A stretch of DNA of 64,000 bases from an uncultured Chloroflexia bacterium (GTDB taxonomy: Bacteria; Chloroflexota; Limnocylindria; Limnocylindrales; CSP1-4): assembly GCA_963749705.1 (NCBI GenBank), contig CAVVNQ010000002.1:169024-233023 (forward strand). The letters are read 5' to 3'. The notes beneath the pieces are model-generated. The model ran no database searches. It worked only from the letters and a program-made list of their open reading frames with translations, and was not told where the DNA came from. The position numbers and the translations under genes were made by a program. How positions within the stretch are numbered: the stretch's first letter is position 1; every line of letters starts with the position of its first letter. Of the stretch, positions 1-64,000 are shown in pieces.

Positions 1-1
1 G

Positions 2-403
2 GATCTGGAGCTGTACGACCTCGTGGCGCGCGCCCAGCAGGCGTCGATCGATGCCATCGCGGCGTCCGTCGCCGCCGCCGTCCGCGACGGCACCCCGGTC
101 ATCACCGGTCGCGCGGCCGACGCCGCCGCGCGGACCGTCATCCAGGCGGCCGGCCACGGCGAGCACTTCGGCCACGGCACCGGGCACGGGATCGGGCTGG
201 CGACCCACGAGGAGCCCGGGCTGCGGGAGAGCGGCGCCGCGGTGCCGCTGCCGAGCCCGACCGTGTTCTCGGTCGAGCCCGGCGTGTACCTGCCCGGCGA
301 GACCGGGATCCGGATCGAGGACCTCATCCACCTCGACGCCGGGCGGGGCCTGGTGGAGCGGCTGACGGCATTCCCGCGCGACGTCCTGGTGCTGCCCGCC
401 TGA
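2..403 (+). CDS. Xaa-Pro aminopeptidase/dipeptidase (peptidase M24B), C-terminal fragment; 5' end lies outside the window
   Basis: Frame is open to the window edge. M24 metal-ligand region HFGHGTGHGIGLATHEEP and SVEPGVYLPGETGIRIEDL. Confidence 0.85.
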   Translation, partial: DLELYDLVARAQQASIDAIAASVAAAVRDGTPVITGRAADAAARTVIQAAGHGEHFGHGTGHGIGLATHEEPGLRESGAAVPLPSPTVFSVEPGVYLPGETGIRIEDLIHLDAGRGLVERLTAFPRDVLVLPA

Positions 404-548
404 GCTCGCCGCGCGGCGCTCGCGCTGGACGGTGGTCCCGGGACGCCGGGGCGGCTCTGGTACGATCGGGAGCACTGTCACCGCGTCTGAGATCCGGTGT
501 TCGCCTGCCTCGCGGACCCGTGACGCCCATCCGGGAGCACCAGCCCAC

Positions 549-1106
549 ATGATCAGCACCGGCGAGCTGCGCAAGGGTGTCGTCATCGAGCTTGACGGCG
601 ACCTGTGGCAGATCCTCGACTACCACCACATCAAGATGGGCCGTGGCTCGGCCCAGGTCCGGATCAAGCTGCGCAACGTCAAGAAGGGCAGCACGGTCGA
701 GAAGTCGTTCCAGGCCGGCGACCGCTGGCCGCGCGCGCAGATCGACCGGCGCCCGGTGCAGTACCTCTACCGCGACGGGGACGATCTCCACTTCATGGAG
801 ACCGAGTCGTACGAGCAGTTCAGCCTGCGGGCCGAGACGCTCGACGATGCGATCGGCTTCCTCAAGGAGGGGATGACCGTGGATCGCACCTCGTACCAGG
901 GCGAGACGCTGGGGATCGAGCTGCCGGTCACCGTGGACCTGCTGGTCCAGGAGACCGAGCCCGGCTACGCCGGCGATACCGCTCAGGGCGCCCGCAAGAA
1001 CGCAACGATGGAGACGGGCCTCGTGGTCACCGTGCCGCTGTTCGTCAACGAGGGCGACACGCTGCGCATCGACACTCGCACCGGCGAGTACCAGACCCGC
1101 CTCTAG
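549..1106 (+). CDS. efp: Elongation factor P
   Basis: MISTGELRKGVVIELDGDLWQILDYHHIKMGRGSAQVRIKLRNV... is full-length EF-P-like. ATG at 549 lies inside the longer ORF 432..1106. Confidence 0.97.
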   Translation: MISTGELRKGVVIELDGDLWQILDYHHIKMGRGSAQVRIKLRNVKKGSTVEKSFQAGDRWPRAQIDRRPVQYLYRDGDDLHFMETESYEQFSLRAETLDDAIGFLKEGMTVDRTSYQGETLGIELPVTVDLLVQETEPGYAGDTAQGARKNATMETGLVVTVPLFVNEGDTLRIDTRTGEYQTRL

Positions 1107-1136
1107 CGGGGTCGCGACGGCCGTCGAGATGGCGCG

Positions 1137-2663
1137 ATGAGCCGCACCCCCGAGCCGCCCGAGTGGGCGCTGCCGTCCTGGGACACGCTGCCCGACGATC
1201 CCGAGGCAACGCCGGCGCGGCGTCAGGCCGTGCCCGGCGGAACGTTCGGGCTTCGGGTCAGGACCGTGTCCGAGGTCAGCCGGGCCATCCGGGAGCGGAT
1301 CCGCGCCGACGACGGGCTGCGCGACGTGTGGGTCGAGGGCGAGGTCGGGCGGGTCACGGTGTCCAGCGCGGGGCATGCGTACTTCACGCTCAAGGACGCG
1401 CGCGCCCAGCTCCAGTGCATCTGGTTCCGTGACGACCGGGTGCGGTCGCCGTTCCAGCCGCAGACCGGGCTCCAGGTGGTCGCCCACGGCCGGGTCGACC
1501 TGTTCGAGCCGCAGGGCGCGCTCCAGCTGTACGTCGATGCGATCCAGCCGTCGGGGTTCGGCGACCTGGCCATCCGGTTCGAGCAGCTCAAGGCTCGGCT
1601 GTCGGCGGAGGGCCTGTTCGACGCCGCCCGCAAGCGGCCGCTGCCGTCGAGGCCGCGCACGATCGCGGTGGTCACCTCGCCGACGGGCGCCGTATGGCAG
1701 GACGTGTGCAACGTCCTGGCGCGTCGATGGCCGATGGCGCGCGTCGTGCTCGTCGCGTGCAAGGTCCAGGGTGACGGCGCCCCCGAGAGCATCGTCCGGG
1801 CGCTGCGCCGGCTCGAGCGCTGGATCGGCCAGCAGGGTTCCGGCCAGGGTCCCGGCCCGGACGGCGACGCGCCCGCGGTGACGATCCTCGCGAGGGGCGG
1901 CGGCTCGCTGGAGGACCTGTGGTCGTTCAACGACGAGCGCGTCGTCCGCGCGATCGTGGCCCATCCGGTTCCCGTGGTGTGTGGGGTCGGCCACGAGGTC
2001 GACGTCACCCTCGCCGACTTCGCCGCGGACGTCCGGGCGCCGACGCCCTCGGCCGCGGCGGAGCTCGTGGTGCCGGACCGGGTGGAGGCGACCGGCATCG
2101 TCCGCGCGATCGGCCAGCGGGCCGAGGGCTCGGTCACGAGGCGCGTCGGGGCGGCGCGGCGGGACGTCGACGCGGAGCGGCGCGCGCTGCTGCGTCTCGA
2201 GCCGCGGGCGCAGCTCGCGGCGTCCCGCGAACGGGTCGGGCTGGCGCTCGACCGTGCCACCCGGTTCCTGGCCACCCGGCTGGAACGGGACCTGCGGCGC
2301 CTGGAAGAGCTGGGCGGCCGCGCCCCACGGATCATCGACCGGCGGATTCGGTCCGCATCCGCGGGCCTGGCCGCCGCGACGGCGTCGCTCGGTGCGCTCG
2401 GTCCGCAGGCCACGCTGGACCGGGGCTACGCGATCGTCCGCCGATCCGCCGATGGGGCGATCGTGCGGGACCCCCGCCAGGCGGCTCCCGGGACGCGCCT
2501 GTCGCTGGCCCTGTCCCGGGGCGCCCTCGCGGCCACCAGTGACGGCCCGGCCGATCCACCCGGGATGGATGATCCGCTGGGTATGATCGTGCCCGGACGA
2601 GCGGCGGCGGTGGGATCATCCGACGCCGCCGATGCAGGTCCCGCAGCGAAGGAGCACCCGTGA
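1137..2663 (+). CDS. xseA: Exodeoxyribonuclease VII large subunit, with a C-terminal low-complexity extension
   Basis: OB-fold N-terminus VSEVSRAIRERI...VWVEGEVGRVTVSSAGHAYFTLKD. 4-nt overlap with xseB. Confidence 0.93.
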   Translation: MSRTPEPPEWALPSWDTLPDDPEATPARRQAVPGGTFGLRVRTVSEVSRAIRERIRADDGLRDVWVEGEVGRVTVSSAGHAYFTLKDARAQLQCIWFRDDRVRSPFQPQTGLQVVAHGRVDLFEPQGALQLYVDAIQPSGFGDLAIRFEQLKARLSAEGLFDAARKRPLPSRPRTIAVVTSPTGAVWQDVCNVLARRWPMARVVLVACKVQGDGAPESIVRALRRLERWIGQQGSGQGPGPDGDAPAVTILARGGGSLEDLWSFNDERVVRAIVAHPVPVVCGVGHEVDVTLADFAADVRAPTPSAAAELVVPDRVEATGIVRAIGQRAEGSVTRRVGAARRDVDAERRALLRLEPRAQLAASRERVGLALDRATRFLATRLERDLRRLEELGGRAPRIIDRRIRSASAGLAAATASLGALGPQATLDRGYAIVRRSADGAIVRDPRQAAPGTRLSLALSRGALAATSDGPADPPGMDDPLGMIVPGRAAAVGSSDAADAGPAAKEHP

Positions 2664-2938
2664 CGGACACGACGGCACAAGGCGCCTCCGTGCTCCCGGT
2701 CGGGGAGCTCGCCTACGACGACGCCTTCGCCGAGCTCCAGCAGGTCGTCGCGACCCTGGAGGCGGGCGGCCAGACGCTGGAGCAGACGATCACGATGTAC
2801 GAGCGGGCGGTGGCCCTCCAGCGGCGCTGCGAGCGCCTGCTGGCCGAGGCAGAGCTCCGTGTCCAGCAGCTGATGGCCGCACCGGGCGGCGGTCTGGCCG
2901 CCGTCGACGTCCGGCCCGAGGACGCTGCCGAGGAGTAG
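2660..2938 (+). CDS. xseB: Exodeoxyribonuclease VII small subunit
   Basis: LAYDDAFAELQQVVATLEAGGQTLEQTITMYERAVALQRRCERLL. GTG start overlaps the xseA stop. Confidence 0.93.
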   Translation: MTDTTAQGASVLPVGELAYDDAFAELQQVVATLEAGGQTLEQTITMYERAVALQRRCERLLAEAELRVQQLMAAPGGGLAAVDVRPEDAAEE

Positions 2939-3125
2939 GGGAGCGGCCGGACCGGGCGCCGCCCGGCGACCCCGATCGGGCATCGTGCTACCATCGGATA
3001 TCACATAATCTCGAGCGGATCCCGCGGCATCGCGAACCGCTTCTCGCGTACTCTCGAACCTTTCCAGCGCCCGCAGGGCGCCCGACCAGCATCACCGCCG
3101 GGTCCAGCCGGCCGTCACAGGCGGC

Positions 3126-5336
3126 ATGTTCCCCGAGCAGCAGGAGCCGATGTCCGTGCCGATCCTCGATCGTCTCCAGGACCCCGCGGAGCTCCGCGGG
3201 CTGTCCGATCCGGAGCTGGCGCAGCTCGCCGCCGAGATCCGGGAGACGATCATCCGCACCGTCGCGGCCACCGGCGGCCATCTCGGCTCGTCGCTGGGCG
3301 TGGTCGAGATCACGCTCGCGCTGCACCGCCTGCTCGAGTCCCCGCGCGACCGGATCGTGTGGGACACGGGGCACCAGGCGTACGCGCACAAGCTGCTCAC
3401 CGGGCGGCTGGACCGGTTCCACACCCTGCGCCAGATCGACGGTGTCGGGGGCTTTCCGCGGCGCGCCGAGTCGCCGCATGACGTGTTCGACGGCGGGCAT
3501 GCGGGCACCGGGCTCTCGATCGCCCAGGGTCTGGCCACGGCGCGTGATCTCCGGCACTCGATGGAGCGGGTCGCGGTCGTGGTCGGCGATGCCGCGCTCC
3601 TGTCCGGGCTCAGCCTCGAGGCGCTCAACGACATCGGGCACCGCCAGACGCAGCTGCTGATCGTGCTCAACGACAACGAGATGTCGATCAGCCCGTCGGT
3701 CGGCGCGCTGTCCAAGTACCTGTCCGAGATCAAGCTGTCGGCCGCGTGGCGGCAGGGCAAGACCGCGTGGGACTCGGCGACCGAGCGGATCCCGCTGGTC
3801 GGGCCCCGGCTGCTCGAGCTGTCGCGCCGGTTCCGGCAGTCGGTCGTCTCGTTCGCGCAGCCGGGCCAGCTGTTCGAGGACCTCGGGATCACGTACGTCG
3901 GGGTGATGCCGGGCCACGATCTCCACCTGCTCGAGGAGACGTTCCGCCGCGCGCTCGCGCTCAACGGGCCGGTGATCGTCCATGTCCGGACGCAGAAGGG
4001 CAAGGGATATCGGCCCGCCGAGACGGACCAGGTCTCGTTCCACGGTGCCGCGCTGCCGCCGATGACGCTGGCGCCCGCCACGGACATGCACGACCGCCTG
4101 GGTGCCGCGACGAATGGCAGCAACGGCGATGCGATGGCGTCGTCGGCCGCGACCGGCTCCGCCGTGACCGCGTCCCGCGACGCCGAGGAGGGCGCCCCGC
4201 CGTCGGCGTCGGTGATGGCGGACCGGCGGAGTCCCGTGCACAACGCCGAGGGCGCCGCCGAGCCGTCGGCGATCCCCGCGCCCGCGAGCGACGCGAAGAA
4301 GACGCCCAACTACACCGCGTTCTTCTCGCGCGAGCTCGTCGCGCTCGGGGCGGAGGACCGCCGGATCGTGGCGATCACCGCCGGCATGCCCACCGGAACC
4401 GGGCTCGCCAAGTTCCAGCAGGCGTACCCGGACCGGTTCATCGACGTCGGCATCGCGGAGCAGCACGCCGTGACCCTGGCGACCGGCCTCGCGCTGGGTG
4501 GCCTGCGCCCGGTCGTCGCCCTGTACTCGACCTTCCTCCAGCGCGCGTTCGACCAGACCGTCCATGACGTGTGCCAGAACGACGCGCCGGTCGTGCTCGC
4601 GGTTGACCGTGCGGGCCTGGTCGGAGAGGACGGCACCAGCCACCAGGGGATGTTCACGCTGCCGGCCCAGCGCCAGCTGCCGCACCTCGTGATCGCGAGC
4701 CCGCGCGACGAGCAGGAGCTGCGGGCCCTGCTGCGCACCGCGTTCGCGCAGGACCATCCGTTCGCGCTCCACTACCCGCGTGATGCCGGCTTCGGCGTCG
4801 AGGAGCGGGATCCGGCGCCGCTCGCGATCGGCAGGGGCGAGGTCCTGCGCGAGGGCCGCGACCTGCTGTTCGTCGGGTTCGGCCCGATCACCCGGCGCGC
4901 CGTGGACGTGGCGGTGGCGCTCGAGGCCGACGGGTGGTCGACGGGCGTGATCAACGCCCGCTTTGCCAAGCCGCTCGACCGGCAGCTGATCCTCGACCAG
5001 GCGCGCGGCAAGCGGCTGGTGGTGACGTTCGAGGAGAGCGTCGTGACCGGCGGCTTCGGGTCCGGTGTGCTCGACGCGTTCGAGGAAGCCCGCGTCGCGG
5101 ACTCGTCGTATCGGGACGTGGCGGTGCGCATCATCGGCATCCCCGGCGACCGGTTCGTCGACCACGGCGCCGTGTCCGACCTCCGGCGGTTGATCCGGCT
5201 GGACGTGCCGGGGCTGACGGCACAGGTCCGCGAGACGATCGGGCAGCTGGGGATCACCCCGGGACCGGCACCCATCGGGGCCGCCGGCTCGCCGCCCGCC
5301 GCGCCCGCGACCAGGACCCGCCGCCAGCGCGACTGA
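3126..5336 (+). CDS. dxs: 1-deoxy-D-xylulose-5-phosphate synthase, with an expanded interdomain linker and a C-terminal tail
   Basis: GGHLGSSLGVVEITLALH, GHAGTGLSIAQG, GDAALLSG..NDN, DVGIAEQHAVT. The start could be the internal ATG at 3150. Confidence 0.95.
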   Translation: MFPEQQEPMSVPILDRLQDPAELRGLSDPELAQLAAEIRETIIRTVAATGGHLGSSLGVVEITLALHRLLESPRDRIVWDTGHQAYAHKLLTGRLDRFHTLRQIDGVGGFPRRAESPHDVFDGGHAGTGLSIAQGLATARDLRHSMERVAVVVGDAALLSGLSLEALNDIGHRQTQLLIVLNDNEMSISPSVGALSKYLSEIKLSAAWRQGKTAWDSATERIPLVGPRLLELSRRFRQSVVSFAQPGQLFEDLGITYVGVMPGHDLHLLEETFRRALALNGPVIVHVRTQKGKGYRPAETDQVSFHGAALPPMTLAPATDMHDRLGAATNGSNGDAMASSAATGSAVTASRDAEEGAPPSASVMADRRSPVHNAEGAAEPSAIPAPASDAKKTPNYTAFFSRELVALGAEDRRIVAITAGMPTGTGLAKFQQAYPDRFIDVGIAEQHAVTLATGLALGGLRPVVALYSTFLQRAFDQTVHDVCQNDAPVVLAVDRAGLVGEDGTSHQGMFTLPAQRQLPHLVIASPRDEQELRALLRTAFAQDHPFALHYPRDAGFGVEERDPAPLAIGRGEVLREGRDLLFVGFGPITRRAVDVAVALEADGWSTGVINARFAKPLDRQLILDQARGKRLVVTFEESVVTGGFGSGVLDAFEEARVADSSYRDVAVRIIGIPGDRFVDHGAVSDLRRLIRLDVPGLTAQVRETIGQLGITPGPAPIGAAGSPPAAPATRTRRQRD

Positions 5337-5397
5337 TCCACAGGCGCCGGCGCCGGCGATACATCCGGGTGGAGCGGGCTGTGCCACGATAGGCGCG

Positions 5398-6222
5398 ATG
5401 GGCGCCGCAACCTCACGTCGGATCCGGCTCGACCACCTCCTCGTGGAGCGTGGCCTGGCACCCACGCGCGCCCGGGCGCAGGCGCTGGTGCTGGCGGGCA
5501 AGGTCCGCGTCGGTGCCGGCGATTCCGGCCGCCGGGACCTCAAGTCCGGCGACATGGTCGATCCCGGCGCGGTGGTCGACGTCGATGCGGGCCGCCAGTG
5601 GGTCAGCCGCGGGGCGCACAAGCTGATCGCCGCGCTCGACGCCTTCGGCATCGACCCGGCGGGCCTTGCGTGCATCGACGTCGGGGCCTCGACGGGCGGG
5701 TTCACCGATGTCCTGCTGGCCCGCGGCGCGACCCGGGTGTACGCGGTCGACGTGGGCTACGGGCAGCTCGCCGAGCGGCTGCGCCGCGACCCGCGCGTGG
5801 TCTCGATGGAGCGCGTCAACGCCCGGACGCTGGGACCGGACACGCTCCCCGAGCCCGTCGACCTCGCGGTCGTCGACGTGTCGTTCATCTCGCTCGCCCT
5901 GGTGCTTGGGCCCATCCGCTCGGTCCTGCGCGAGGGGCGCGGCCCGATCATCGCGCTGGTCAAGCCACAGTTCGAGGCCGGCCGCGCGGACGCCAGGGGC
6001 GGCGTGGTGCGCGACCCGGAGGTGCACCGGCGCGTGCTGCGCGACACGGTCGGCACCGCTGCGGCATCGGGGCTCGGCACGCGGGCGGTGATCGCGTCTC
6101 CGATCCTGGGACCCGAGGGCAACCGGGAGTTCCTGGTCCACCTGGAGTCCGGTCCGTCGTGCGCGGAGGTCGGCGACCGCATCGACGAGGCCGTGTCGGC
6201 CGCATGGGAGGGGGCGTCATGA
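5398..6222 (+). CDS. tlyA: TlyA family rRNA 2'-O-methyltransferase (S4 domain plus FtsJ-like domain)
   Basis: RIRLDHLLVERGLAPTRARAQALVLAGKVRV and DVGASTGGFTDVLL. Conserved tlyA-nadK-recN order. Confidence 0.9.
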   Translation: MGAATSRRIRLDHLLVERGLAPTRARAQALVLAGKVRVGAGDSGRRDLKSGDMVDPGAVVDVDAGRQWVSRGAHKLIAALDAFGIDPAGLACIDVGASTGGFTDVLLARGATRVYAVDVGYGQLAERLRRDPRVVSMERVNARTLGPDTLPEPVDLAVVDVSFISLALVLGPIRSVLREGRGPIIALVKPQFEAGRADARGGVVRDPEVHRRVLRDTVGTAAASGLGTRAVIASPILGPEGNREFLVHLESGPSCAEVGDRIDEAVSAAWEGAS

Positions 6223-7061
6223 GCATCCGGCGGATCGGATTCGCGTACAACCCCACCATCGCGCAGGCGACCGAGCTCCGCGACCGCGCCGGCGAATGGT
6301 GCCGGTTGCGCGACATCGACCGCTGGGCAGCACCGGCCGGCGAGGTCGCCAGCCTGGTGGAGCAGCTGCCGGGCACCGATGTCCTGGTCGTCCTGGGCGG
6401 CGATGGGACGTTCCTGCGCGCGGCCCAGGCGGTGGCCGAGGTCGACGTGCCGATCCTGGGCGTCAACCTGGGCAAGGTCGGGTTCCTGTCGACCGCCGAG
6501 GCGCAGGACCTGGAACCCGTCCTCGAGCGGCTGGTCGCCGGCGAGTACCTGCTCCGCGAGCGGATGGCCCTGACCGGCACGATCCAGCCGGCAACCGGTC
6601 CCGCGACAACGGCGTTCACGGCGCTCAACGACATCGTCATCGCGCGCGGCGCGCTGGCGCGCGTCGTCCGGCTGGACGTCAACATCGACGAGTCGCACCT
6701 CGCGACCTTCGTCGCGGACGGCCTGGTGGTCTCGAGCCCCACGGGCTCGACCGGCTACTCGTTCTCCGCGGGCGGCCCGATCCTCGACCCGCGCAGCCGG
6801 AACCTCGTCGTGACGCCCATCGCCGGCTACCTGTCGGCGATCCGTTCGATCGTGGTGTCGCCGGAGCAGGTCGTCCGCTGCCGGGTGCTCGACGCGCTGG
6901 AGGCGCTGGTGTCGATCGACGGCCGCGAGGACTGGCCGATCCAGGTCGGTGACGTCGTCGAGGTCCGCGCCCTCGAGCGCCCGATCCGGTTCGTCGAGCC
7001 GCAGGGGGCGCTCCCGTTCTGGGACCTGCTGCGGACGAAGGTCGCGCTGCTGCCGTCCTGA
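6219..7061 (+). CDS. nadK: NAD kinase
   Basis: VLGGDGTFLRAA, GVNLGKVGFL, SSPTGSTGYSFSAGGPI. ATG overlaps the tlyA stop (ATGA). Confidence 0.93.
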   Translation: MSIRRIGFAYNPTIAQATELRDRAGEWCRLRDIDRWAAPAGEVASLVEQLPGTDVLVVLGGDGTFLRAAQAVAEVDVPILGVNLGKVGFLSTAEAQDLEPVLERLVAGEYLLRERMALTGTIQPATGPATTAFTALNDIVIARGALARVVRLDVNIDESHLATFVADGLVVSSPTGSTGYSFSAGGPILDPRSRNLVVTPIAGYLSAIRSIVVSPEQVVRCRVLDALEALVSIDGREDWPIQVGDVVEVRALERPIRFVEPQGALPFWDLLRTKVALLPS

Positions 7062-7063
7062 CC

Positions 7064-8791
7064 ATGGCCGTCGAACGTTCCCCTGATCACGCGGGCCGGC
7101 TGCTGGAGCTGGCGGTCTCGGACCTCGCCCTGATCGACCGGCTGCGGCTGACGCTGGCGTCCGGGTTCAACGTGCTGACCGGCGAGACCGGTGCGGGCAA
7201 GAGCCTGCTGATCGATGCCCTGGGCCTCGCGCTTGGGGCGCGCGCGGACACGACGCTCGTTCGCCATGGGGCGGAGTCGGCGCGCGTCGAGGCGCTGTTC
7301 GATCGCATCCCGGAGCCGCTGATCGCCGTCCGCGAGGTCTCCGGCACCGGGCGCTCGACCGCGCGCCTGGACGACGAGACGGTGACCGCCGGCCGGCTGG
7401 CGGCCGCGACCGGGAGCCTGGTCGAGATCCACGGCCAGCACGACCAGCAGCGGCTGCTCGACGAGGACTGGCAACGCGACCTGCTCGACGCCTACGGCGG
7501 GCACGGCACCGCTCGCGATCGCGTCGCGGCCGCCGTCGAGCGCTGGCGCGGCAACCGCGCGGCGCTGGTCGAGCTCGCCATGGAGCCGCGTGAGCTGCTC
7601 CGCCGGCTCGACGTGCTGGAGCACGAGGCGAGCGAGATCGCCGGCGGCCGGCTGCGGGTCGGCGAGGCCGCGGAGATCACCCGCGAGCTCGCCGCGGCGC
7701 AGCACGGCGAGGCGATCGCATCGGGGGCGGCCGAGGTTCGCGAGACCCTGCTCGAGGAGGGCGGCGGCGCCCGCGAGCGGATCGCGCGGGCCGCGCACGA
7801 GATCCGGACGCTGGCCCGGCTCGACGAGCGCTGGGCACCGCTGGTGGACCGGCTGGCCGGCGCGGAGGCCGAGATCGACGACATCGCCGCCGAGGTCCGG
7901 TCGCTCGCCGACACGGTCGATCATGATCCGGCAACCCTCACGCGCCTGGAGGACCGGCTGGGCGAGATCCACCGGCTGATCCGGCGCTATGGCGATGACG
8001 AGGCCGCGGTCATCGCCCACGGGGAGCGCGCGGCGGCCGAGATCGAGCGCCTGCGCGGGCTGGACGAGGAGCGGGCGCGGCGCGCGGCAGAGGACGCGCG
8101 CCTGCTGCTCGAGGTCGCGGACGCGGCAGCGTCGCTGTCGATCCTGCGCGCGGGCACGGCCGGCGAGCTGGGCGCGGCGGTGTCCTCGGTCCTGGTGGAG
8201 CTCGGCTTCCCGGCCGACGCGTTCCTGGTGGCGCTCGGCCGCCGGCCGGCGGCCCGGGACGATGCCGCGGTCGAGGTGGACGGGGATGCCGTCGCGTTCG
8301 ATGCCACCGGGATCGACACGGTCGTGTTCCGGTTCCGGCCCAACCCGGGCGAGCCCGCCCAGCCGCTGGCCCGGATCGCCTCGGGCGGCGAGCTGTCGCG
8401 GGTGGCCCTCGCGGTCAAGCAGGTGCTGGCGGCGGTGGACGAGACGCCCACGCTGGTGTTCGACGAGATCGACGCCGGGATCGGGGGGCGCAGCGCGGAC
8501 CCGGTCGGCCGCTCGCTGTGGACGCTCGCCCGCGAGCACCAGGTGCTGTGCGTCACCCACCTCCCGCAGATCGCGGCCTACGCCGATGCGCACTACCGGA
8601 TCTCGAAGGGAGCGCGCGACGGTCGGACGGTGACCGAGGTCGTCCGCCTGGATCGGGCCGACCGCGAGGCCGAGCTGGCGCTGATGATCGGCGGTGCCGG
8701 CGGTGGTGAGGCGGCGCGGCTGTCGGCGCGCGAGCTGCTCGACCGGGCCGAGGCGTGGACCGGGAGCCGGCCGGCCGACGTGCCGGCCTGA
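7064..8791 (+). CDS. recN: DNA repair protein RecN
   Basis: N-terminal Walker A NVLTGETGAGKSLLIDAL, coiled-coil middle, C-terminal SGGELSRVALAVK...LVFDEIDAGIGG. Confidence 0.95.
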   Translation: MAVERSPDHAGRLLELAVSDLALIDRLRLTLASGFNVLTGETGAGKSLLIDALGLALGARADTTLVRHGAESARVEALFDRIPEPLIAVREVSGTGRSTARLDDETVTAGRLAAATGSLVEIHGQHDQQRLLDEDWQRDLLDAYGGHGTARDRVAAAVERWRGNRAALVELAMEPRELLRRLDVLEHEASEIAGGRLRVGEAAEITRELAAAQHGEAIASGAAEVRETLLEEGGGARERIARAAHEIRTLARLDERWAPLVDRLAGAEAEIDDIAAEVRSLADTVDHDPATLTRLEDRLGEIHRLIRRYGDDEAAVIAHGERAAAEIERLRGLDEERARRAAEDARLLLEVADAAASLSILRAGTAGELGAAVSSVLVELGFPADAFLVALGRRPAARDDAAVEVDGDAVAFDATGIDTVVFRFRPNPGEPAQPLARIASGGELSRVALAVKQVLAAVDETPTLVFDEIDAGIGGRSADPVGRSLWTLAREHQVLCVTHLPQIAAYADAHYRISKGARDGRTVTEVVRLDRADREAELALMIGGAGGGEAARLSARELLDRAEAWTGSRPADVPA

Positions 8792-8808
8792 CGGCGGGGA
8801 CGGATCGC

Positions 8809-9762
8809 GTGGCGACGACCCTCGACGGTGCGATCGAGGGGTACCTCGCGTACCTGCGCGTGGAGCGCGGCGTAGCCGATGCCACGATCACCGCGTACCG
8901 GGCGGACCTCACCGACTTCGCGATGAGCCGCGGGGCCGCCCGCGACTGGGCGAGCGGGCCCGAGGTCGCGCAGCGCTACCTCGCCGCCCGGGCTCGCCGT
9001 GGCCGGCCCAACGACCCGGGCCTCGCCCCGACCAGCCTCCGGCGGCGCGCGGCGGCGATCCGGGGCTTCTACCGCTTCGCGTACGGCGACGGGGTCATCC
9101 CGGTCGATGTCGCGGCGCACCTCGACCTTCCCCGCCAGCCGCGGCTGCTGCCCGAGACGCTGACCGTGGCCGAGGTCGAACGGCTGCTGGAGGTCACCGG
9201 CGGAGCGGTGCCCACCGGCGGGTCGCCCACCGATGCCGAGGGCATCGCCGTGCGCAACCGGACGCTGCTCGAGCTGCTGTACGCGGCGGGCCTGCGAATC
9301 TCCGAGGCGCTCCAGCTCGATCGCGGCGAGGTGTCGCTGGACGGCGGGTTCGTGCGCGTGATCGGCAAGGGCGATCGCGAACGCCTGGTGCCGGTCGGCG
9401 ACATCGCGCTCGAATGGCTGTCGCGCTACCTGGCGTGGCCGCGGGCCGCCTGGCTCGGGTCGGCCGGGGTCGCGGACGCGCCGGGCGCGCCGCTGTTCGT
9501 CACCGCGCGCGGCCGGCGGCTTGGCCGCCAGCAGGCATGGGCGATCGTCAAGGCGAGCGCCGCGGCTGCCGGGCTGGATGGCCGCGTCTCACCGCACACG
9601 CTTCGGCATTCGTTCGCGACCCACCTGCTCGAAGGGGGCGCCGACCTGCGCGTCGTCCAGGAGCTGCTCGGACATGCCAGTATTTCCACGACCCAGCTGT
9701 ATACGCACCTGACCGGGGAGCGCATCCGCGAGGTCTACGCCCGCGCGCATCCGCGGGCCTGA
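8809..9762 (+). CDS. xerD: Tyrosine recombinase XerD (chromosome dimer resolution)
   Basis: LDGAIEGYLAYLRVERG..., catalytic HTLRHSFATHLLEGGADLRVVQELLGHASISTTQLYTHL. Start is uncertain: GTG 8809, or ATG 8755 overlapping recN. Confidence 0.88.
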   Translation: MATTLDGAIEGYLAYLRVERGVADATITAYRADLTDFAMSRGAARDWASGPEVAQRYLAARARRGRPNDPGLAPTSLRRRAAAIRGFYRFAYGDGVIPVDVAAHLDLPRQPRLLPETLTVAEVERLLEVTGGAVPTGGSPTDAEGIAVRNRTLLELLYAAGLRISEALQLDRGEVSLDGGFVRVIGKGDRERLVPVGDIALEWLSRYLAWPRAAWLGSAGVADAPGAPLFVTARGRRLGRQQAWAIVKASAAAAGLDGRVSPHTLRHSFATHLLEGGADLRVVQELLGHASISTTQLYTHLTGERIREVYARAHPRA

Positions 9763-9776
9763 GGAGGTTCGGGGCG

Positions 9777-10568
9777 ATGTCGTATACGGACTCACTGCTG
9801 GCGTCGGGGGAGCGGATCCTCCGGCGTGATCGCCAGCACTGGTTCATTTTGGCGGGCAACGCGCGGTTCGCGATCGCCGCGCTCGTGATCGCGATCGTGC
9901 TGCTGCTGATCCGCGTGACCACCGGCGCGACCGGCGGCGTGATGGACTTCCTGGGCCTGGTCACGCTCGTCCTGTTCGTGGGCGGGCTGCTCGCGCTGGG
10001 CTGGAGCTGGCTGGAGTACCAGAACGAGGAGTACACCGTCACCTCGCGGCGGCTGATCCATGCCGAGGGCGTGATCAACAAGAAGGCGTCCGACTGGTCG
10101 CTCGAGAAGATCAACGACGCGATCCTGTCGGAGGGATGGGCGGGCCGGGTGTTCGGCTTCGGCGACCTCGAGGTGCTGACCGCGTCCGAGCACCCCAACG
10201 AGGTGCTGCGCATGCTGCGCGACGCCAAGTCGTTCAAGAAGTCGATGCTGGAGGCCAAGCACGAGCTCGAGATCGAGGTGGGCCGGCCGACAATGCCGCC
10301 GCTCCGGTCCGCGGGCGACACGGGCACGGCCGGGTCGGGATCGTCGGCCCCGGCGCCGGCGGCGCCGCCCGTCCCGGCCCCACCGGTCAACGCCGCGCCG
10401 GCCGCTCCGGCACCGGCGCCCGCGGCGCCGGCAGGCCCCCCGCCGGCGGCCATGTCCGGCGACGAGGTGACGGCGGCACTGGGACGCCTGGGCGACCTCC
10501 GCGATCGCGGGATCGTCACGCCCGAGGAGTTCGAGGCCAAGAAGCGGGAGCTGCTGGGTCGGCTCTGA
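9777..10568 (+). CDS. Membrane protein with a bacterial PH domain (YdbS/YdbT-like), a Pro/Ala-rich linker and a C-terminal SHOCT domain
   Basis: GAGGAGG RBS upstream. Two TM helices, then EYTVTSRRLIHAEGVINKKASDWSLEKINDA (bPH_2-like). C-terminus LGDLRDRGIVTPEEFEAKKRELLGRL is SHOCT-like. Confidence 0.75.
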   Translation: MSYTDSLLASGERILRRDRQHWFILAGNARFAIAALVIAIVLLLIRVTTGATGGVMDFLGLVTLVLFVGGLLALGWSWLEYQNEEYTVTSRRLIHAEGVINKKASDWSLEKINDAILSEGWAGRVFGFGDLEVLTASEHPNEVLRMLRDAKSFKKSMLEAKHELEIEVGRPTMPPLRSAGDTGTAGSGSSAPAPAAPPVPAPPVNAAPAAPAPAPAAPAGPPPAAMSGDEVTAALGRLGDLRDRGIVTPEEFEAKKRELLGRL

Positions 10569-10624
10569 GCGCGGAGGACCGGTAGGATACGCGGGACCCA
10601 CCCAACCGCCCCTGTGAGGCCCGC

Positions 10625-11266
10625 GTGCTCCAATCGCTCCAACCCGAGAACCTGATCCCGACGCTCATCGTCCTCGCGATCTTCCTGCTGGTCGCGTTCC
10701 CGGTCCACGAGTTCGCGCACGCCGCCGTGGCGTACCTGCTGGGCGACTCGACGGCGAAGCTGTTCGGCCGGCTGACGCTCAACCCGGTCGTCCACTTCGA
10801 CCCGCTGGGCGGGATGATGACGATCCTGTCGGTGTTCGTCGGTGGCTTCGTGTTCGGGTGGGCGAAGCCGACCCCGGTCAACACCGCCAACCTGCGCGAC
10901 CGGCGCAACGGCGAGGTCTATGTCGCGCTGGCCGGTCCGGCGTCGAACCTCGTGATGGCGGTGCTCGGCGCGTTCGTGTTCCGGGTGCTCGACGCCGTGG
11001 GCGCCGGGGTACCGAGCATGGTGTTCTACACCGTGTACCTGTTCGTGCTGTTCAACGTGGCGCTGGCGATCTTCAACCTGCTGCCGATCCCGCCGCTCGA
11101 CGGGTCCACCCTGCTGTTCCGGTTCCTGTCGCCGCGGCAGGCCTGGGAGCTGCGACCGATCCTGGCGCAGTACGGCCTGTTCATCCTGATCGCGTTCATC
11201 CTGCTGCTGAGCAGGCCCCTGTTCACCCTGATCCAGAGTGTCGCGTACTTCCTGGTTGGGCGGTAA
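10625..11266 (+). CDS. Site-2 protease family (peptidase M50) membrane metalloprotease, short form
   Basis: HEFAHAAVAYLLGD (HExxH) in TM1, polytopic hydrophobic profile, NLLPIPPLDGS motif. Confidence 0.8.
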   Translation: MLQSLQPENLIPTLIVLAIFLLVAFPVHEFAHAAVAYLLGDSTAKLFGRLTLNPVVHFDPLGGMMTILSVFVGGFVFGWAKPTPVNTANLRDRRNGEVYVALAGPASNLVMAVLGAFVFRVLDAVGAGVPSMVFYTVYLFVLFNVALAIFNLLPIPPLDGSTLLFRFLSPRQAWELRPILAQYGLFILIAFILLLSRPLFTLIQSVAYFLVGR

Positions 11267-11735
11267 GGCCCGCCAGCTCCGTGCCCACCTGTTCGCTCGC
11301 GTCACGCCCGGGGAGCGACAGGCCGTCGCGGCGTGGACCCACCCGGGGGAGCTCGCCCTGTTCGATGCCATGCACGTCGCGGACCGGCGCCACGGCCTGG
11401 CGGTCGTGGCCGCCCTCCGGCGCGCCGGCGTGACCGACCGCGACGTGCTCGCCGCGGGCCTGCTCCACGATTGTGCAAAGGGCGACACGGGCGCCGGGCC
11501 CCGGATCGCGTGGTCGCTAGGCGAGGTGCTGGGGCCCTGGGTCGTCGCGCTCGCCGCGCGCGTCCCGGGCTGGCGCGCGGCGCTGGACCGGCTGCGCGAC
11601 CATGCCGAGGCGTCGGCCGATGCGGTCGCGGCTGCCGGCCTGCCGCAACGCGCCGTCGACCTCGTCCGATACCAGGCGGAGCCGCGTGATCCCGAGTACG
11701 GCCGCCTGTTCCGGGCCGCGGACGAGGCAAGCTGA
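11238..11735 (+). CDS. HD-domain protein (putative phosphohydrolase)
   Basis: MHVADRRHGLAVV...LLHDCAKG fits an H...HD pattern. Start is uncertain (GTG 11238 or TTG 11256). Confidence 0.55.
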   Translation: MSRTSWLGGKARQLRAHLFARVTPGERQAVAAWTHPGELALFDAMHVADRRHGLAVVAALRRAGVTDRDVLAAGLLHDCAKGDTGAGPRIAWSLGEVLGPWVVALAARVPGWRAALDRLRDHAEASADAVAAAGLPQRAVDLVRYQAEPRDPEYGRLFRAADEAS

Positions 11736-12610
11736 TGACGCTGGCCGCCGCTCCCGCCGCACCCGCGGTCGCGTTCGGGGAAGGGCGGCGGCCCGAGTCC
11801 GCCACCCGGGTGACCCTGCCCGAGTTCGACGGACCGCTGGCGCTGCTGCTGGCGCTGATCGAGGCGCGCCAGCTCGACGTGCTCACCGTTCCCCTGGGCG
11901 CCCTCGCCGATGCGTATCTGGACGCGCTTGCGTCGCTCGACGGCGATCGCATGGGCAATGTGTCCGCGTTCATCGCCGTCGCCAGCCAGCTGATCCTGAT
12001 CAAGTCGCGGGCGATGCTCCCGCGACGCGTGGTCGAGGGGGCGGAGGCGCTCGCCGACGAAGGCGCGGACCCCGAGGCCGAGCTGCGGGCGCGGCTGATC
12101 CTGTACCGGGCGTTCCGCGACGCCGGTGCCGCGCTTCTCGACGAGGCGCACCGGCGGGTCGGGCTGTTCCACCGCGAGCCCGGAGCCGCGCATGCGGCCG
12201 GGGTCGCCGGGGCGCGCCCGCCGGCCGCGGACCCGCTGTCGCCGGACCTCCTCGTGGCCGCGCTGGACGGCCTGGCGCGGATCGCGCCGCCGCCGCCCCG
12301 GCCGCCCGAGACGTTCCCACGGGCGATCACGCTGACCGAACGCGCCGCGCTGATCCGGCGCGCCCTTCGGGGAGCGCCCGCGATCGTGCTCCAGGAGCTG
12401 CTCCGGGGTGTTCGCGACCGCGTCGTCGTCGCGGTGACCTTCCTCGCGATGCTGGAGCTGATGAAGCGGCGCGAGATCGTGGTCGAGCAGGCCGAGCCCT
12501 GGGGGCCGATCGTCGCCCGCCGGACCACGCCGGAGGAGCGCGCCGCCGCCGGGCTCGGCGACCTGCCCGACGACGAGCCGCTCGACGAAACGCTGGAGAC
12601 GTTCGCGTGA
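11735..12610 (+). CDS. scpA: Segregation and condensation protein A
   Basis: LPEFDGPLALLLALIEARQLDVLTVPLGALADAYL; C-terminal FLAMLELMKRREI. Confidence 0.92.
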   Translation: MTLAAAPAAPAVAFGEGRRPESATRVTLPEFDGPLALLLALIEARQLDVLTVPLGALADAYLDALASLDGDRMGNVSAFIAVASQLILIKSRAMLPRRVVEGAEALADEGADPEAELRARLILYRAFRDAGAALLDEAHRRVGLFHREPGAAHAAGVAGARPPAADPLSPDLLVAALDGLARIAPPPPRPPETFPRAITLTERAALIRRALRGAPAIVLQELLRGVRDRVVVAVTFLAMLELMKRREIVVEQAEPWGPIVARRTTPEERAAAGLGDLPDDEPLDETLETFA

Positions 12611-13350
12611 CCGAGCTCGAGGCCGTCGGGCCCGGCCGGCCCGTCGAGGATTCGCCGCCCGGGCCGGCACCGGACGCTGATGAAGCACGGCACGCCGGTG
12701 ACGCGCCGGGCGCCGGTGAGCCCGGTGACGCGCCGCCGGGCGAGCTCACGGAGGGCCAGCTCGAGGCGCTCCTGTTCGTCGCCGAGAAGCCCCTGTCGCG
12801 CCGCGAGATCGGGGTGCTCGCCGGGGTCCCGCGCGAGACCGTCGACGAGCGACTTGGGGACCTCGAGGTGTCGCTGGCCGGCCGGGGGATCCGCCTCGTC
12901 CTCGCCGGGGAGCGCGTCGAGCTGGGCACGGCCGCGGAAGCCGGCGCCATCGTCGCCCGCTACGTCGGTGCCGATGCCGTCAAGCTGTCGCCCGCCTCGC
13001 TCGAGACGCTGGCGATCATCGCCTACCGGCAACCGGTGACCAAGGCAGCGATCGAGCGGATCCGCGGCGTCGACTCCGACTACACGGTCCGGAGCCTGGT
13101 CCATCGGCGGCTGGTGGTCGAGCTGGGCCGGGCCGAGACACCCGGACGCCCGATCCTGTACGGCACCGGCTTCGAGTTCCTGGAACGGTTCGGGCTGACC
13201 TCGATCGAGGAGCTGCCGCCGCTCGATCTCGACATCGCCGCGCGCCTGGTCGAGGGCGCGGACGCGACGCCGGCGACGCTCGACGGCGACGGCTCTCCGG
13301 TGACCTCGCTCGCAACCGACGCACCGCCCGCTCCCGACGACGGCGCCTGA
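12607..13350 (+). CDS. scpB: Segregation and condensation protein B
   Basis: QLEALLFVAEKPLSRREI..., ETLAIIAYRQPVTKAAIERIRGVDSDYTVRSL..., PGRPILYGTGFEFLERFGL. GTGA overlap with scpA. Confidence 0.92.
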   Translation: MTELEAVGPGRPVEDSPPGPAPDADEARHAGDAPGAGEPGDAPPGELTEGQLEALLFVAEKPLSRREIGVLAGVPRETVDERLGDLEVSLAGRGIRLVLAGERVELGTAAEAGAIVARYVGADAVKLSPASLETLAIIAYRQPVTKAAIERIRGVDSDYTVRSLVHRRLVVELGRAETPGRPILYGTGFEFLERFGLTSIEELPPLDLDIAARLVEGADATPATLDGDGSPVTSLATDAPPAPDDGA

Positions 13351-13352
13351 TC

Positions 13353-14135
13353 GTGCCGGCGGAACGGATCTCCAAGGTCCTCGCCGCCGCGGGCGTCGCG
13401 TCGCGCCGCGGCGCAGACGAGCTGATCAACGCGGGACGCGTGACGGTCGATGGCCGGGCCGCCGTCCTCGGCGAGCGGGTCGATCCCGAGACGCAGGAGA
13501 TCGAGGTCGACGGCGCGCCGGTCTCGCGGTCGGTCTCGCGCCCGGTCTACCTCGCGCTCCACAAGCCGATGGGCGTGACGTCGACGACCCGCGACCGGCA
13601 CGCGGAGACGACGGTCGTGCAGCTCGTCCCACCCGAGCTCGCACGCGGTGCACGGCTGTACCCGGTGGGCCGGCTCGACCAGGATTCGGAAGGGCTGATC
13701 CTGCTCACCAACGACGGTGACTGGGCGGAGCGGGTGCTGCACCCGCGGTTCGGCGTCGAGCGCGAGTACGCCGTGGGGCTGGTTCGGCCGCTGTCGCGCG
13801 AGCAGGCCGAGGCGCTCGAGACCGGCGTCGAGCTGGCCGAAGGCGTCGCGACCCTGACCGGGCTGCGAGGCCAGACGCGGACGGAGGATCGCCGCCTGGG
13901 GGAGACCCTCGAGCCGGCGCCCGACGTCCGCCTGACGTGGGTGCGGGTCACGATCCACCAGGGCTGGAAGCGCCAGCTGCGGCGGATGTTCGCCGAGGTC
14001 GGGGCGCCGGTCCGTCGCCTCGTCCGGGTGCGGATCGGGACGCTGCGCCTGGAGGACATGGCCGCCGGCGACGTGCGCCCGCTCAGCGCGACGGAGGTGC
14101 GGCGGCTGGGCACGACCCGCGTGGAGCCCCGCTGA
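13353..14135 (+). CDS. rluB: Pseudouridine synthase, RsuA/RluB family, with an S4 domain
   Basis: ERISKVLAAAGVASRRGADELINAGRVTVDG, catalytic GRLDQDSEGLILLTNDG. Confidence 0.9.
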   Translation: MPAERISKVLAAAGVASRRGADELINAGRVTVDGRAAVLGERVDPETQEIEVDGAPVSRSVSRPVYLALHKPMGVTSTTRDRHAETTVVQLVPPELARGARLYPVGRLDQDSEGLILLTNDGDWAERVLHPRFGVEREYAVGLVRPLSREQAEALETGVELAEGVATLTGLRGQTRTEDRRLGETLEPAPDVRLTWVRVTIHQGWKRQLRRMFAEVGAPVRRLVRVRIGTLRLEDMAAGDVRPLSATEVRRLGTTRVEPR

Positions 14136-14151
14136 CGATGGATCGCATGTC

Positions 14152-14652
14152 GTGAGCCTGCGTCGCGTCCCGCCCGGTCCTGACCGCGACCCGTACCTGC
14201 CGCTGCTGTTCCTCGCCGACGACGCGCACGACCACGTCCGTGCGCACCGCGACGACGGGCATCTGTTCGTGCTCGATCGCGACGACGGTGCGATGGGCGT
14301 GGTCCAGGCCGTTCCGATCGAGGCCGCGGGCGGGGACCGCCCCGACGCCACCCCGCAGGTGGAGCTGACCCTGGTCGCCGTCGATGAGCGTCACCAGCGC
14401 CGGGGTGTCGGACGGGCGCTCATCGCCTCGGTACTGGGCGCGCTTCGCGACGATGGCGTGCAGCGCGTGATCGTGGGCACCGTGACGGCCGCCGGAGGCA
14501 CGATCACGTTCTACCAGAAGGTGGGTTTTCGCCCGTTCGCGATCGAGCGCGACTACTTCGATCGCGCCCGTGGCTACCGAGGCGACGAGACGCTCGACGG
14601 GATCCCGATCCGCGACATGATCTGGTTCGACATCGAGCTCCGGCCGGCCTGA
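14152..14652 (+). CDS. GNAT family N-acetyltransferase
   Basis: Acetyl-CoA binding motif VAVDERHQRRGVGRALI; size 166 aa. Confidence 0.8.
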   Translation: MSLRRVPPGPDRDPYLPLLFLADDAHDHVRAHRDDGHLFVLDRDDGAMGVVQAVPIEAAGGDRPDATPQVELTLVAVDERHQRRGVGRALIASVLGALRDDGVQRVIVGTVTAAGGTITFYQKVGFRPFAIERDYFDRARGYRGDETLDGIPIRDMIWFDIELRPA

Positions 14653-14655
14653 GGG

Positions 14656-14672
14656 CGCGGCAGCATGCCGCG
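14656..14672 (+). terminator. GC hairpin immediately after the GNAT stop (candidate terminator)
   Basis: cgcggca-gca-tgccgcg: 7-bp stem with a 3-nt loop, between convergent genes. No U-tract. Confidence 0.35.
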
Positions 14673-14765
14673 TGGCAGCCGGGCCGACCGCGCTCGGACA
14701 GCGCCATCGAGCACGTTTGGCCGGCGGGACCCCGACCTGGCACGCACGCTGCCAGGACGCCTGGC

Positions 14766-15398
14766 TCAGGGTGCGGTCCCGGGGCAGGTGCGCTCTGCGG
14801 CTGTGGTCCCGAGGCAGAGATGCACCGCGCTGTGGTGGATCACCCGGAAGGAGAAGGGGCCGACCCGGTAATCCACGGCGAGCATCTCCCACCCGGCCGG
14901 ACCCTGATGCGGCCCCTGGAACGTCAGCGCGATCTGCCACCCGTCGCCGCCCGGCTGAATAGTCCCCGGCAAAGGGGCGAGGTCGGCGTCGATGAGCGCC
15001 TGCTGGTCGGCGGTCAGCGGCCCGAGCCCCGAGAGGTCCGAGGCCCGCGGGCCGCCGGGCCGAAGGAGGAGCGGCGGGGCGATGACGAGGTTGCCGCTTG
15101 CGTCCACGGGCGTGATGCGCTCGACCTCCACGGGCCACGGCCAGTCGTTGGGCGAGAGGTCAGAAGCGTAGACGAGATCCGTTCCCGGGACGGCCCAGTC
15201 GGCCTCCGGCGTGTTCCCCCCGGAGTTGTTGCCCCAGTCCGACGGCCACATGTCGAGCCAGAGCACGCCGCCGTCCTTCCACTCGCGGAGCGGGCCGCCG
15301 GGGAACCGCGCCAGGCCCGCGACGTTGAGCACCAGCGCGGCCGTGATCGTCGTGAGAGCGCCGACCAGCAGAAACCGCTTCACGTCCCCCTCTCGCAT
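14766..15398 (-). CDS. Hypothetical membrane-anchored or secreted protein
   Basis: N-terminal hydrophobic segment KRFLLVGALTTITAALVLNVAG followed by a Trp/Pro/Gly-rich domain. No family recognised. Start chosen at an internal ATG. Confidence 0.5.
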   Translation of the reverse strand: MREGDVKRFLLVGALTTITAALVLNVAGLARFPGGPLREWKDGGVLWLDMWPSDWGNNSGGNTPEADWAVPGTDLVYASDLSPNDWPWPVEVERITPVDASGNLVIAPPLLLRPGGPRASDLSGLGPLTADQQALIDADLAPLPGTIQPGGDGWQIALTFQGPHQGPAGWEMLAVDYRVGPFSFRVIHHSAVHLCLGTTAAERTCPGTAP

Positions 15399-15580
15399 GG
15401 CATGTCCTCGCGCGGCAAGGCTCATGGCGCGCAGCGGCCACGTCAAGGGGATGTGGGCCTGTTCGATGGCAGGCTGGTTCGCGGACGAGCCACACGGTCC
15501 GCCCGACTCTTGACTGTGGCCGTGCCCAACGACACGCTGGGTTGCCAGTCGTGGCGCGGCATACGGACACGCGGCAGGGG

Positions 15581-15787
15581 ATGCGCATGCGGAAGCTGAA
15601 CATCAGGCAGGGCGTGATCGGCGGCTCCGCCGTGCTCCTCGTCAGCGCTGCGGCCGCTGCCGGCCGCTCGCCCGACCCGTTGGCGACGTTCGCCTTCTAC
15701 CTCGCGTTCGGCCTGCCGTGCGTCGCGCTGGCGGTCGCCCTCGTGCTCGCGATCAATCGCCCACCCAAGCCGCCGATCCGCTGGTAG
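15581..15787 (+). CDS. Hypothetical small two-TM membrane protein
   Basis: The ORF has two hydrophobic stretches (GGSAVLLVSAAAAA, FAFYLAFGLPCVALAVALVLAI). No homology recognised. Confidence 0.3.
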   Translation: MRMRKLNIRQGVIGGSAVLLVSAAAAAGRSPDPLATFAFYLAFGLPCVALAVALVLAINRPPKPPIRW

Positions 15788-15958
15788 GCCGATCCAGCCC
15801 ATCCGCCGGTCGCTCGATATCGATGCCGGGAGGGGAGCCGTCGCCGTCCTCGCCCGGGGCCGACCTCGCGAAATAGCGTCATCATGTTCGCGACGCCCGT
15901 GCCCGCGACGCGGAGCACCCGGACGACCGCCAGATCGGCGTTGGATGGGAGTGAACAC

Positions 15959-16252
15959 ATGACCGAACCGGCAAGCGTGCCCCTGCGTGGATGGCGATAC
16001 GGCATGCACCCGCGTGCTGCCGGGATGCAGGTCCTCGCCCTCGGGCGTGTCCAGCTCCCGCTCGGGGAGGCCCTCCGCCTCGAGCTGGCGAGCGGCGGCA
16101 CGGGGCCGGCGGAGGATGTCGCCCACGTCCAGTACTACATCGCGACCGAGGTCGGTCCCTGGGCGTTGTGGCTGTCGTGCCCGCGGTCCGAGCTGGCACA
16201 GCGGGAGTCGGCCCTGAAGGATCTCGTGCATCCGTTGATCGACGAGCCGTAG
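15959..16252 (+). CDS. Hypothetical protein
   Basis: The ORF has non-repetitive composition (VAHVQYYIATEVGPWALWLSCPRSELAQRESALKDLVHPLIDE). No family recognised. Confidence 0.4.
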   Translation: MTEPASVPLRGWRYGMHPRAAGMQVLALGRVQLPLGEALRLELASGGTGPAEDVAHVQYYIATEVGPWALWLSCPRSELAQRESALKDLVHPLIDEP

Positions 16253-16319
16253 CGGGTCGCGCGCCCGCCGCTCCGTGCGGCGCATCCGAGGCCCGGCTCG
16301 GGGTAACGTGGCCGCCGAC

Positions 16320-17291
16320 ATGACGACGTCCGCCGTGGCCGACGGCCACGCACTCGAGCTCGAGCCGCCCCGCTTCGATTCCCTGGAGTGGCGAGCCTCC
16401 ATCGCGCTCAAGGTCCTGGCGTTCATCAACGTGGCCGGGATCGTGCTGGCGATGTTCCCCCCGCCATTGCCGGGGTCGCTGCTCCAGGGTCTCGCCTTCA
16501 ACCTCGCCGCGGCCGTGCTGGCGTCCCTGGAGATCGTCGCCGCGCGGGCGCTGGACCGGCGCCGGTCGTGGGCCGTCGGCGCCGTGCGACCGATGCTCGT
16601 GGTGCTCATCGCCGAGGGCATCGGCGCGATGCTGATCGGGATCGACGCGGGCCGGATCCGGATCCCGTTCGAAGCGCTGATCGCGATATGGGCCCTGCTC
16701 GCCGGGCCTGACGGGACGCTGTCCCGGCACGCCGACCGTCGGAGCGTGTCGCTCGCCGCGACCTCGGTGGTGGTGGTCGCGTCGATGCTCGTCGGGGAGC
16801 CGGTGTTCGGCTGGGGCGGCCTGCTCGATGTGCGGCAGTCCGATCTGCGCGACTCGATCTCGGCCACCTGCAGCGCGCCCGGTGCCGATCTGCCGCCGAC
16901 GCTGACCGTGAGCTATGACTGGTCATGGACGAGGACGAGCCCGTTGCCCAACGGGCTGGACATCGTGGTCATCGGCTGGTCCGGACGTGACGCCGAGGGA
17001 CGGACGCTGTACCTGTTCGACAACGACCCGGCCTCGGGCACCGGGATCCATTCGGGGCGGCGGGCGTATCCGAGCCTGGACATGGCGACGGCGGTGGGCA
17101 AGGAGACGCAGGCGTCGTGGAGCTGGGGCGTCGAGCTCGCCGAGCAGGGGCTGCGACCGGGGCACGTCGAGCTGCAGATGCGGCGCGCGAGGGACAGCCC
17201 GCCGGACCCCTCGCCGCTGGTGATCCGGGCGACGTACATCCATCTGGGCATCTGGCACAGCGATCCGGTCAGCGTCACCTGCTCCTGGTGA
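16320..17291 (+). CDS. Hypothetical polytopic membrane protein with a C-terminal extracytoplasmic domain
   Basis: About 5 predicted TM segments, then a soluble Trp/Ser-rich domain (TLTVSYDWSWTRTSPLPNG...). Start is uncertain. Confidence 0.55.
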   Translation: MTTSAVADGHALELEPPRFDSLEWRASIALKVLAFINVAGIVLAMFPPPLPGSLLQGLAFNLAAAVLASLEIVAARALDRRRSWAVGAVRPMLVVLIAEGIGAMLIGIDAGRIRIPFEALIAIWALLAGPDGTLSRHADRRSVSLAATSVVVVASMLVGEPVFGWGGLLDVRQSDLRDSISATCSAPGADLPPTLTVSYDWSWTRTSPLPNGLDIVVIGWSGRDAEGRTLYLFDNDPASGTGIHSGRRAYPSLDMATAVGKETQASWSWGVELAEQGLRPGHVELQMRRARDSPPDPSPLVIRATYIHLGIWHSDPVSVTCSW

Positions 17292-17357
17292 TCGGGACCC
17301 CCGGGCGCGCCTCGCAAACGAGCGCCCTGAACGGCCGGACCGCGCCGTCGCGTCGCA

Positions 17358-18584
17358 TTGACCACGGTCGGTGGCCCTGCAAGACTCGATCCGATGGACC
17401 GTCGCCGGATCAGCCCCGAGCTCCTTGTCGGCGTCGTGATCGTGGCCTTCATCGTGATCACGGTGATCCGGCCGTGGGGTGCGGACGCAGGACCGTCACC
17501 GAGCATCTCGCCCGCGCCCACGATCGCCGCGCGTGCAACCGCGCCACCGACCCCGCGGACGGTGCCGTCCGCGGTTCCGGTTGCCGTCATCGGTGTGATC
17601 CCGATGACCGGCCAGCTCGCCGCTCCCGTCGTCGACGGCGACACCATCTGGTACGCGTCCGATCGATCGAGCCTGATCCGGCTCGATACGGCATCCCACG
17701 CGGTCGAACGCATCGCACTTGATCCCGCCCGCTTTCCCGGGCCGCTCCAGGTGACCGCACAGGGCGGCGAGATCTGGATCGCCGGAGCCGGTGATCGAGC
17801 CATCAGCCGGATCGACCCGGCGACGGGAAGCGTCACCAACCAGATCCCGGTCACCATCGATGGCCCGTACGCGCTGGGCGGTTTGTTCGGTCTGGTCCGG
17901 GCCGCCTCGAACGTGTGGGCGATCGGCGAGCTCCGCTGGCTCGGGTCGAGCGACGGGGCGGCGCCCGGAAGCTCGCCGTGCTGTGACAACCTGGACACCT
18001 CGGAGCTGTTCCGGGTGGACCTGGCGACGCTGCGCAGCGACGCCGTCCGCCAGGTCGACGGCGCCCTGGCGATCGCCGAGGGGTTCGGCGCCGTGTGGGT
18101 CGTCCAAAGCCCGAGGGGGAGCTCGGGCCGCGCCATCCTCGTGCGGCGCGACCCGGACACCGGGATTGCCACCGGAACAACGGTTCTGCCCGACCCTGCG
18201 GGCTTCAACCCGTGTTTTCGATGCCTGATCAGGATCCGGATCGGCTCCGGAAGCATCTGGGTCGCGTACCGCGATCCGGGCGTGGTGCTCCGGATCGACC
18301 GGACGTTCCACCTGATCTCGGCCCACATCAACGTCGTCGGGCAGATCACCGACCTCGCCTCGGGACCGGACGGTGCGCTGTGGATGGTCGGGTTGCATGA
18401 ACCCGGTCCGGACTGCGAGGCGTCGGGCGGCTTCCTCGCGCGGATCGATCCGAGCGAGAACGTGATCTCGAACGAGCTTGCGGTGAGCTGCCCGGTCTCC
18501 GTCGCGGTCAGCCGGGGCGACGTGTGGGTCGGCACTGACCCTCCGGACGGGCCACGGGTCGTCGAGGTGCGGGTCGGGTCGTAG
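17358..18584 (+). CDS. Hypothetical TM-anchored protein with a beta-propeller-like repeat domain
   Basis: N-terminal TM segment LLVGVVIVAFIVITVI, a Pro-rich linker, then recurring (I/V)W(I/V)..xxD...(R)ID segments (GEIWIAG..ISRIDP, GSIWVAY..VLRID, GDVWVGT). Start may be 17394. Confidence 0.6.
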   Translation: MTTVGGPARLDPMDRRRISPELLVGVVIVAFIVITVIRPWGADAGPSPSISPAPTIAARATAPPTPRTVPSAVPVAVIGVIPMTGQLAAPVVDGDTIWYASDRSSLIRLDTASHAVERIALDPARFPGPLQVTAQGGEIWIAGAGDRAISRIDPATGSVTNQIPVTIDGPYALGGLFGLVRAASNVWAIGELRWLGSSDGAAPGSSPCCDNLDTSELFRVDLATLRSDAVRQVDGALAIAEGFGAVWVVQSPRGSSGRAILVRRDPDTGIATGTTVLPDPAGFNPCFRCLIRIRIGSGSIWVAYRDPGVVLRIDRTFHLISAHINVVGQITDLASGPDGALWMVGLHEPGPDCEASGGFLARIDPSENVISNELAVSCPVSVAVSRGDVWVGTDPPDGPRVVEVRVGS

Positions 18585-18684
18585 GAGCCGGGGCGCGGGC
18601 CGGGGAGCGCGGCCGGGCGCGGACGCGGTGCGGCACACCACGGTCGCGGGCCGGGGCTGACCGCAGGCGTGCTACGTTGCGCGG

Positions 18685-19194
18685 ATGCGCAGACCCCTGT
18701 TATCCGACGCCGCTGCCCACCACGTGTGGGCGACGCTGCGATTGATCGATGCCTGCCGGGCGCTGTCGCCGGCGCAGCTCGCGACTGTCGTGCCGGGCAC
18801 GTACGGATCGATCCTCGACACCCTGCGCCACCTGGTCGGCGCCGACCGGTCCTACCTGTTCGTGCTGACCGATGGGCGCGTCCCGCGGATCGACGAGGAT
18901 TCGATGGACCTGGAGCGGCTGCGCGCGGCGATGGAGGCGGCTGGCCCGGCCTGGTCATCGGTGCTGGACGCGGATCCGGATCCCGATCAGGTCCTCGTCC
19001 GCCGTCGCGACGACGGATCCGAGACCCGCGCGCCCGTCGGCATCCGGCTCGCGCAGGCGTTGCACCACGGCACGGATCACCGGAGCCAGGTGTGCACCGC
19101 GCTGACGGCGCTCGGGGTGGACCCGCCCGACATCGATGCCTGGGACTTCGCGCTCACGGACGGCCGCCTGGTCGAGACGGGTCCGGCAACCTGA
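18685..19194 (+). CDS. DinB family (DinB_2-like) metal-dependent protein
   Basis: AAAHHVWATLRLIDACRAL, TLRHLVGADRSYL, LHHGTDHRSQV: His triad in a four-helix-bundle pattern. Confidence 0.8.
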   Translation: MRRPLLSDAAAHHVWATLRLIDACRALSPAQLATVVPGTYGSILDTLRHLVGADRSYLFVLTDGRVPRIDEDSMDLERLRAAMEAAGPAWSSVLDADPDPDQVLVRRRDDGSETRAPVGIRLAQALHHGTDHRSQVCTALTALGVDPPDIDAWDFALTDGRLVETGPAT

Positions 19195-19309
19195 CGAGCC
19201 GAGCCGCGCCGCTTGCGGCACGCGACTATTCTCCGGGCATGCGCGAGATGTCGTCGCATCAGCGGCTCGACGATTGGACCGACGTGGATCCAGGTGGAGG
19301 GCGCGCCTG

Positions 19310-19672
19310 ATGGCACCGACGACGATCGACGAGTACCTCGCGACGCTGCCGGACGGCCCTCGCGCCGTCCTGGAGGAGCTTCGGGCCACGATCCGCGCCG
19401 CCGCGCCCGATGCGACCGAGACCATCAGCTACCAGATGCCGACCTTCACGCAGCGTGGCCGGCTGCTCGTGTCGTTCGCGGCGTTCAAGCATCACTACAG
19501 CCTGTTTCCGGCCAGCACGATCGTCCGCGAGGCGCTGGGTGCGCCGCTCGCTCCGTACATCGCGGGGAAGGGCACCATCCGGTTCCCGGCTGACCGCCCC
19601 ATCCCGCTGGACCTCGTTGCCCGGGTCGTGGCCGCCAGGCTCGATGAGGTCGAAGGGGCACGCGGCGCCTGA
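19310..19672 (+). CDS. DUF1801 (YdhG-like) domain protein
   Basis: TIDEYLATLPDGPRAVLEELRATIRAAAPDATETISYQMPTF...; ATG 19310 lies inside the longer ORF. Confidence 0.8.
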   Translation: MAPTTIDEYLATLPDGPRAVLEELRATIRAAAPDATETISYQMPTFTQRGRLLVSFAAFKHHYSLFPASTIVREALGAPLAPYIAGKGTIRFPADRPIPLDLVARVVAARLDEVEGARGA

Positions 19673-19687
19673 GCGGCGCGACCCGGC

Positions 19688-19706
19688 GTCAGGCCGACAG
19701 CCTGAC
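19688..19706 (+). terminator. Hairpin after the DUF1801 gene (candidate terminator)
   Basis: gtcaggc-cgaca-gcctgac: 7-bp stem, 16 nt past the stop. Confidence 0.35.
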
Positions 19707-19770
19707 CCGTGATCGGCCGCGTACGCGACCTCACCGCTGACCGCGGGGGGATGGCCTGTATGCTCGATCC

Positions 19771-21348
19771 ATGGCCAAGCGTACCGCCCCGAAACCCGAC
19801 CCGGCCGATCCGGCGTCCAGGGGCCGCCGTCTCGTCATTGCCATCGACGGGCCGGCCTCGAGCGGCAAGAGCAGCGTGGGCGCCGCCGCCGCCGAGCGCC
19901 GTGGGCTTCGGTTCGTCGACACCGGGCTGCTGTACCGCGCGATCACGGCGCTGGCACTCCGCGAAGGCGTTGCGACCGACGATGCACCGGGTCTCACCGC
20001 GCTGGTCGATCGGGTCACCCTGGCCGACGACGGCTCGGGTCGGCTGACGCGGGTCCTGATGGACGGGGTCGACGCGACCGACGCCGCGCGGACTCACGAT
20101 GTCGACGCCGCGGTGTCCGCCGTGGCCATGGTTCCCGAGGTTCGCGCCGCGCTGATGCCACGCCAGCGGGCGCTGGCGGCGGACGGCGGGATCATCGTCG
20201 CCGGGCGCGACATCGGCACCGTCATCCTCCCGGATGCCGACCTCAAGCTGTTCCTCGACGCCTCGGTGGACGAGCGGGCGACGCGTCGGATCGATGAGCG
20301 CGGGCTGGATCCCGACGGCGCGGAGGCGGCGGCGGTCCGCGAGGAGCTGCGCGCGCGCGATGCCCGCGACCGGGGTCGCACGGTCGCGCCGCTTCGGGCG
20401 GCGAGCGACGCGGTGATCATCCACAGCGACGGCAACTCGCTCGCCGAGACGGTGTCCCTGGTCGATGCGGCGATCGGGGCCGCGATGGACGGGGCGCCGG
20501 ATGCCGCCAGCGACGCCGGCCAGGAGGCGACGCCGGACGTCGCCGAACCCAAGGCGCCATCGGCCCCGCGTGTTGCCGCCCCGGCTCCCGTGACGTCGGT
20601 CAGGACCACCAAGAGCGGCCTGCTCGAGGTGGCGATGCGCCTCGACAACCACAAGTCCCTGCTCGTCCGCATGGTCGCCCTCGTCACCCGGATCGTGACC
20701 AGGATGTGCGCGCGGATCGAGTTCCAGGGGCTCGAGCGCGTTCCGAAGACGGGCGCGGTGATCCTGGCCGCCAACCACATCTCGAACGCGGACCCGATGA
20801 TGATCGGCGCCTGGCTGACACCTGCGCTCCGGCGGCGAAGGATCCACTGGCTGGGCAAGCAGGAGCTGTTCGACTGGCCGATCTTTGGCTGGATCTCGGC
20901 CCACGGCGGGGTGCACCCGGTCGAGCGGGGGGCCGCCGACGTGGAGGCGTTCCGGCTGGCGACGCGGATCCTCGAGGCGGGCTTCGTGCTGATGATCTTC
21001 CCCGAGGGCACGCGCAGCCCGACGGGCACGCTCCAGCACGCGAAGGACGGATTGTCGTCGCTCGCGCTCCGGACCGGCGCCGCGATCGTGCCCATCGGGA
21101 TCAACAACTCCGACGCCGTGTGGCCCAAGGGCCAGAAGCTGCCCCACCCGCTGCCGCGGCGGACGATCACGGTGCGAATCGGGGAGCCGTTCCAGGTCGC
21201 CGACCTCATCCCGCCGGGCACCGAGCGCCGGGCGGCCAAGACGGTCGCGACCAACGAGATCATGCACCGTATCGCGGCCCTGCTCGACGAGCGGCATCGG
21301 GGTGTCTACGCGGACGAACCGGGGCCCGACGCGCCGGCGGAGGCCTGA
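19771..21348 (+). CDS. cmk: Fusion protein: cytidylate kinase (N-terminal) plus 1-acyl-sn-glycerol-3-phosphate acyltransferase (C-terminal)
   Basis: Cmk part: IAIDGPASSGKSSVG, VDTGLLYRA, GRDIGTVILPDA. About 47-aa Ala/Pro linker. PlsC part: ILAANHISNADP (HX4D) and IFPEGTRS. Confidence 0.9.
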   Translation: MAKRTAPKPDPADPASRGRRLVIAIDGPASSGKSSVGAAAAERRGLRFVDTGLLYRAITALALREGVATDDAPGLTALVDRVTLADDGSGRLTRVLMDGVDATDAARTHDVDAAVSAVAMVPEVRAALMPRQRALAADGGIIVAGRDIGTVILPDADLKLFLDASVDERATRRIDERGLDPDGAEAAAVREELRARDARDRGRTVAPLRAASDAVIIHSDGNSLAETVSLVDAAIGAAMDGAPDAASDAGQEATPDVAEPKAPSAPRVAAPAPVTSVRTTKSGLLEVAMRLDNHKSLLVRMVALVTRIVTRMCARIEFQGLERVPKTGAVILAANHISNADPMMIGAWLTPALRRRRIHWLGKQELFDWPIFGWISAHGGVHPVERGAADVEAFRLATRILEAGFVLMIFPEGTRSPTGTLQHAKDGLSSLALRTGAAIVPIGINNSDAVWPKGQKLPHPLPRRTITVRIGEPFQVADLIPPGTERRAAKTVATNEIMHRIAALLDERHRGVYADEPGPDAPAEA

Positions 21349-21403
21349 TCCGGGTCGAGCGAGCAGCGGCGGGATCCCCGGACGTGTGCGAACATCGAGC
21401 CGT

Positions 21404-22375
21404 ATGGGCATGGTCGAGGAAGTCCGCATCGCACGCCGCACGGGGTTCTGCTACGGCGTGCGCGAGGCGATCGACAAGGCGAAGGAGTCTGCCGCGGCGG
21501 GCAAGGCCACGCACACCCTGGGCCAGGTCGTCCACAACGAGGGCGTGATCCGCGATCTCCAGCACATCGGCGTGCGCAGCGTGGACACGCTCGATGACGT
21601 GGATCACGGTGCAGCGGTGGTCATCCGCGCCCACGGCGTCAGGCCCGAGGTCTTCGACCGTGCCAGCGCTCGCGGCCTGGAGGTCATCGACGGTACCTGC
21701 ACCTGGGTGATCCAGGAGCAGCGCCAGCTCCAGGAGCTGGTCGAGGAGGGCTACACCATCGTCCTGCTCGGCACGCCCAAGCACCCGGAGGTCGCCGGCC
21801 TGCTGGGCTTTGCGCCCGACGCGATCGTGGTCGACGAGGAGGCGGACTGGGTCAAGATCCCGCGCCGCAAGCGGATGGCGCTGATCACGCAGTCCACGCA
21901 GCCGCCCTGGAAGTTCGAGAAGCTGGCCGCGTTCATGGTCGGCCGTGCGCACGAGCTCAAGATCCTCAACACCGTGTGCCCGGTCACCATCCGGCGCCAG
22001 GAGGACACCCTCGACGCGGCGCGCGACGTCGACCTGATGGTGGTCGTGGGTGGTCGCCACTCGGCGAACACCAAGGAGCTCACCCGGCTGTGCGAGATCG
22101 CCGGCACCCCGGCGATCCAGATCGAGAACGCGCGCGATCTCGACGACGCCTCGGTGTTCACCGGTGTTCGCGTCGTGGGCGTGACCGGCGGCACCTCGAC
22201 CCCGATCGAGGACCTGCGCGATGTCGCGGAGCGGATCTACCTGATCGGCGGGACCGAGGACGTTCGAGCGCGGGCCGCCGCGCTCGCGACCCTGGCCCTC
22301 GACGCCGCCGCGACCCCAGCCGGCCGCACCACCTCGCTGCCGATCCGGACACCGTCGCCCGTCGGCGCGGCCTGA
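21404..22375 (+). CDS. ispH: 4-hydroxy-3-methylbut-2-enyl diphosphate reductase
   Basis: GFCYGVREAIDKA, VVHNEGV, DGTCTWV, NTVCPVT, SANTKEL. Confidence 0.93.
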   Translation: MGMVEEVRIARRTGFCYGVREAIDKAKESAAAGKATHTLGQVVHNEGVIRDLQHIGVRSVDTLDDVDHGAAVVIRAHGVRPEVFDRASARGLEVIDGTCTWVIQEQRQLQELVEEGYTIVLLGTPKHPEVAGLLGFAPDAIVVDEEADWVKIPRRKRMALITQSTQPPWKFEKLAAFMVGRAHELKILNTVCPVTIRRQEDTLDAARDVDLMVVVGGRHSANTKELTRLCEIAGTPAIQIENARDLDDASVFTGVRVVGVTGGTSTPIEDLRDVAERIYLIGGTEDVRARAAALATLALDAAATPAGRTTSLPIRTPSPVGAA

Positions 22376-22380
22376 CCGCC

Positions 22381-23958
22381 ATGCCCGCCCGTTCGGCCGG
22401 TCTCCCGGTCGTCGCCTTCGTCGGCCGGCCCAACGTGGGCAAGAGCACGCTGTTCAACCGCGTCGTGGGTGACGCGCGGGCGGCGATCGTCGAGGACCGG
22501 GCGCGGACCACCCGCGATCGCCTGTACGGGGATGCGGAGTGGAACGGCCGGCGGTTCGTCGTGGTCGACACGGGCGGGCTCGAGGTCGCGCCCGGCGACC
22601 CGATCGAGGAGCAGGTGCAGCTCCAGGCCCGGCTGGCGATCAGCGAGGCGGACGTGATCGTGTTCCTGGTCGATGCGATCACCGGCCCGACACCCGGCGA
22701 CGACGACGCGGCGGAGCTGCTGCGGCGGACGACGAAGCCGGTGCTGGTCGCGGCCAACAAGGCCGACAACGAGAAGCGCGAGCTCGACGCGGCGGAGTTC
22801 TACGCGATGGGCTGGGAGGACACGTTCGCGATCTCCGCCAACCACGGTCGCGGCGTCGCGGACCTGCTCGACGCCGTGGTCTGGGCGCTGCCGCCCGAGA
22901 CCGAGGCCGAGGTCGAGCGCAAGGCCCGCGAGGCGGAGGCCGAGGCGTGGGCGAAGGAGATGGCCCGCGCCACGCCGTCGCCGTACGTCGTGACCGAGGC
23001 GGACGAGGCCGACGCGAACGAGGACGAGGACGAGGCCGACGCCGCCGAGCCCGGCACGACCGCCGACGTCTCGGCCCGCTGGGATGCGGCGATGGCCGCC
23101 GACGACGATGAGCCGCCCGCGATCGCGTTCGTCGGACGCCCCAACGTCGGCAAGTCGAGCCTGATCAACGCCCTGCTGGGCGAGACCCGGACCATCGTCT
23201 CCGCGGTGCCCGGGACGACGCGCGACGCCATCGACACCACCATCCCCTGGGGTCGCAGCGAGGTCGTGCTGATCGACACCGCCGGGATCAAGCGGCGTGG
23301 CAAGGTCGCCTCCGGGCCGGCCGCCGAGCGGTACTCGACGCTTCGGGCGCTCAAGGCCATCTCGCGGGCCGACGTCGCGGTGCTCCTGCTCGACGCCGCC
23401 GACGGGCTCACCGCGCAGGACGCGCACGTCGCGGGCTATGTCGTCGAGGAGGGTCGCGGCCTGGTGATCGCGGTCAACAAGTGGGACATCGTCGAGGACA
23501 AGACCCACAAGAGCTTCGACGAGTTCGTCGCCAACCTGCGGCGCGAGCTGCCGTTCCTGGACTACGCGCCGATCGTTTCGATCAGCGCCAAGACCGGCCA
23601 GCGCGTCACGCGCGTCCTGGAGCTGGCGGTCGACGTGTGGGGCGAGCGGCGCAAGCGGGTCGGGACCGGCGAGCTCAATCGCCTGATCTCCGCGGCGGTC
23701 GAGCGGACGCCGCCGGCGCTGGTCCGCGGTCGCCGGGCGAAGATCCGGTACGCGACGCAGGCGGGGGTCGCGCCGCCCACGTTCGTGCTGTTCGCGACCG
23801 ATGCGGCATCGATCCATTTCTCGTACCGGCGGTACCTCGAGAACCGGCTGCGCGACGCCTACGAGTTCACGGGCACCCCGATCCGGCTGGTGTTCCGCGA
23901 GCAGATCCGCGAGAAGCTGCCCAAGAAGCGCCGCGTCGTCCGGAGCCGCCGCAGCTGA
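22381..23958 (+). CDS. der: Ribosome-associated GTPase Der (EngA), with a long acidic inter-domain linker
   Basis: Two G domains, each with GRPNVGKS(T/S)L, DT(G/A)G and NK(A/W)D, plus a C-terminal KH-like domain. Confidence 0.95.
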   Translation: MPARSAGLPVVAFVGRPNVGKSTLFNRVVGDARAAIVEDRARTTRDRLYGDAEWNGRRFVVVDTGGLEVAPGDPIEEQVQLQARLAISEADVIVFLVDAITGPTPGDDDAAELLRRTTKPVLVAANKADNEKRELDAAEFYAMGWEDTFAISANHGRGVADLLDAVVWALPPETEAEVERKAREAEAEAWAKEMARATPSPYVVTEADEADANEDEDEADAAEPGTTADVSARWDAAMAADDDEPPAIAFVGRPNVGKSSLINALLGETRTIVSAVPGTTRDAIDTTIPWGRSEVVLIDTAGIKRRGKVASGPAAERYSTLRALKAISRADVAVLLLDAADGLTAQDAHVAGYVVEEGRGLVIAVNKWDIVEDKTHKSFDEFVANLRRELPFLDYAPIVSISAKTGQRVTRVLELAVDVWGERRKRVGTGELNRLISAAVERTPPALVRGRRAKIRYATQAGVAPPTFVLFATDAASIHFSYRRYLENRLRDAYEFTGTPIRLVFREQIREKLPKKRRVVRSRRS

Positions 23959-25052
23959 TGGGTGGGGCAGGGGAGTCCGGCGGCCCGGTCCCCGGTCCCG
24001 CGCGCGTCGCCGTCGTGGGGAGCGGCGCGTGGGGCACCACGCTGGCGGCGATCATCGCCCAGCGCGAGCCGGTGACGCTGCTGTGCCACTCCCCGGAGAC
24101 GGCGGCACGGATTGTCGAGACCCGGCGGAACGAGGCGCGCGTCCCGGGCATCGACCTGCCGGACCTCGTCCAGCCCACCGCCGATCCGTCCGCGCTGGCC
24201 GCCGCGACCGAGCTCGTGATCCTTGCCGTGCCATCGGCGCACCTGCGCGAGACGGTGACCCTGATCGCGCCGCACGTGCCGGCGAGCGCCGACCTGCTGT
24301 CCGTCGCCAAGGGGATCGAGCGTGGCACGCACCTGTCGATGACCGAGCTGATCGCGCAGGCGGGCGGCTTCGACCCGGCACGGATCGCCGCACTCTCCGG
24401 CCCCAACCTTGCCCTCGAGATCGCGCGCGGCCTGCCCGCCTCGGCCGTGATCGCGGCGCAGGACGTCGCCCTCGCGGAGCGCATCCAGGCGCGGCTCGGC
24501 CGGCGTGCGTTCCGGCTGTACGTCAACCGCGACGTCCTCGGCGTGGAGCTGTGCGGCGCGCTCAAGAACATCATCGCGATCGCGGCTGGCGCCGCCGAGG
24601 AGCTGGGCTTCGGCGACAACGGCAAGGCCGGCCTGATGACCCGTGGGCTGGCCGAGATGGCCCGGCTGGGGATCGCCGCCGGTGCAAACCCGATGACGTT
24701 CCTGGGCCTGGCGGGGATCGGCGACGTCGTCGCGACCTGTGGCTCGCCGCTGTCGCGCAACCATCGGCTGGGGGTGGAGCTCGCCCGTGGGCGGGCGTGG
24801 TCCGACATCGAGGCGAGCCTGCCGGGCGTCGCTGAGGGCGCGTACACCGTGGACGCCGCGCTCCTGCTGGCGGACAGCCTGGGCGTCGAGATGCCGATCG
24901 CGCGCGAGGTCCACAACGCGCTGTTCGAGGGCAAGAGCGTCCAGCGGTGCCTGATCGACCTGCTCGCGCGCGAGTCCAAGGACGAGCTCGCGGACTACGA
25001 CCGCTGGGCGGCAAGCCTGGGCGTGGGCGCCGCTGACCGGACGGACGCCTAG
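23958..25052 (+). CDS. gpsA: NAD(P)H-dependent glycerol-3-phosphate dehydrogenase
   Basis: VAVVGSGAWGTTLA, GPNLALEIARGLP, ALKNIIAIAAG, GDVVATC. The ATG shares 1 nt with the der stop. Confidence 0.93.
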   Translation: MGGAGESGGPVPGPARVAVVGSGAWGTTLAAIIAQREPVTLLCHSPETAARIVETRRNEARVPGIDLPDLVQPTADPSALAAATELVILAVPSAHLRETVTLIAPHVPASADLLSVAKGIERGTHLSMTELIAQAGGFDPARIAALSGPNLALEIARGLPASAVIAAQDVALAERIQARLGRRAFRLYVNRDVLGVELCGALKNIIAIAAGAAEELGFGDNGKAGLMTRGLAEMARLGIAAGANPMTFLGLAGIGDVVATCGSPLSRNHRLGVELARGRAWSDIEASLPGVAEGAYTVDAALLLADSLGVEMPIAREVHNALFEGKSVQRCLIDLLARESKDELADYDRWAASLGVGAADRTDA

Positions 25053-25597
25053 CGGGACCGATCCCCGACCGACCCGCGTGCCGGCGTCCGCAGCGCGAAC
25101 CGCCATCGCCGCTGCCAGCGGCCATCGACCCTGACGATGAGGTCGACGAAGCTCGCCTGCCGTGACGCGGGCAGGAGGTTCCAGGCCGGATCGTCGGCGA
25201 CGTCGGCGTCCTCGGATCTCGGTCCCCAGACGACCGTCACGTGGGGATCGAACTCGAACGCACCGTCGTAGAGCGGAAACTCCGGAAAGGCCGCCGCCAG
25301 CGTCGCCTGGAGGGCCCGGAACGGGGCTTCGGGCTCGACCGCGGCGTACAGGGTGTCCGGCCAGCGTCGCCGCTCGGTCAGGCGATAGTCGAAGGCGTCG
25401 ATGGGGGAGAGGATTGCCGCCAGCTTGAACCGGAGCTCCTCGTCGAGCGCATCGGGCGTCACGAACGGATACAGCATGGTGAGGTGTGCCGGGAGCCCGC
25501 TCGCGGCCTCCTCGGTGCTCCGGCGGCGGAGGCCTTCGAGCGGTGCCGGCAGGCGCACCGGCACGACGACCGCCGTGTCCTCGCTGCCCTCGCCCAT
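25049..25597 (-). CDS. 2H phosphoesterase superfamily protein (2'-5' RNA ligase/LigT-like)
   Basis: Two HxT motifs (AHLTMLYP and DPHVTVVWG). Convergent 4-nt overlap with gpsA. Confidence 0.7.
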   Translation of the reverse strand: MGEGSEDTAVVVPVRLPAPLEGLRRRSTEEAASGLPAHLTMLYPFVTPDALDEELRFKLAAILSPIDAFDYRLTERRRWPDTLYAAVEPEAPFRALQATLAAAFPEFPLYDGAFEFDPHVTVVWGPRSEDADVADDPAWNLLPASRQASFVDLIVRVDGRWQRRWRFALRTPARGSVGDRSR

Positions 25598-25741
25598 CGG
25601 TGATGTCGCCTCCGTCCGCGATGTCGCCGAAGCCTACCCCGCGCTCGCCATGCTGCGAACACCGCCGGCGCCCACGACCGATCACGCACGGACCACGCAC
25701 CACCCGGATACCGGCCAGACGGGTGGTAGACTCCTCCCCCT

Positions 25742-25818
25742 CGGGGCGTGGCGCAGCCTGGTAGCGCACCTGAATGGGGTTCAGGAGGTCGAGCGTTCGA
25801 ATCGCTCCGCCCCGACCA
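25742..25818 (+). tRNA. tRNA-Pro (anticodon GGG), CCA encoded
   Basis: Cloverleaf read by eye: acceptor CGGGGCG/CGCCCCG, D stem GCGC/GCGC, anticodon stem CCTGA/TCAGG with loop ATGGGGT, T arm GAGCG-TTCGAAT-CGCTC. Confidence 0.93.
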
Positions 25819-25898
25819 CTCTCCCACGCATGAAGAGGCCCTCGGAGGCGACTCGGGCCCTTCGATTCGGCGCGTTGCCCGAGCTGGTGCCGGCGCGA

Positions 25899-26918
25899 TC
25901 AGATCTCGTGGAGGATCTCGCCCCGCCGGGCCGCGTACTCGTCGTCGGTGACTACCCTGTCGCGATGCAGCGCCTCGAGATCGGCCAGGCGTTCGCGGAC
26001 GGGTCGCGGCCCTGGGATCGTGGGGGCGTCAACAGGCGATGGTGCCACCGGTGCGGATCCCCCGACCTGATGACGCATGGCATAGGTGACCGTCAACGAG
26101 CCACCGCTCGGTGACACCGCGAGGGCGATGAGCGCGATCGCCACGCCGATGACCAGGATGATGATCCCGGCCCCCGAGTCCAGGAACAGGATCCCGAACA
26201 GCGCCATGGCGCCGCCAAGGAGCGAGGCGACGAGTGCGCCCGTCCGATCGGCGGCAGCCCACGATTGCGCCGATGGAGCGTAGCCATGGCCGCTGAACGT
26301 TACCGCTTCTTCCTGGAACAGCCCCGTCGCCTCGGGCTGTGACCTGGCCTGGTACGTTCGAATCAGCGTCGCAGGTGGCTCGCCCGACCCCCAGGGCAGA
26401 ACCAGCGCGGGCGACTGAGGGCGGGGCCGAGCCAGTGCGAGCGCTTCCTTGAGCCGATCGAGGTCACCAGGATCCTCCGGTTCGACCCATACCATCCCGC
26501 CGGTCGTGTACAGCGCGGCCTGCTTCGGATCGGTGGGCTCGCGGTAGTCGGCAACCGCGTACGGAACCCGAACCACCGTGAGGTCTGGCAGCCGAACCGC
26601 CAGGGAGTCAGGCTCCAGGGCCAGCTCCACGATCGACTTCTTCCTGATCTCGCGATCGATCGAGTCTGCGACTCGCCACAACCCAAGCGATCGAGCCGAC
26701 CGAGGATCGTCAGCGGGTCCTGCCAGCGGGTCTGCCCCTACGACCAATTCGACGTTCCCGTCGTCCATCGCGCCCACCACCCTTACCGGCGCAACAATGC
26801 CCGCGCCGACAATCGGAGGATCGGGCAGCAGCGGCAAGAGCCGTTCGGCACGCGCGCGGGCAGGGCGCGGAGCCCCCGCGGGCGAACGCGCCGAGCGTCG
26901 CTGGGGCAGGTCACGCAC
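25899..26918 (-). CDS. Hypothetical membrane protein with a C-terminal SHOCT domain
   Basis: C-terminus RERLADLEALHRDRVVTDDEYAARRGEILHEI is SHOCT-like, preceded by two TM helices (GALVASLLGGAMALFGILFL, GIIILVIGVAIALIALAV). Start is uncertain. Confidence 0.6.
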   Translation of the reverse strand: MRDLPQRRSARSPAGAPRPARARAERLLPLLPDPPIVGAGIVAPVRVVGAMDDGNVELVVGADPLAGPADDPRSARSLGLWRVADSIDREIRKKSIVELALEPDSLAVRLPDLTVVRVPYAVADYREPTDPKQAALYTTGGMVWVEPEDPGDLDRLKEALALARPRPQSPALVLPWGSGEPPATLIRTYQARSQPEATGLFQEEAVTFSGHGYAPSAQSWAAADRTGALVASLLGGAMALFGILFLDSGAGIIILVIGVAIALIALAVSPSGGSLTVTYAMRHQVGGSAPVAPSPVDAPTIPGPRPVRERLADLEALHRDRVVTDDEYAARRGEILHEI

Positions 26919-27120
26919 CTCGGAACTACGGGATAAGTCGCAGGTAAGCGGCGAGGGTCACCCTCAGAGATGCCCCCGGTGACGCGCCGGGCGCCCTGTT
27001 GTCCTGGGGGAAGGGGCGCGCGCAGCGGCCGGGGGCGGCCCATCGGGACGTGGCGTGCAGGATTCTGCGACGCGGCTACGATTGGAGATCGCCGGCCGCC
27101 GGGGAGGAGGAAAGCGTCCC

Positions 27121-27606
27121 ATGCGTCCGGTTCGGGTCATCCTGGTCAGCCTCGCGACGGCGTTCGCGATCCTGGGAGCGAGCTCGGCGTCGGTCCTCGC
27201 CTATGGCAAGGCCGACCAGCCGCTGGCACAGATCGAGCTGTCGGCCAACTGCGTCAACCGCAACTCCCCGCTGTGCGCGCCGGACGCATTCGGCCTGGGC
27301 GGGATCTGGATCTGGATCGAGGTCGACGCGGGCGGCAGCGCCGACGTCGCCGGAGCGGGATGCGGCCATGTGCCCGGCGTCGGCGGCGGCGCAGAATCCA
27401 TCCGCGGCGAGGTTCCCTGGGTTGAGTTCCACGGCACGATGCAAGACCTTGCGGCCGCGTTTCCCGAGGCGCTGGCGGTCGGCGAGGACCCGGGCGGGGC
27501 CTACTACGTGTTCCCGGAGTTCGGGTTCGCCTTCCCGATGACCACCGGGCACTACGCGCTGCACCTCGACAAGGGTGTGTTCCTGCAGACGCAGGTCGCG
27601 CCCTAG
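27121..27606 (+). CDS. Hypothetical secreted protein
   Basis: Signal-peptide-like MRPVRVILVSLATAFAILGASSASVLA. No family recognised. Confidence 0.55.
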   Translation: MRPVRVILVSLATAFAILGASSASVLAYGKADQPLAQIELSANCVNRNSPLCAPDAFGLGGIWIWIEVDAGGSADVAGAGCGHVPGVGGGAESIRGEVPWVEFHGTMQDLAAAFPEALAVGEDPGGAYYVFPEFGFAFPMTTGHYALHLDKGVFLQTQVAP

Positions 27607-27771
27607 GCATCTGCAGGCCTGACACCCCGCCCGGCGATGACGCGGGGCGGGGTGTTTGTGCAATTGCGATCTACCCGACAATCGCGCCGTATCCACGCTT
27701 AGACTTCTGGCGCAGCCGTCCGATGCGGCGACTGGTTTCGAGCTCTACCCGGGCAACGGTGGGGAGACGCG

Positions 27772-28674
27772 ATGACGGAACCGAACGGCGGCGGCCACGC
27801 GCCCGACCCGAGCGAGGTTGACGCGAACGACGCTGCGCCGAGCTCACCTCCGCAGGATGTCCCGGCTGCGCCTCCGCCACCCGCCGTGGGGGCGCCTGGT
27901 CCCGGAACGCCTCCGCCGGCGGCCCCCCTGCCGCCACCACCGCCGGGTTCCGCGCTGCCACCACCGCCCGGGCCGGGGTTTGCGCAGCAGGCGTCGGCCG
28001 CCGCACCGGTCGCGTGGCCGGCGCCATCCGCGTCACCAACCGGGCTCGAGGTTCCCGGGGCGGTGGGCCTGCGGTTCGGCAGCACGCTGGGACGGTTCCT
28101 CGCCTGGTGGATCGACTGGATCCTGATCGTCATTGCCGCCGGGTTGGTCCTGGGCGCGATCGGAGTGGCTGCGCCCAGCTCTCGGGCGTCGACGCCGCTC
28201 CTGACGACCGTGCTCTCCCTGGGCGCCTCGTTCCTCTATTTCGTCGGGCTGTGGACCAGCTCGGGGCGGGCGACGCTCGGGATGCGACTCATGAAGCTCC
28301 AGGTCGGCACCGCGTTCGACGGCCGGACCCTGACCATCGAGCAGGCGACGCTCCGATGGGTCGCCCTCGGCATCCCGTTCCAGGCCCTCTCCCTCGTGCC
28401 CGCCCTGTCCGGCGCCGTCGCGGCGCTGCTCTTCCTGTGGTACCTGGCGCTGCTGATCAGCACCATGACCAGCCCCACCCGGCAGGGTCTCCACGATCGA
28501 ATCGCGAGCTCGGCCATCGTCCAGCCCATCGGCGCCTCGACGCCGGCGATGGCCTGTCTCATCCTGCTCATCCTGCTGCTCGCCCTGCCGATCATCGCGA
28601 TCGTGGGCCTGATCGGGCTGGGCGGACAGGTGTCCACGATCCTGTCCAACGTCGGGACCTCGGTCTACCCGTGA
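27772..28674 (+). CDS. RDD family membrane protein with a Pro-rich N-terminal region
   Basis: RFLAWWIDWILIVIAAG..., GLHDRIASSAIV, three TM segments; N-terminal 90 aa are PPPP-rich. Confidence 0.8.
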   Translation: MTEPNGGGHAPDPSEVDANDAAPSSPPQDVPAAPPPPAVGAPGPGTPPPAAPLPPPPPGSALPPPPGPGFAQQASAAAPVAWPAPSASPTGLEVPGAVGLRFGSTLGRFLAWWIDWILIVIAAGLVLGAIGVAAPSSRASTPLLTTVLSLGASFLYFVGLWTSSGRATLGMRLMKLQVGTAFDGRTLTIEQATLRWVALGIPFQALSLVPALSGAVAALLFLWYLALLISTMTSPTRQGLHDRIASSAIVQPIGASTPAMACLILLILLLALPIIAIVGLIGLGGQVSTILSNVGTSVYP

Positions 28675-28694
28675 CCGGCCGCTAGACTGGCCGG

Positions 28695-30203
28695 GTGACC
28701 CAACCTCGCGAAGCCGGCCTCGACCCGCAGCAGGTCGACGGCCTCAACGACATGGACCCGGAGGCGTTCCGGGCCGCCGCGCATCAGGTCGTGGACCGGA
28801 TCGCCGACTATCTCCGGACGGTCGAGCAGTACCCCGTCCTGCCGCCGATCGAACCCGGGTCGATCGGGCCGCAGCTTCCCACGCGCGCGCCGGAGGACGC
28901 GGAGCCGATGGACGCGATCCTGGCCGACGTCGACCGGCTGGTGATCCCCAACGCGACGCACTGGCAGCACCCGGGCTTCTTCGCCTACTTCTCGACCAGC
29001 GCCTCGGGCCCGGGGATCCTCGGCGAGTTCCTCACGGCCGCGCTGGGCCAGAACCCGATGCTGTGGCGGACCTCGCCCATCGGCACCGAGCTCGAGGCCG
29101 TCGTGGTGTCCTGGCTCCGCGATGCGCTCGGGCTGCCGGAGGCGTTCGACGGCCTGCTGACCGATACGGCGTCGACCTCGAGCCTGATCGCGATCGCCGC
29201 GGCGCGCGAGGCGGCCGGGCTCGATGCAGCGGACGAAGGGCTGGCGTCAAGGCCGGAGCTCGGCGACCTGCGCGTGTACGCGTCGGCCGAGGCCCACAGC
29301 TCGATCGAGAAGGCGTGCATGACGCTGGGGCTCGGGCGGGCGTCGCTGGTCAGGATCCCGGTCAACGACCGCTACGAGATGGACCCGGCGGCGCTGGCGA
29401 CGGCGATCGACGCGGATCGTGCCGCCGGGCGCCGCCCGGTGGCGATCGTGGCCACGATCGGGACGACGTCCTCGACCTCGGCGGACCCGGTGGCCGCGAT
29501 CGCGGACATCGCCGGGCGCGAGGGCATCTGGCTTCACGTCGACAGCGCCTATGCGGGCGTCGTTGCGCTCCTGCCCGACCGCCGCGGCCCGTTCGCCGGT
29601 TGGGAGCGTGCCGACTCAATCGTGATCAACCCCCACAAGTGGCTGTTCACGCCGCTCGACGCCTCGCTGCTCCTGTCCCGGCGGATGGACCAGCTGCGCG
29701 CGGCGTTCAGCCTCCAGCCCGAGTACCTGCGCACGCTCGACCGGGTCAGCCCGGTCCTCGACTACACGGAGTACCAGCCACAGCTCGGGCGCCGGATGCG
29801 CGCGCTCAAGCTGTGGATCCAGCTCCGCTGGTTCGGCCTCGAGGGGCTCCGCCGGCGGATCGCCGCCCACCTGGAGCTCGCGGCCGGCTTCGCTCGATGG
29901 GTCGACGCGGACCCGGACTGGGAGCGGCTCGCCCCGGTCCCATTCTCGACCGTGTGCTTCCGGTACCGGCCGGCCGCGCTCGCCGGACACGAGGATGAGC
30001 CGGAGGTGCGCAACCGCCTCGACGACCTCAACCTGCGCCTGATGGACGCCGTCAATCGCACCGGCGAGGTGTTCCTGTCCCATACCCGGCTGCGCGACCG
30101 GTTCACCATCCGGCTCGCGGTCGGCAACCTCCGCACGCAGCCCCGCCACGTCGAGCGCGCGTGGGAGCTGCTGCGAACCGAAGCCGCCCGGCTGACGCCC
30201 TGA
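28695..30203 (+). CDS. Pyridoxal-dependent (group II) aromatic-L-amino-acid/tyrosine decarboxylase family protein
   Basis: HWQHPGFFAYFSTSASGPGILGEFL, GTTSSTSADP, DSAYAG, PLP-lysine motif NPHKWLFTPLD. Confidence 0.9.
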   Translation: MTQPREAGLDPQQVDGLNDMDPEAFRAAAHQVVDRIADYLRTVEQYPVLPPIEPGSIGPQLPTRAPEDAEPMDAILADVDRLVIPNATHWQHPGFFAYFSTSASGPGILGEFLTAALGQNPMLWRTSPIGTELEAVVVSWLRDALGLPEAFDGLLTDTASTSSLIAIAAAREAAGLDAADEGLASRPELGDLRVYASAEAHSSIEKACMTLGLGRASLVRIPVNDRYEMDPAALATAIDADRAAGRRPVAIVATIGTTSSTSADPVAAIADIAGREGIWLHVDSAYAGVVALLPDRRGPFAGWERADSIVINPHKWLFTPLDASLLLSRRMDQLRAAFSLQPEYLRTLDRVSPVLDYTEYQPQLGRRMRALKLWIQLRWFGLEGLRRRIAAHLELAAGFARWVDADPDWERLAPVPFSTVCFRYRPAALAGHEDEPEVRNRLDDLNLRLMDAVNRTGEVFLSHTRLRDRFTIRLAVGNLRTQPRHVERAWELLRTEAARLTP

Positions 30204-30238
30204 GCGCGGCCGTCCAAACCACCTGGAGGACGACAACC

Positions 30239-30598
30239 ATGGCAGATCCGATCGAGGTCCTGTACTTCTATCGCACCAAGTGGGGCGCGCACGACGAGTT
30301 CGTCGACCTGCTCCGCAGGAACCACTGGCCCATCCTCCGCGAGCAGCTCGAAGCCGGGCGGTTCACCGCGGTCGAGCTGTGGACGCCGCGGTTCCACGGG
30401 GACGGCCGCGCCGACTGGGACGTGCTGGTGTCGATCACCTACCGCGACTGGGCGGCGATGCAGGAGCACGGCGATGCCGAGATCGCACGCCGCCTGTACC
30501 CCGACCAGGCGCAGTTCAAGGCGGACGAGGCGCGCCGGTTCTCGCTGCTCGACGCGCACTGGGACGTCGTGCTCGAGACACGGCCACTCGAGCGGTAG
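30239..30598 (+). CDS. Hypothetical small protein (possibly a dimeric alpha/beta-barrel fold)
   Basis: GGAGGA RBS 9 nt upstream of the ATG. Balanced composition. No family assigned with confidence. Confidence 0.6.
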   Translation: MADPIEVLYFYRTKWGAHDEFVDLLRRNHWPILREQLEAGRFTAVELWTPRFHGDGRADWDVLVSITYRDWAAMQEHGDAEIARRLYPDQAQFKADEARRFSLLDAHWDVVLETRPLER

Positions 30599-30701
30599 GC
30601 GGCGGCTCGCTCCACCATATCGGCGCATCGGCCGCATCAGCCCGCCGGACCCGCGATAATGCGGCTCTACCCCGACCGACCAGCGGAGGCCACCCGATCC
30701 C

Positions 30702-31091
30702 GTGCCGCCCATCACCGAGCTGACGCGCATCGAGCCTGTCCACCTGTCGCGCCTCGAGAAGCAGGGCGTGTTCACCACCGGCATCCTGCTCGAGGTCTCG
30801 GAGACGCCGACGCGCCGCCAGACGCTCGCCGACCACGTCAAAGCCACGACCAACGACGTCCTGCGCTGGCGTGACGAGGCCCTGATGCTCAACCTGGCCG
30901 GGTTCTCGAGTGCCGAGCACCAGCTGTTCGTCCAGTCCGGGATCGAGGGCCTGCGCGACGTCCTCGCGCTGGACATCGACACCTTCAAGTCGCGCCTGGC
31001 GCGGGGTGCGCAGGAGCTCAACGCGGAGCCCCCGGCGGAGCTGATGATCGAGACCTGGTGGGAGCAGGCGCGGACGCTCGAGGAGGCGTGA
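30702..31091 (+). CDS. DUF4332-like helix-hairpin-helix protein
   Basis: ITELTRIEPVHLSRLEKQGVFTTGILLE ... LNLAGFSSAEHQLFVQSGIEGLRDVL: duplicated HhH-like pattern. Assigned from memory of the family. Confidence 0.5.
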   Translation: MPPITELTRIEPVHLSRLEKQGVFTTGILLEVSETPTRRQTLADHVKATTNDVLRWRDEALMLNLAGFSSAEHQLFVQSGIEGLRDVLALDIDTFKSRLARGAQELNAEPPAELMIETWWEQARTLEEA

Positions 31092-31152
31092 GCCCCGGAC
31101 CGGGTCAGCGATATCGGGGTGGCGCGCACGCACCCGGTACCATCGGCGCCTG

Positions 31153-31857
31153 ATGGACGCCCTGCGCGGCACGCTTGCAGCCCTGGTCATCGCGGTCGCG
31201 ACGACCCTCGTCGTGATCGCCGTCGCCATCCTCCCGTTCCTCACCCCGGCGTGGGTGGGGTTCGAGCAGGGCCGCGCCGGGGCCGAGGCGCTGACCGGAT
31301 ACCCGCCGGCGGAGCTGCACTCGGCCACCGACGCGATCCTGTCCGACCTCGTCCTCGGTCCGCCGCGGTTCGACGTCGAGGTGGCGGGCACGCCGGTCCT
31401 GACCGATCGGGAGCGCGGCCACATGCGTGACGTGCGCAGCGTGTTCATGGCCTTCTACCTGGCCGCCGCGATCGCCGCGCTCGTGCTGGTCGCGGCGTTC
31501 GTCCTCCTGCGTGGGCGCTCGCGGGCGGTGCTGTGGCATCGGATCAGCCGGGCCGGCGTCGCGATCGCCGTCGTGACCGTCGTCGGCGGCATTGCCGCCC
31601 TCGCAGCATTCGACGCGGCGTTCCAGCTGTTCCACGAGCTGTTCTTCCCGCAGGGCAACTTCCTGTTCGACCCGCGTACGGACCGGCTCGTCCAGCTGTT
31701 CCCGGATGCGTTCTGGGTCGACACGACCGCGGCGGTCGGGGTCGTGATCGTCGTGATCGCCCTGGCACTGGCCTGGATCGGCCGCCGGCGGGCGCAGGCG
31801 ATCGACGCCCTGGAGTACGGCACCCCCGCGACGCTGAACACGGTTCCCATCCGATGA
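31153..31857 (+). CDS. Integral membrane protein, TIGR01906/DUF1461 family
   Basis: Four TM segments and the characteristic FHELFFPQGNFLFDPRTDRLVQLFPDAFW segment. Confidence 0.7.
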   Translation: MDALRGTLAALVIAVATTLVVIAVAILPFLTPAWVGFEQGRAGAEALTGYPPAELHSATDAILSDLVLGPPRFDVEVAGTPVLTDRERGHMRDVRSVFMAFYLAAAIAALVLVAAFVLLRGRSRAVLWHRISRAGVAIAVVTVVGGIAALAAFDAAFQLFHELFFPQGNFLFDPRTDRLVQLFPDAFWVDTTAAVGVVIVVIALALAWIGRRRAQAIDALEYGTPATLNTVPIR

Positions 31858-32993
31858 CACCCGACGGGATCCCGATCGGGCGGCTGTTCGGGATCGAGAT
31901 CCGAATCTCGCTGCTGTGGTCAGTGCTGATCGCGATCATCACCCTGCTCGGGGCGGAGCAGGCGACCGTTGCCGCACCCGGCCTGCCGTTCGCGCTCCAG
32001 TGGGTGGTCGGTGGCACGATCGCCGCGGCCTTCCTGGCATCGGTGGCGGCCCACGAGCTCGCCCACGCGCTGGTCGCGCGCCGTCGGGGCGTTCGGGTCA
32101 CGGTCGTCGTGCTGGGGCTCATGGGCGGGATCGCGCCGCTCGGGATCCAGGCCAGGCGACCATCCGACGAGCTCGCGATCGCGCTGGCCGGGCCCGCCGT
32201 GTCCTTCCTGCTGGGGGCCATCCTCGTCCCGGTGGGCGCCGTCGTCGCCACCGCCGATCCCGCCTGGGGTGCCGTCGCCGGCGCGCTCCTGATCACCGGC
32301 GCGCTCAACTTCGTGCTGGGCGTCATGAGCGTCCTCCCCGGGCTGCCGCTGGACGGCGGGCGGGCGATCCGGGCCATCGCGTGGGCCCGGACGGGGGACA
32401 CGGACCGGGCGACCGCGCTGACCGCGCGCATCGGCCGGATGCTCGGCCTGGCGACGATCGGGATCGGGGCGGCCGTGGTGCTCATGGACCAGACCATCGA
32501 GGGCCTGGTGGTGCTGTCGTTCGGCTGGTTCCTGTCCACCGGGGCGCGAACGCTGGATCGCCGGCTCGCGATGGAGCGGCTGCTCCGCGGCGTTCCCGTG
32601 CGCGACGCGATGGAGCGCGACGTGTCGTGGGTGGGACCGCACCTGACCATCGACACGTTCGCCAGCCGGTACGAGGGCGAGGACGGCGTCCGGGCGCTGG
32701 CCGTGGTGGACGATGAGCACGTCGTGGGGGTCCTCGGGGTCCAGCGCCTCAAGCGACTCGGTCGCCGCCGGTTTGCCGAGACCCGGGTCGCGGACGTCAT
32801 GGCCACGCCGCCGCAGGCGCCGGTGCTGGGACCCGATGACGACGTCTGGGATGCGCTCGATGCGATCAACCAGGCGGGGATCGACGGGCTCGCCGTGGCC
32901 GAGGACGGCCGGCTCGCCGGGATGCTGACGCGACGCAGCCTGGCAACGGCCGTCCATGACCGTCTCGCGGCGCGTGCGGGGACCACCGGGTGA
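31854..32993 (+). CDS. Site-2 protease family (peptidase M50) with a tandem CBS-domain C-terminus
   Basis: GIEIRISLLW, HELAHALVARRRG (HExxH), LPGLPLDGG, then two CBS-like repeats (VRDAMERDV..., VADVMATPP...LAVAEDGRLAGMLTRRSL). ATGA overlap with the upstream gene. Confidence 0.88.
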   Translation: MTPDGIPIGRLFGIEIRISLLWSVLIAIITLLGAEQATVAAPGLPFALQWVVGGTIAAAFLASVAAHELAHALVARRRGVRVTVVVLGLMGGIAPLGIQARRPSDELAIALAGPAVSFLLGAILVPVGAVVATADPAWGAVAGALLITGALNFVLGVMSVLPGLPLDGGRAIRAIAWARTGDTDRATALTARIGRMLGLATIGIGAAVVLMDQTIEGLVVLSFGWFLSTGARTLDRRLAMERLLRGVPVRDAMERDVSWVGPHLTIDTFASRYEGEDGVRALAVVDDEHVVGVLGVQRLKRLGRRRFAETRVADVMATPPQAPVLGPDDDVWDALDAINQAGIDGLAVAEDGRLAGMLTRRSLATAVHDRLAARAGTTG

Positions 32994-34312
32994 GCAAGGA
33001 CCTGCTGAGCGTCGAGGCGGCACAGGCCACCGTCCTCGCGGGGGTCGCGCCGCTGGCGGATGTGGAGCGCCTCGAGCCCGAGCGCGCGCTGGGCCGGGTC
33101 CTGGCCGAGGCGGTGAATGCCGCGACCTCGCTGCCGCCGTGGGACAACTCGGCGATGGACGGGTACGCGATCCGGTCCGCCGACGTCGCGCACGCGAGCG
33201 ACGGGCGGCCGGCGCGACTCACCGTCGTGGGCGAGGTCCGGGCGGGCGTCGCACCGGATGTCGAGGTCATCGACGGCGCGGCCGTGCGCATCGCCACCGG
33301 CGCACCGCTCCCGCGCGGTGCCGACGCGGTCGTGCCGGTCGAGCTGACGACGCCCCTCGACGCCGACGGCAACCTGGGCCCGCGTGGCCGCGAGGCGACC
33401 GGCCCCGTGCCCGCCGCGTGCCTGGTGCACGCCGCGGTGGAGCGCGGACATGCCATCCGGCGCGCGGGCTCCGATGTCACGGCCGGCGCCGAGCTCGCCG
33501 GGGCGGGCAGCCTGGTGACACCGGCCGTGGTCGCGCTGGCGGCGGGTGCCGGGGTGGGGGAGGTCGTCGTCAGGCGCCGGCCCCGCGTCGCGGTGCTGGC
33601 CACGGGCGACGAGGTGCGCCGGCCGGGCACGGACCTCGGGCGGGCGGGGATCCCGGACGCCAACGGCCCCGGGCTGCGCGCGCTCGTCCGCGACGCGGGT
33701 GCGGACGCGATCGACCTGGGGATCGCCGAGGACCGGCTCGAGGACGTCGAGACGAGGATCCGTCGAGGACTGGCCGAGGCCGATCTCGTGGTCGTGGCGG
33801 GTGGCGTCTCGGTGGGCCCGTACGACGTCGTCCGGATGGCGTTCGACGCCGTGGGACACATGGACCTGTGGCGCGTCGCCGTCCAGCCCGGCAAGCCGTT
33901 CGCGTTCGGTCGCGCGGACGCCGACGGCGCCGAGCCCCCGGTCCTGCTGTTCGGGCTGCCGGGCAACCCGGTGTCCGCGTTCGTCACCTTCGAGCTGTTC
34001 GTCCGCCCGGTGCTGCGGCGCCTCGCCGGGCACGCGCGGCTCCATCGGCCGGTGGACCGGGCGGTGCTCGAGGATCGCGTCACCAAGAGCGTCGGCCGGC
34101 GCGGCTACCAGCGGGTGACGGCGCGTCGGGCGGCCGACGGATCGCCGCTGCGCGACGGCAAGGGCCGGGTCCGGGTGCGTCTCGCGGGCGGCCAGGGGAG
34201 TCACGTCATGTCGGCGCTGGCCGCGGCCGACGCGCTGGCCGTCGTCCCGGAGCCGCTGGAGCGGATCGAGGCGGGCACCGAGGTGGAGCTGCGCTGGCTG
34301 GATCGCGGATAG
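32990..34312 (+). CDS. moeA: Molybdopterin molybdenumtransferase
   Basis: PPWDNSAMDGYAIRSAD, VLATGDEV, GGVSVGPYD, GLPGNPVSAF. GTGA overlap with the upstream gene. Confidence 0.92.
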   Translation: MSKDLLSVEAAQATVLAGVAPLADVERLEPERALGRVLAEAVNAATSLPPWDNSAMDGYAIRSADVAHASDGRPARLTVVGEVRAGVAPDVEVIDGAAVRIATGAPLPRGADAVVPVELTTPLDADGNLGPRGREATGPVPAACLVHAAVERGHAIRRAGSDVTAGAELAGAGSLVTPAVVALAAGAGVGEVVVRRRPRVAVLATGDEVRRPGTDLGRAGIPDANGPGLRALVRDAGADAIDLGIAEDRLEDVETRIRRGLAEADLVVVAGGVSVGPYDVVRMAFDAVGHMDLWRVAVQPGKPFAFGRADADGAEPPVLLFGLPGNPVSAFVTFELFVRPVLRRLAGHARLHRPVDRAVLEDRVTKSVGRRGYQRVTARRAADGSPLRDGKGRVRVRLAGGQGSHVMSALAAADALAVVPEPLERIEAGTEVELRWLDRG

Positions 34313-34419
34313 CGGGCAGCCGACCGACGGGGGACCGACGGCGATCGGGCGACCACGCGGATCTCGCGGCTGACGCCGGCCGCCGGACCCCGCTACGATC
34401 GGGTTGAGCAGGAGGACCC

Positions 34420-35010
34420 ATGGACCGGAGCGACGCCCCGCGCGCGGAACGCCGCCGCCTCACCCACGTCGACCGGCGCGGACGACCCCGGATGGTCGAC
34501 GTCGGCGCAAAGCCCGTCACCGCCCGACGCGCGGTGGCCGAGGCGGAGGTCGCCGTCTCGCCCGAGACCATGAGCCTGGTGATCGACGGCGGCGGCTCCA
34601 AGGGCGACGTCCTGACCGTCGCCGAGGTTGCCGGCGTGATGGGCGGCAAGCGGACGGCCGAGCTGATCCCGCTGTGCCATCCGATCCCGCTCACGGACCT
34701 GGTCGTCTCGGTCACCCCGGACCGCGCAGCCGGCGTGCTGCGGGTTCGGGCCGAGGCCGCCACGACGGCCCAGACGGGCGTCGAGATGGAGGCGTTGACG
34801 GCGGCGTCAGTGGCCGCGCTGACGGTGTATGACATGGTCAAGGGGGTCGAGCGCGGGGTGGAGATCCGCGGCCTGCGGCTGCTGTCGAAGACGGGCGGCA
34901 AGAGCGGTGACTGGCATCGGCCGGCCGCCGAGGTCGAGCCGGGACCGCCTCGCCGGCGGCCCGGTGACCGCATCGCGGGCCGGGTCGGCAAGCGCAAGGG
35001 CGCCGGGTGA
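34420..35010 (+). CDS. moaC: Cyclic pyranopterin monophosphate synthase
   Basis: LTHVDRRGRPRMVDVGAKPVT, TAELIPLCHPIPL, TGVEMEALTAASVAALTVYDMVK. Confidence 0.93.
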   Translation: MDRSDAPRAERRRLTHVDRRGRPRMVDVGAKPVTARRAVAEAEVAVSPETMSLVIDGGGSKGDVLTVAEVAGVMGGKRTAELIPLCHPIPLTDLVVSVTPDRAAGVLRVRAEAATTAQTGVEMEALTAASVAALTVYDMVKGVERGVEIRGLRLLSKTGGKSGDWHRPAAEVEPGPPRRRPGDRIAGRVGKRKGAG

Positions 35011-35017
35011 TCGCCAG

Positions 35018-35560
35018 GTGCCCGCGACCGTGACGCGCTCGGCGCTGGTGATCACCGCGAGCGACCGGAGCGCGGCCGGGAGGCGCCCGGACACGTCCGG
35101 TGCCGGGGTCGGGACGCGCCTCGAGGCGCTCGGGTTCGTGGTCGAACGACGGGTCGTGCCCGACGACCGCGCGGCGCTCGAGGCGGCGCTCGTCGCCGGG
35201 GCCGCGGATCACGCGCTGGTCATCACCACGGGTGGCACGGGCCTCACGCCGCGCGACGTCACCCCGCAGGCGACCCTGGCCATCCTCGACTACGAGATCC
35301 CCGGCATCGCCGAGGCGATGCGCGCCGAGGGGCGTCGCTCGACCCCGTTCGCCGCCCTCTCTCGGGGCGTCGTGGGCGTCCGGGGCCGGACGCTCATCGT
35401 GAACCTGCCCGGATCGCCCAAGGGTGCGCTCGAGTCGCTCGAGGTCCTGCTCGGCGTCGTCGATCATGCGCTCGAGACCCTCGCCGGGCCGTTCGACCAC
35501 GCCGCTGCCCGGTCCGCCGGTCGCGAAGACCTGCCGCCCGGCCTGCCCGAGGACCGCTGA
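35018..35560 (+). CDS. moaB: Molybdenum cofactor biosynthesis protein MoaB/MogA family
   Basis: [49 protein letters not shown] start at 35018. Confidence 0.88.
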
Positions 35561-35562
35561 CG

Positions 35563-37695
35563 ATGTTCGAGCCGTTCGCCGACGTTCCCGCCTATCCGCT
35601 CGTGTTCCCGGTGTTCTGGGGCGCGGTCGCCTTCTTTGCCCTCGTCATGGCCCGCCACCTGCGCGTGTTCGCCGCGGCCCGCCCAGCCTCGCCCACGGAC
35701 CGGGTGGCGGCCCGCCTGTGGGGAACGATCCGGTTCGGCTTTGCGCAGTCACGCATGTTCCGCGACGCGCGCGCCGGGTTGATGCACTTCTCGATCTTCT
35801 GGGGCTTCATCCTGCTCACCATCGGCACCGCCAACATCGTGACCGGCGGGATCATCCAGGCGATCGTCGAGGCGCCCTTCGACGGCGTCCTGTGGGCGGC
35901 CGTCAACGCGATGCAGAACGTGGTCGCGGTGATCGTGATCGTGGCGATCGGCTATGCCTACTGGCGGCGGCTGGTGATCAAGCCCGCGCGCCTGTCGCTC
36001 AACCGCGACGCGCTCCTGATCCTGGCCATGATCGGCGGGCTGGTCGCAGCCGAGCTGCTGGGCCAGGTGTTCCAGGTGGCCGCGCACGGCGAGGAGCCCG
36101 GCGCGTTCATCGCGAATGTGCTCGGGGGTGCCGTCAGCGGGTTCGACCCCGCGCTGACCAACGCCGCGTTCGGAGTCCTGTGGTGGGTGCACATCGGGCT
36201 GGTCGCTGCGTTCCTCGTGTACCTGCCGTTCTCCAAGCACCTCCACGTCGCCACGGCGATCCCCAACATCCTGCTGCGCAAGCTCGCGCCGCGCGGGCAG
36301 CTGCCGGCGATGGACCTCGAGGCCGAGGACGCGGTGTTCGGGCTGCGCACGGTGGCCGACCTGTCGTGGAAGGACCTGCTCGACGGGTTCACGTGCACCG
36401 AGTGCGGTCGCTGCCAGCAGGCATGTCCGGCGTATGCCACGGGCAAGCCGCTCAACCCCAAGAGCCTGATCATGGGCATCCGCCACGAGGCCGTGGCCGC
36501 CGAGGCGGGGCTGCCGCTCATCCCCAACTCGCCGGCGGTCCGGACGGCCTTCGGGCTCGATGATTCGATCCGGCCGGAGGCGCTCGCACGGCCGCTGGTC
36601 GACGCGGCGATCCCGTACGACGCCGTCTGGGACTGCCTGACCTGCGGGGCGTGCGTCGAGGCGTGCCCGGTGACGATCGAGCATGTCGACAAGATCGTGG
36701 GCATCCGCCGCAACCTCGTGCTCGAGGACAGCCGGTTCCCGCAGGAGCTGACCGCGGCGTTCAAGGGCATGGAGAGCGTCGGCAACCCCTGGGGCCAGCC
36801 GCCCTCGTCACGCCTCAACTGGGCGAAGCCGCTCCCGTTCGAGGTCCGGACGGCAGCGCAGGTCGCGGCGGCCGGTGAGCTCGACGGCCTCGAGGTCCTG
36901 TACTGGGTGGGCTGTGCGGCCGCCTTCGATGATCGGAACCAGCGGGTCGCGCGTGCCGTGGCAACCTGCCTCGACGCCGCAGGCGTCTCGTTCGCCGTGC
37001 TCGGCCAGGAGGAGGCGTGCACCGGCGATCCCGCACGGCGGATGGGCAACGAGTACGTGTTCCAGATCCTCGCCGGCCAGAACATCGAGACGCTCAACCG
37101 GTACCGCGCCGGCGAGCGGACGATCGTTACGGCATGCCCGCATTGCTTCAACACCATCGGTAACGAATACGGCCAGCTCGGTGGCTCCTTCGCGATCCGG
37201 CACCACAGCGAGTACCTGTCGTCGCTGGTGAGCTCCGGGCGTCTCCGGCTCGGGGCCGACGGGCTGCCGGCGCGATCCGTGACCTATCACGACTCGTGCT
37301 ACCTCGCCCGCTACAACGGCGTCATCGCCCCGCCGCGCGAGGTGCTGGGTGCGATCCCGGGCGTCGAGCTGCGAGAGATGGACAACCACGGCCGCCAGAC
37401 GTTCTGCTGCGGCGCCGGCGGTGGCCGGATGTGGATGGAGGAGACGCGGGGGACGCGGGTGAACGCCGAGCGGACGAGCCAGGCGCTGGCCACGGGTGCT
37501 GAGACGGTCGCGACCGCGTGCCCGTTCTGCATGACCATGCTCCGCGACGGCCTGACCGATGCCGGTCGGGGTGCCCAGGACGCCGATCCGGTGCTCGCGC
37601 AGGACATCAGCGAGCTGCTCGCCGAGGCGATCGCCCCGGCGACCGTGTTCGCCGGCCGCGAGATCCCCGAGGGTCGCCGGCTGCCCGTCGTCTGA
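35563..37695 (+). CDS. Membrane-bound (Fe-S) oxidoreductase, HdrD/GlpC-like with an N-terminal polytopic membrane domain; EtfD-type candidate
   Basis: About 5-6 N-terminal TM helices; two ferredoxin motifs [12 protein letters not shown] and [12 protein letters not shown]; two Cys-rich CCG-type domains (YWVGCAA..., FCCGAGGG). Neighbours are an acyl-CoA dehydrogenase and etfBA. Confidence 0.85.
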
Positions 37696-37720
37696 CCGTG
37701 GTTCGGGGCGGCGCGATGCG

Positions 37721-37816
37721 CCGCGCGGTTTGCGCCCGCCGGCCCCGCGCGGTTTGCGCCCGCCGGCCCCGCGCGGTTTGCCCCCGCCGGCCCCGCGCGC
37801 CCCACGCGGTTCCCCC
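37721..37816. repeat. 24-bp tandem repeat, 3 near-identical copies plus a degenerate 4th
   Basis: ccgcgcggtttgcgcccgccggcc at 37721-37744 and 37745-37768 (identical), 37769-37792 (1 mismatch), then a decayed copy. Starts 26 nt after the Fe-S oxidoreductase stop. Confidence 0.9.
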
Positions 37817-38176
37817 ACCCGTCTTCCTGACGGATGCTCGCGAGGCGGTCGTAACGACCACCGAAACGGCCGGCGGTCGTGCGCGCGTGCGGCAACGGCC
37901 CCCGATCCAGCCGAATTGCCTGACATCGGTCCGTTGGGCGAGCGTTGGCCAGATTCCCGTCGGCTAATGCTCGCTACCCGGACATCTGGCGTAGGGGCGG
38001 CGCCAACGGGGGATGGCCGCAGCACGAGCAGCACCCGGCGCAGCCGGGACGCGTCAGTGCGCTTGTCGTGGTGACCTCCCAACGGTCATCCGTCAGGGAG
38101 CTCGAGATCGGGGAGTTCGAAAGGCCCCGCGCGCGGGCACGGCAACACTCGCGCCTCGCTCGGATTGCGCCCCGGC

Positions 38177-38401
38177 TCAGCCTTTGAGGGCAGACCCGCA
38201 CGAGATGCAGGTCCGGTCGGTCCAGAGATTGCCCATCCCGCACCTGGGGCAGACCTTCATGCCCTCGGTGGAGGTCGCGTAGGGTGAATCGACCGGCGTC
38301 GTCTCCCTGTCGTCTCGGCGCATCCGGTCCCGGATGATCAGTACCGCGCCGATCGCGACGATCGCAGCGACGGCGAGGATCAGGAGGTACGTCTGGTCCA
38401 C
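38177..38401 (-). CDS. Small TM-anchored zinc-ribbon protein
   Basis: C-terminal CPRCG...CISCG zinc ribbon after a TM helix YLLILAVAAIVAIGAVLII. Only the 3' part of ORF 38177..39058 is credible, because the rest is antisense to the acyl-CoA dehydrogenase. Start is GTG 38401 or ATG 38464. Confidence 0.5.
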   Translation of the reverse strand: MDQTYLLILAVAAIVAIGAVLIIRDRMRRDDRETTPVDSPYATSTEGMKVCPRCGMGNLWTDRTCISCGSALKG

Positions 38402-38543
38402 GGCGACTCCCCGCGCGCAACCCCCCGGCGCGATTCCCGAACCCCCGCGGTCGGTGACGATCATGCCCGGCGCAGCCGCAGCGTAGCCGGGACGCGCCAC
38501 GATGTCATCCCTGACGATCAGGTCACGCCGTCGCGCTGCTAGG

Positions 38544-39731
38544 ATGACGACCGTGAGTCTCAACCCGCCGGTCCATGGCTCGATCCGCCTCGAGGAGGAG
38601 CACATCCTGCTCCGGGACGCAGTCCGCGTGCTCGCGGACGAGCAGATCGCACCGCGCGCCGCGGAGATCGACCAGCAGGGCGAGTTCCCCGAGGACGTCC
38701 GCCGGCTGCTTGCCGACCACGACATCCTGTCGATCCCGTTCGCGGAGGAGCACGGCGGGCTGGGCGGCGACCTGCTGACGCTGTGCCTCGCCATCGAGCA
38801 GCTGAGCCGCGTGTGCGCGACGTCAGGGCTGATCCTGGCCGTCCAGTCGCTGGGCGCGATCCCGATCCAGGTGGCCGGAACGAAGGAGCAGCAGGATCGC
38901 TGGCTGCCGGGGCTCGCGTCGGGCGAGAAGCTGATCGCGTTCGGGCTGACCGAGGCCGACGCGGGGTCCGACCCGTCGGGCATCCGGACGCGAGCCGTGC
39001 GCGACGGCGACGAGTACGTCATCGACGGCGCAAAGCGGTTCATCAGCCACGCCAGCATCGCGGACTACGTGGTCACCTTCGCCGTCACCAACCCCGACGC
39101 GGAGCGGCCCAGCCGGCGCCTGTCGGCGATCCTGGTCGAGACCGACCGGCCTGGGTTCAAGGTCACCCGGCTCGAGCACAAGATGGGCATCCGCGGCTCG
39201 CCCACCGCCGAGCTCGCGTTCGACGGCGTCCGGGTCCCGGTGGCCAACCGCCTCGGCGACGAGGGCCAGGGGTTCGCGATCGCGATGCAGACGTTCGAGC
39301 ACTCCCGGCCCGGGATCGCCGCCCAGGCGGTGGGGATCGCGCAGGGCGCCCTCGACGTCGCTGCGCATTACGCGACGGAGCGACGCCAGTTCGGCAAGCC
39401 GATCGGGGAGCTCCAGATGGTGCAGGCGATGCTCGCCGACATGGACGCGTCGACCGAGGCTGCCCGCCAGCTGCTGTATACGGCGTGCCAGGAGATCGAG
39501 GCCGGTGCCCCCGACGCGGCCCGCTGGGCGGCGATCGCCAAGCTCGTGGCCGGTGACGCCGCGATGCGCGTGACCACGGACGCCGTCCAGGTCCTGGGCG
39601 GGTACGGCTACATCGACGAATACCCCGTCGAGCGGATGATGCGCGACGCGAAGATCACCCAGCTCTACGAGGGCACCCAGCAGATCCAGCGGCTGATCGT
39701 CGCCCGGGCGTTGCTCGCGAAGAGCTCGTGA
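38544..39731 (+). CDS. Acyl-CoA dehydrogenase
   Basis: EEHILLRDAVRVLADEQIAPRAAEIDQQGEFP, FGLTEADAGSDP, IAAQAVGIAQGALD, YGGYGYIDEYPVERMMRDAKITQLYEGT. Confidence 0.93.
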   Translation: MTTVSLNPPVHGSIRLEEEHILLRDAVRVLADEQIAPRAAEIDQQGEFPEDVRRLLADHDILSIPFAEEHGGLGGDLLTLCLAIEQLSRVCATSGLILAVQSLGAIPIQVAGTKEQQDRWLPGLASGEKLIAFGLTEADAGSDPSGIRTRAVRDGDEYVIDGAKRFISHASIADYVVTFAVTNPDAERPSRRLSAILVETDRPGFKVTRLEHKMGIRGSPTAELAFDGVRVPVANRLGDEGQGFAIAMQTFEHSRPGIAAQAVGIAQGALDVAAHYATERRQFGKPIGELQMVQAMLADMDASTEAARQLLYTACQEIEAGAPDAARWAAIAKLVAGDAAMRVTTDAVQVLGGYGYIDEYPVERMMRDAKITQLYEGTQQIQRLIVARALLAKSS

Positions 39732-39768
39732 CCGGCCGGCGCCTACCCGACCCGGGAGCGATGACCCT

Positions 39769-40557
39769 GTGCATATCCTGGTCCTGACCAAGCCCGTCCC
39801 CGATCCCGCCGCGAACGCCGAGCGGCTGGGCCCCGATCACCGCCTCGATCGTGGCGCCTCGCCGACCGTCGTCAACGGCAACGACGAGTACGCCCTCGAG
39901 GCGGCGCTCCAGCTGATCGAGGCGCACGGCGGCGAGGTGTCGATCCTGACGATGGCCCCGGCCAACGCGACCGAGACGATGCGCAAGGCGCTCGCGATGG
40001 GCGCCATGCGCGGCGTGCTGGTGACCGATCCCGCGCTTGCGGGTGCGGACCTGCCGACCACGATCCGCGTGCTCGCCGCGGCCGCCTCCCGCCAACCCTT
40101 CGACCTGCTGCTGGCGGGGCTCGACACCTCGGACGGCGCCGCGGGTGCGGTCGCCGCGGGCGTCGCCGCCCGCCTCGGGCTGCCGCTCCTGTCGGCCGCC
40201 GCCCGGATCGAGCCGGACCCCGCGGCCGGCACCGTCCGCGTCCGGCGGCTGAGCGCGAAGGGCTACGACGTGCTCGAGTCGCCGATGCCCGCGGTGCTCT
40301 CGTGCACGCAGGCGCTCGGGACGCCGCGCTACCCGTCGCTCAAGGGGATCATGGCGGCCCGTTCACGAGAGATCGTGACCCTGTCACTCGCGGATCTCGG
40401 CGACGCTGACCTCGCGCCGGCCGATGGCCAATGGGCGACCCGCGTGGTCGCGGCGGACAAGCCACCCGCGCGCGCCGCCGGTCGCGTCGTTACCGGCCCC
40501 GCCGCCGATGCCGCCCGCGAGATCGCCGACGTCCTCGCTGCCCGGAGGCTCATCTGA
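39769..40557 (+). CDS. etfB: Electron transfer flavoprotein beta subunit
   Basis: HILVLTKPVPD..., NGNDEYALEAALQL, LLLAGLDTSDG, PRYPSLKGIMAA. Confidence 0.93.
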   Translation: MHILVLTKPVPDPAANAERLGPDHRLDRGASPTVVNGNDEYALEAALQLIEAHGGEVSILTMAPANATETMRKALAMGAMRGVLVTDPALAGADLPTTIRVLAAAASRQPFDLLLAGLDTSDGAAGAVAAGVAARLGLPLLSAAARIEPDPAAGTVRVRRLSAKGYDVLESPMPAVLSCTQALGTPRYPSLKGIMAARSREIVTLSLADLGDADLAPADGQWATRVVAADKPPARAAGRVVTGPAADAAREIADVLAARRLI

Positions 40558-41534
40558 TGACCGCGCGCATCCTGGTGGTCGCCGAGGTCGGCGACGGTCA
40601 GCTCACCCGGCTGTCGGCCGAGGTCGCCACGCTCGCCCGCGCGCTCGCCGAAGCGGCGGGCGGCAGCGTCCAGGGCCTGGTGATCGACGCCTCGCCCGAC
40701 GCCGCCGCGGACGAGCTCGCCGGGTACCTGCCGGCCGTGGTCACCGTGACCTCACCCGCGGTGGCCGGCGAGGTGTGGGCGCCCAGGGCGGTCGCCGAGA
40801 TCCGGCGTCTGGTCGACGACGGCGTGACCCACGTGCTGCTCGGCTCCACGGCCGACGGCCGGGACGTGGCGGGGGCCCTCGTCGGGCTGCTGGGCTGGGG
40901 CCTGCTGGCAAACGCGAGCGGGGCGGCCTGGGAGGACGGCGGGCTGGTCGTCGAGGCCACCGTGCTCGGCGGCAAGGCGATCACGCGCAGCACGCTGACG
41001 GGCCCCACGGGCATCGTGACCGTCGGCCTCGGTGCCGTCGCGGCGGAGCCGGCGGGCGCAACCGGAACCATCGAGAGCGTGCAGCCCGCCCCCGAGCCCG
41101 CGACGCCCGCGGTTCCAGTCCTCGAGCGGGTCGCCGAGGCCGGGGCGGAGGCATCGCTCGAGGAAGCTCGGGTCGTGGTCGTCGGCGGCCGCGGCGTCGG
41201 GAGCCCCGAAGGGTTCGCCATCGTCGACGAGCTCGCCGGCATCCTGGGCGGGGTGACCGGCGCCACCCGTGCATCGGTGGATGCGGGCTGGATCGCGTAC
41301 GCGCGACAGATCGGGCAGACCGGCAAGATCGTCAAGCCGGCGCTGTACCTGGGTCTGGGCGTGTCGGGCGCGATGCAGCACCGGGTCGGGATGCAGGGCG
41401 CCGAGACGATCATCGCGGTCAACCGGGACCCGGATGCCCCGATCGCGGAGATCGCCGACCTGTTCGTCGTGGGCGACCTGTTCCAGGTCGGGCCGGCGCT
41501 GGCCGCCGAGCTCCGCGCCCGGCGCGGTACCTGA
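40557..41534 (+). CDS. etfA: Electron transfer flavoprotein alpha subunit
   Basis: C-terminal FAD-binding region VVVVGGRGVG, RASVDAGW, QIGQTGKIVKPALYLGLGVSGAMQH, IIAVNRDPDAPI. Confidence 0.93.
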   Translation: MTARILVVAEVGDGQLTRLSAEVATLARALAEAAGGSVQGLVIDASPDAAADELAGYLPAVVTVTSPAVAGEVWAPRAVAEIRRLVDDGVTHVLLGSTADGRDVAGALVGLLGWGLLANASGAAWEDGGLVVEATVLGGKAITRSTLTGPTGIVTVGLGAVAAEPAGATGTIESVQPAPEPATPAVPVLERVAEAGAEASLEEARVVVVGGRGVGSPEGFAIVDELAGILGGVTGATRASVDAGWIAYARQIGQTGKIVKPALYLGLGVSGAMQHRVGMQGAETIIAVNRDPDAPIAEIADLFVVGDLFQVGPALAAELRARRGT

Positions 41535-41559
41535 CGGTCCTGGCCGTGGGGAGCGAGCC

Positions 41560-42162
41560 GTGACCGACGGGACCGGGCTGTGGCTGCTGCTGCTGGCCAT
41601 CCTGGCCTTCGCCGCCGCCGTGATCCTCCGCCGGATGGGCCGGCTGATCGCACGAACCCGGGAGCTCGAGGGCTTCCAGCGATCGGCCCGCCAGCTCGAT
41701 CGGGCGTTCGGCGCAACGGCCGATCCGATGGTGGCCCGGCTCGACGAGCTGCGGCGTCACGCCGGTGATCCGCAGGGCCTGGTCGGGCTGCTCGGACCGG
41801 CCTCCGAGACGCTGCGCACCGCGGCGAACGAGGCCAGGGCGCTGCGGCCGCCCGCGAGGCTCAGGGGCGAGGCGCAGGGTCTCGCACGCGAGCTGGACCG
41901 CGCGATCCGGGCGACCGAGATGGTGGAGCACGGCCTGGACGCGCTGCTCGCCGTGCGGGGCGGCCGGGAGCTCGAGGCGCAGACCTCGCTCAAGCGCGGC
42001 GCGCTCAATCTCCGCCATGCTCGCTCGGCGTTCCACGAGATCGTGGCGCAGGTGCTGGCGGTCGGTCCGGCGGACGTGGCGACCAACGCGCCGACGCGCT
42101 CCACCGGCGCCGGAGCGACCGTCCCGACGTACATCGTCGACGGCATCGACACCGACCTCTAG
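41560..42162 (+). CDS. Hypothetical N-terminally TM-anchored, helix-rich protein
   Basis: GTG start; TM helix LWLLLLAILAFAAAVIL, then Arg/Ala/Leu-rich predicted helices. No family recognised. Confidence 0.45.
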   Translation: MTDGTGLWLLLLAILAFAAAVILRRMGRLIARTRELEGFQRSARQLDRAFGATADPMVARLDELRRHAGDPQGLVGLLGPASETLRTAANEARALRPPARLRGEAQGLARELDRAIRATEMVEHGLDALLAVRGGRELEAQTSLKRGALNLRHARSAFHEIVAQVLAVGPADVATNAPTRSTGAGATVPTYIVDGIDTDL

Positions 42163-42172
42163 GCGGGCTACA

Positions 42173-42221
42173 ACCCCCGCATATAGTGGTATTCTCGCCA
42201 CGCACCACTAGGGATAGTGGT
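42173..42221 (+). promoter_or_regulatory. Two NrdR-box-like palindromes 31 bp apart (centre to centre), upstream of nrdR
   Basis: Box 2 ACCACTAgggaTAGTGGT (42204-42221) has perfect 7-bp arms. Box 1 acccccgcataTAGTGGT (42173-42190) shares the right arm. The CwA..TwG core resembles the NrdR-box consensus. Confidence 0.45.
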
Positions 42222-42243
42222 CTGGTGGAGGATTGGAGGGTCG

Positions 42244-42729
42244 ATGCGCTGCCCCCAGTGCGGCACTCGTGACACGCGCGTGGTGGACTCGCGCGACCTC
42301 GACGAGGCCTCGACGATCCGGCGCCGCCGGGAGTGCCCGGCATGCACCACGCGGTTCACGACGTACGAGCGGGTCGAGGCCGCCCGGCTGGTGGTCGCCA
42401 AGCGCGACGGCATCCGGCAGGAGTTCGATCGCGACAAGCTCGCGTCGGGCCTGGCCAAGGCGCTGACCCGGCGTCCGGTCGCCGACGACGCGGCGGAGCG
42501 CGCGGCCGACGAGATCGAGAGCGAGCTGCGGTCCTCGGGGGCGTCCGAGATCCCCAGCTCGCGGATCGGCACCATGGCGATGGACAAGCTGCGGGCGATC
42601 GACCACATCGCGTACATCCGGTTCGCATCCGTGTACCAGAGCTTCGAGGATCTCGAGGACCTCAAGCGCGAGGTCGACAGCCTGTTCGCGGAGGGCGGGG
42701 CGCCGAAGAAGCGGAAACCGCTCGCGTGA
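42244..42729 (+). CDS. nrdR: Transcriptional repressor NrdR (zinc ribbon plus ATP-cone)
   Basis: [45 protein letters not shown]...; [15 protein letters not shown]. Confidence 0.95.
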
Positions 42730-44369
42730 GCGTCCTCGCCGATCGCGACATCCGGGCGGAGCTGGAGTCGGGCCGCGTCCGGATCGACCCCTATGACCCG
42801 TCGGACCTGCAGCCGTCGTCCGTGGACCTCCACCTCGATCGCAGCTTCCGCGTGTTCCGCAACAACCGGTACGCGTTCATCGACCCCCGCTCGCCGCAGC
42901 CGGACCTCACCGAGCTGCTGAGCATCGGCGAGGACGAACCGTTCGTGCTCCACCCCGGCGAGTTCGTCCTGGGCCAGACCCTCGAATGGGTGGAGCTGCC
43001 GGACGACCTGGTGGCAAGGCTCGAGGGAAAGGCGCTCGCCCTCGACACTCCGGTGCCGACGCCGTTCGGCTGGCGGACGATGGGCGATCTCGAGCCGGGC
43101 GACCTGGTCTTCGACGAGCACGGAGTTCCGACGACCATCGTCGCGACGACGCCGCCCCTTGCGGATCGACCCTGTCGCGAGATCACGTTCTCCGACGGTG
43201 CAACCGTGATCGCGGACGCGGACCACCAGTGGCTGACGGTGGACAAGAACGGTCGACGCGCGGGGCGCTGGCAGGGTGCGATCCGCACCACCGACGAGAT
43301 CGCGCGGACGCTCACGGTCCGTGGCGAGCGCAACCATCAGGTGCCGCTGCCAGGCTCGGTCGAGTACGCCCCGCGCATCGACCTTCCGATCGAGCCCTAC
43401 ACGCTCGGGGCGTGGCTGGGAGATGGCACGACCACGAAGGCCGAGATCACCTCCTGCGACGAGGAGGTTCTGCGGCAGATCAGCGGCGACGGGTTCTCGG
43501 TGCAGCCGTTGTGGTATGCCCCGCATGCATATCGGATCGGTGGTGTCGGGCGCACCCGTGACGCAACGACGGGCCGCTACGCGCGCAACGGATCCCTGTC
43601 GAGCCGACTGCGCACGATGGGCCAGATGCACGGCAAGTTCGTCCCTCGGGCGTACCTCGAGGCGGGTGTCAGCCAGCGGCTCGCCTTGCTCCAGGGGCTC
43701 ATGGATACGGACGGCTTCGTCGACGACGTGGCGGGACGGTGCGAGTTCACCAGCACGAACGAAGGCCTCGCCGATTCCGTTGTCGAGCTTGCCGCCAGCC
43801 TCGGCTTCCGGCCGGTGAGGTCCAGCGGGCGGGCGATGCTCAATGGCGTCGACCACGGACCCAAGTACCGGGTGAAGTTCACGCCCGACCGGCCGGTGTT
43901 CCGTCTGACCCGGAAGCTCGTCCGCCAGAAGCCGACCAGCAGCCGCTTCCATCGCTTCCGGGCGATCGCTGACGTGCGCGAGGTGGCCTCCGTGCCCGTC
44001 CGTTGTATCGAGGTGGCCTCGCCGCGAGGACTGTTCCTGGTGTCCCGCTCGTTCATCCCCACGCACAACAGCTCGCTTGGGCGCCTTGGGCTCCTCATCC
44101 ATTCCACCGCGGGATATGTGGATCCGGGCTGGAAGGGCACGCTCACCCTCGAGCTGTCGAACGTCGCCAACCTGCCGATCGCGCTGTACTACGGGATGCG
44201 AATCGGCCAGATCAGCTTCTTCCGGATGAGCTCGCCCGTCGAGCGGCCGTACGGCAGCAAGGAGCTGGGATCGAAGTACCAGGGCCAGTCGGAGCCAACG
44301 GCATCGGCGTTCCACGCGGACTTCGAGCGCGGCCGGAAGGTGCGGGAGAGCGGGGAAAGCCCAACGTGA
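42726..44369 (+). CDS. dcd: dCTP deaminase precursor (actinobacterial Dcd type) interrupted by a 346-aa intein
   Basis: N-extein of 102 aa ([11 protein letters not shown]...[27 protein letters not shown]) plus C-extein of 99 aa ([37 protein letters not shown]...) gives a normal 201-aa Dcd. GTGA overlaps at both ends. Confidence 0.93.
43032..44069 (+). mobile_element. Intein with a LAGLIDADG homing-endonuclease domain; class-3-like (Ala1, Trp-B12, Cys-F4, Thr-G5)
   Basis: Block [11 protein letters not shown]; block [12 protein letters not shown]; LAGLIDADG motifs [10 protein letters not shown] and [12 protein letters not shown]; block F VPVRCIEV; block G FIPTHN followed by Ser+1. Confidence 0.9.
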
Positions 44370-45241
44370 GCATCGACGACGGCGTCGATTTCCGGATGGA
44401 CCTGGGCGGCGGCACCACCGTGGCCCTGATCCAGGCCGGCACGTTCCGGTCGGACGCGGGAGCGCTGTTCGGTCCGGTGCCCTGGATCCTGTGGCGGCCC
44501 TGGGCCGAGGGCGAGATCGACGAGGACCGGCGGCTGCTCCAGGCGCTCAACTGCCTGCTGGTCGAGACGCCGGCCGGCCGCGTGCTCGTCGAGACGGGGA
44601 TCGGGGAGCGGATCAACGACAAGGGCCGCGCGATGCGCGGCTACCTCGGGACGCCGATCGCGCCGGCGATGCGCGACGCGGGCTTTGCCCCCGGCTCGGT
44701 CGACGTGGTCGCGATGAGCCATCTCCATTTCGACCACGCCGGGGGCCTGCTGCTGGCTGACGGTTCGCGCGCCTTTCCGCGGGCACGGATCGTGGCCCAG
44801 CGTGCCGAGTGGGAGCTTGCGCTCGGGGATAACAGCCGGGTGCTCGCCTCGTACGACCAGCCCGAGCTGCGGCTGGTGGCTGACTGGGGCGCCGAGGGCT
44901 GGGTCGAGGGCGATCGGGAGCTGGTGCCGGGCGTGTCCGTGATCGAGACCGGGGGGCATTCGATGGGACACCAGGCGATCGTGGTCCGGGGCACCGGACC
45001 TGGCGCGCGCACGCTCGCGTTCTTCGGCGACCTGTGCATGCGGCCGTGGGCGGCCAACCCGCGCTGGGTCACCTCGTTCGACGACTTCCCGCTGGACAGC
45101 GTCGCGCGCAAGGGCGAGCTGTTCCGGCGCGCGGTCGACGAGGACTGGCTGGTCGCGCTGTCGCATGAGTCGCGGGATCCTGTTGGGCGCCTGATCCCTG
45201 ATCGCGACCGGTTCCGGTTCGAAGGGTTGCGCAGCGGCTGA
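44366..45241 (+). CDS. MBL-fold metallo-hydrolase
   Basis: [17 protein letters not shown], metal motif [10 protein letters not shown], later [13 protein letters not shown] overlap with the dcd stop. Confidence 0.85.
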
Positions 45242-45604
45242 GTCGGGCGCAATCCCGCGGACATGCTGTCGGTCGCGCGACCGCCGGACCGAACCCGACG
45301 TCCTGCCTCGCCCCCGGCCACCGGACCGCCCCTTGCCGCCGGGCCGCGCCGGTCCGCGCCACCGAACTCCTGCCACCTACCGCGCACCGTGGTGGTAGTC
45401 AGGCTCCTGCCACCTGTGCAGCACCCGAGGGAGCTTGCCCGGTCGCAGCTCGTGCACGGATCCGGCGTCTCGAGCCCGTTCAGGTCGGCCATTCCCCACG
45501 CCGACCCCGCCTACCACCACTGGCGGCGGTACCTGACGGCACTTTCGCGCGGTTCCGCCGATAGCACCGCTACCGGCGGTGCGCGACGCGACGAGAGGGA
45601 CGGG

Positions 45605-45643
45605 TGCCGTACGACGGCATCGGCGCGCGCCCAGTAGCGCGCC
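45605..45643 (-). terminator. Two adjacent GC hairpins just downstream of the tlpA-like gene (candidate terminators)
   Basis: ggcgcgc-N8-gcgcgcc (45622-45643) lies 4 nt from the stop at 45647; tgccgt-acg-acggca is at 45605-45619. Confidence 0.35.
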
Positions 45644-45646
45644 GGA

Positions 45647-46327
45647 TCAGCTGCCCGGCAGCCACGCCTCCACTCGCGCCTTCGCCGTGTCGTCGGTGAG
45701 CGGCCCGTTGATCACCTCGAGGATCCGGCCATCGGCGCCGATGAAGAACTGCGTCGGCAGCGCGAACACTCGGTACAGCCCGAAGATGTCGGCGGACGCG
45801 TCGAACGCGATGTCATAGCCGAGCTCGTAGCGCTGCGCGTAGGCGCGCACGTCGTCGACCGTCGTCTCCTGGACGGCGATGCCGATGATCGACAGCCCGC
45901 GGGACCGGTACGCGGCGTCCATGTCGCGCAGGACCGGGGTCTCAGCCTGGCACGGCGGGCACCACGTCGCCCAGAAGTTGAGCCACACCAGCCTGCCGCG
46001 AAGGTCGGCCAGGCGGACCGGATTGCCATCGAGATCGGTCAGCATGACGGAGGTCCCGTCGGCGCGGACGGTCTCGAGCTCGGGGGCGACGTCGCCGGGT
46101 CGCAGCCCTTCCGTGGTCGGCCCGAGGACGTACGGCGTCGACGCCGGGATCGTGATGGTTCCGGTGGGGCCGGCGGCGATCGGGCGGGTGACGACGGTCA
46201 GGGTGACCGCGGCGACCACCACGATCAGGAGCACGGTCAGCAGCTGGCGGCCGCTGAACGGGCCGATGAGCCCGCGCCGCTGACTGGGCGGGGTCGGCTG
46301 CGGACCCGGCTCGGGCGCCGTCGTCAT
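45647..46327 (-). CDS. TlpA/ResA family thiol-disulfide oxidoreductase, membrane anchored
   Basis: TM anchor LLTVLLIVVVAAVTLTVV; thioredoxin fold with LNFWATWCPPCQAE. Confidence 0.88.
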   Translation of the reverse strand: MTTAPEPGPQPTPPSQRRGLIGPFSGRQLLTVLLIVVVAAVTLTVVTRPIAAGPTGTITIPASTPYVLGPTTEGLRPGDVAPELETVRADGTSVMLTDLDGNPVRLADLRGRLVWLNFWATWCPPCQAETPVLRDMDAAYRSRGLSIIGIAVQETTVDDVRAYAQRYELGYDIAFDASADIFGLYRVFALPTQFFIGADGRILEVINGPLTDDTAKARVEAWLPGS

Positions 46328-47142
46328 ACGAACGATGTGAACTGGAAGTAGCGCGGCAGCAGGACCAGGAGGTCGAAGATCATCGCCAGCCCGATGGCCA
46401 CGACGAGCAGCCCGCCGACCAGCGAGACCGCGCGCCCGTGGCGAACCAGGAACCGCGTCACGCGCGTTGCGCGATCGTAGAACGCCGCGATGAGCAGGAA
46501 CGGGATCCCGAGCCCGGCCGTGTAGCTCACCAGCAGCAGCGCACCCTGGAGCTTCGTGTCCGACACGGCAGCCATGGTCAGGATGCCGCCCAGGATCGCG
46601 CCGATGCACGGCGTCCAGCCGATGGCGAAGATGGCCCCCAGCGCGAACGCAGCGGGCAGGCCGGCGCGCCCACCCACGAGCCGCCGGCCCAGGCGTCCAC
46701 CGGTCCCGCCGCCCGGAGTGCCGCCGGCCGGGGCCAGGGTCATTCCGCCGGTCATCGAGGAGAGTCCCGCGGAGGCCCCGGCGTCGAGCGGGCGCCACGT
46801 CCGCTCGAGGATGGGGATGTTCACGAGGCCCGCCAGGCTCAGGCCCATGATCACGAGCACGAAGCCGCCGACCACGCGCAGCGGCTGGATGTAGTCGGCG
46901 ATGGCGCCACCCGCGAACGCGGCGGTGACCCCGAGCAGCGTGAACACGGTGCCGAAGCCCGCGACGTAGGCGGCCGCATGGCGCATCGCCGCCCAGCGCG
47001 ACGGCGTCTCCCCCTGGTTGGCGGCGACCGCGACCGCGGTCAGCTGCCCGAGGTACGCGGGCACGAGCGGCAGCACGCACGGCGACAGGAACGAGATCAG
47101 GCCCGCCGCGAAGGCGACCAGGATCGTGTAATCGCCGGTCAT
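46324..47142 (-). CDS. ccdA: Cytochrome c biogenesis protein CcdA (DsbD-type transmembrane thiol transporter)
   Basis: FAAGLISFLSPCVLPLVPAYLG and a second Cys motif GWTPCIGAILGGIL; polytopic. ATGA overlaps on both sides. Confidence 0.9.
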   Translation of the reverse strand: MTGDYTILVAFAAGLISFLSPCVLPLVPAYLGQLTAVAVAANQGETPSRWAAMRHAAAYVAGFGTVFTLLGVTAAFAGGAIADYIQPLRVVGGFVLVIMGLSLAGLVNIPILERTWRPLDAGASAGLSSMTGGMTLAPAGGTPGGGTGGRLGRRLVGGRAGLPAAFALGAIFAIGWTPCIGAILGGILTMAAVSDTKLQGALLLVSYTAGLGIPFLLIAAFYDRATRVTRFLVRHGRAVSLVGGLLVVAIGLAMIFDLLVLLPRYFQFTSFV

Positions 47143-47450
47143 GTGGCGGTCACCGGATCCCCGCCGAGCACCGCACCGCCGTCGAGCGTATCGGCCAGGA
47201 ACCGGCGCAGCTTGGCGGCCGTGGTGGCCAGCTCCACCTCGTGGGCGCCGAAGACGACGACCGGAATGGTCAACGCGTACCGCCGCTGGAGCGCTTCGTC
47301 GCCGTCGATGCTCCGCTCCTCCAGCACCGGAGCCGGGAGGCCGCGAGTCGCGCGGTCGGCGAGCAGCCCGTCGAGCATCGCGCGCGCGTCCTCGCACAGG
47401 TGGCAGCCGGGGCGGCCGTACAGGATGAGGGAGGGCAGGGGAGTGGTCAC
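47139..47450 (-). CDS. Glutaredoxin-like (DUF836/thioredoxin-fold) protein
   Basis: LILYGRPGCHLCEDARAML (CxxC); about 100 aa. Confidence 0.75.
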   Translation of the reverse strand: MTTPLPSLILYGRPGCHLCEDARAMLDGLLADRATRGLPAPVLEERSIDGDEALQRRYALTIPVVVFGAHEVELATTAAKLRRFLADTLDGGAVLGGDPVTAT

Positions 47451-47552
47451 GGACCGATTGTAGGCGGGCTTTCGCGATCGGCCCGGCGCAGCCCGCTCGT
47501 CCGTTGCGGTTGCGGCCTCCCGGCGCCATCGAGCGCCCGTATCATCGCCGCC

Positions 47553-47951
47553 ATGCCGGAGCCGTCACTGTACGACCAGGTCGGCGGGATGCCGTTCTTC
47601 GAGCGGCTCGTCGACCACTTCTACCGCGGCGTCGAGGGCGATCCCGCGCTGCTGGCGCTGTATCCGAACCAGGCCGACCTGGTCGGCGCGCGGCGGCGCC
47701 TGACGCTGTTCCTGGTCCAGTACTGGGGAGGTCCGACGACCTACCTGGAGGAGCGCGGCCACCCGCGGCTGCGCGCGCGCCACTCGCCGTTCGCAATCGG
47801 ATCGCCCGAGCGGGATCGATGGCTGGTGCACATGCGCGCCGCCATCGACGCGTCGGACGCCCCAGACGACGCTCGCCGCCAGCTGCACGAGTACGTCACG
47901 ATGGCCGCCGATGCGATGCGCAACCGTGAGGATCTGCCCGCCGCAACCTGA
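47553..47951 (+). CDS. glbO: Group II truncated hemoglobin
   Basis: SLYDQVGGMPFFERLVDHFYRGVEGDPALLALYP...LFLVQYWGGPTTYLEERGHPRLRARHSPFAIG..RDRWL. Confidence 0.88.
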   Translation: MPEPSLYDQVGGMPFFERLVDHFYRGVEGDPALLALYPNQADLVGARRRLTLFLVQYWGGPTTYLEERGHPRLRARHSPFAIGSPERDRWLVHMRAAIDASDAPDDARRQLHEYVTMAADAMRNREDLPAAT

Positions 47952-47975
47952 CCCGCTGGTACGATGCCGGTGCGC

Positions 47976-48051
47976 GCCCCCGTAGCTCAGTGGATAGAGC
48001 GCAGCCGTCCTAAGGCTGGCGTCGGCGGTTCGAATCCGTCCGGGGGCGCCA
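47976..48051 (+). tRNA. tRNA-Arg (anticodon CCT), CCA encoded
   Basis: Acceptor GCCCCCG/CGGGGGC, D arm GCTC-AGTGGATA-GAGC, anticodon stem CAGCC/GGCTG with loop GTCCTAA, T arm GGCGG-TTCGAAT-CCGTC. Confidence 0.93.
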
Positions 48052-48117
48052 TACGCAGACTCTCCGCAGTACCGCAACACCCGCCGCGGCGATTGGCGCC
48101 ATCATGGTCTCGACACC

Positions 48118-48597
48118 ATGATCGACATCCCGCTCCCCGAGCATGGCTGGTTCTGTGTGCCGACGCCGGACGGAGGGCTCGCCTGTGGCCGAAACGACGA
48201 CGTCCTCACCGGCTGCTGGAACATTCGCACCGGAGAGGCGATCGTCGAGCAGCTCCGCGCAGCCAACGGCGGGGCCGACGGGGTGCTGCTGCTCGAGGTC
48301 CACGTCCACCTGCGGGAGATCAACGAGGCCCACGGCCATGCCGTGGGGGACGACGTGCTGCGGGCCGTTGCTGCGCGGCTGCGCTCGCTTCCGTCAGGTG
48401 CATACGCATATCGAAGCGGAGGTGTCACGTTCGTGCTCCCCGCGACCGCGGCGCCGGGAGGCGATGGAGGCATCGCTGCGGAGGTACTCGCTGCCCTGGG
48501 CCAACCGGTCCTCACGCGGGCGGGCACGGTCCCAGTTCGGGTTGAGGTCGCCGTCTCGCCCGAGGGCGACTCGGTCGCCGTGGACGCCCTTGCATAA
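48118..48597 (+). CDS. Stand-alone degenerate GGDEF-like domain protein
   Basis: REINEAHGHAVGDDVLRAVAARLRSL..AYRSGGVTFVLPAT...VEVAVS follows the GGDEF-domain pattern, but the signature is SGGVTF and the upstream Asp motif is missing. Confidence 0.55.
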   Translation: MIDIPLPEHGWFCVPTPDGGLACGRNDDVLTGCWNIRTGEAIVEQLRAANGGADGVLLLEVHVHLREINEAHGHAVGDDVLRAVAARLRSLPSGAYAYRSGGVTFVLPATAAPGGDGGIAAEVLAALGQPVLTRAGTVPVRVEVAVSPEGDSVAVDALA

Positions 48598-49020
48598 GCC
48601 TGAGCCGAGCCGTTCGCGGGCTTGGGGGGCATGACGCCCGACCACGTGGTGACATTCCAGCCACAGATCCGTGAGTGGGACAGTGAGGCCGGGGACTCGT
48701 CGTCAGTTCGGCCCCCGCCCCGCCTTGCGTCGGCGTGCGAGAATCGCGGTCTCGCCCCTTCGGGGCGACCATGTGAGGTCTGCAGGCCATCCGCGCTGAT
48801 CGAAGTCCGGGCATGAAGACCGGCACGCCAGGCGCCTCACGGATCGGGCTCCTGGCCGGCAGGGTGCGAGCGGTGTGTCGGCGCGCCCTGGCCGCGACGC
48901 TGCGTGTCCTGCTGGACGACACCGGTGGCATCGACGACGCCGCCCTTCCCTCGGGCTTCGCCGCCCCGTATCAGCGGGGAAGTCGCGCGGTTCGCAACCT
49001 CTGGCACATACCCTTCTGAC

Positions 49021-49045
49021 ACCACCGGGTTGTTGCCGCGGTGGT
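49021..49045 (-). terminator. Hairpin downstream of the DUF3267 gene (candidate terminator)
   Basis: accaccg-N11-cggtggt: 7-bp stem, 49 nt beyond the minus-strand stop at 49094. No U-tract. Confidence 0.3.
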
Positions 49046-49093
49046 CAGGCGTAGGCCACCAATCTGGCAGCTGCCAACGGTCCAGCCTGCGCC

Positions 49094-49723
49094 TCAAGCG
49101 GAACCGGCATCGTCCCGCTGCCGTGCGCTGATTCGATGGAACCGGATCCCGTCGCGCAGGTCCTCGCACATCGTCGTGGATGGTTCCCCGAGCGCGCGTA
49201 GTATCGCGAACCCGTCGCCGACACAGCCGCCGAGGTGGATGGCGAGGGGCACGATCAGGTACGGGCCCCACGGGCCGAAGCAGGCAAGGAACCCGAGCCC
49301 GGAGATCGCCACCGCGGGGGCGGCCGCGATCACCAAATACTGGCGACGGGTGAACCGGTGCCCCTCGGCTGTTGCGTACAGCGCGGGGACTGCGTGACCG
49401 ACCAGCATCGAGCCGAACGAGGGCCGAGCACCGAAGCCCAGCATGGCCATGCCGTGGATCGCCTCGTGCGCGACCATCAGCAGGGCCGTGAGGGCGACCA
49501 CGACGAGGACATCGACGACCCCAAACTGGAACGAGCCCGAGACCGCGCCCGTCCGGAGGACCACCGGCAACGAGAACAGGACGAGGCCGGCGACGGCGAT
49601 GCCGATGCCGACGACGTTCCAGGCAATCCCCGCCGAGGTGCCCGGCAGCCAGTCGACAACCTCGGATTTCGCCTCCGGGTCTCGAGCGGCGCCAAATTCA
49701 GCGCGGCGGTCCTGCGTGATCAC
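49094..49723 (-). CDS. DUF3267-like putative zincin membrane peptidase
   Basis: HEAIHGMAM (HExxH) within a polytopic membrane protein of about 200 aa. Confidence 0.7.
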   Translation of the reverse strand: MITQDRRAEFGAARDPEAKSEVVDWLPGTSAGIAWNVVGIGIAVAGLVLFSLPVVLRTGAVSGSFQFGVVDVLVVVALTALLMVAHEAIHGMAMLGFGARPSFGSMLVGHAVPALYATAEGHRFTRRQYLVIAAAPAVAISGLGFLACFGPWGPYLIVPLAIHLGGCVGDGFAILRALGEPSTTMCEDLRDGIRFHRISARQRDDAGSA

Positions 49724-49794
49724 GCGTCGACATTAGCGGCACGGCCCCCCCGCCAGAAGGGCCGGTTGGCGGGCAGGTCGTCGATGTTCACCAC

Positions 49795-50223
49795 TCACTC
49801 CAGCGACATGGCTCGACGTGCGCCACCGGGCAGCGTCGCGAGGTCGGCGGCGCGACGCACGAAGTCGCACAGGATCGCCTCGTCGATGTGGATCGACGGC
49901 TCGAACGTGAAGTAGCGGAACTGCTTCAGCCGTTCCTCGGCGCCGTGGAGCAGGAGCTGCGGATCGGCGAGGAGCGTCCCGTGCTCGAACCCGAGGTGGA
50001 TGTGCCTCCGCTCCGGGCCGATCCAGGCGAAGTTCCGGATGCGCTTGCCCTTTGGGAGGGAGTAGGCGACCCACCGCCAGCCGGGCCGCACCTTCTCCAC
50101 CGCCTCGGGGACCGTGCGGAGGATCAGGGACCGGAGCGTCATCCCCGTCGCACGGATCGCCTCGGGGTAGTCGTCCAGGAGGAGCTCGACAGGCTGGGTG
50201 TCGTCCATGCGGTCATTGTGCAA
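49795..50223 (-). CDS. DUF1801 (YdhG-like) domain protein, second copy in the window
   Basis: LLDDYPEAIRATGMTLRSLILRTVPEAVEKVRPGWRWVAYSLP. Confidence 0.75.
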   Translation of the reverse strand: MHNDRMDDTQPVELLLDDYPEAIRATGMTLRSLILRTVPEAVEKVRPGWRWVAYSLPKGKRIRNFAWIGPERRHIHLGFEHGTLLADPQLLLHGAEERLKQFRYFTFEPSIHIDEAILCDFVRRAADLATLPGGARRAMSLE

Positions 50224-50320
50224 CGCGTCGTCGCCGAGTCGTGTCAGGATTGGAGCCTGACGAGGAGGATGCAGTGCCGCGATCCCAGAGGTTCACGTTG
50301 TCAGACCCCGAGGAACGCTG

Positions 50321-50692
50321 GTGGGCGGTCATGCCATGAGCACCACGGCCGGCCATCGGATCTTCACGACGACCGTCGCCTCGGTCTACCCGCTCTACGT
50401 CGCCAAGGTGGAGCGGAAGGGCCGCACCCAGGACGAGCTCGACGCGGTGATCGAGTGGCTGACGGGCTACGACGACGCGGAGCTGCGCCGCCACCTCGAT
50501 GCCGGGACGACTTTCGAGGACTTCTTTGCCGCGGCGAGCCTGCACCCGAACGTGACGCAGATCACCGGCGTGGTCTGCGGCGTGCGCGTGGAGGCGATCG
50601 AGGACCCGCTGATGCAGCAGATCCGCTACCTCGACAAGCTCGTCGACGAGCTCGCCAAAGGCAGGGCGCTGGAGAAGATCCTCCGCGCCTGA
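50321..50692 (+). CDS. DUF2200 family protein
   Basis: [37 protein letters not shown]; start may be ATG 50336. Confidence 0.75.
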
Positions 50693-50775
50693 CGGCATCC
50701 GGACGGGCTTGCGGTCCGCGCTATCCTCGCCCGGAGGGCCCGCGCAGGCCGGCCCCAGCCTGAATTGAGGGACCC

Positions 50776-51195
50776 ATGGCCGCCGATCCCAAGCTCGATC
50801 GCCTTCGTTCCGTCCCACTGTTCGCCGGCCTCGGGTCACGCGAGATCGAGCGCCTCGGTCAGCTGGCAGACGAGGTCGACGTCCCGGCGGGCCATGTCCT
50901 GATGCGCCAGGGTGATCGGGGCAACGAGATGTTCGTCCTGGTCAGCGGCAAGGTGTCCGTGGAGCGAGAGGGCCGGGCCCTGGGCGAGCGAGGCGCCGGC
51001 TCCGTGCTGGGCGAGATCGCGCTGCTTGCGGAGATGCCCCGCACGGCGACGGTTATCGCGATCGAGCCGTCGCGACTGTTCGTGGTGGGACATCGCGAGT
51101 TCCATTCCCTGATGGATCAGATGCCGTCGGTGAGGACCTCCGTCCTCGAAGTCCTCGCGAGCCGGATCGCCGCCCTGGATCCCGACGCGTCCTGA
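50776..51195 (+). CDS. Stand-alone cyclic-nucleotide-binding (CAP effector) domain protein
   Basis: LRSVPLFAGLGSREIERL..., GDRGNEMFVLVSGKV, LGEIALL...PRTATV. Confidence 0.85.
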   Translation: MAADPKLDRLRSVPLFAGLGSREIERLGQLADEVDVPAGHVLMRQGDRGNEMFVLVSGKVSVEREGRALGERGAGSVLGEIALLAEMPRTATVIAIEPSRLFVVGHREFHSLMDQMPSVRTSVLEVLASRIAALDPDAS

Positions 51196-51213
51196 CCGCA
51201 GCGCCGCCCGCCT

Positions 51214-51230
51214 GACGACGCAGCGTCGTC
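51214..51230 (+). terminator. Hairpin after the cNMP-binding gene
   Basis: gacgac-gcagc-gtcgtc: 6-bp stem, 19 nt after the stop, between convergent genes. Confidence 0.4.
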
Positions 51231-51261
51231 CAACCCCTCTGCCTGACGCCGGGGCTCGGCT

Positions 51262-51288
51262 GATGCCTCGTGCGGCGTGCGAGGCATC
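51262..51288 (-). terminator. Hairpin after the tetR-family gene
   Basis: gatgcctcg-N9-cgaggcatc: perfect 9-bp stem, 11 nt beyond the minus-strand stop at 51299. Confidence 0.5.
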
Positions 51289-51298
51289 GCAGCCCTGA

Positions 51299-51922
51299 TC
51301 ACCCGGACCGTGGCGCCGGAGCGGGGGACACGGGCAGGGGGTCGAGGAGGTATCGCCGCACCACGGGTGTGATCCACGCCGCGAGCTGGTCGGGCTCGAG
51401 GCTTGCCAGCGGCTCGATCCGGAGGATGTTCCGCGCCAGCACCAGCCCGGCGGTCAGGGAGGCGAGCAGCGAGGCGCGGAGCTCGGGCTGGTCGGCGCCG
51501 ATCTGCTCGGCGATCGGCCGCAGCATCCGTTGGGTGAGGAACTCCCGGGCCATGACCGACGCCTCCGGGTCCGAGGCCGCAGCACGCACGAGCCCGGATG
51601 TCACGCGCTGGAAATGGTCGTCGACGAGCGAGCCGACGAGGAACTCAGCCAGGGCCTTGGCCGGATCGCTACCGGAGCGCAGGACCGTGGGCAGGAGCGC
51701 GCGTGGGTCGGCCGGCGGCTCCACGACCTCCAGGAACAGGCGCTGCTTGGATCCGAAGTAATGGGTGACCAGCCGCGAGTCAACGCCGGCGTCCTCGGCG
51801 ATACCGCGAACCGTGGTGCGGTCGTAGCCGAGCTCGGCGAACAGGCGGCCGGCGGACGCCAGGATCTGATCTCGGGTCCTGGGCCGGCCCGGTCGGCGGC
51901 CCGGTCGTGCGGTGTCGGTCAC
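51299..51922 (-). CDS. TetR/AcrR family transcriptional regulator
   Basis: N-terminal HTH RDQILASAGRLFAELGYDRTTVRGIAEDAGVDSRLVTHYFGSK. Divergent from the MFS gene. Confidence 0.9.
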   Translation of the reverse strand: MTDTARPGRRPGRPRTRDQILASAGRLFAELGYDRTTVRGIAEDAGVDSRLVTHYFGSKQRLFLEVVEPPADPRALLPTVLRSGSDPAKALAEFLVGSLVDDHFQRVTSGLVRAAASDPEASVMAREFLTQRMLRPIAEQIGADQPELRASLLASLTAGLVLARNILRIEPLASLEPDQLAAWITPVVRRYLLDPLPVSPAPAPRSG

Positions 51923-52014
51923 GGGTCAATCGTGCCCCAGTTGAGAACGGCTTGCGTCAAAGGGTTGACGACCTCCGGTAGTATATCCACACACGTGGAA
52001 ATAGGAGAAGAGAG

Positions 52015-53592
52015 ATGGATGCGTCCCCCGAGATCGTGATCGTCAGCCCCCGCAGACGGCGAGCCGTCCTCGGGGTCGTCGCCGTGTCCCTGATGATGGT
52101 GGTGTCCGCCGTCAGCGGGCTCAACGTCGCCCTGCCCAGCCTCGCCACCGAGACGGGCGCCACGCAGTCGCAGCTGCAGTGGATCGTCGATGCCTACACC
52201 GTCGTGTTCGCGGGCCTGCTGTTGTTTGCGGGGGCGGTGGGGGACCGGTTCGGACGGCGCGAGACGCTGATGGGGGGCCTGGCCGTGTTCGGGCTGTCGG
52301 CCCTGGGTGCGATGTTCACGTCGGACCCGACGGTCCTGATCGGCCTCCGCGCCGGGATGGGGATCGGCGCCGCGTTCGTGATGCCCACGACCTTGTCGGT
52401 GATCACGACCTCGTTTCCTGCGGATGAGCGCGGGCGCGCCGTTGGCGTGTGGGTCGGGGTGGCCGGTGGAGGTGCCGTGCTGGGCCTGTTCGGGGCGGGC
52501 CTGCTCCTCGAGTGGTTCTCCTGGAACTCGTTCTTCGCGCTCAATGTCGTCCTCGCCGTCATCGCGCTGATCGGGACGGTCGCGCTCATCCCCACCAGCC
52601 GCGATGCCGATCCGCCGGCGCTCAACGCGGGCAGCGCCGTGCTGTCGCTGATCGGAATCTCGGCGCTCGTGTTCGGGATCATCGAGGGTCCCACGTCGGG
52701 GTGGGACGACCCGTCGGTGGTCGTCGCCCTGGTCGGCGGGGTCGTCGCCCTGGTGCTCTTCGTTGCCGTGGAGCTGCGGGCAACGGCGCCCATGCTCGAC
52801 CCGCGGCTGTTCCTGCTCCGCGGGTTCGGCACCGGATCGCTGTCGATCAGCGCGCAGTTCTTCGCGGCCTTCGGCTTCTTCTTCATCGTCATGCAGTACC
52901 TGCAGTTCGTGAACGGGTTCTCGCCGCTCACCGCGGCCGCCGCGCTGCTGCCGATGCCGTTCGTCCTGATCCCGACCGCGCGCAACGCTCCGCGACTCGC
53001 CGATCGGTTCGGGTTCTCGCGGGTCGGGGCGCTGGGGTTGACGCTGATCGCGGCCGGGTTCCTCGTGATCTCCGCGCTCGGGCCGGACCTCGTCTATTGG
53101 CAGTTCGCGATCGGCGTCGTGCTGTTCGCGATGGGCATGGGCATGGCCGGTACGCCGGCGACCACCGCGATCGTGTCCTCGCTGCCCGCCGCCAAACAGG
53201 GCGTTGCGTCCGCCGTCAACGACACGGCACGCGAGGTGGGCAGCGCGTTCGGGATCGCGATCCTCGGCAGCGTCCTCAACAGCACGTACCGGGATGCGAT
53301 GGCCGGGGCGGTCGCCGGGTTGCCGCCGCAGGTCGCCGAGGCGGCAAGGAGCTCGATCGCGTTCGTCCAGTTCGGGCCGATCGAGCAGCTGGGTGAGCGC
53401 GGCGCGGCCCTCGTGACCGCCGCCAACCAGGCGTTTGCGAGCGGCGTGTCGGCCGCCGTCCTCACCGCGAGCGTGGTGCTGATCGGCGCGGCGGTCGTGG
53501 TCCTGGCGTTCGGGCCGCGCGGTGCCGCCGCGCGGGCGGCGACGGCCGTCGGCCGCGACGAGACCGCCGAGCTCGAGGCGGTTGCCGGGTAG
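52015..53592 (+). CDS. MFS transporter, DHA2 (EmrB/QacA-like, 14-TM) drug:H+ antiporter family
   Basis: LNVALPSL, QWIVDAYTVVFAGLLLFAGAVGDRFGRR, 14 hydrophobic segments. Paired with a divergent TetR gene. Confidence 0.9.
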   Translation: MDASPEIVIVSPRRRRAVLGVVAVSLMMVVSAVSGLNVALPSLATETGATQSQLQWIVDAYTVVFAGLLLFAGAVGDRFGRRETLMGGLAVFGLSALGAMFTSDPTVLIGLRAGMGIGAAFVMPTTLSVITTSFPADERGRAVGVWVGVAGGGAVLGLFGAGLLLEWFSWNSFFALNVVLAVIALIGTVALIPTSRDADPPALNAGSAVLSLIGISALVFGIIEGPTSGWDDPSVVVALVGGVVALVLFVAVELRATAPMLDPRLFLLRGFGTGSLSISAQFFAAFGFFFIVMQYLQFVNGFSPLTAAAALLPMPFVLIPTARNAPRLADRFGFSRVGALGLTLIAAGFLVISALGPDLVYWQFAIGVVLFAMGMGMAGTPATTAIVSSLPAAKQGVASAVNDTAREVGSAFGIAILGSVLNSTYRDAMAGAVAGLPPQVAEAARSSIAFVQFGPIEQLGERGAALVTAANQAFASGVSAAVLTASVVLIGAAVVVLAFGPRGAAARAATAVGRDETAELEAVAG

Positions 53593-53619
53593 CGTCGGAC
53601 CGGGAACCGGATCAACGGA

Positions 53620-53647
53620 AGAGGCCCGCCGTCGCCGGCGGGCCTCT
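53620..53647. terminator. Bidirectional intrinsic-terminator-like hairpin between convergent genes
   Basis: agaggcccgccg-tcgc-cggcgggcctct: perfect 12-bp stem, followed by cctcttct on the + strand. Confidence 0.75.
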
Positions 53648-53673
53648 CCTCTTCTGCTGGGTTCAGCCCCGGG

Positions 53674-56427
53674 TTACAGGCCCGCGGCGCTGATCATCCA
53701 GATGCCGCGACCGTGGGTCGCTGCGTACAGATTGCCATCGGGGCCAAGCTCCACGTCCATCACGACGGTGGCCGGGAAGTTGGAGCCGAGGCGCTGCCAG
53801 GTGGTGCTGCCCGACGCGCGGTAGAGCACGCCGAGGTCCGTGCCGACGACGATGCCGCCGGTGGACGTGACCTTGATGCTGCTGGCCGGAACATCCGGGA
53901 AGTTGCCGGCAACCTTCGGATCGCCGCCGATGTCGGTCCAGGTCGCACCGTGGTCGGTCGACTCGAAGATGTGGCCGATGCCGGCGCCCGGACCCTCGGT
54001 GAAGCGGCGGCTGAAGCCATTCATCGCGAGGAACAGGTTGCCGTCACCGTCGACGGCAACACCGCCGACGTAGCGGTTCGGTACCACGTCGCCGCCGAGC
54101 GAGCCGTCAAGCGTCGCCTCGCTCCAGTCCCACTTCGTTCCATTGAAGTGGCCCACGGACACGCCGCGCGTGAACCCGGCGTTGTTGCAGCCGCCGCACC
54201 AGCCGGCGATCGCAGTGTCGCCGGTGTATGCGATGGCCGTCGCGACCTGGGCTCCGCTGCCCGGGAACGTGTACACCTTGTCCCACTCACTGCCGGAACG
54301 GATGTCGAACCCGTTCGACTGGAACCAGATGCTGTGCCCGCCGGCGAGCCAGTTGTCGATGTTGCCGGCATCGGCCGCGAACGGCGCGATGAACCGGGCG
54401 TTGATGTCGGGCGGCGAGATGTCGACGGTCGTGGCGAGGCTCTTGTCGAAGAACGCGCCGTAGGTCGGGTCCTGCGGGTTGGCGCAGGTCCAGGTGACCT
54501 CCATCGACAGGTAGACGTACTCCTGGACGATGTTGCAGCCGTTGTTCGGGTCGACGAGGACGTCGCCGCCATCGCCGCCGAAGTTGGAGCTCATGGCAGA
54601 CCCGCCGACTCGCATCACCGAGCCGCCGTTGTCCTGGAGGCCGCCGCTCACGATCGCGCCGGTGCCCGCCGGAGCCAGGTCCGCGTTGTCAGCGGCAAGC
54701 CCGACGCCCACCGCGTAATACTGGAGCGCGTCGATGGAGCCGTCGTTGAGGCTCTTCCAGTCGATCGCGTTGCCGTTGCGGTCGACCTTGCCGTTGATCG
54801 GCCGGCGGTAGACGCCGCCGTCATTGCCGACGTAGACGTAGGTCTTGCCGTGGTACGTGCCGACGGCAGCCGAGTGCTGGTCGGGATGTGTCGTCTGGGG
54901 GCAGCGGTTCGCCGCCGGCGACGTTCCCTCGGGGTTCGACGGATAGACGCTGTCCGGCGCCCAGCAGCTGAAGTAGAAGTTCCAGTACGGGCCGACGGTG
55001 TTCCAGCCGGAGCCACCATTGGTCGTCTCGTAGACCTCCTCGAGGCCCGCGTACACGTGATCCGCATTCTGCGGGTCGACGATCAGGAACTGGTTGTACC
55101 AGCTCTGGATGCCCGGGCCGTAGCCCTTGCCGCCGATGCTCTGCTTGAGCGCCGACCCGGAGTTGGCGAGCTTGCGCTGGTCGGCGACCTTGGTCCACGG
55201 CCCGGTGATCGAGCCGTTCTTCGAGACGTAGATGCCGTCCAGGTAGCTGTTGACCGTCCCGGTCAGCTTGTTGAGCAGCACCGGTGACTGGTTCATGACG
55301 TACAGCTTCGAGCCGTCGGAGGCCCAGGCGAAGCTCGCGTTGCCGATGTCCTTGGGGTTGATCGCCCCGGTCGGGTTGATCTTGACCCAGTCGTTGCCGC
55401 TGCCGGCGTCGTGGGTCTCGTAGAAGCCGTTGTACGCGTCGCCGCTGCGCCAGCCGACGGCCGCGATCACGTGGGTCGGGTCGTTGGGGTCGACGGCGAT
55501 GTCGTTGACGATGTTCTTGTAGGCAGCGTTCGCGTTCGTTGCATCGGCCCCACCGGGCAGGAACGACGGGTTGGGCGCGAACGACCGGGTCCAGGCCCCG
55601 CTCGTGTCGGAGGCGCTGTGGTAGTACACGCCGCGGAGGGTGGCGACCCAGGCGAGCCCGTTGCCGCCGAACCGGATGGCGTTGATGGTCGTGCTCTCGA
55701 GCTCATCGCCGCCGACGCGGTCTGCCATCGTGAACTCGCCGCTCGTGGGGTCGGCGAGCCGGTAGACGCCGCTGCCGACGTAGCTGGTGCCGCCCGTGTT
55801 CGCCTCGCCCGTGGCGTACCACAGCGAGCCGTCAGGGGCGAGCTGGAGGTCGCCGGTCGAGAGGGACGGGAGCTTGTCCGCGATCGGGGTCCACTGGCCG
55901 CCGCCCGTTGAGGAGCGCCACACGCCGCCGTCGGCGCCGCCCGCGTACACGTGCCCGCTGCCGTCGGCCGCGAGGCCCGTGATCCGCCCGGTCACCAGGC
56001 CCGAGCCGCCGCTGGAGTTGGAGTAGTAGTCCCGGTAGTTGGGATCGTCCGCGTTGTACGGGACGTTCGTGACCTCGTCCCAGCTTCCGCCGGTGGCGGT
56101 GAGCCCGGTCAGATGGCCGTAGGCGTCGGAGTACGCACCGGCATTGACGATGCCCGGCGCGGTGCGCGCCTGGGCGAACTGCTCCATTGCGGTCTGGAGC
56201 TCGGCTGCCTCGCCGCCCGCTCCGCCGTTGGCGACGCCCTGCGACCCTTCCTGCAGGTCCTTCTCGTCAAGGGCGCCGAGGAACTCCTCTGCCGCTCGCG
56301 GCAGCAACGTCTGGTCCTGGTCCTTCGCATCGCGCGGGGCGGACAGTCGTCCGACCGCCAGAACGCCGGCGACCAGCATCACAACGGCGCCGAGCACGAG
56401 TGCACGGCGCCGCGTCAACGACATCAT
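53674..56427 (-). CDS. Large secreted BNR/Asp-box repeat protein (sortilin/GH74-like double beta-propeller)
   Basis: GGAGGAAG RBS before ATGATG; signal/TM RRRALVLGAVVMLVAGVLAV; repeated Asp-box motifs (SSTGGGQWTPI, THDAGSGNDWVKI, TTNGGSGWNTV, STDHGATWTDI). Confidence 0.8.
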   Translation of the reverse strand: MMSLTRRRALVLGAVVMLVAGVLAVGRLSAPRDAKDQDQTLLPRAAEEFLGALDEKDLQEGSQGVANGGAGGEAAELQTAMEQFAQARTAPGIVNAGAYSDAYGHLTGLTATGGSWDEVTNVPYNADDPNYRDYYSNSSGGSGLVTGRITGLAADGSGHVYAGGADGGVWRSSTGGGQWTPIADKLPSLSTGDLQLAPDGSLWYATGEANTGGTSYVGSGVYRLADPTSGEFTMADRVGGDELESTTINAIRFGGNGLAWVATLRGVYYHSASDTSGAWTRSFAPNPSFLPGGADATNANAAYKNIVNDIAVDPNDPTHVIAAVGWRSGDAYNGFYETHDAGSGNDWVKINPTGAINPKDIGNASFAWASDGSKLYVMNQSPVLLNKLTGTVNSYLDGIYVSKNGSITGPWTKVADQRKLANSGSALKQSIGGKGYGPGIQSWYNQFLIVDPQNADHVYAGLEEVYETTNGGSGWNTVGPYWNFYFSCWAPDSVYPSNPEGTSPAANRCPQTTHPDQHSAAVGTYHGKTYVYVGNDGGVYRRPINGKVDRNGNAIDWKSLNDGSIDALQYYAVGVGLAADNADLAPAGTGAIVSGGLQDNGGSVMRVGGSAMSSNFGGDGGDVLVDPNNGCNIVQEYVYLSMEVTWTCANPQDPTYGAFFDKSLATTVDISPPDINARFIAPFAADAGNIDNWLAGGHSIWFQSNGFDIRSGSEWDKVYTFPGSGAQVATAIAYTGDTAIAGWCGGCNNAGFTRGVSVGHFNGTKWDWSEATLDGSLGGDVVPNRYVGGVAVDGDGNLFLAMNGFSRRFTEGPGAGIGHIFESTDHGATWTDIGGDPKVAGNFPDVPASSIKVTSTGGIVVGTDLGVLYRASGSTTWQRLGSNFPATVVMDVELGPDGNLYAATHGRGIWMISAAGL

Positions 56428-56696
56428 TCGATCACTTCCTCCAGTGAATGGGATGTCAGCGGATCTCGGGGATTCCGCGGTGACCACACCCTACGACATC
56501 CGGCCCATGAAGGCAGTCCAAAGGTCATTGCAAGTGTGGAGCCGGAGCACCACGGGTCGTTGCAGATTCATGGTTTGTGGTGCACACAGGCACCGGCACC
56601 GGCGACAAGCCTGCTGACAACCCCTGCCAACGACGACGGACGCCGCCCGGGCATCACCGGCCCGGGCATCACCCCCATGCCCGGTACCCTTGGGCG

Positions 56697-58373
56697 ATGC
56701 CCGCCGAGTTCATCTACACCACGTACCGGCTCGCCCGACACTATCCGCCGGACCGGACCGTGCTCGAGGACATCTCGCTGTCGTTCTATCCGGGCGCCAA
56801 GATCGGCGTCATCGGTCCCAACGGCGCGGGCAAGTCGAGCCTGCTGCGGATCATGGCCGGCCTCGACGACGGGTTCACCGGTGACGCCCGGCTGACGCCG
56901 GGGTTCAGCGTTGGTCTTCTCAGCCAGGAGCCGCAGCTCGATCCGGACAAGGACGTCAAGGGCAACGTCCTCGACGGCGTGCGCGAGGTCCACGGCCTGA
57001 TCGAGCAGTACAACGCCGTGATGGCCAGGTGGGCCGAGCCGGATGCGGACTACGAGGCCGTCGGAGCCGAGCAGGCCGCGCTGGAGGACCGGATCAACGC
57101 GACGGACGCCTGGAACCTGGAGCGCAACGTCGATATCGCGATGGATGCGCTGCGCTGCCCGCCCGACGACGCCGACGTCACCACGCTGTCCGGCGGTGAG
57201 AAGCGACGTGTCGCGCTGTGCCGCCTGCTGCTCAGCCACCCCGACCTGCTGCTGCTCGATGAGCCGACCAATCACCTCGACGCCGAATCGGTCGAGTGGC
57301 TGGAGCGGTTCCTCCAGGAGTACTCGGGGACCGTGGTCGCGATCACCCATGATCGGTACTTCCTGGACAACGTCGCGCAGTGGATCCTGGAGCTCGATCG
57401 CGGGCGGGGCATCCCGTTCTCGGGCAACTACTCCGGCTGGCTGGAGCAGAAGCTGGCCCGCATGGCTGCCGAGAACCGGACCGCGGACGCTCGGGCCCGA
57501 ACGCTGGCACGCGAGCTCGAGTGGGTGCGCATGTCGCCCCGTGCCCGGCAGTCGAAGGGCAAGGCTCGCCTGAGCGCCTACGAGCAGCTGCTGGCCGAGT
57601 CCAACGCGGCGCGGGACACCAGCCGGGAGCTCGAGATCGCGATCCCGCCGGGTCCCCGCCTGGGCGACACCGTGATCGAGGTCGCCAGCCTGCGCAAGGC
57701 CTATGGCGACCGGCTCCTGATCGAGGACCTGACGTTCTCGCTGCCACGTGCCGGGATCGTGGGCATCATCGGGGCCAACGGCGCGGGCAAGACCACGCTG
57801 TTCCGGATGCTGGTCGGCGAGGAGCCACCGGATGCCGGGAGCATCGAGATCGGCGACACCGTCCAGCTCGCCTACGTCGACCAGGGCCGCGACGACCTGC
57901 ACGCGGACCGCACCGTGTTCCAGGAGATCACCGACGGGGTCGAGATCGTCAAGGTCGGCCAGCGCGAGATCCCGGCTCGTGCCTACGTGTCCAGCTTCAA
58001 CTTCCGGGGCACGGACCAGCAGAAGATGGTCGGCACGCTGTCCGGCGGCGAGCGCAACCGCGTCCACCTCGCCAAGCTGCTCCAGGCCGGCGGCAACGTC
58101 CTGCTCCTCGACGAGCCGACCAATGACCTCGACGTCGACACGCTGCGCGCCCTCGAGGCGGGCCTCGAGACATTTCCCGGCTGCGTGGTGGTGATCAGCC
58201 ATGATCGCTGGTTCCTGGACCGGATCGCGACCCACATCCTTGCCTTCGAGGGGGACAGCCAGGTGCGCTGGTTCGAGGGCAACGTCTCCGACTACGAGGC
58301 GTTCCGCCACAAGGAGCTCGGCACGGCGGCCGACCAGCCACACCGGATCCGGTACAAGCGACTGGCCGGCTGA
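56697..58373 (+). CDS. ettA: ABC-F ATPase, energy-dependent translational throttle protein EttA
   Basis: EFIYTTYRLARHYPPDRTVLEDISLSFYPGAKIGVIGPNGAGKSSLL; two ABC cassettes (LSGGEKRRVAL, LSGGERNRVHL); about 558 aa. Confidence 0.93.
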   Translation: MPAEFIYTTYRLARHYPPDRTVLEDISLSFYPGAKIGVIGPNGAGKSSLLRIMAGLDDGFTGDARLTPGFSVGLLSQEPQLDPDKDVKGNVLDGVREVHGLIEQYNAVMARWAEPDADYEAVGAEQAALEDRINATDAWNLERNVDIAMDALRCPPDDADVTTLSGGEKRRVALCRLLLSHPDLLLLDEPTNHLDAESVEWLERFLQEYSGTVVAITHDRYFLDNVAQWILELDRGRGIPFSGNYSGWLEQKLARMAAENRTADARARTLARELEWVRMSPRARQSKGKARLSAYEQLLAESNAARDTSRELEIAIPPGPRLGDTVIEVASLRKAYGDRLLIEDLTFSLPRAGIVGIIGANGAGKTTLFRMLVGEEPPDAGSIEIGDTVQLAYVDQGRDDLHADRTVFQEITDGVEIVKVGQREIPARAYVSSFNFRGTDQQKMVGTLSGGERNRVHLAKLLQAGGNVLLLDEPTNDLDVDTLRALEAGLETFPGCVVVISHDRWFLDRIATHILAFEGDSQVRWFEGNVSDYEAFRHKELGTAADQPHRIRYKRLAG

Positions 58374-58447
58374 CCGGCGACGACCGCGATCGGGTGCGAG
58401 CATCCGAGGGGGTGGGATCGCCGAGGCCTGCGGAGTATCCTGCGGCC

Positions 58448-59701
58448 ATGAGCGGGCGGGCACGAACCGTTTCCCGGAGGCCGGCGGCGTCATCGGGCCA
58501 GCGTGGCCGTGGTCAGCCGTCCGGCGCGGGCGCCGCGCGCGAGGCCGGCGAGCCGCGGACGGAGCGGATCCTGGATCTCCAGCGCACCGCGGGCAATGCC
58601 GCCGTCGCGCAGATGATCGGCGAGGAGGCGGCTCGCAACCTGCGGGCCGGATCGACCGGCGACGACGTGCGGGAGCTCCAGTCGACGCTCAACGATCGAA
58701 GCGATGTCGCGACGCCGCTCGAGGTCGACGGGATCTTCGGGCCGATCACCGACAAGGCGGTGCGAGAGCTGCAGGCGGCCAACCCGCCGCTCAAGGTCGA
58801 TGGGATCGTCGGGCCGCTGACCCGCGGTGTGCTCGCCGAGCCGGGGCCGGCGGACAGCGATGCGCTGGCGCGGAAGGTGTTCTCGCGCGGTGCGCGCGCA
58901 TACGATCGCGGCGATTTCGCCCACGCCTACGACTTCTTCATCCGGGCGCACGAACTGTCGCCACGACCCGGCCTGCTGTTCTCCGCGGGGCAGGCGCTGC
59001 GACGGCTCGGCGGCCGGCGTGACGAGGCGATCGCGTGCTACGAGGCCTACCTGGCCACGGGAGGTGGGACACGGCAGGCCGAAGCCCAGGCACACATCGC
59101 CGAGCTCCGCGGTCCCGCGGCGACGGGTGTGGTCGAGGTGGACGATGCCGCCGCCAGACAGGAGTTCGAGCGTGGCGCAGCGATGTACGACGCGCGCGAT
59201 TTCGCGCACGCGTACGACCAGTTCACAAAAGCGTGGGAGCTCGCGCACCGCCCAGGCCTCCTGTTCTCGCGGGCGCAGGCGCTGCGCCGCCTGGGCGGGC
59301 GGGACCCGGAGGCGATCTCGCTGTACGAGCAGTACCTCTCGAGCGGCGGCGCCACCCGGATCGAGGAGACGCAGCAGCACATCAAGGATCTCCGCGGCCC
59401 TGCGGCCACGGGGATCGAGGAGGTCGATGACGCCGCGGCGCGGGCGATCTTCGAGAAGGGCGCCGTGTTCTACGACAAGGGCGATTTCGCCCACGCCTAC
59501 GACGAGTTCACCCGATCGTGGGAGCTCGCGCATCGACCGGGAATCCAGTTCTCCCGCGCCCAGGCGCTGCGCCGCCTGGGCGGTCGTCGGGACGAGGCAA
59601 TCTCGCTCTACGAGGCATACATCGCCAGCGGGGACGCGCGCCGCCAGGAGGAGGCGGCGCAGCACATCAAGGAGCTGAGGACGCAGGGCGCCGAGCCCTG
59701 A
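58448..59701 (+). CDS. Protein with an N-terminal LQRTAGNAAV motif, a peptidoglycan-binding (PG_binding_1) domain and three 95-aa TPR-like tandem repeats
   Basis: GDDVRELQSTLN...VDGIFGPITDKAVRELQ...VDGIVGPLT is PG_binding_1-like. DFAHAYD..F....EL..RPG..FS.(A)QALRRLGGR..EAI..YE.Y recurs 3 times with a 95-aa period. Confidence 0.75.
   Translation: MSGRARTVSRRPAASSGQRGRGQPSGAGAAREAGEPRTERILDLQRTAGNAAVAQMIGEEAARNLRAGSTGDDVRELQSTLNDRSDVATPLEVDGIFGPITDKAVRELQAANPPLKVDGIVGPLTRGVLAEPGPADSDALARKVFSRGARAYDRGDFAHAYDFFIRAHELSPRPGLLFSAGQALRRLGGRRDEAIACYEAYLATGGGTRQAEAQAHIAELRGPAATGVVEVDDAAARQEFERGAAMYDARDFAHAYDQFTKAWELAHRPGLLFSRAQALRRLGGRDPEAISLYEQYLSSGGATRIEETQQHIKDLRGPAATGIEEVDDAAARAIFEKGAVFYDKGDFAHAYDEFTRSWELAHRPGIQFSRAQALRRLGGRRDEAISLYEAYIASGDARRQEEAAQHIKELRTQGAEP
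58856..59698 (+). repeat. Intragenic tandem repeat, 3 units of about 285 bp (last one truncated)
   Basis: Anchor DFAHAYD at residues 174, 269 and 364 of ORF 58394..59701. Long identical nucleotide runs (gatttcgcccacgcctacgac) in units 1 and 3. Confidence 0.8.
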
Positions 59702-59737
59702 CCCGGCGATCCGGGCGCGACCGCGCGCTCGATCAGG

Positions 59738-60241
59738 TCAGTGCGGGGCCGGGATGGCTGCGATGTCCGCGGCGATCGTCGCCGCCCAGGCACGGATCGC
59801 CTCCCAGTCCCGGAAGTCGCCGATCGGGTGCGTCTGGAGGACCTGCGGGTCGACGTCGGCGTCGGGGAGCAGGCGTCCGCCGAAGGTGCGGTGGTCACGG
59901 GCGCCGATGGGATCGGTCGTCAGGGATACCGCCGGGGTGACCGGGAGCCGTCCCCAGTCCGCCGAGCGGTCGAGCGGACCGCTGCTGAACAGCCATACCG
60001 GCCGGGCCTGGAGCGCCGCCAGCTGATGGACCACGAACTGGTTCGCCTCCCGCTGCCAGTGGGCGGCGTAGAGCGCGCTGCCCAGGATCACCGCGTCGTA
60101 CGGCTCGAGGTCGTGGACGGTGCCGGCCGCCGCGACGTCGACCTCGAGCCCGCCGGCGCGGACGACTCGACCGATCTCGTGGGCGATCTCAGCGGTTGAG
60201 CCCAGCTTGCTGGCATAGGCGACGAGGACACGGGCAGGCAT
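59738..60241 (-). CDS. Flavodoxin-domain protein (Flavodoxin_5/HemG-like)
   Basis: RVLVAYASKLGSTAEIAHEIG...YDAVILGSALYAAHWQREANQFV. Confidence 0.75.
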   Translation of the reverse strand: MPARVLVAYASKLGSTAEIAHEIGRVVRAGGLEVDVAAAGTVHDLEPYDAVILGSALYAAHWQREANQFVVHQLAALQARPVWLFSSGPLDRSADWGRLPVTPAVSLTTDPIGARDHRTFGGRLLPDADVDPQVLQTHPIGDFRDWEAIRAWAATIAADIAAIPAPH

Positions 60242-60403
60242 CTGATCCTTGATCCAGGAGTGCGGCGATCCCCGGCGGCCGCTGTACGCATCTTGCCGCA
60301 TTCGCGGCCCCCGGTGCGTGGCGTGCGCGCCGGACAGCAGGGAGCCGGCGGGGGGACGCCCGCCGGCCCTGGTGATGCGACTCCCGCGCGGCGCGGGGTT
60401 GGG

Positions 60404-60956
60404 TCAGGCGCTGACCGGCGCCGGCTCGCCCGACATCAGAAGGTCGCGCACCGGTGACCCGACGCGAGACCCGACGACTGCGTCGAGACCGTAGTACTTG
60501 CCGGCGCCAAGGCCGGTGATCGTCGCGCAGATGAGCGCGTAGGTGAGGTGCTGGTTGACGATGCCGTAGGCGAAGTCCCAGGCGGCAAGGAAGAAGAACA
60601 GCATCATCAGGGTGCCCATCGCGCCGGCGAAGCGGGTGAACAGGCCGAGGATCAGCGCGACGCCGATCCCGATCTCGCCGGCCACCACGAGGACGTTGAT
60701 CACCGACATCAGGCCGGGATTGTCGGCCAGGCTGGCCCAGAAGCCGTGGCGTGGGATTGAACACGGTGCCCTCGGCGACGTCACCGGAGACGAACGGCCA
60801 TCCGAGCGTGCCGTTGGTTGCGAACTTGAGGAAGCCACTCGCGTCAAACGCCTTGGCGGCGGTCAGCTTCTCGAGCCCTGCCCACAGGAAGATGATCCCG
60901 ACCAGGACGCGCAACAGCGCGATCCCGATCATGTGGATCCGGTTCGTGATTTGCAT
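60404..60956 (-). pseudogene. DoxX family membrane protein, disrupted by a single-base frameshift near 60749
   Basis: AGGAGG RBS plus ATG 60956. N-terminal 69 aa (..LLRVLVGIIFLWAGLEKL..GTVFNPT) are in one frame. The continuation HGFWASLADNPGLMSVINVLVVAGEIGIGVALILGLFTRFAG... is in the -1 frame. One extra base lies between the codons for T69 and H. Confidence 0.75.
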
Positions 60957-61117
60957 GGGACGCTTACCTCCTGCAACCCTTCCGTCCGGTGATGGTTCGC
61001 CGGCGGCCCTCAATGCGGGGTTGTCTTGATGTAGTCAGCCTGCACCGGGTGCAACCATTGTGCTGTGGGCCGAGTGGCCTGTACAGCGCGTGACTTTGGG
61101 AGGTCAACGTTGGCCGG

Positions 61118-61945
61118 TTGGACCGGGCCGGATCGTGCGGCGCCGCAGCGGTGACGATGCCGCGGGAGCAGCGGGGCCCTGGGACCCATGCAGTCGCCGG
61201 CGGCCCGGTCGCCCGCCTCGTCCGCTGGCTCTCGGCAGGTCCGACCTACCCGGCGGATGACGGTGACCGGCGGGTCGTCAGCATCCTCGGCCTGGAGCTG
61301 CCGGTCCGCGCCACGGTCGCCATCGTTGCCGTCGCGTTGCTGCTGTTGCTCGAGCAGTACGGCCAACTCAACGCCGTTGCCGAGGCGGTCGTCGGTGCCG
61401 GGGGATCCTCGGGCGCCGATCGCCAGCGCCTCCAGTCGATCGAGCGGCTGATCACGCAGGGCGCGATCCCGCTCGCCCTGGTGATCCTCGTGATGCGGGA
61501 CCGGCCGTCCCGGTACGGGCTCCGGCTGGGCGATGTCCGGGCGGGGGTGGCGGTGGCCCTGGCCGGGTGCGTCGTGATGAGTGGCGTGGTGCTGGTGACG
61601 GGGCGGTTCCCGGCGTTCGTCAGCTACTACGGGTCGCAGGGCGCGCCAGCGCCGGACGTGTTCCTGACCAGCGCGCTCGAGGTCATCCCGGCGGAGTTCT
61701 TCTTCCGAGGCTTCCTGTTGTTCGCGCTGCTCCGGGTGATGGGACCGGTCGCGGTCGTGGTCGCAACCGTGCCGTTCGCGTTTGCCCATCTGGGCAAACC
61801 CGAGATCGAGACGCTGAGCACGCTGGGCGGCGGGTTCCTGTACGGATGGCTGGACTGGCGCACCGGGTCCGTCGTGTGGAGCGGGCTTGCCCACACCTGG
61901 ATCCTCGGGTTCCTGGTCATCGTCGCGTCCTCGGCAGGCGGATAG
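61118..61945 (+). CDS. CPBP family intramembrane glutamic endopeptidase (CAAX protease/Abi-like)
   Basis: EVIPAEFFFRGFLL (EExxxR-like) and FAFAHLG...SGLAH motifs; polytopic. Start is uncertain. Confidence 0.8.
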   Translation: MDRAGSCGAAAVTMPREQRGPGTHAVAGGPVARLVRWLSAGPTYPADDGDRRVVSILGLELPVRATVAIVAVALLLLLEQYGQLNAVAEAVVGAGGSSGADRQRLQSIERLITQGAIPLALVILVMRDRPSRYGLRLGDVRAGVAVALAGCVVMSGVVLVTGRFPAFVSYYGSQGAPAPDVFLTSALEVIPAEFFFRGFLLFALLRVMGPVAVVVATVPFAFAHLGKPEIETLSTLGGGFLYGWLDWRTGSVVWSGLAHTWILGFLVIVASSAGG

Positions 61946-61978
61946 CCGGCGACGATCCCGGCCCGGCCGTATCCTCGC

Positions 61979-63001
61979 GTGATGCCTCGAGACGTCGCGC
62001 CCCAGCCGGTCATCGACCTTGCGGAGGCGCGTGCCGCGGCTCGCCGGGCGCGGGACTGGCCGTTGGCCGACCGGCTCAAGGCCGACATCGAGGATGCCGG
62101 CTGGAAGGTGATCGACTCGGGCACGATGTACGACCTCGAGCGTGCCGCGGCGCCCGATGTCAGCGTGGACGGGATCGTTCGCCACGGGTCGAGCGCCACC
62201 GTGCCGTCGCGCCTGGCCGAGGCGCCGGTCGGAACCGCGTCGATCATCCTGGTCGCCAGCGACCGACCCGATGACCTGGCCCGCGCGATCCGCCAGCTGG
62301 TCGATCACGCGCCGGACGGGACGCAGATCGTCGTCGTCGCAAACGCGCCGTCGGCGGCGCAGGCGAGCGGGCTCGCGAGCCTTGACGCGATCGATCCCGG
62401 TGCCCCCGGCGTCATCACCGACGTGGTCTGGACCAGCGCCCGCCTGGGTCATGCGGCGGCCCTCAATGTCGGGATCCGCCGCACCGTGGCGCCGGTCGTG
62501 GTCGTGCTGGGCTCCGAGGTCGAGGTGGCCGGCGACGTGGTCACGCCGTTGGTGACGGCGCTCGAGGATCCCGGGGTCGCGGTCGCGGGGCCGTTCGGGC
62601 TCGTCTCAAGCAACCTGAGCCGGTTCGATCCCGCGCCCGACGGCGCGGTCGACGTGGACGCCATCGACGGCGCCCTGCAGGCGTTCCGACGCGCCGACTA
62701 CGTGGAGCGCGGGCCGCTCGACGAGCGCTTCGTCACCGCCCCCAGCCTGGACGTCTGGTGGAGCCTCGTGCTCCGGGACGGCGACGCTGACCCCGGTCTC
62801 GGTGCCGACCCAGGAGGCGATGCCGACACGCCGCCGGTCCACCGTCGCGCGGTCGTGGTCTCCGACCTGCCGGTCCGCCGGATCGAGCCGCCGGTCACGG
62901 GCGGCGATACGGACGCAGCGGCGCGCTCGGCCAGGCGCAACCAGTACCGGGTGCTCAAGCGGTTCGCGGCGCGGCGGGACCTCCTCGTCACTCACGGCTG
63001 A
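61979..63001 (+). CDS. Hypothetical glycosyltransferase-like (GT-A fold) protein with an N-terminal CysRS-C-terminal-like helical motif
   Basis: ASIILVASDRPDDLARAIRQL...GHAAALNVGIRRT resembles GT2, but no clear DxD. N-terminal ARRARDWPLADRLKADIEDAGWKVID resembles the helical tail seen on Cys-tRNA synthetases. Confidence 0.5.
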   Translation: MMPRDVAPQPVIDLAEARAAARRARDWPLADRLKADIEDAGWKVIDSGTMYDLERAAAPDVSVDGIVRHGSSATVPSRLAEAPVGTASIILVASDRPDDLARAIRQLVDHAPDGTQIVVVANAPSAAQASGLASLDAIDPGAPGVITDVVWTSARLGHAAALNVGIRRTVAPVVVVLGSEVEVAGDVVTPLVTALEDPGVAVAGPFGLVSSNLSRFDPAPDGAVDVDAIDGALQAFRRADYVERGPLDERFVTAPSLDVWWSLVLRDGDADPGLGADPGGDADTPPVHRRAVVVSDLPVRRIEPPVTGGDTDAAARSARRNQYRVLKRFAARRDLLVTHG

Positions 63002-63111
63002 CCGAAATGCGGGCCGGTCGACGCCGCTCCGCCAGGTGTGTACCGAGCCTGGCCGCGAGATTCTTCATTACAACCCCATAACGAAACGGCGCCCGGGTCG
63101 TTTAGAGAACA

Positions 63112-63163
63112 GAGGCCTCGCGGATAACATCGTTCCCCCGGCGGTGTGGCACGGCGAGGCCTC
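63112..63163 (+). other. Long stem-loop in a 360-bp lower-GC intergenic region
   Basis: gaggcctcgc (63112-63121) pairs perfectly with gcgaggcctc (63154-63163); 32-nt loop, followed by atttcct. Confidence 0.5.
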
Positions 63164-63361
63164 ATTTCCTGCCCGTCGCACGGGCCTTCGGCCGTTCCGC
63201 CTCTATACTCCGGCCGTGCGTCGCTGGGTCTGCATCGTGGCCATGCTTGTCGGGTTCTCCGGTGACAGCTATGCGTGGACGGTCCGTCCCCGGATCCCGG
63301 TGCCGATCGAGCGACTCCTTGATCCCGGCGGTGCCGACGCGGACCTGCCGGAAGGCCCGTG

Positions 63362-64000
63362 GTGGAGGCTGACCTGAACTTCCCGCCGCCCGAGGACCCG
63401 GACGACCTCGCACCCTCGGGACGCCGTCGCGCCCTGCTCGCCGTCGTGGCCGTGCTGGTCGCGGCCGCGATGCTGGTCCGCCTGTGGCCGATGGGCAGGC
63501 CGGGGTCCGACCCGGTGGCTGCCGCCGATCCGGGCACCGTGACCGTGCTCGCGGGCGCACCGGCGTCGATCGACCCGGCCTTTCACGGCGACCTCGGGAG
63601 CGCCTCGTACGTGAGCCAGCTGTTCGAGACGCTGACGGCGGTCGACCCGTCGCTCACGGTGCAGCCCGCGCTGGCCGCGTCGTGGTCGATCGGCAATGAC
63701 GGCCGACAGGTCGTGTTCACGCTTCGCCAGGGGCTGACGTTCAGCGACGGAAGCGCGCTCACCGCCGCCGACGTCGTCCGAAGCTGGCGACGCCTGTTCG
63801 ATCCGGCGCATCCGTCGCCGCTCGCCTCGCTGGCGGCAGATGTCGTGGGTGCCCGGGACCTGCTGGGCGGTCGCTCATCCGACCCGTCGACGCTCGGCGT
63901 CCACGCCGACGGCGACCTGCGCGTCGTGGTGGACATGGAGCGCGGCGGTGGCGACCTGCCGGCGATCGTGTCCGGCGCGCCCTTCGCCGTCGTCCCGCGG
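63362..64000 (+). CDS. ABC transporter substrate-binding protein, family 5 (peptide/nickel), N-terminal part; continues beyond the window
   Basis: The frame is open to the window end. TM/signal anchor RRRALLAVVAVLVAAAMLV, then IDPAFHGDLGSASYVSQLFETLTAVDPSLTVQPALAASWSIGNDGRQVVFTLRQGLTFSDGSALTAADV. Start is uncertain. Confidence 0.8.
   Translation, partial: MEADLNFPPPEDPDDLAPSGRRRALLAVVAVLVAAAMLVRLWPMGRPGSDPVAAADPGTVTVLAGAPASIDPAFHGDLGSASYVSQLFETLTAVDPSLTVQPALAASWSIGNDGRQVVFTLRQGLTFSDGSALTAADVVRSWRRLFDPAHPSPLASLAADVVGARDLLGGRSSDPSTLGVHADGDLRVVVDMERGGGDLPAIVSGAPFAVVPR

Follow-up and report, generated by a model that had tools for sequence, protein, structure and literature searches.

The dCTP deaminase gene (dcd) of the window, the 64,000-nucleotide stretch of DNA analysed here, is very probably split in frame by a class 3 intein, which carries a LAGLIDADG homing endonuclease, leaves the protein by splicing, spreads as a selfish homing element and came to Dcd by extein switching. 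This reading is built on the anatomy of the insert, its homology to characterised inteins, the conservation of its residues, natural empty sites in related genomes and signatures of mobility, from which the splicing chemistry, the inactivity of the precursor, the activity of the endonuclease and the route of origin would follow.

The dcd gene, its insert and its operon

The 547-aa Dcd precursor is the translation of ORF 42726..44369, the same protein that an earlier note on this DNA had described, and all the motifs and coordinates of that note were rechecked codon by codon, from 43032 to 44070 onward. The frame of the ORF is open further upstream, to a GTG at 42333 in the ORF listing; the start is placed at 42726 on the evidence of more than 120 homologues (536-572 aa, 97-100% query coverage) and of the alignment with Mtb Dcd, which begins at residue 2-3 and agrees with this position. 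The features of the locus are:

42174..42189, + strand: NrdR-box-like palindrome 1, CCCCCGCATATAGTGG, with 5/6 key positions (C4, A8, T9, T11, G13)
42205..42220, + strand: NrdR-box-like palindrome 2, CCACTAGGGATAGTGG, with 4/6 key positions (C4, A6, T11, G13)
42244..42729, + strand: nrdR, repressor with Zn-ribbon and ATP-cone (Zn_ribbon_NrdR 1.1e-18, ATP-cone 1.3e-20), ATG at 42244, protein start MRCPQCG
42726..43031, + strand: dcd N-extein, 102 aa, ending in ARLEGK (Pfam DCD 1.5e-42 over residues 3-102; Mtb Dcd residues 2-102)
43032..44069, + strand: class 3 intein, 346 aa, from Ala1 to His345-Asn346
44070..44369, + strand: dcd C-extein, 99 aa and stop, beginning with Ser+1 of SSLGRLG (Mtb Dcd 102-188, E. 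coli Dcd from 111)
44420..45241, + strand: metallo-beta-lactamase-fold gene downstream of dcd (start approximate; Pfam Lactamase_B 7.9e-13)

The insert comprises residues 103-448 (nt 43032..44069), 346 aa in all, and lies between Lys and Ser of EGK|SSLGRLG. In the alignment with Mtb Dcd (2qxx), query residues 3-103 pair with residues 2-102 and query residues 449-535 with residues 102-188 (E 1.1e-64), a split which gives an insertion of exactly 346 aa, while residue 449 pairs with residue 111 of E. coli Dcd (1xs1), a serine that we take to have a functional role in the active-site loop. The joined exteins score 201 bits to TIGR02274, whose cut-off is 92.8, and share 62% identity with Mtb Dcd over 187 aligned residues; the Dcd fold matches that of Mtb Dcd 2qlp with a TM of 0.91-0.92 (target-normalised), and the nearest solved Dcd relatives, by sequence and by fold, are the bifunctional Mtb enzymes. 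The window Dcd may likewise act as dCTP deaminase and dUTPase, with dUMP as the product that the earlier note supposed. The earlier note had claimed that the 102-aa and 99-aa ends of the 547-aa ORF join into a Dcd of ~201 aa, which the Mtb Dcd alignment and the natural empty sites described below confirm, and that the insertion immediately precedes the initial Ser of SSLGRLG, which agrees with the codon check and with both the Mtb and the E. coli Dcd alignments; the exact 346-aa insertion is seen in the comparison with Mtb Dcd, one of the two that it had proposed.

The stop codon of nrdR and the start codon of dcd share 4 nt (GTGA), and nrdR precedes dcd in 34/36 of the loci that have the intein and in 23/23 of those that lack it. 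Since the two genes are linked equally often where the intein is missing, their linkage is a feature of the lineage that is unconnected with the intein. Synteny extends to the metallo-beta-lactamase-fold gene, which keeps its place in 35/36 loci with the intein and in 22/23 without it. Published NrdR operators consist of two partly palindromic 16-bp boxes, 15-16 bp apart, with C4, A6, A8, T9, T11 and G13 as key positions (PMC13584703). The two palindromes upstream of nrdR-dcd, separated by a linker of 15 bp (42190-42204), form a candidate NrdR operator of this kind; across 57 related loci the first is kept in 80% or more, and the second shows the conserved footprint ACCAC.A....T.GTGGT. The boxes were found by reading the sequence and by footprinting, and a search with the strict textbook NrdR consensus at up to 3 mismatches gave no match. 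The overlap of 4 nt, the conserved synteny and the tandem box pair uphold the view that nrdR heads the dcd operon, as had been proposed from the sequence of the window.

The predicted homing endonuclease, empty sites and signs of mobility

The middle of the intein matches LAGLIDADG endonucleases of the PI-SceI type, and its two motifs are conserved across the 124 Dcd-intein homologues in which conservation was scored:

43404..43433, + strand: LAGLIDADG motif 1, LGAWLGD131G, with Asp131 (aligns with LGLWIGDGLS of PI-SceI; Asp in 124/124)
43686..43721, + strand: LAGLIDADG motif 2, LMDTD227G, with Asp227 (Pfam LAGLIDADG_3 2e-06; LAGLIDSDGYV of PI-SceI; Asp in 124/124)

A two-motif endonuclease inside the insert, which had been read from the letters alone, is supported by the Pfam match at motif 2, by the PI-SceI alignment and by both invariant aspartates. 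The dN/dS of the endonuclease region is 0.05-0.12. At the DNA level the intein would be a selfish homing element, with an endonuclease under purifying selection and with empty and occupied alleles in sister species.

Empty alleles are found in 23 related genomes, in which the match to the N-extein stops at the base adjoining the match to the C-extein; these contiguous extein matches identify natural empty sites. Occupied alleles are longer by 1038 bases at the insertion site, some of them deviating from this length by a few bases, and the intein-free junction of the type found in locus L055 is GAGGGGAAG|TCGAGCCTG; other intein-free alleles are of the AAG|AGCTCG type or have Arg at -1. The Ser+1 codon was considered as a clean marker of the two states (AGC in occupied, TCG in empty alleles) and was rejected, AGC being present in 14/23 empty alleles.

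The window comes from an uncultured member of the Chloroflexota that lives in soil or freshwater. In a tree built from nrdR, the exteins and the metallo-beta-lactamase-fold gene, the intein is present in 31 basal species, and a derived clade with 200/200 support unites 22 intein-free and 4 intein-containing species. Intein-free L055 is sister to intein-containing L001 in 181/200 replicates. On the neighbour-joining (NJ) tree, one loss followed by regain is as parsimonious as three independent losses. Between the window and L001 the intein has 37 differences in 1038 positions (96.4% identity), against 85.0% identity over the upstream 3 kb; the comparison with L002 gives 89.2% for the intein and 92.1% for the upstream flank. 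This incongruence of intein and flank among the window, L001 and L002 has a Fisher p = 8e-20 in a test confined to the upstream 3 kb, because the downstream flank aligns poorly past the metallo-beta-lactamase-fold gene (63-70% identity). The Dcd intein thus appears, from these comparisons, to be mobile, to be still moving among related species and to have crossed recently between species. Its composition gives no sign of recent foreign origin (intein GC 0.686 and GC3 0.864; extein GC3 0.88-0.93). A co-conversion tract could not be delimited; L001 against L055 gave one 60-nt dip just past the junction, which comes mostly from the two Ser codons and is unconvincing. A second intein of the same class 3 family was not seen elsewhere within the 64-kb window.

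The splicing domain and its alternatives

The ends of the intein match the class 3 DnaB inteins 6bs8, 6rix and 6riy in phmmer searches with E 1e-25 to 1e-27, by which chance similarity is dismissed, and the blocks ALALDTP, HQW, VPVRC[IV]EV and PTHN are aligned with those of the three solved structures. The parts of the splicing domain are:

43032..43331, + strand: N-terminal splicing (Hint) lobe with block A, Cys48 and block B (residues 1-70/71 pair with 1-70/71 of 6bs8 and 6rix)
43173-43175, + strand: codon of Cys48, in the N-terminal Hint lobe (numbering as in Msm DnaBi1)
43212-43232, + strand: block B, ADADHQW, with Asp62, His65 and Trp67 (numbering identical to Msm DnaBi1)
43992..44015, + strand: block F, VPVRCIEV (aligns with VPVRCVEV of 6bs8 and 6rix)
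44004-44006, + strand: Cys325 (F4), predicted nucleophile by its likeness to MP-Be Cys320, Msm DnaBi1 Cys118 and Mch DnaB1 Cys124
44052..44069, + strand: block G, FIPTHN, with Thr344, His345 and Asn346, followed by Ser+1

By the definition of Tori et al. 2010 (PMC2807308), class 3 inteins lack Cys, Ser or Thr at position 1, carry the WCT triplet and use the Cys of block F as obligate nucleophile, through a branched intermediate on block F that is thiol-labile. In the window intein this triplet is formed by Trp67 (B12), Cys325 (F4) and Thr344 (G5), with the same residues aligned in 6bs8 and 6rix, and position 1 is Ala, which leaves it free of Cys, Ser or Thr. Cys48, Asp62, His65, Trp67, Cys325, Thr344, His345, Asn346 and Ser+1 are present in 124/124 homologues, as is SSLGRLG, and Ala1 in 123/124, the remaining one having Ser. 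In Foldseek the precursor matches PI-SceI (E 1e-14), the DnaB inteins of Mch and Msm, and Mtb Dcd; around the two splice junctions (residues 101-109 and 440-454) its AlphaFold model is of low confidence, with pLDDT <50. The class-3-type assignment in the earlier note is well supported by this homology, by the fold matches and by the conserved triplet, Ser+1 and Ala1. It had also held that the lack of a Hint-domain HMM match would speak against an intein. Pfam and NCBIfam indeed have no Hint or intein-splicing match here, even at E<=10, and detect the endonuclease part only, yet with matches to solved inteins at 1e-25 to 1e-27 that test misfires, and the silence is read as a gap in the models.

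The splicing mechanism is inferred by homology to the MP-Be DnaB, Msm DnaBi1 and Mch DnaB1 inteins. The Hint splicing domain, into which a homing endonuclease with two LAGLIDADG motifs like those of PI-SceI is set, would have no N-terminal acyl shift, which Ala at position 1 makes impossible. Instead Cys325, with His65 to activate it and Trp67 and Thr344 to hold it in position, would attack the Lys(-1)-Ala1 bond to form a thioester branched intermediate, and the N-extein would then move to the side chain of Ser+1. Cyclisation of Asn346 would release the intein, and an O-to-N shift would restore the EGK-SSLGRLG loop of the ~201-aa Dcd. The unspliced precursor is probably inactive, since 346 aa occupy its conserved nucleotide-binding and active-site loop.

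The intein may also have been domesticated as a conditional switch, in which redox or zinc would gate splicing through Cys48 and Cys325, so that under oxidative stress the conversion of dCTP to dU(T/M)P and with it the supply of dTTP would pause, on top of the control by NrdR. Msm DnaBi1 has a cysteine at this very position, 48, without which it does not splice and which pairs with the catalytic Cys of block F in a disulfide that is reversible (PMC6195587). Both cysteines are present in 124/124 Dcd inteins, the intein is fixed across the 31 basal species and candidate NrdR boxes precede the nrdR-dcd operon, all of which would suit such a switch. However, Cys48 is common in the wider intein family (144/200 members) and may have no more than a structural or catalytic role, the intein can be dispensed with, as 22-23 close relatives with the same operon show, and an intact, selected endonuclease together with recent horizontal transfer fits selfish persistence that needs no benefit to the host. 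Domestication is on this balance unlikely, and its more specific form, in which a Cys48-Cys325 disulfide would block Dcd maturation under oxidative stress and throttle dTTP precursors as a layer over NrdR, is somewhat less probable again.

An intein that splices by another route, for example by direct attack of the +1 residue as in class 2 while Cys325 is only structural, is very improbable. Ala1 by itself fits class 2 as well, but class 2 (KlbA-like) inteins have no WCT triplet and use Cys+1 (PMC2807308), whereas the window intein has the full triplet and Ser+1, and its homology (E 1e-25) is to inteins in which the F-block Cys is proven as obligate nucleophile (Cys118 of Msm DnaBi1, PMC6195587; Cys124 of Mch DnaB1, PMC7664689).

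It is a little more improbable still that the intein is a splicing-dead relic, which would make dcd a pseudogene or the source of an inactive fusion protein. The dcd-intein ORF is frameshifted in 3/36 intein-containing loci (L026, L074 and L032), but these are assemblies from uncultured MAGs, in which sequencing error is possible, and the frameshifts may be assembly errors or true decay. The ORF of the window is intact, the splicing residues are invariant in the 124 homologues save for the one Ser at position 1, and the exteins have a dN/dS of 0.00-0.16 and keep 82-99.5% identity, which is sensible only if functional Dcd is made. Lastly, a non-intein accessory domain retained in the mature enzyme, which the Pfam and NCBIfam silence on Hint would allow, is close to impossible: it is refuted by the likeness of the insert to solved inteins in both sequence and fold, by sister species whose empty sites are exact and by the terminal His-Asn followed by Ser.

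The wider family, the nearest known systems and what they imply

Relatives of the window intein form 18,553 clusters at 50% identity. The best 150 representative clusters of these gave 183 inteins, of which 140 have Ala1 and 145 have Lys at -1 (GK in 122), while 97 are followed by Ser and 82 by Thr at +1; the THN end is found in 178, HxW in 181 and the F-block Cys in 175. Hosts among the family representatives include TerL and DnaB. For the most part the family occupies GK|S/T junctions in the P-loops of DnaB and of phage terminases, and EGK|SS of Dcd mimics that junction. The 18,553 clusters, and the 287/784 actinobacteriophage inteins that are class 3 (2025 preprint), make the earlier note's view of class 3 inteins as limited to few known hosts outdated. 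The range of their host proteins is narrow: that preprint has only four extein types for actinobacteriophages, an earlier account restricts class 3 inteins to ATPases and helicases, in which the P-loop is the usual site (PMC2807308), and Dcd falls outside this range.

Most likely, the Dcd intein arrived by extein switching from the class 3 family at P-loop GK|S/T junctions, for which EGK|SS of Dcd would supply the same splice-junction residues; switching through nucleotide-binding motifs has a precedent in the 2025 preprint. The host Dcd is a non-ATPase (TIGR02274), and its likeness to a Walker A junction goes no further than the GK|S residues at the insertion point. In DNA sequence, the Dcd site resembles P-loop sites in at best 7-14 of 30 bases on either side, so the argument for switching draws on the junction residues and not on a shared DNA target. 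Viral contigs have related inteins in other hosts and also intein-free Dcd, and Dcd with an intein of the window type is absent from them.

The closest solved relatives, Msm DnaBi1 (6bs8) and Mch DnaB-1 (6rix/6riy), share with the window intein both splicing lobes, ADAxHQW, VPVRC[IV]EV, PTHN, Lys-1 and Ser+1. They are mini-inteins of 139-145 aa, which have no endonuclease and are inserted in the Walker A P-loop of a helicase, whereas the window intein has 346 aa and an intact LAGLIDADG endonuclease in a deaminase of the dUTPase fold. The DnaB intein of mycobacteriophage Bethlehem (MP-Be; PMC2807308), the class 3 prototype, is full-length and of similar size, with a non-nucleophilic position 1 and Ser/Thr at +1. 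Its published residues correspond to those of the window as His65/His65, Trp67/Trp67, Cys320/Cys325, Thr339/Thr344, His340/His345 and Asn341/Asn346; its host is a phage helicase P-loop, and position 7 of block B is Ser62, where the window intein and Msm DnaBi1 have Asp62. The nearest relatives outside Dcd over the full length, with the endonuclease, are the class 3 LAGLIDADG inteins in phage TerL, for example in the cluster E mycobacteriophages Cjw1 and Kanye, which have a GK|S/T-type junction and differ from the window intein in host protein and insertion site; identity is 39% to TerL inteins of cultured phages (cluster E being the best) and 45% to metagenomic TerL.

The Dcd intein of cyanophage vB_AphaS-CL131 (PMC6293099), which was spliced experimentally, interrupts the same active-site loop as the window intein. 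It belongs to class 1 (Cys1, Cys+1), has an HNH endonuclease and is inserted at GKSTYAR|C, which lies seven residues further towards the C-terminus than the GK|S site of the window, and the two are independent invasions. PI-SceI, the VMA1 intein, has the same layout, in which a LAGLIDADG endonuclease with two motifs interrupts a Hint domain, and both catalytic Asp align, but it belongs to class 1 (Cys1, Cys+1) and has ~14% sequence identity to the window intein. In the searchable literature no paper on a class 3 intein in dCTP deaminase was found, and the CL131 element is the sole experimentally spliced Dcd intein found there; MacGregor et al. 2013 is cited as reporting inteins in Dcd from one proteobacterium and one Chloroflexi, which may or may not share the insertion site of the window. 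Class 3 inteins are a well-known kind, and Dcd is a new host for them so far as the searchable literature shows.

The Dcd intein leaves the known intein mechanism unchanged and extends the known class 3 host range to a metabolic enzyme of the dUTPase fold. Hundreds of intein-bearing Dcd proteins carry only the label 'dCTP deaminase', because standard HMM libraries miss the splicing domain, and surveys of inteins that depend on these models will undercount class 3. If splicing were conditional, the synthesis of dTTP precursors would join DNA replication (DnaB) as a class-3-gated process, and a true switch would give Limnocylindrales-type Chloroflexota a two-tier control of dNTPs, in which transcription senses dATP/ATP and splicing senses redox. 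The shared GK|S junction offers a concrete case for nucleotide-binding motifs enabling inteins to switch hosts, and dozens of Limnocylindrales-type species with occupied or empty alleles, together with the recent transfer across species, form a natural system for the study of intein invasion and loss in free-living bacteria and not in phages alone.

The dCTP deaminase precursor and its insert

The dCTP deaminase (Dcd) gene at 42726..44369 encodes the 547-aa product quoted in the earlier note, and translation bears out all motifs quoted there at codon level. A mechanical ORF list leaves the frame open up to a GTG at 42333, but the real start is 42726, because it forms a GTGA overlap with the stop of the upstream gene, because more than 120 database homologues have 536-572 aa (97-100% query cover) and because the alignment of M. 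tuberculosis Dcd begins at its residue 2. The Pfam DCD domain covers precursor residues 3-102 and matches again in the C-terminal part, LAGLIDADG_3 (Pfam) covers residues 317-361, and the NCBIfam dCTP deaminase model TIGR02274 matches in two pieces with 201 bits (cut-off 92.8). Among solved structures, M. tuberculosis Dcd (2qxx) aligns its residues 2-102 with query 3-103 and its residues 102-188 with query 449-535 (E 1.1e-64), and E. coli Dcd (1xs1) aligns from residue 111 at query 449 onward. These alignments place an insert of exactly 346 aa (43032..44069) after Lys102 and directly before the first Ser of SSLGRLG, as had been claimed. Once spliced, Dcd would share 62% identity with the M. 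tuberculosis enzyme, which is bifunctional, and it may form dUMP, as the earlier note assumed.

The first ~70 and last 35 residues of the insert match the class 3 DnaB inteins 6rix and 6riy (M. chimaera, Mch) and 6bs8 (M. smegmatis, Msm) with E 1.4e-27 to 1.1e-25, and ALALDTP..., ADAxHQW, VPVRC(I/V)EV and PTHN align with them residue for residue. Both LAGLIDADG motifs are in register where residues 122-285 match PI-SceI. The AlphaFold2 model of the precursor has a mean pLDDT of 72.6, with both junctions poorly defined. Compared by fold, it is closest to PI-SceI (E 1e-14), to M. tuberculosis Dcd and to the class 3 inteins of Mch and Msm. The TM-score to M. tuberculosis Dcd is 0.91-0.92 (target-normalised), so both extein halves pack as a native-like Dcd in the predicted structure.

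The splicing (Hint) domain has no Pfam-A or NCBIfam match even at E<=10, where only the LAGLIDADG part is matched. The absence of a Hint match, which the earlier note would have counted against an intein, is a false negative, as no model in these databases detects this splicing domain. The missing model also explains why public records name these ~540-aa proteins plain 'dCTP deaminase' and mention no intein.

A scan of GTDB with one genome per species yielded 36 loci with a homologous insert in dcd, 23 with an intein-free dcd and 21 that match the intein alone, within other genes. Nearly all of the 36 come from MAGs with the label Limnocylindrales, Chloroflexota or 'Chloroflexia', and one belongs to Acidimicrobiales. 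In the empty alleles the N-extein match stops at the base directly 5' of the C-extein match, so the insert is a discrete unit of ~1038 nt. The possibility that relatives carry a homologous non-intein domain at this site is thereby removed, none being present in intein-free alleles.

Class 3 residues and proposed splicing

Class 3 inteins, as defined by Tori et al., lack Cys, Ser and Thr at position 1, have Ser or Thr at +1 and share a triplet, Trp(B12)/Cys(F4)/Thr(G5), whose members co-vary. Their block-F Cys is strictly required as a nucleophile and forms the first branched intermediate (PMC2807308). The Dcd intein has Ala1, His65, Trp67, Cys325, Thr344, His345 and Asn346, followed by Ser+1. 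Of 124 aligned Dcd proteins with the intein, 123 have Ala1 and all have the other seven residues. The nearest solved relatives are class 3 by experiment, with Cys118 or Cys124 as the nucleophile of a Cys-His-Thr triad (PMC6195587; PMC7664689). At sequence level every defining feature of class 3 is thus present, and the earlier assignment from Ala1 and the Trp/Cys/Thr triplet holds. A class 2 identity is ruled out by the triplet and by Ser at +1.

By homology, Cys325 would attack the Lys102-Ala103 bond, helped by His65, Trp67 and Thr344, and the N-extein would pass to Ser+1. Cyclisation of Asn346 and an O-N shift would then restore EGK-SSLGRLG. These steps are drawn from relatives, the anatomy and conservation being observed directly. 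Among close relatives, purifying selection on the exteins is very strong (dN/dS 0.00-0.16). This is evidence for the production of functional Dcd, and hence for working splicing. The unspliced precursor can reasonably be expected to be inactive, because a 346-aa domain interrupts an invariant loop. The Ser of this loop corresponds to E. coli Ser111, an active-site residue in E. coli Dcd structures.

The nrdR-dcd operon and apparent movement of the intein

The upstream gene is nrdR (Zn-ribbon and ATP-cone), which overlaps dcd by 4 nt, and a metallo-beta-lactamase-fold gene (MBL) lies downstream. The order nrdR-dcd-MBL is found in 34 of the 36 intein-containing loci; among intein-free loci nrdR is present in 23/23 and MBL in 22/23. 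Synteny is equal with or without the intein, so the nrdR-dcd linkage is a lineage feature independent of it. Two NrdR-box-like palindromes, separated by a 15-bp linker, precede nrdR.

NrdR-box-like palindromes and neighbour genes
40431-41534, + strand: ETF alpha subunit
41269-42162, + strand: ORF just upstream of nrdR, no Pfam match
42174-42189, upstream of nrdR: 16-bp partial palindrome 1, CCCCCGCATATAGTGG, 5/6 conserved NrdR-box positions
42205-42220, upstream of nrdR: 16-bp partial palindrome 2, CCACTAGGGATAGTGG, 4/6 conserved NrdR-box positions
45647-47080, - strand: protein whose C-terminal part contains an AhpC/TSA-redoxin domain (WCPPC motif)

At least 80% of 57 related loci share the pair (42174-42220). 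Two boxes so spaced correspond to the published NrdR operator architecture (PMC13584703), and NrdR frequently controls its own gene (PMC9110341). This suggests that the operon is autoregulated by NrdR, and dcd probably belongs to the NrdR regulon here, given the operator-like boxes and the frequency of self-regulation. The proposal of an operon headed by this dNTP regulator agrees with the Pfam domains, the 4-nt overlap, the conserved order and the box pair.

The LAGLIDADG aspartates Asp131 and Asp227 are both invariant among the 124 homologues, and dN/dS is 0.05-0.12 across the endonuclease region. In a neighbour-joining tree built from NrdR, the Dcd exteins and the MBL-fold protein encoded downstream (652 columns, 57 taxa), 31 intein-containing species are basal. 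Its derived clade (bootstrap 200/200) unites 22 intein-free species with a five-species group (200/200), in which the intein is present in the window's genome and in those of loci L001, L002 and L003 and absent from that of L055, the sister of L001 in 181/200 replicates. This tree is compatible with more than one count of gains and losses.

Between the window and L001 the intein (43032-44069 vs 3307-4344) has 96.4% DNA identity (37/1038 differences) and the upstream 3 kb 85.0%, while against L002 (3307-4344) the pattern is reversed, with 89.2% in the intein and 92.1% in the upstream 3 kb (Fisher p = 8e-20 for the intein/flank contrast). Synonymous divergence from L001 is 0.03-0.18 in the intein and 0.34-0.41 in the exteins. 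The genomes compared are MAGs, so assembly chimerism is a possible cause of this discordance; the simplest reading is that the intein recently moved horizontally from one species-level lineage to another. Such movement would be consistent with homing into empty alleles; locus comparisons delimit no co-conversion tract. The intein has a GC3 of 0.86 (exteins 0.88-0.93) and is fully adapted to its host in composition. The element appears to be mobile now, or to have been so until very recently.

The Ser+1 codon (window 44070-44075 and equivalents in 58 related loci) is AGY in 34/35 intein-containing alleles, and AGC in 14 and TCN in 9 intein-free alleles, four of which have Arg in place of Lys at -1. 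Endonuclease recognition or splicing compatibility at empty sites might differ with these variants. Three intein-containing dcd loci, all from MAGs, have frameshifts, which are either sequencing errors or real pseudogenisation: in the N-extein (L026, 3001-3420), just inside the intein (L074, 3001-3490) and just 5' of block G (L032, about 4330).

Related inteins and the probable origin of the Dcd intein

The sole experimentally spliced Dcd intein in the searchable literature is that of cyanophage CL131 (PMC6293099). Its gp069 (locus L081, 23325-24992), when translated, has a class 1 intein with Cys1, Cys+1 and an HNH endonuclease. Both inteins occupy the same Dcd loop, but that of CL131 lies seven residues downstream (GKSTYAR↓C, the arrow marking insertion) and is class 1/HNH, whereas the window's is class 3/LAGLIDADG, so the loop was invaded at least twice, independently. 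The CL131 paper credits MacGregor et al. 2013 with Dcd inteins in one proteobacterium and one Chloroflexi (PMC6293099), and an earlier notice of the present site may exist there. No paper in the searchable literature links class 3 inteins to Dcd.

Against 1.84 billion representative proteins, the intein alone retrieves 18,553 clusters at E<=1e-3, of which 4,642 also pass E<=1e-30. The 150 best representatives of the 18,553 gave 183 delimited inteins, with Ala as first residue in 140, Lys at -1 in 145 (Gly-Lys in 122), Ser, Thr or Cys at +1 in 97, 82 and 4, a THN terminus in 178, HxW in 181 and the F-block Cys in 175. Once inteins are removed, Pfam identifies terminase large subunits and DnaB among the host proteins, and junctions in genome loci include DnaB (ARPAMGK↓ST), RecA-like (GSGK↓TT) and other Walker A sites (GK↓S/T). 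The best cultured-phage matches are TerL inteins of cluster E mycobacteriophages (39% identity, full length). Cultured actinomycetes (L035-L057; Streptomyces, Kitasatospora, Nocardiopsis and others) have related full-length class 3 LAGLIDADG inteins, 34-42% identical, in the DnaB Walker A motif. Related inteins also occur in one Methanobrevibacter and one Gottesmanbacteria MAG.

Class 3 inteins are described as limited to helicase-/ATPase-type proteins, mostly P-loops (PMC2807308), and those of actinobacteriophages occur in four extein types (2025 preprint); Dcd falls outside this described set. The earlier statement that class 3 inteins are known from only a few hosts is thus out of date for organisms, given the 18,553 clusters, and stands for host proteins. 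Dcd EGK↓SS has the Walker A GK↓S/T residues at -2, -1 and +1. Nucleotide-binding motifs have been proposed as a route for class 3 'extein switching' (2025 preprint), and the Dcd intein most likely arose in this way through a GK↓S-type junction. DNA identity between Dcd and P-loop sites is unremarkable (7-14/30 bases per side), so extein switching is still inferred. At least four further 50%-identity Dcd clusters (P0132, P0133, P0142, P0167) and one Acidimicrobiales genome (L033) carry an intein at the identical site. An exact-peptide scan of IMG/VR viral contigs found no viral Dcd with this intein. Three IMG/VR contigs (L099-L101) encode an intein-free Dcd ~54% identical to the window exteins.

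In Msm DnaBi1, splicing requires Cys48, which can pair reversibly with the catalytic Cys in a disulfide (PMC6195587). The Dcd intein has Cys48 at the identical position, invariant in the 124 homologues. As 144/200 members of the wider family have this residue too, it may be merely structural, and the intein is dispensable, as intein-free sister species keep the same operon. A domesticated redox-switch role is speculative and would be rather unlikely.

The finding is real and its reading as a class 3 LAGLIDADG intein in Dcd is correct; Dcd as a class 3 host and this insertion site are undescribed in the searchable literature. The intein reveals no new mechanism. An uncultured Chloroflexota lineage carries it in abundance, with good signatures of ongoing mobility.
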